In this document: piece after piece, positions 1 through 10,774 of the stretch | How positions within the stretch are numbered: the stretch's first letter is position 1 | Layout: every line of letters starts with the position of its first letter | Translations under genes and position numbers: made by a program | The notes under the pieces: generated by a model | The model's input: the letters and a program-made list of their open reading frames with translations, nothing else | The model's database searches: none | Told to the model about the DNA's origin: nothing | Source: Gemmatimonadota bacterium | GTDB lineage: Bacteria > Gemmatimonadota > Gemmatimonadetes > Gemmatimonadales > Gemmatimonadaceae | Direction: 5' to 3' | Length of the DNA stretch: 10,774 bases | Assembly: GCA_031372565.1 (NCBI GenBank) | Contig: JANMLN010000029.1 | Span: forward strand, 1 to 10,774

Positions 1-51
1 GACCTTGGCCTTGAAGGCGGGGGCGTGATTGCGACGGGGACGACGGGACAT
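1..51 (-). CDS. IS3-family transposase OrfA, N-terminus (continues beyond window start)
   Basis: ATG at 51-49 reads MSRRPRRNHAPAFKAKV, a typical IS3 OrfA HTH start; AAGGAG Shine-Dalgarno at 63-58, 6 nt upstream. Confidence 0.9.
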   Translation of the reverse strand, partial: MSRRPRRNHAPAFKAKV

Positions 52-139
52 GGGGTGCTCCTTGGGGATAGGGCGATGTAACGCCCGGGGAGCCCTGCTG
101 TCTACATAGCCGGCTGTTCAGAAGACCGGAGCCACTTCA
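1..139 (-). mobile_element. IS3-family element, left end (IRL at about 101-139)
   Basis: Minus strand begins 5'-TGAAGTGGCTCCGGTCTTCTGAACAGCCGGCTATGTAGA at 139 (5'-TG terminus typical of IS3), upstream of OrfA; resembles the IR at 293-341. Confidence 0.85.
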
Positions 140-140
140 G

Positions 141-281
141 ACCGTCTCGGAGGCGCGCGCTGGCCTCGGCCGCTATCTCACCTTGTACAACACCCGCCGG
201 CCCCACTCGAGCCTCGCGGATCAGACCCCCGACCAGGCATACTTGACCTCCACCGCGCTGCGGCACGCCGCCGCAGCCTGA
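141..281 (+). pseudogene. IS3-family transposase OrfB C-terminal fragment, interrupted at about 140
   Basis: Frame from 141 reads TVSEARAGLGRYLTLYNTRRPHSSLADQTPDQAYLTSTALRHAAAA*, with the YNxxRPHSSL...TP motif of IS3 integrase cores. Not in the supplied ORF track. Confidence 0.9.
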
Positions 282-292
282 CCGCCCCGCGC

Positions 293-341
293 TCTACATA
301 GCCGAACCCATCTCGCTGTCCGAAAAAGCGCGGCCACTTCT
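293..341 (+). repeat. IS3-family right inverted repeat (IRR) of the interrupted element
   Basis: TCTACATAGCCG...GCTGTCCGAAAAAGCGCGGCCACTTCT just after the OrfB stop; shares TCTACATAGCCG, GCTGT and GCCACTTC with 101-139. Confidence 0.8.
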
Positions 342-358
342 GTGAGCACGAGGTCCAT
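342..358 (-). pseudogene. Possible first codons (MDLVLT) of an IS5/DUF4096 transposase cut by the IS3 end
   Basis: ATG GAC CTC GTG CTC AC abuts the IS3 IRR; LT fits the LTDxQW start of IS5 OrfA, whose QW continuation is seen at 4822. Only 17 nt, so weak. Confidence 0.4.
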
Positions 359-359
359 G

Positions 360-426
360 ACGGGAGTAAACATACCGCCCACTCGTGCAGGACTCTTGCT
401 ATCCACATTTCACCTACGGTCCACTA
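360..426 (-). repeat. 67-bp repeat copy A, starting at the stop codon of the 424-987 gene
   Basis: Ungapped alignment to 1165-1231, 55/67 identical by hand count. Confidence 0.9.
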
Positions 427-987
427 CCAGGTCGCCCGACTCTCGTTGTCGAAATTCGCTCGAACAATCTCGCCTGGCGAGACGGTATGCAGCCCGATGT
501 ACCCTATCGCATAGGTGGGCAGCGCGACCAAGAAACCGACCGAATCCTTCAAGACGAAGGAGTAGGTACCCGCCGGCAGCTGAAACTGGACGAACCCCAC
601 AGAGTCGGACCTCGCGCTGTCGATCGGGAGGGGAGCAGCTGGCATCTGTTCAGCATAGTAGGCGCCGCCAGCAATGCGCGTGACCGCCGACATCGGAAGC
701 GCTGGGTAGACGTAGATGACGCGGCTCACGGGCGTAATGCCTCTGCACGTCCACTCCCACACATTGCCTACGACGCCCGACGTGATGGTCGCACGCCCCC
801 GTTGTTCCACTGGCCGCTGCTCCGTGCCGCACCGCGCAGAGAGAAGCTCGGAGTTGCACGCCGACGTCAGGTTTACGAGCGCAACCAAGGCACCAACCGA
901 CCACCAAGCCATTGGTCTCCCGTGGCCTGAGGGGCTCGATTTCGCTCGTGGGAGTACCGACAGTGTACGGTTTCTCCTCGGAAGCAT
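424..987 (-). CDS. Putative lipoprotein of unknown function (187 aa), possibly carboxypeptidase-regulatory-like beta-sandwich
   Basis: ATG 987 is conserved in the paralogue at 5099; hydrophobic stretch then lipobox-like LTSAC; SDSVGFVQFQLPAGTYSF resembles the DxxGxFxxxLPxGxY motif; indels against the paralogue keep frame. Start uncertain (alternative ATG 912). Confidence 0.7.
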   Translation of the reverse strand: MLPRRNRTLSVLPRAKSSPSGHGRPMAWWSVGALVALVNLTSACNSELLSARCGTEQRPVEQRGRATITSGVVGNVWEWTCRGITPVSRVIYVYPALPMSAVTRIAGGAYYAEQMPAAPLPIDSARSDSVGFVQFQLPAGTYSFVLKDSVGFLVALPTYAIGYIGLHTVSPGEIVRANFDNESRATW

Positions 988-1164
988 GCCAGTCACTCGC
1001 AGAACGGGTTGCACCCGCCCTCCGACGACACCGAGACGGCGAATGCGCCGCGTGCGTTCCCCTGCCAACTGGGGGAAGAGACTGTGGCACGGAGACTGAA
1101 TGAGACCGCCGAAGCGGACAGCGTTCGCGTGACCGAGGGCCTACTGCCGCCTATGCCGACCCAA

Positions 1165-1231
1165 ACGGGAGTACACATACCGCCGACCCTTGCGAGAGTT
1201 GTGCTATCCACATTGCACCTACGAGCCACTA
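1165..1231 (-). repeat. 67-bp repeat copy B, starting at the stop codon of the PQQ-repeat gene
   Basis: TAGTGGCTCGTAGGTGCAATGTGGATAGC...GGCGGTATGTGTACTCCCGT on the minus strand; matches 360-426. Confidence 0.9.
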
Positions 1232-2356
1232 GTCGCACGCGAAGGCATGCACGTTGCGATTGGTCGTCACGAACGCCAGCCCGCGCGCGGTGGCAAAGCC
1301 TGAAGTCCCGTACTCCACTTCGTCGTCGAAGGTACGCCCGAGCAGGCGCCCGGTTCCAAGGTCGAACTTGTTGATCGCCAGGCTATTGCCGAAGAGCGTA
1401 CGACCACAGACGACCTGCTCCGAACTGAAGCTTCCCTGTACCTGCGTCCGCCAGAGCTCACGCCCCGTCTCGAGATCGAGCGCGCGTGCGGTCTCATCGC
1501 CTCCGGTGTAGTACACGCGCCCATCCAGCACCGTGGCGGGCCAACTGGTCCCGACACAGCACGGCAGCCCCTTGGTGCGCCACTGGCGTGCGCCCGTGAA
1601 GCGATCAAATGCCTGTACTCCTCCCACGCCGTAGTCCGACGCGATCAGCCAGCGATCACTGACCGTCGGCGCTCCGAGGAAGTATCCCCCCTCGGAGACT
1701 GGCAGCTCCCTTCGCCAGAGCTCACGCCCATCTGCCGTTTGGAGGGCGATCAGCAGCGCCTGCGTGAAGACCCCATCAGGCGTAAACCGGGTGCCAACGA
1801 CATACGCCGTATCCCCGCTCACCTGCACTCCGGTCAGGCGAACGGCGTTGCTGTCGACGGGATAGGGGCGCGCCCAAGCGAGGGATCCGGTGGCTTCATC
1901 AAAGCGGCGTATCAGGCGACCGCTGGAGACGAAGAGCGATCCGCCCGTCGCGGTCACCGACGAGAAGTTGTCCGGCTCCGTCAACGTGGTGTTCCACAGC
2001 AGTTGTCCGTTTTGTCGATTCAACACGGCCAAACTGCTCCCGCTGGCCACGATGACGTGCGCCGCGTTCATGACGAGCTTGTCGGCATAGCTCGATGCCC
2101 AAGGCGGCGGGAGCGTGGCCGTCCACAACGCACCGCCGTCGCTCGAACGCAACGCCATCACTTGGTCCGAGCGTCGCATGACGACGAGCTGCGCGCTGTC
2201 GGCAACTGGAGTCCCGCGCCAGCCCCCCGATTCAGTCGACAACGATATCGACCACTGCGGCCGCAGACCTGGGTTCGGCTTGGTGGAGTCGTCCATGCAT
2301 GCCGTCACAGGGGCGCACAGTGCGAGCGCGCCCGCGAGGAGTTGACGGGGGCTCAT
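1229..2356 (-). CDS. PQQ-binding-like (BamB-type) beta-propeller lipoprotein, 375 aa
   Basis: Likely start MSPRQLLAG at 2356 overlaps the upstream TGA (ATGA); lipobox VTAC; repeated AxDxxTGxxxW blades (ALRSSDGGALW, AFDRFTGARQW, ALDLETGRELW). Confidence 0.88.
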   Translation of the reverse strand: MSPRQLLAGALALCAPVTACMDDSTKPNPGLRPQWSISLSTESGGWRGTPVADSAQLVVMRRSDQVMALRSSDGGALWTATLPPPWASSYADKLVMNAAHVIVASGSSLAVLNRQNGQLLWNTTLTEPDNFSSVTATGGSLFVSSGRLIRRFDEATGSLAWARPYPVDSNAVRLTGVQVSGDTAYVVGTRFTPDGVFTQALLIALQTADGRELWRRELPVSEGGYFLGAPTVSDRWLIASDYGVGGVQAFDRFTGARQWRTKGLPCCVGTSWPATVLDGRVYYTGGDETARALDLETGRELWRTQVQGSFSSEQVVCGRTLFGNSLAINKFDLGTGRLLGRTFDDEVEYGTSGFATARGLAFVTTNRNVHAFACD

Positions 2357-4401
2357 CCTGACCCCGGACTGAAGTGCATTGCGAATGCGTCCGTTAGATT
2401 GAGCTGAGTCCGCGGATCCACCAGCTCCGCCGCGTGCGAGCTTCCCTCTGGAATCCGAAGCAGCTGGTTGGGCTGACCTCCGGGCCATTCCTGCGACGAT
2501 ACCGGAATGAAGCCGTCGCTGGTTGCACCACCGGAGACGGCCCACTGCCAGAGTCGGTCCATCGCCGCAACACCCGCAACGAAGATCGTGCACGCGTAGG
2601 CGCTCACAGCCAACGGATGCCAGACGACGGCTAGAATGGAGGATACCACGGCACAGCGCACCGCCTTGCCGTAGCTGCTCCCGATGTCCCGCGCTGCCGA
2701 GCTGCCCGATCCAGGGCTCTGGAAGTCCGCGGCGATGCGAAACAACAGCCATTTGTTGGACGCATGATGGATGATCGAGGCGCCGCGAATCGGGGCGGCG
2801 CTGTTGATGCCCTGGATCATGAGGCTGGAGGGCCGAGCATCGCACGTCGCCGCGTACAGCGGACAGCGCGATAACTGAGCATAGCCTCCCGGGTAGCCGA
2901 GTGCGGCAGAAAGCGTTGTTCCGATCCCCGGCAGCACCGCGTAGGTGAAGACGCCGGCAGCCATCAGAAAGGACGGACCTCGCTCGGCGAAGAGCGCACC
3001 CCGATTGGGCGACCCGATGGTGATCGCCCCCCGCATCATGCTGCGATCGCGCTGTGCCGCCAAACGGCCAATGACGCCGCCTTGGCTGTGCCCGACGGCA
3101 ACGTAACGCTTCGTTGCGCTTCCGCCGCTCTGCCGAGTCCGCGCCAGCACACTGTCTGCCTGTACACCGTAGCTTGCCAGACTGTTCGTGGAGATGCCGG
3201 TCAGGTTGCCCGTGACATGTGGCATTTGTGGAGCAACCGTGTTCCACGTGCAGGCGTTGCTCATGATCCCATGGACGAGGATCACATTGCGTTCGCCCTG
3301 CTGCTGCCTCTCCCACGTAGCTTCGCACGGAGTCGGCGTGAGATCACGCACCGGGAACGCGCTCGGCCCTCCCCCGCTCCGCCCGCAGTCGGCCGTTCGA
3401 CTCTCCTTGGACGCGCTGTCCGACATGACCAGCCGCGCGACGCACGGATTGATGGTCAGGTCAGCCGTGCTCGTCGCCACGCGGCGCCCGCGTCGGCGAC
3501 GCGCCCGTTCGTCGGCCTTGGCGCGGTTGAAGTGACTCCGCACCCGCCGGAGACGCGTGGTGCTGCCCGTCTGGATGCGACTGGGTCCTCGCTGTTCAAC
3601 CGAGCGGGTGGACACCTCCCGCAGCCGCCAGTGATCGCCAACAACCTCGTATGTACGATCAAGCGTGACTCGCATTCCCGTTGCACTGGGCGCCACGACG
3701 GACCGTTCGCGGTGCAGGCGACCTCGCGCATCAACAAACTGCCGTTCGCCCGAGTCCGGCGGAGCGCCTCCCACCAATGGGAGGCGTACCATCATGTAGT
3801 CCCCATCGCCGGGAGGGTTAGGTCCGCCGCCACCTCCGCCACCGCTCACCAAGTGGTCAATCGGGATGTCGGCTGTGTTGCCGAGCAGGTTCATCGCGTT
3901 CGAGCTCGGCACACCGTTTTCCGTATGGTGCACCAGCGGTGCACTGAGACCGTCCAGCACGGTGTGGCTCGCATCAATGGATCGCGTGGCGTACACTTGC
4001 TCGTTGGGCGCAAACTCTGAGTCGAGCGGTCCCAACTTGTACGTGTTGATCCTGGTCCGCCCCGCCGCATCGTAGCCCGCTTCAAGGTGGAGCGAGTCAC
4101 GGTCCCCGGGGATTGTGTATTCGTACACGAGATTCCCGGTGAACGGATCACGGATCAACGTGTCACTCGCCACCGTGATGGCGATGTCGAACACCGCCTC
4201 CAGCGCGATGTGCGAGTCGGACTGATCAATCTCGCCATCGCGCACCGTTGCGAGGCTCGATTGATCAACACGAACTACCCCCCTCCCGACTTTCTCGGCG
4301 TCTCCACGCTGCGGTGCACTCGCATCCACGCACGCACACAACGCGACCATCAGCAGCGCGACACCGGAAGCCCCACGGCGCCCCTTTGAGATTGCCAGCA
4401 T
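2353..4401 (-). CDS. Lipoprotein with C-terminal alpha/beta-hydrolase (lipase/PGAP1-like) domain, 682 aa
   Basis: Signal peptide ending LCAC; oxyanion VHG; nucleophile GHSQGG; IGSPNRGA; SDGFIP (Asp); SSHAAE (His); GAGGG RBS about 7 nt upstream. Confidence 0.88.
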   Translation of the reverse strand: MLAISKGRRGASGVALLMVALCACVDASAPQRGDAEKVGRGVVRVDQSSLATVRDGEIDQSDSHIALEAVFDIAITVASDTLIRDPFTGNLVYEYTIPGDRDSLHLEAGYDAAGRTRINTYKLGPLDSEFAPNEQVYATRSIDASHTVLDGLSAPLVHHTENGVPSSNAMNLLGNTADIPIDHLVSGGGGGGGPNPPGDGDYMMVRLPLVGGAPPDSGERQFVDARGRLHRERSVVAPSATGMRVTLDRTYEVVGDHWRLREVSTRSVEQRGPSRIQTGSTTRLRRVRSHFNRAKADERARRRRGRRVATSTADLTINPCVARLVMSDSASKESRTADCGRSGGGPSAFPVRDLTPTPCEATWERQQQGERNVILVHGIMSNACTWNTVAPQMPHVTGNLTGISTNSLASYGVQADSVLARTRQSGGSATKRYVAVGHSQGGVIGRLAAQRDRSMMRGAITIGSPNRGALFAERGPSFLMAAGVFTYAVLPGIGTTLSAALGYPGGYAQLSRCPLYAATCDARPSSLMIQGINSAAPIRGASIIHHASNKWLLFRIAADFQSPGSGSSAARDIGSSYGKAVRCAVVSSILAVVWHPLAVSAYACTIFVAGVAAMDRLWQWAVSGGATSDGFIPVSSQEWPGGQPNQLLRIPEGSSHAAELVDPRTQLNLTDAFAMHFSPGSG

Positions 4402-4466
4402 GAGCGAACCCTCGCCTCACGTGGTGTCTGGTCTAGTCGCATCAGCGGCCGAGACCTCGGCAGTCA

Positions 4467-4490
4467 CACCAATACTTCTTCGTATTGATG
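4467..4490 (-). promoter_or_regulatory. Inverted repeat in the hydrolase 5' leader (operator or RNA hairpin)
   Basis: CATCAATAC-GAAGAA-GTATTGGTG; a second palindrome GCCGAG-AC-CTCGGC lies at 4448-4461. Confidence 0.45.
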
Positions 4491-4500
4491 GATTAACGCA

Positions 4501-4529
4501 ACGGTAAATCCTCTCGATACCATTGTCAA
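4501..4529 (-). promoter_or_regulatory. Sigma70-type promoter for the hydrolase-PQQ operon
   Basis: TTGACA (4529-4524), 17-nt spacer, TACCGT (4506-4501) in a locally AT-rich stretch about 100 nt upstream of ATG 4401. Confidence 0.65.
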
Positions 4530-4822
4530 GTAACTCCACAGGCCACGATCCGAACCACCGTTCCCGTTACTCCAGCGTCGGCCAGTTCGCGGGCCATCGC
4601 TTCGAGCACGCGTTGTAACGCCCCCGACCGGGCCCACAACTGGAAGCGGCGATGACATGTCTGATGCGGCGGAGAGCGCGGCGGCAGGTCGTGCCACGGC
4701 ACGCCGGTCCGCATCACCAAGACGATGCCGTTCACGACGTCGCGCGGGTCGCGCCACGGGCGTCTCTTGGAATCCTTGCAGACCTTCGGCTTGGGCAGCA
4801 GGGGCTGCAAGCGCTGCCACTG
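4526..4822 (-). pseudogene. IS5-family (IS427-like, DUF4096) transposase OrfA remnant
   Basis: QWQRLQPLLPKPK...RPWRDPRDVVNGIVLVMRTGVPWHDLPPRSPPHQTCHRRFQLWARSG; native start missing, no DDE domain follows. Confidence 0.85.
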
Positions 4823-5099
4823 GCGTCATGACTCCGCACGTGGGGAACTGTCCAACCCACTCCCATACATTGCCTACGACGCCCGACGTGATGGTCGCAC
4901 GCCCCCGTTGGTCCACTGGCCGCTGCCCCGAGGTGCCGCACCCTGCAGAAAGAAGCTCGGAGCCCTTGCACGCCGACGCCAGGTGTACGAGCACAAGAAA
5001 AGCACCAACCGACCACCAAGCGATTGGTCTCCCGTGGCCTGAGGGGCTCGATGTCGCGCGTGGGAGTACCGACAGCCTACGGTTCCTCCTCGGAAGCAT
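4818..5099 (-). pseudogene. Truncated paralogue of the 424-987 lipoprotein, fused to the IS5 remnant
   Basis: 4818-5111 aligns with 727-999; lipobox LASAC; similarity stops at ...MTPV where the IS5 QW codons begin. Confidence 0.8.
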
Positions 5100-5109
5100 G
5101 CCAGTCACT

Positions 5110-5119
5110 CGGGCCACTA
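5110..5119 (-). repeat. Short third copy of the repeat terminus at the ybdD stop codon
   Basis: TAGTGGCCCG versus TAGTGGCTCG (1231-1222) and TAGTGGACCG (426-417). Confidence 0.55.
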
Positions 5120-5293
5120 GCAGCACCGCTGCCCGGGCCGGCTGTACTTGTCGCGCATGCGTTCGGCCAGAAAGGCATCGCGCGTGAGCCGCTCGCACGC
5201 CGGATGGTGCGCATGCATGTGCGCGAGATACTCGTCGTAGTCCGGCACGCCGATGATGCGACGCAGCACCGCGAGCGCGCGCGCGATGCTCAC
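5117..5293 (-). CDS. YbdD/YjiX family small protein (DUF466/Sel_put), 58 aa
   Basis: GTG start overlaps the peptidase TGA (GTGA); GVPDYDEYLAHMHAHHP and C-terminal RCC are family signatures; the family is normally linked to cstA. Confidence 0.92.
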   Translation of the reverse strand: MSIARALAVLRRIIGVPDYDEYLAHMHAHHPACERLTRDAFLAERMRDKYSRPGQRCC

Positions 5294-7653
5294 TTGCCCG
5301 CCTTGCTGCCGTTCGGTCCGATCGTCCGCTCGAACAGCTCGAGGATGCGCCGGTACTCGTCGGTCCAGCTCGAGGGTCGCACGAAGCCGTGATCCTCCAC
5401 GGGGTAGGCCGCGAGTTCCCAGTTGATCTTGCCGAGTTCGATGAGACGCTGCGCCAGTCGCGCCGAGTCCTCGAAGTGCACGTTGACGTCGACCATGCCG
5501 TGCGCGATCAGCAGGGGATCTTCCAGCCCGTCGGCGAGGAAGATGGGCGACGAACGCCGGTAGGCGACCGAGTCGTCCTGCGGGAGGTTGAGGATCTGTC
5601 CCGTGTACGGATGGTTGTAATGCGCCCAGTCGGTCACGGGGCGGAGCGCCGCCCCGGCGCCGAACGACTTGGGTGCGGTGAACAGCGCCATCAGCGTGAT
5701 GAAGCCGCCGTAACTCCCACCGTACAATCCGATCCGTTCCGGCGGCACCCGGTAGGTGGCGGTGAGCCAGCGCGACGCGTCCACCTGGTCCTGCAGGTCG
5801 CGCCCACCCATCCAGCGGTAGATGGCGGTGCGCCAGTCCCGGCCATACCCCGCGCTCGCACGATAGTCGAGATCGAGCACGACGTACCCCTTCGACGCGA
5901 GCAGGTGATTGAACATGTACTCGCGGCTGTAGCTCGACCAATACCGGTGCACGTTGTGCATGTAGCCGGCGCCATGCACGAAGATCACGGCGGCGCCGTT
6001 GGGCGTGGCGCCCACATCCTCGGGACGATAGATCCGCGCCGGCACCTTGGCGCCGTCGCTCGCCGGGATCTCGATGATGCCCGGATCCAGCCATCCGTGT
6101 GCGAGCCACTCGGCCGTGGGCGATGTCGTGAGCTGCGCGGCAGGCGCCAGCTTGCACTTGGCGAGCGGCGGACAGACGCTCTGCACGAACAGTTCGGGCG
6201 GCCGGTTGGAGGACGAGAACACGTCGGCGAACCGCGTCTCGTCGGGACTCATCACCCCCGCGTGCGAGCCGACGCCCACCGTGAGCCGTTCACGCGCGCC
6301 GCCCGCGACCGCCATGCGATACCAGTGGCGCTCGTACGGCGAGCCCTCGCTCGTGTGCATCAGGAAGAAGCGCTTGTCCGGCGTGAGCTGCACGGTGTTC
6401 ACTTCGAATGCGCCGTCGGTGAGGGCGCGGCGATCGTTGCCGTCTGCGCCGACGGACCAGAGCTGCGCGTAGCCCGTGGCTTCGCTCACGAACCAGGCGC
6501 GCGTCCCGCCCGCGTACCAGCCGCCGCAGCCGCTGCACGGGCCTCCCACCCACGCGCTGTCCCGCAATTGGTCGAGCACGGCGGTGGTGCCGTTCACGTC
6601 CACGCGCGTGAGCAGACGGCGTTCGTAGTCGCGGCTCGTCGCGGTGACGAGCGCGCTCGAGCCCGTCTCGTTCCATCCGAGCGAGGTGACGAATGCCGGC
6701 GGCGTCGTGTCGCCACCCAGCACGGTGAGCCACTTCACGGTGCCGACAGGCAGCGTGATGAGTCCGACGCGCGCGACGGACTGGGCATCGCCCACCTTGG
6801 TGCGCGTGTCGATCTCTTCGGTGTAGCCCGAGCCCGTGACGTAGTTGGGCACCTGCGCCGACCGTGCGTCGCCCTGCGCGCGCGACGTCACGATGATGGC
6901 CGCGGTACCTGCTGGGCTCACGTCCAGCTGCGTGACGCGCTCACGCGATTGCAGCCAGACCGTGGCGGGGAGCAACGCCTCCACGCGCTGGCGTTCCGCC
7001 TTGCTGGTCGAATCGGCACGATCCTTGTCGCGAATCGCCTGCAGCAGCAGGCGCTGGTCCTTCTCGAGCGCCATGCGCTGGGTGGACCGCTTGTTGCTGG
7101 TGTCGGGCGCGGGGCCGGTGCGGACGTCGGTCAGTTGCACGACGCTCCCCGAACCGATGTCGATCGACCAGGCGTTCCCCTCGCGCGTGTAGTACACGCG
7201 CGCGCCATCCGCGCTCCACGCCGGGTTGCTCTCGAAGAGCAGTGTGCGCGACAGGCGACGGGCGACGCCACGCTTCGTGTCCACGAGGTAGAGGTCGCCG
7301 CGGAAGTCGACCACGCGCAGCTTCCGGTCTGGCGAGAGCGGGCCGTCGGTGATCAGCGGCCCCGCCGTGTCCATGTGCACCTCGCTCATGCGCTCGGGCG
7401 TCGCGCCAGCCCTCGCCTTCACGCGAAAGGCACCCAGTGGTTCACGCCAGTCGGCGCCGGGTGGGTTCCACTGGAAGTAGATCCACTCGCCGTCTGCGGT
7501 CCATCGCACGCGTTGCGGCTCGCGGCCGTAGAGCTCGGGACCGCGCATGATGTTGGCAACCGACAGGTCGAAGCGCGGCTGCGTTTGGGCGTCATGGGCC
7601 GCGCACGCCAGGAGCAGCGCGGCGAGGAAAATGCGAGCGAAGGTGCGTGACAT
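5290..7653 (-). CDS. S9 family (prolyl oligopeptidase / DPP-IV-like) serine peptidase, exported, 787 aa
   Basis: Signal peptide; N-terminal propeller repeats (NPAWSADG, LSPDRK); VHGAG, DYRASAGYG, GGSYGG (Ser), DVNV (Asp), EDHGF (His). Confidence 0.95.
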   Translation of the reverse strand: MSRTFARIFLAALLLACAAHDAQTQPRFDLSVANIMRGPELYGREPQRVRWTADGEWIYFQWNPPGADWREPLGAFRVKARAGATPERMSEVHMDTAGPLITDGPLSPDRKLRVVDFRGDLYLVDTKRGVARRLSRTLLFESNPAWSADGARVYYTREGNAWSIDIGSGSVVQLTDVRTGPAPDTSNKRSTQRMALEKDQRLLLQAIRDKDRADSTSKAERQRVEALLPATVWLQSRERVTQLDVSPAGTAAIIVTSRAQGDARSAQVPNYVTGSGYTEEIDTRTKVGDAQSVARVGLITLPVGTVKWLTVLGGDTTPPAFVTSLGWNETGSSALVTATSRDYERRLLTRVDVNGTTAVLDQLRDSAWVGGPCSGCGGWYAGGTRAWFVSEATGYAQLWSVGADGNDRRALTDGAFEVNTVQLTPDKRFFLMHTSEGSPYERHWYRMAVAGGARERLTVGVGSHAGVMSPDETRFADVFSSSNRPPELFVQSVCPPLAKCKLAPAAQLTTSPTAEWLAHGWLDPGIIEIPASDGAKVPARIYRPEDVGATPNGAAVIFVHGAGYMHNVHRYWSSYSREYMFNHLLASKGYVVLDLDYRASAGYGRDWRTAIYRWMGGRDLQDQVDASRWLTATYRVPPERIGLYGGSYGGFITLMALFTAPKSFGAGAALRPVTDWAHYNHPYTGQILNLPQDDSVAYRRSSPIFLADGLEDPLLIAHGMVDVNVHFEDSARLAQRLIELGKINWELAAYPVEDHGFVRPSSWTDEYRRILELFERTIGPNGSKAGK

Positions 7654-7665
7654 CAGGATGTCCGG

Positions 7666-9738
7666 TTAGTCGCCGGCCGCAAAGGCCGTGCGCGGCTGGA
7701 ACGGCACTTCGGAACTCACCGCGGGCTTGCCGCGGCCAAGCACCGCCCACCACTCCCACGCCGACGCGAGCAGGATCACGATCACGGAGAGGATGAAGAA
7801 GCCGGCCACGGCCGCATCCACGCGGTCATTGGCGATCACCCGCGCGGCATCGGCGGCCGTCTTGAGGCCGGCCGGCAACGTGCCCGCGTCCACCTTCGCC
7901 TGTACCATGGCGGCGTGCGACAGGAAGCCGAGCTTCGGATCGTCCGACAGCAGCTTGGTGAAGCCCGCCGTCATCGTCACGATCGTGAGCCAGCACATCG
8001 GGATGAGCGTGACGAACGCGTACTTCGCCTTCCCCATCTTGATGATGATCGTGGTCCCGACGCAGAGCGCGACGGTGGCGAGCAGCTGGTTGGCGATGCC
8101 GAACAGCGGCCACAGCGAATTGATGCCGCCGAGCGGATCGATCACTCCCTGATAGAGGAAATATCCCCACGCGCCGACGACCATCGCGCTCGTGAGCAGC
8201 ACGGCCGGATACCACGAGACACGGCCGAGCGGCGCCCACACGTGCTTGAGCAGGTCCTGCAGCATGAACCGCCCCACGCGCGTGCCGGCGTCGAGCGTGG
8301 TGAGGATGAACAGCGCCTCGAACATGATCGCGAAGTGGTACCAGAGCGCCATCGCGCTGGTGCCACCCAGGGCGCGCGAGAAGAGGTGCGCCATGCCGAC
8401 CGCAAGGGATGGCGCGCCACCCGTACGCGAGAGGATGCTCGTCTCACCGACGTTCTTGGCCAGCGCGTCCAGCTCGGCCGGGTTGATCGTGAACCCCCAC
8501 TGCTGAATGGCCGCTGCCGCGCTCTCGGTCGTGGTGCCGAGCAGCCCCGCAGGCGCGTTGATGGCGAAGTAGGTGCCGGGCGACAGCACGCAGGCGGCGA
8601 TCAGCGCCATGATCGCGACCCCCGACTCCATGAGCATCGCGCCGTAGCCGACCATGCGCGCGTCGGTCTCGCGCTCGAGCAGCTTCGGGGTCGTGCCGGA
8701 CGAGACGAGCGCGTGAAAGCCCGAGATCGCGCCGCAGGCAATCGTGATGAACACGAACGGGAACAGCTTGCCGGCGAACACCGGACCGCTGCCGTCGACG
8801 AAGCGCGTCACCGCCGGCATCTCGAGCGGCGGCAGCACCACGAGAATGCCGATCGCGAGCGCCACCACCACGCCGATCTTCACGAACGCGCTCAGGTAAT
8901 CACGCGGCGCGAGCAGCAACCACACGGGCAACACGGCGGCCACGAAGCCGTAGCCGATGACCATCAACGCGATGCTCGGCCCGTCGAAGGTGAAGATCGG
9001 CGCGAGGGCCGGATTCTCCGCGACCCAGCGCCCGGCGTACAGCGCGACCACCAGCAACACGAGCCCCATCGCACTCGCTTCGAGGACGCGATGCGGTCGG
9101 ATCCAGCGCAGGTACACCCCCATGAACAGCGCGATGGGAATCGTCAGGCCGATCGTGACGATCCCCCACGGACTCGCCTTGAGCGCGTTGACGACCACCA
9201 GCGCCAGCACCGCGATCAGGATCACCATGATGCCGATCACGGCCACGAGCGCCGTGTAGCCGGCCACCGTGCCGATCTCCTCCTTCGCCATGGCGCCGAG
9301 CGTCTTGCCGTCGCGCCGCAGCGACGAGCAGAGAATCACGCAGTCCTGCACGGCGCCGCCCAGCGCCACGCCGATGATGATCCAGAGCGCACCCGGCAGG
9401 TAGCCGAATTGGGCCGCGAGGGTCGGGCCGACCAGTGGGCCCGGGCCCGCGATCGCGGCAAAGTGGTGGCCAAAGACGATCCACCGGTTCGTCGGCACGT
9501 AGTCGCGCCCATCGTTGAGCCGTTCGGCGGGGGTCGCACGGTTGGCGTCCAGCGCGAAGATCTTGGTCGCGATGATCTTCGAATAGAAGCGATAGGCCAC
9601 CGCGTACGAACACATGGCGGCAACCAGGAGCCAGGCGGCGTTGATCGGTTCGCCGCGCCTGAGGGCGACCACCCCCAGCGCGCCGGCGCCCACGAGCGCG
9701 ATGATGGTCCAGGTCAGGATCGAGCGGATGCGGGCCAT
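7666..9738 (-). CDS. cstA: Carbon starvation protein A (CstA family transporter), 690 aa
   Basis: [65 protein letters not shown] and [13 protein letters not shown] motifs; many TM segments. ATG 9738 preferred over 9810. Confidence 0.97.
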
Positions 9739-9842
9739 GCGGGTCCGGAAGCCGGGGAAGAGGATCGCGCGCGGGAAAGCTGCTGCGCGTCGCCCACCGA
9801 GGTCAACCAACGGGGTGCTCGTCGACGCCCCGCTCCGTCTGA

Positions 9843-9976
9843 CAGGGTGCTGAAAAACTGGTTGAATCTCAGTTGGCGTCCGACGCGTGGGCGCGCATCA
9901 TGGCGCGACTCTCACCGCGAGTGCGCCGATGCGTGGTTCCGACGAGCGACAGGACGTCCTCTTCAGCTACCGATCG
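9843..9976 (+). mobile_element. IS5/IS1182-type element left-end remnant with first 16 transposase codons
   Basis: CAGGGTGCTGAAAAAC terminus at 9843; ATG 9929 reads MRGSDERQDVLFSYRS, matching the MRGxD...LFSY transposase start; frame stops at TAG 9995-9997. Confidence 0.75.
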
Positions 9977-9995
9977 GAAGAACCGGAACACTTCT
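9977..9995 (+). repeat. Possible IS3-type terminal IR remnant
   Basis: GAAGAACCGGAACACTTCT is 13/19 ungapped to 121-139 and ends in CACTTCT like 335-341; it lies exactly where transposase similarity breaks. Confidence 0.4.
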
Positions 9996-10076
9996 AGTGA
10001 ACGTTGACAACTCGCGCACCGATGCTCGCGAGGCAGCGGACCGGGGCCCAGACTCCACCGACCCCGATTGAATTTC

Positions 10077-10292
10077 CTATCGCGAATTCCGCTTCAGCCC
10101 CGCCAGCTTCGCCCGCTTCATCGGCGACTTCCGGAACGCCGCGCTGAACGCGTCCTGATCGAGCGCCAGGATGTCCGTCGCCAGCGTCACCGCGTCCTTC
10201 CCCGCAATGAACTCCCGCGCCCGGAACGGTGAATCGTCTACGAACTCCGTCCAGAACCTCACGTTCCACGGATACGCGATCTGGGAGATGTG
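10077..10292 (-). pseudogene. queG: Degenerate internal fragment of epoxyqueuosine reductase
   Basis: HISQIAYPWNVRF...FSAAFRKSPMKRAKLAGLKRN matches QueG DICQxVCPWN...FxxSPxKRxKxxGLxRN; Cys positions read TCC and TAT; truncated at both ends. Confidence 0.75.
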
Positions 10293-10345
10293 TCGGTATA
10301 ACCGTTTTGAGATTCCGCTCGGCACAGGCAACCGAACCAGAGCCA

Positions 10346-10374
10346 TTGCGCCACCGTCTCACGCGTGATACGAT
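10346..10374 (+). promoter_or_regulatory. vapBC promoter with overlapping palindromic operator
   Basis: TTGCGC (10346-10351), 17 nt, extended -10 TGnTACGAT (10366-10374); palindrome CGTCTCACGCGTGATACG at 10355-10372 with one mismatched pair. Confidence 0.7.
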
Positions 10375-10379
10375 CGGGT

Positions 10380-10628
10380 ATGGATAACATCTCCGTTCGT
10401 GAACTCCGCAACAACGGCGGCCGCGTCCTGCAGCGTGTCGCTGGCGGCGAGACGCTGACGGTCACGATGGATGGTCACCCCATCGCGGAACTCCGCCCGA
10501 TTCCGGGGCAGGGGCTCACCGCGGCCACGTTGCTGCAGCGGTGGCGCCGCTTGCCGCCTGTCGACGCGCAGCAGCTTCGGGCCGACCTGGATCGCGTGCT
10601 GGATGCGTCGCCGTGGTCCGTCGGGTGA
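10380..10628 (+). CDS. Phd/YefM (prevent-host-death) family antitoxin, VapB-type, 82 aa
   Basis: ISVRELRNNGGRVLQRVAGGETLTVTMDGHPIAELRP is a Phd-fold signature; GTGA overlap with the PIN toxin. Confidence 0.9.
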   Translation: MDNISVRELRNNGGRVLQRVAGGETLTVTMDGHPIAELRPIPGQGLTAATLLQRWRRLPPVDAQQLRADLDRVLDASPWSVG

Positions 10629-10774
10629 GGCATGCCCGGGGCATCCTCGACACGAGCACGGTCATCATGCTCGGTCGACTGGACGATCCCGCGGTGCTCC
10701 CCGATGAACCGTTGATCACGGCGATCACGCTCGCCGAGCTCACCGTCGGGCCCTTGGTCGCCACATCGGATCAG
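10625..10774 (+). CDS. vapC: PIN-domain VapC toxin, N-terminal 50 codons (runs off window)
   Basis: GTG start reads MRHARGILDTSTVIMLGRLDDPAVLPDEPLITAITLAELTVGPL, with PIN motifs LDTS and TLAEL. Not in the supplied ORF track. Confidence 0.9.
   Translation, partial: MRHARGILDTSTVIMLGRLDDPAVLPDEPLITAITLAELTVGPLVATSDQ

Follow-up and report, generated by a model that had tools for sequence, protein, structure and literature searches.

The closest described systems to the locus reported here are the IS630-family insertion sequences, such as IS630 of Shigella sonnei and ISY100 of Synechocystis, of the Tc1/mariner superfamily. The elements related to our repeat resemble the IS630 family in their size of about 1.1 kb, in the single DDE transposase with an N-terminal helix-turn-helix (DDE_3, HTH_23/28/29/32; NF033545), in the terminal inverted repeats and the location at TA inside CTAG, and in the decay into short non-autonomous derivatives. 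CTAG/TA as the target of IS630 is published (PMC2577343, Table 1; PMC2170065, citing Tenzen & Ohtsubo, 1991). The subgroup treated here differs from the IS630 reference elements in being found in Gemmatimonadota genomes and metagenomes, and, unlike an intact IS630, the window (the whole 10,774-nt stretch of DNA analysed) holds dead fragments only.

A repeat directly behind three stop codons

Three minus-strand genes of the window, a lipoprotein-like gene, a PQQ/BamB-like gene and ybdD, stop with TAG followed directly by TGGNNCG. The features of the region are given below; no tRNAs were found in the window.

1..141, minus strand: IS-A, left end of a second IS3-type element, nested in IS-B (contig-end matches)
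142..342, plus strand: IS-B, right end of an IS3-family element (rve_3, 1.7e-07)
343..426, minus strand: T3, IS630-family left end (83% across 83 nt with nt 5–86 of the relative L015, 82.8% across 87 nt with L049)
424..912, minus strand: lipoprotein-like gene, 162 aa (signal peptide with LTSAC at its end; Pfam gave no match)
751..999, minus strand: R2a, 5′ part of the intact lipoprotein gene and its leader (partner of R2b)
993..1164, minus strand: 3′ remnant of an S8 peptidase paralogue, last ~59 codons and TGA (BLASTP)
1165..1231, minus strand: T2, solo 67-nt IS630 left-end fragment (81% over 68 nt to nt 1–68 of L015)
1229..2356, minus strand: PQQ_2/BamB-like beta-propeller gene, 375 aa (Pfam PF13360, 1e-26)
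2353..4401, minus strand: alpha/beta-hydrolase-like gene, 682 aa (Pfam hits all below the curated cut-offs)
4526..4856, minus strand: N-terminal fragment of an IS4/IS5-family transposase (DUF4096; Pfam PF13340, 1.6e-20)
4857..5111, minus strand: R2b, 90.6% copy of R2a (repeat comparison)
5110..5119, minus strand: T1, TA(G) of the ybdD stop followed by GTGGCCCG; 8-nt IS630 left-end remnant or partly native flank
5117..5305, minus strand: ybdD-like gene (Sel_put; Pfam PF04328, 1.4e-18)

On the minus strand the stop contexts read CTGG TAG TGGACCG (lipoprotein, 426..424), CGAC TAG TGGCTCG (PQQ, 1231..1229) and CTGC TAG TGGCCCG (ybdD, 5119..5117), i.e., the PQQ and ybdD sites are CTAG and the lipoprotein site is GTAG. 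A recount confirmed these three stops as well as the 55/67 ungapped identity between 360–426 and 1165–1231 noted in the initial annotation, with 7–8 of the 12 mismatches falling within a central 20-nt window. The similarity of the two 67-mers is far beyond chance (blastn E = 6.9e-13 in the whole 4.44-Mb genome), and of the 8.87 million positions of the two strands no more than three matched the first 29 nt of the 67-mer at 22 or more bases: T2 and T3 in the window and a copy in inverted orientation, T4, on contig C112 (C112:25891). No further copies were found in the genome by blastn at word size 7 or by nhmmer with the --max option.

The ybdD site has only ~8–10 nt in common with the 67-mer, since another repeat, R2 (751–999/4857–5111; 255 nt, 90.6%), begins 5 nt beyond the ybdD stop. 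R2b comprises the final 7 nt and the stop of an S8 gene, followed by the leader between the genes and by lipoprotein codons 1–54, has ATC at the position of the start codon, and is truncated at 4857 by the IS4/IS5-family fragment. This fragment lacks the DDE part, and blastn found no other copy of it in the genome than itself. On contig C4, a paralogue of the lipoprotein (35%) lies downstream of a gene for an S8 peptidase; the lipoprotein itself was not found in 100 genomes of the family. The hydrolase has a 44% paralogue on contig C42, followed by three PQQ paralogues. The S8 remnant matches the C-terminus of the Peptidase_S8 protein of C4 (BLASTP, 49% over 59 aa, E = 3e-15). The R2 repeat, like the 17-nt extension of T3 described below and the inverted fourth copy on C112, had escaped the initial annotation.

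A coding origin of the 67-mer as part of the S8 remnant was rejected: although an open frame of 81 codons spans the repeat, similarity in BLASTP sets in no earlier than residue 23, at the inner edge of the 67-mer, and in the T3 copy (67a) the same frame is interrupted by a stop. Likewise, the position directly behind stop codons and the G+C content of the copies (52–55%, below the 68% of the genome) would suit a 3′-UTR element, a terminator or a small RNA common to the three genes; given that neither strand forms a stable fold, that no Rfam match was obtained in the whole window at E up to 1, and that window 340–1260 was not found in 40 relatives, such a role is hardly credible.

An IS630-family element and its full-length relatives

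A pattern built from the copies was scanned over a genome collection of 185,579 species and yielded one complete element, in another Gemmatimonadetes MAG (L015:1–1131, 1.12 kb), whose boundaries run from CTAG-TGGCCCG to CGATCCA-CTAG, with CTAG thus on both sides. Its 352-aa ORF matched the IS630 transposase model NF033545 with 242.7 bits (cut-off 100) and also DDE_3 (4.9e-24). The element is about 1.1 kb long and has a single DDE transposase gene and inverted repeats starting with GTGG(N)(Y)CG, located in CTAG; in L015 and in a second relative, L049, left end and right end align from TAGTGG onward. Nucleotides 5–86 of the L015 element correspond to window 426..345 (83%) and nt 1–68 to window 1235..1168 (81%), while nt 118–199 and 1057–1131 were found in C112 at 26090..26009 (73%) and 25964..25890 (80%), respectively.

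In T3, the TA target is at 426..425 and the 67-mer spans 426..360, and the repeat runs for another 17 nt (359..343) into the truncated start of the transposase gene, where the ATG lies at 358..356 and 358..341 reads MDLVLT against MDLVLS in L015. The 67-mer comprises the inverted repeat of the IS and the leader up to the transposase ATG and is its left terminal region, and we put at roughly 90% the probability that an IS630-family insertion sequence, with its flanking TA target, has its outer end in the TAG-TGGNNCG repeat. The initial annotation had been right in that the sequence shared by the three genes is not coding homology and that it belongs to the terminus of a mobile element targeting TA/CTAG. 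Its idea of a new unit is not supported, because the family is already catalogued; only these copies exist in the genome, and the element is an IS of a known kind that offers no new mechanism, which is the outcome that the initial annotation had itself named as speaking against its reading.

In metagenomes the scan detected six loci, two of which contain complete 1126-nt copies, and the only sequence that these copies have in common with the window is that of the IS. The five distinct left flanks on the metagenome contigs identify a mobile sequence, of which the window fragments themselves are only relics. Three equal-scoring hits were obtained in genome G026 and likewise three in G275. These flanks bear on another explanation, in which the 67-mer would be duplicated intergenic DNA of no mobile origin. 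Both 67-mers lie less than 1 kb apart on one contig, and R2 provides a second, larger local duplicate, yet the homology of the two copies halts exactly at TA on one side and the same sequence ends complete IS copies with unrelated flanks in other genomes and metagenomes, making a local segmental duplication very improbable.

When the L015 transposase was used as a tblastn query against the genome, aa 16–63 and 327–352 were recovered on C112 and an IS630-type gene, 37% identical, on contig C9; an intact copy of this IS was not found. The IS630 copy of this genome thus retains codons 1–6 (window 358..341) and aa 16–63 and 327–352 (C112), and since no intact copy is present, we make no claim of activity in the host. 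The 67-aa reading frame on C112 gave no Pfam match, and its identity came from the tblastn search. Similarly, when T2 and T3 were the sole input of a profile, T4 scored only E = 52 genome-wide (nhmmer); the identity of T4 rests, therefore, on the full-length relatives. As terminal inverted repeats, T3 and T4 agree at 22 of 29 positions, so a matching inverted end of the kind sought in the initial annotation does exist, at C112:25891.

The same evidence bears on the proposal of an integron-like system, in which a site-specific recombinase would stack cassettes behind stops at a recombination site with TAGTGGNNCG as its core. As in integron arrays (IntI, attI, attC), a related site stands behind each of three unrelated genes, always in direct orientation, and the ends of the 67-mer are conserved around a variable centre. 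This likeness is superficial. Unlike integrons, the locus has no attC-like folded site (none of the four folds, both copies on both strands, surpassed shuffled sequences, with z = +0.52 to +1.61, and there was no Rfam hit), no crossover-type cassette units, and, in a Pfam scan of 10 window ORFs, neither an integrase nor any other recombinase. The sites are instead transposon termini, and the 67-mer runs on into an IS630 transposase gene, in the window (MDLVLT) as well as in the full-length relatives; the fourth copy is inverted, as expected of a transposon end, and the genome holds no further ones. We regard the integron-like system as extremely improbable, and the head-to-tail stacking of cargo as an appearance due to truncated left ends and a duplicated gene fragment. 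Of the earlier interpretation, the mobile-element terminus at TA/CTAG stands and the integron-like array falls.

CTAG targets and stop codons

Among the genomes of the phylum, CTAG was present at all 11 visible left ends and all 10 visible right ends, and the metagenome loci had CTAG flanks in six of six cases. The tetranucleotide is scarce in this 68% GC genome, occurring 837 times where 12,949 would be expected. C+TAG stops account for much of this small number: at least 299 of the 837 sites (36%) lie at putative gene ends, as tallied by a GC3 heuristic rather than a gene caller. Related IS copies were found at gene ends in 4–7 of 28 flanks, whereas CTAG sites as a whole lie there in at least 36% of cases; thus, these copies show no preference for stop codons beyond that for CTAG, contrary to what the initial annotation had supposed. 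The anchoring to stop codons is a by-product and not a docking mechanism: it follows from the CTAG target (TA), from the G-first terminus that rebuilds TAG and from the scarcity of CTAG. As the first base of the element is G, TA+G restores TAG and the upstream gene is left intact, as had been claimed, so insertions at C-TAG stops are harmless and persist. The PQQ stop, for instance, is native, since the three paralogues and the homologue in the same-genus genome G005 end at the same residue, the latter with GAC TAG and without an IS.

The transposase gene itself uses the target in a similar manner. In 10 of the 14 relatives examined its stop is a TAG formed by the target TA and the next base, which sets the subgroup apart from the IS630 reference elements; judging by titles and the beginnings of abstracts, a target-supplied transposase stop is not the subject of any of the papers listed on IS630 target sites. 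A more far-reaching scenario can be built on these properties. In CTAG-starved, high-GC Gemmatimonadota, C-TAG stops might act as self-renewing safe harbours for this IS630 subgroup, where the G-first terminus rebuilds the host stop and the transposase borrows the target TA+G as its own stop, and where repeated hits at the regenerated CTAG and later recombination between copies might build cargo blocks; the ~5-kb hydrolase/PQQ/lipoprotein block would then have moved whole, bounded by T1 as outer left end and T4 as right end. We consider this scenario speculative and rather doubtful.

The proposed insertion site and the history of the block

An empty ybdD site, sought in the initial annotation, was found in four of five same-genus genomes, where ybdD is followed by a convergent gene within 7–70 nt. 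In this genome, the convergent gene is located on C112, and T4 starts at the breakpoint beside it (C112:25891), flanked by CTAG. What is left at the site reads TAG-TGGCGAC-TCA, a 7-nt spacing identical to that of L004 and L011. The C112 piece with the right inverted repeat T4 is probably the distal portion of the T3 copy. Between the two, some 28 nt of the IS (nt 90–117) are missing, and the join is not assembled. The window left end and the C112 junction both show the same end of an IS3-type element, and two inverted IS3 copies are needed for this reason. The T3 copy is cut at 342/343 by IS-B, whose integrase C-terminus extends to 281, whose terminus lies at 342, and to which the ends of contigs C112, C113, C114 and C125 match at 94%. 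The window contig (C127) ends inside IS-A, which has an apparent orfA start at 51..49, as read from the sequence, and 99–100% matches at the ends of C156, C16 and C160. This arrangement would link C127 to C112 and explain the contig end. Like MITEs or solo ends of IS630/Tc1-mariner elements, T3…T4 keeps both ends in ~300 nt in all and T2 is a lone 67-nt end; unlike MITEs, T3…T4 is a single copy without an amplified family and is split further by IS3-type insertions. Another transposon with an 8-bp target duplication (CTAGTGGC) was considered and rejected, as the right junction is already a canonical IS630 end (CCAC-TA).

The placement of T4 on C112 and the T1 stump lead us to propose that 343–5116 is accessory DNA inside one former CTAG site between ybdD and its neighbour. 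T1, 8 nt after ybdD, would be a further IS630 stump: GTGGCCCG equals the first 8 nt of the right-end terminus of L015, while the native ybdD flank rebuilt from C112 reads TAGTGGCGAC, so that five of the eight nucleotides could be native and only CCG discriminates. T2 is the stump of a left end that sits in the CTAG of the native PQQ stop; its inner side is fused to the S8 remnant (the IS match reaches to 1165, and the S8 match begins at ~1172). The T3 copy inserted at the TA of the lipoprotein stop; it carries an internal deletion and is split by IS3-family insertions. IS630 insertions at TA/CTAG, together with deletions and recombination among the copies, would have built up the block, with later IS5- and IS3-type insertions on top. 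The divergence of the repeats differs (82% for T2/T3, 90.6% for R2a/R2b) and sets no single order of events.

It is also possible, though unlikely, that everything between T1 and T4 entered the ybdD CTAG in a single event, as one IS630 composite that used the outer left end and the right inverted repeat, carried the hydrolase, PQQ, S8 remnant, lipoprotein and inner IS ends as cargo, and then decayed. The block does lie within one TA/CTAG site, the two flanks of which are adjacent in relatives, and ends with TA-GTGGCCCG and CGGACCAC-TA, i.e., inverted IS630 termini; the GC3 of its genes is 0.69–0.78 against 0.90–0.91 for S9 and CstA, and an IS630-associated composite transposon appears as the subject of Tenzen and Ohtsubo (1991). 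Against this, the outer left end is an ambiguous 8 nt, a TA duplication cannot separate one from several events at a regenerated CTAG, the block was found nowhere else (0 of 40 relatives for 340–1260, the metagenome copies sharing the IS only), and the duplicated 5′ part of the lipoprotein gene and the IS5 fragment require extra events anyway.

This stretch of the window is an ordinary, decayed, IS-rich islet, and for annotation 343–5116 should be treated as an accessory, IS-scarred region. An ordinary IS can yield a cassette-like pattern where the target, CTAG, is palindromic, the terminus begins with G and the genome is poor in CTAG, as the three together place IS ends directly behind intact genes.

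The repeat behind three stop codons

The contig (C127, 10,774 nt) belongs to a draft genome, G000, of 4.44 Mb in 201 contigs with 68.4% GC, and carries the following genes:

9810..7666, minus strand: CstA
7653..5290, minus strand: S9 peptidase
5305..5117, minus strand: ybdD
4401..2353, minus strand: alpha/beta-hydrolase-like gene
2356..1229, minus strand: PQQ_2/BamB-like gene
912..424, minus strand: lipoprotein-like gene (162 aa)

The S9 peptidase gene sits between cstA and ybdD, and ybdD starts 16 nt ahead of the S9 stop, the two genes overlapping at 5290–5305; the S9–ybdD DNA is 73–83% conserved in 5/5 same-genus genomes. At 10365–10774, a weak Phd/YefM-type antitoxin ORF (25 bits, under the cut-off of 29.8) precedes an ORF running off the contig, and the two may form a toxin–antitoxin pair.

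Rereading of the stop contexts of the lipoprotein (CTGG-TAG-TGGACCG), PQQ (CGAC-TAG-TGGCTCG), and ybdD (CTGC-TAG-TGGCCCG) genes bore out the initial annotation, which had all three ending in TAG followed by TGG..CG. The ungapped 55/67 match between 360–426 (67a) and 1165–1231 (67b) was likewise confirmed, with 7–8 of its 12 mismatches in the central 20 nt and a blastn E = 6.9e-13 against the whole genome. Two features had been overlooked: 67a extends inward past 360, and a larger repeat (751–999/4857–5111, 90.6% over 255 aligned columns) takes in the end of the upstream gene (its final 7 nt with the stop), the leader, and lipoprotein codons 1–54. As the larger repeat starts 5 nt past the ybdD stop, the ybdD site has only TAG and approximately 7 nt in common with the 67-mer. 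In the second copy (4857–5111), ATC stands at the position of the lipoprotein start codon (5024..5022), and a DUF4096 (IS4/IS5-family) transposase fragment (4526–4856), present once in the genome, truncates the copy at 4857.

The genome search with the 67-mer proposed earlier returned no further copy by blastn (word 7) or nhmmer --max. Searches of 40 relatives did not find the window DNA at 340–1260, and searches of 100 genomes of the bacterial family did not find the lipoprotein. There were 0 Rfam matches with E up to 1, no tRNAs were detected, and 4/4 folds of 67a and 67b on both strands were no more stable than shuffles (z = +0.52 to +1.61).

The empty ybdD site and an IS630-family element

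A DNA search with 5117–6400 found matches in 5/5 same-genus genomes; ybdD itself was found in four of the five, plus a separate contig of G001. In four of the five loci (L004, L007, L008, and L011), a convergent gene lies 7–70 nt past ybdD, while L005 differs. The G000 counterpart of this gene is at the end of contig C112, where the junction reads, in the ybdD direction, ...CATACGGACCA-CTAG-TGGCGAC-TCA, and an inverted copy of the TAGTGGNCCGTA motif (T4) lies exactly at the synteny breakpoint. Excision of everything between the two CTAGs would give TGCTGC-TAG-TGGCGAC-TCA, with a ybdD–neighbour spacing of 7 nt, as in L004 and L011. Among 8.87 million positions, 67a, 67b, and T4 are the only ones to agree with the opening 29 nt of 67a at 22/29 or better. 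A profile of 67a and 67b alone gives T4 only E = 52; the identity of T4 comes from the full-length IS matches listed below.

A degenerate 29-nt pattern from these three copies, run on a 185,579-species genome collection, matched one record, a Gemmatimonadetes MAG contig (L015), which is the nearest named record with the repeat. Its positions 1–1131 hold a complete element, from CTAG-TGGCCCGTAGGTGAAATG through CACCTACGATCCA-CTAG, with a single ORF of 352 aa that matches DDE_3 (4.9e-24), several HTH families, and NCBIfam NF033545, "IS630 family transposase" (242.7 bits, cut-off 100).

Matches of the L015 element in G000
IS nt 5–86: window 426..345, 83%
IS nt 1–68: window 1235..1168, 81%
IS nt 118–199: C112 26090..26009, 73%
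IS nt 1057–1131: C112 25964..25890, 80%

Residues 16–63 and 327–352 of the L015 transposase also map to C112 (tblastn). In metagenomes, the pattern occurs at six loci with five different left flanks, including two complete copies of 1126 nt. The L015 element, its matches, and the metagenome copies show that the 67-mer consists of the left inverted repeat and the leader of an IS630-family IS. Of 401 sampled genomes of the phylum, 58 contain transposases matching that of L015 at E <= 1e-40; this tally includes two genomes flagged as unpublished, G266 and G012, which enter into no other result. Within this known family, the element would be new or unnamed.

67a leads into ATG GAC CTC GTG CTC AC (358..341; MDLVLT, MDLVLS in L015) and ends at 342/343, at the end of an IS3-family element (rve_3). 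The same IS3-type end (94% identity) is found at the terminus of C112 (26092–26232) and at three other contig termini. 67a and T4 would be the two ends of a single IS630 copy, internally deleted, approximately 300 nt long, and split by IS3-type insertions; this join is inferred rather than assembled, approximately 28 nt (IS nt 90–117) being missing from the assembly.

At the window's edge, 142–342 holds the integrase C-terminus and right end of an IS3-type element (IS-B), interrupted at 141, and 1–141 is the left end of another IS nested in it. The matches at other contig ends are 139–141 nt long, as expected if the assembly broke at repeats of k = 141; the name of the L015 record carries k141.

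CTAG targets and stop codons

For IS630, Table 1 of PMC2577343 lists a 2-bp duplication and CTAG as target; "TA in the 5'-CTAG-3' sequence" is credited to Tenzen and Ohtsubo (1991), as cited in PMC2170065 and PMC2577343. The claim that IS630-type elements target TA/CTAG agrees with that table and with the flanks of relatives. In 13 related loci (L015 and, out of 30 loci with transposase matches, the 12 whose matches are >=51% identical to its transposase, leaving out L027, from an unpublished genome, and L029–L045), CTAG flanks 11/11 visible left ends and 10/10 visible right ends; the left end is not visible in L018 and L026, nor the right in L015, L017, and L022. Elements with both ends visible measure 1085–1126 nt.

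G000 contains 837 CTAG sites versus 12,949 expected from base composition (approximately 15-fold under-represented); TA is 2.5-fold under-represented (43,662 vs 110,616). At least 299 CTAG sites (36%) lie at putative gene ends by a strict open-frame plus GC3 heuristic; this is a lower bound, as the heuristic fails for the three island genes in the window itself. The PQQ stop is native: three tandem paralogues on contig C42 end at the same residue, and the homologue in the same-genus genome G005 ends GAC TAG without any IS. As the IS terminus begins with G, the stop is restored as TA+G. Among related genome copies, a coding-like frame ends at 3/11 left flanks (L017, L024, and L028) and 0–2/10 right flanks, and among distinct metagenome flanks at 1–2/5 left and 0/2 right. 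Pooled, 4–7/28 flanks are at stop codons, a share that does not exceed the CTAG background. Contrary to the initial annotation, the element has no dedicated docking at stop codons.

The transposase frame has no internal stop in 10/14 related copies and ends at a TAG made of the target TA and the next base (CCAC|TAG; L015, L016–L020, L025, L028, L049, and L051), while in 4/14 (L021, L023, L024, and L026) TGA or TAA occurs a few codons earlier. Among the papers listed in a literature search, titles and abstract beginnings contained nothing on a target-supplied transposase stop. The metagenome contigs L049 and L051 share the IS copy and left flank and differ in the right flank (TAGTCCCTC vs TAGGAGTGG); this difference points to a rearrangement at this IS or to variation within the population.

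Probable accessory DNA in a former CTAG site

In their last 300 nt, the lipoprotein, PQQ, and hydrolase genes have GC3 values of 0.76, 0.78, and 0.69, versus 0.90 and 0.91 for S9 and CstA; windowed G+C is 0.60–0.67 wholly left of ~5200 and mostly 0.66–0.71 from there to ~9800. Relatives of the hydrolase are limited to a 44% paralogue on C42 and a 42% homologue in one of the five same-genus genomes. These results indicate that 343–5116 is accessory DNA lying within a single former CTAG site. On C42 (12881–18588), the hydrolase paralogue is followed by the three PQQ/BamB-like paralogues, each ending FNAFACN-TGA, and the pairing of these two genes recurs as a module in G000 and G005.

67b retains 67 nt of the IS left end. 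On its inner side it is joined directly to the final ~59 codons of an S8 peptidase paralogue, which match the C-terminus of a contig C4 Peptidase_S8 protein at 49% over 59 aa (BLASTP, E = 3e-15). At C4:56197–58685, the intact Peptidase_S8 gene is directly followed by a 35% lipoprotein paralogue, and the two resemble a two-gene unit. The lipoprotein family has no Pfam match. This gene order and the S8 remnant point to an ancestral S8–lipoprotein operon, to whose 3' part a deletion would have joined the IS630 left end, forming the 67b junction. The ybdD site (TA-GTGGCCCG-AGTGA) could, judging from its sequence, derive from a 67b-type unit by a deletion ...GTGGCYCG / ...CTGCG|AGTGA at CG microhomology; as 5/8 nt also match the native flank GTGGCGAC, the site is ambiguous as an IS remnant.

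The islet 343–5116 may be the product of a single arrival, as a composite bounded by IS630, or of a series of insertions at the regenerated CTAG together with deletions and recombination between IS copies. The integron-like array first proposed is not supported, the 67-mer being an IS630-family end with no fold beyond shuffles. The repeat is genuine, and its explanation is an ordinary one: remnants of an IS630-family element lie at TA/CTAG sites which are at the same time TAG stops.
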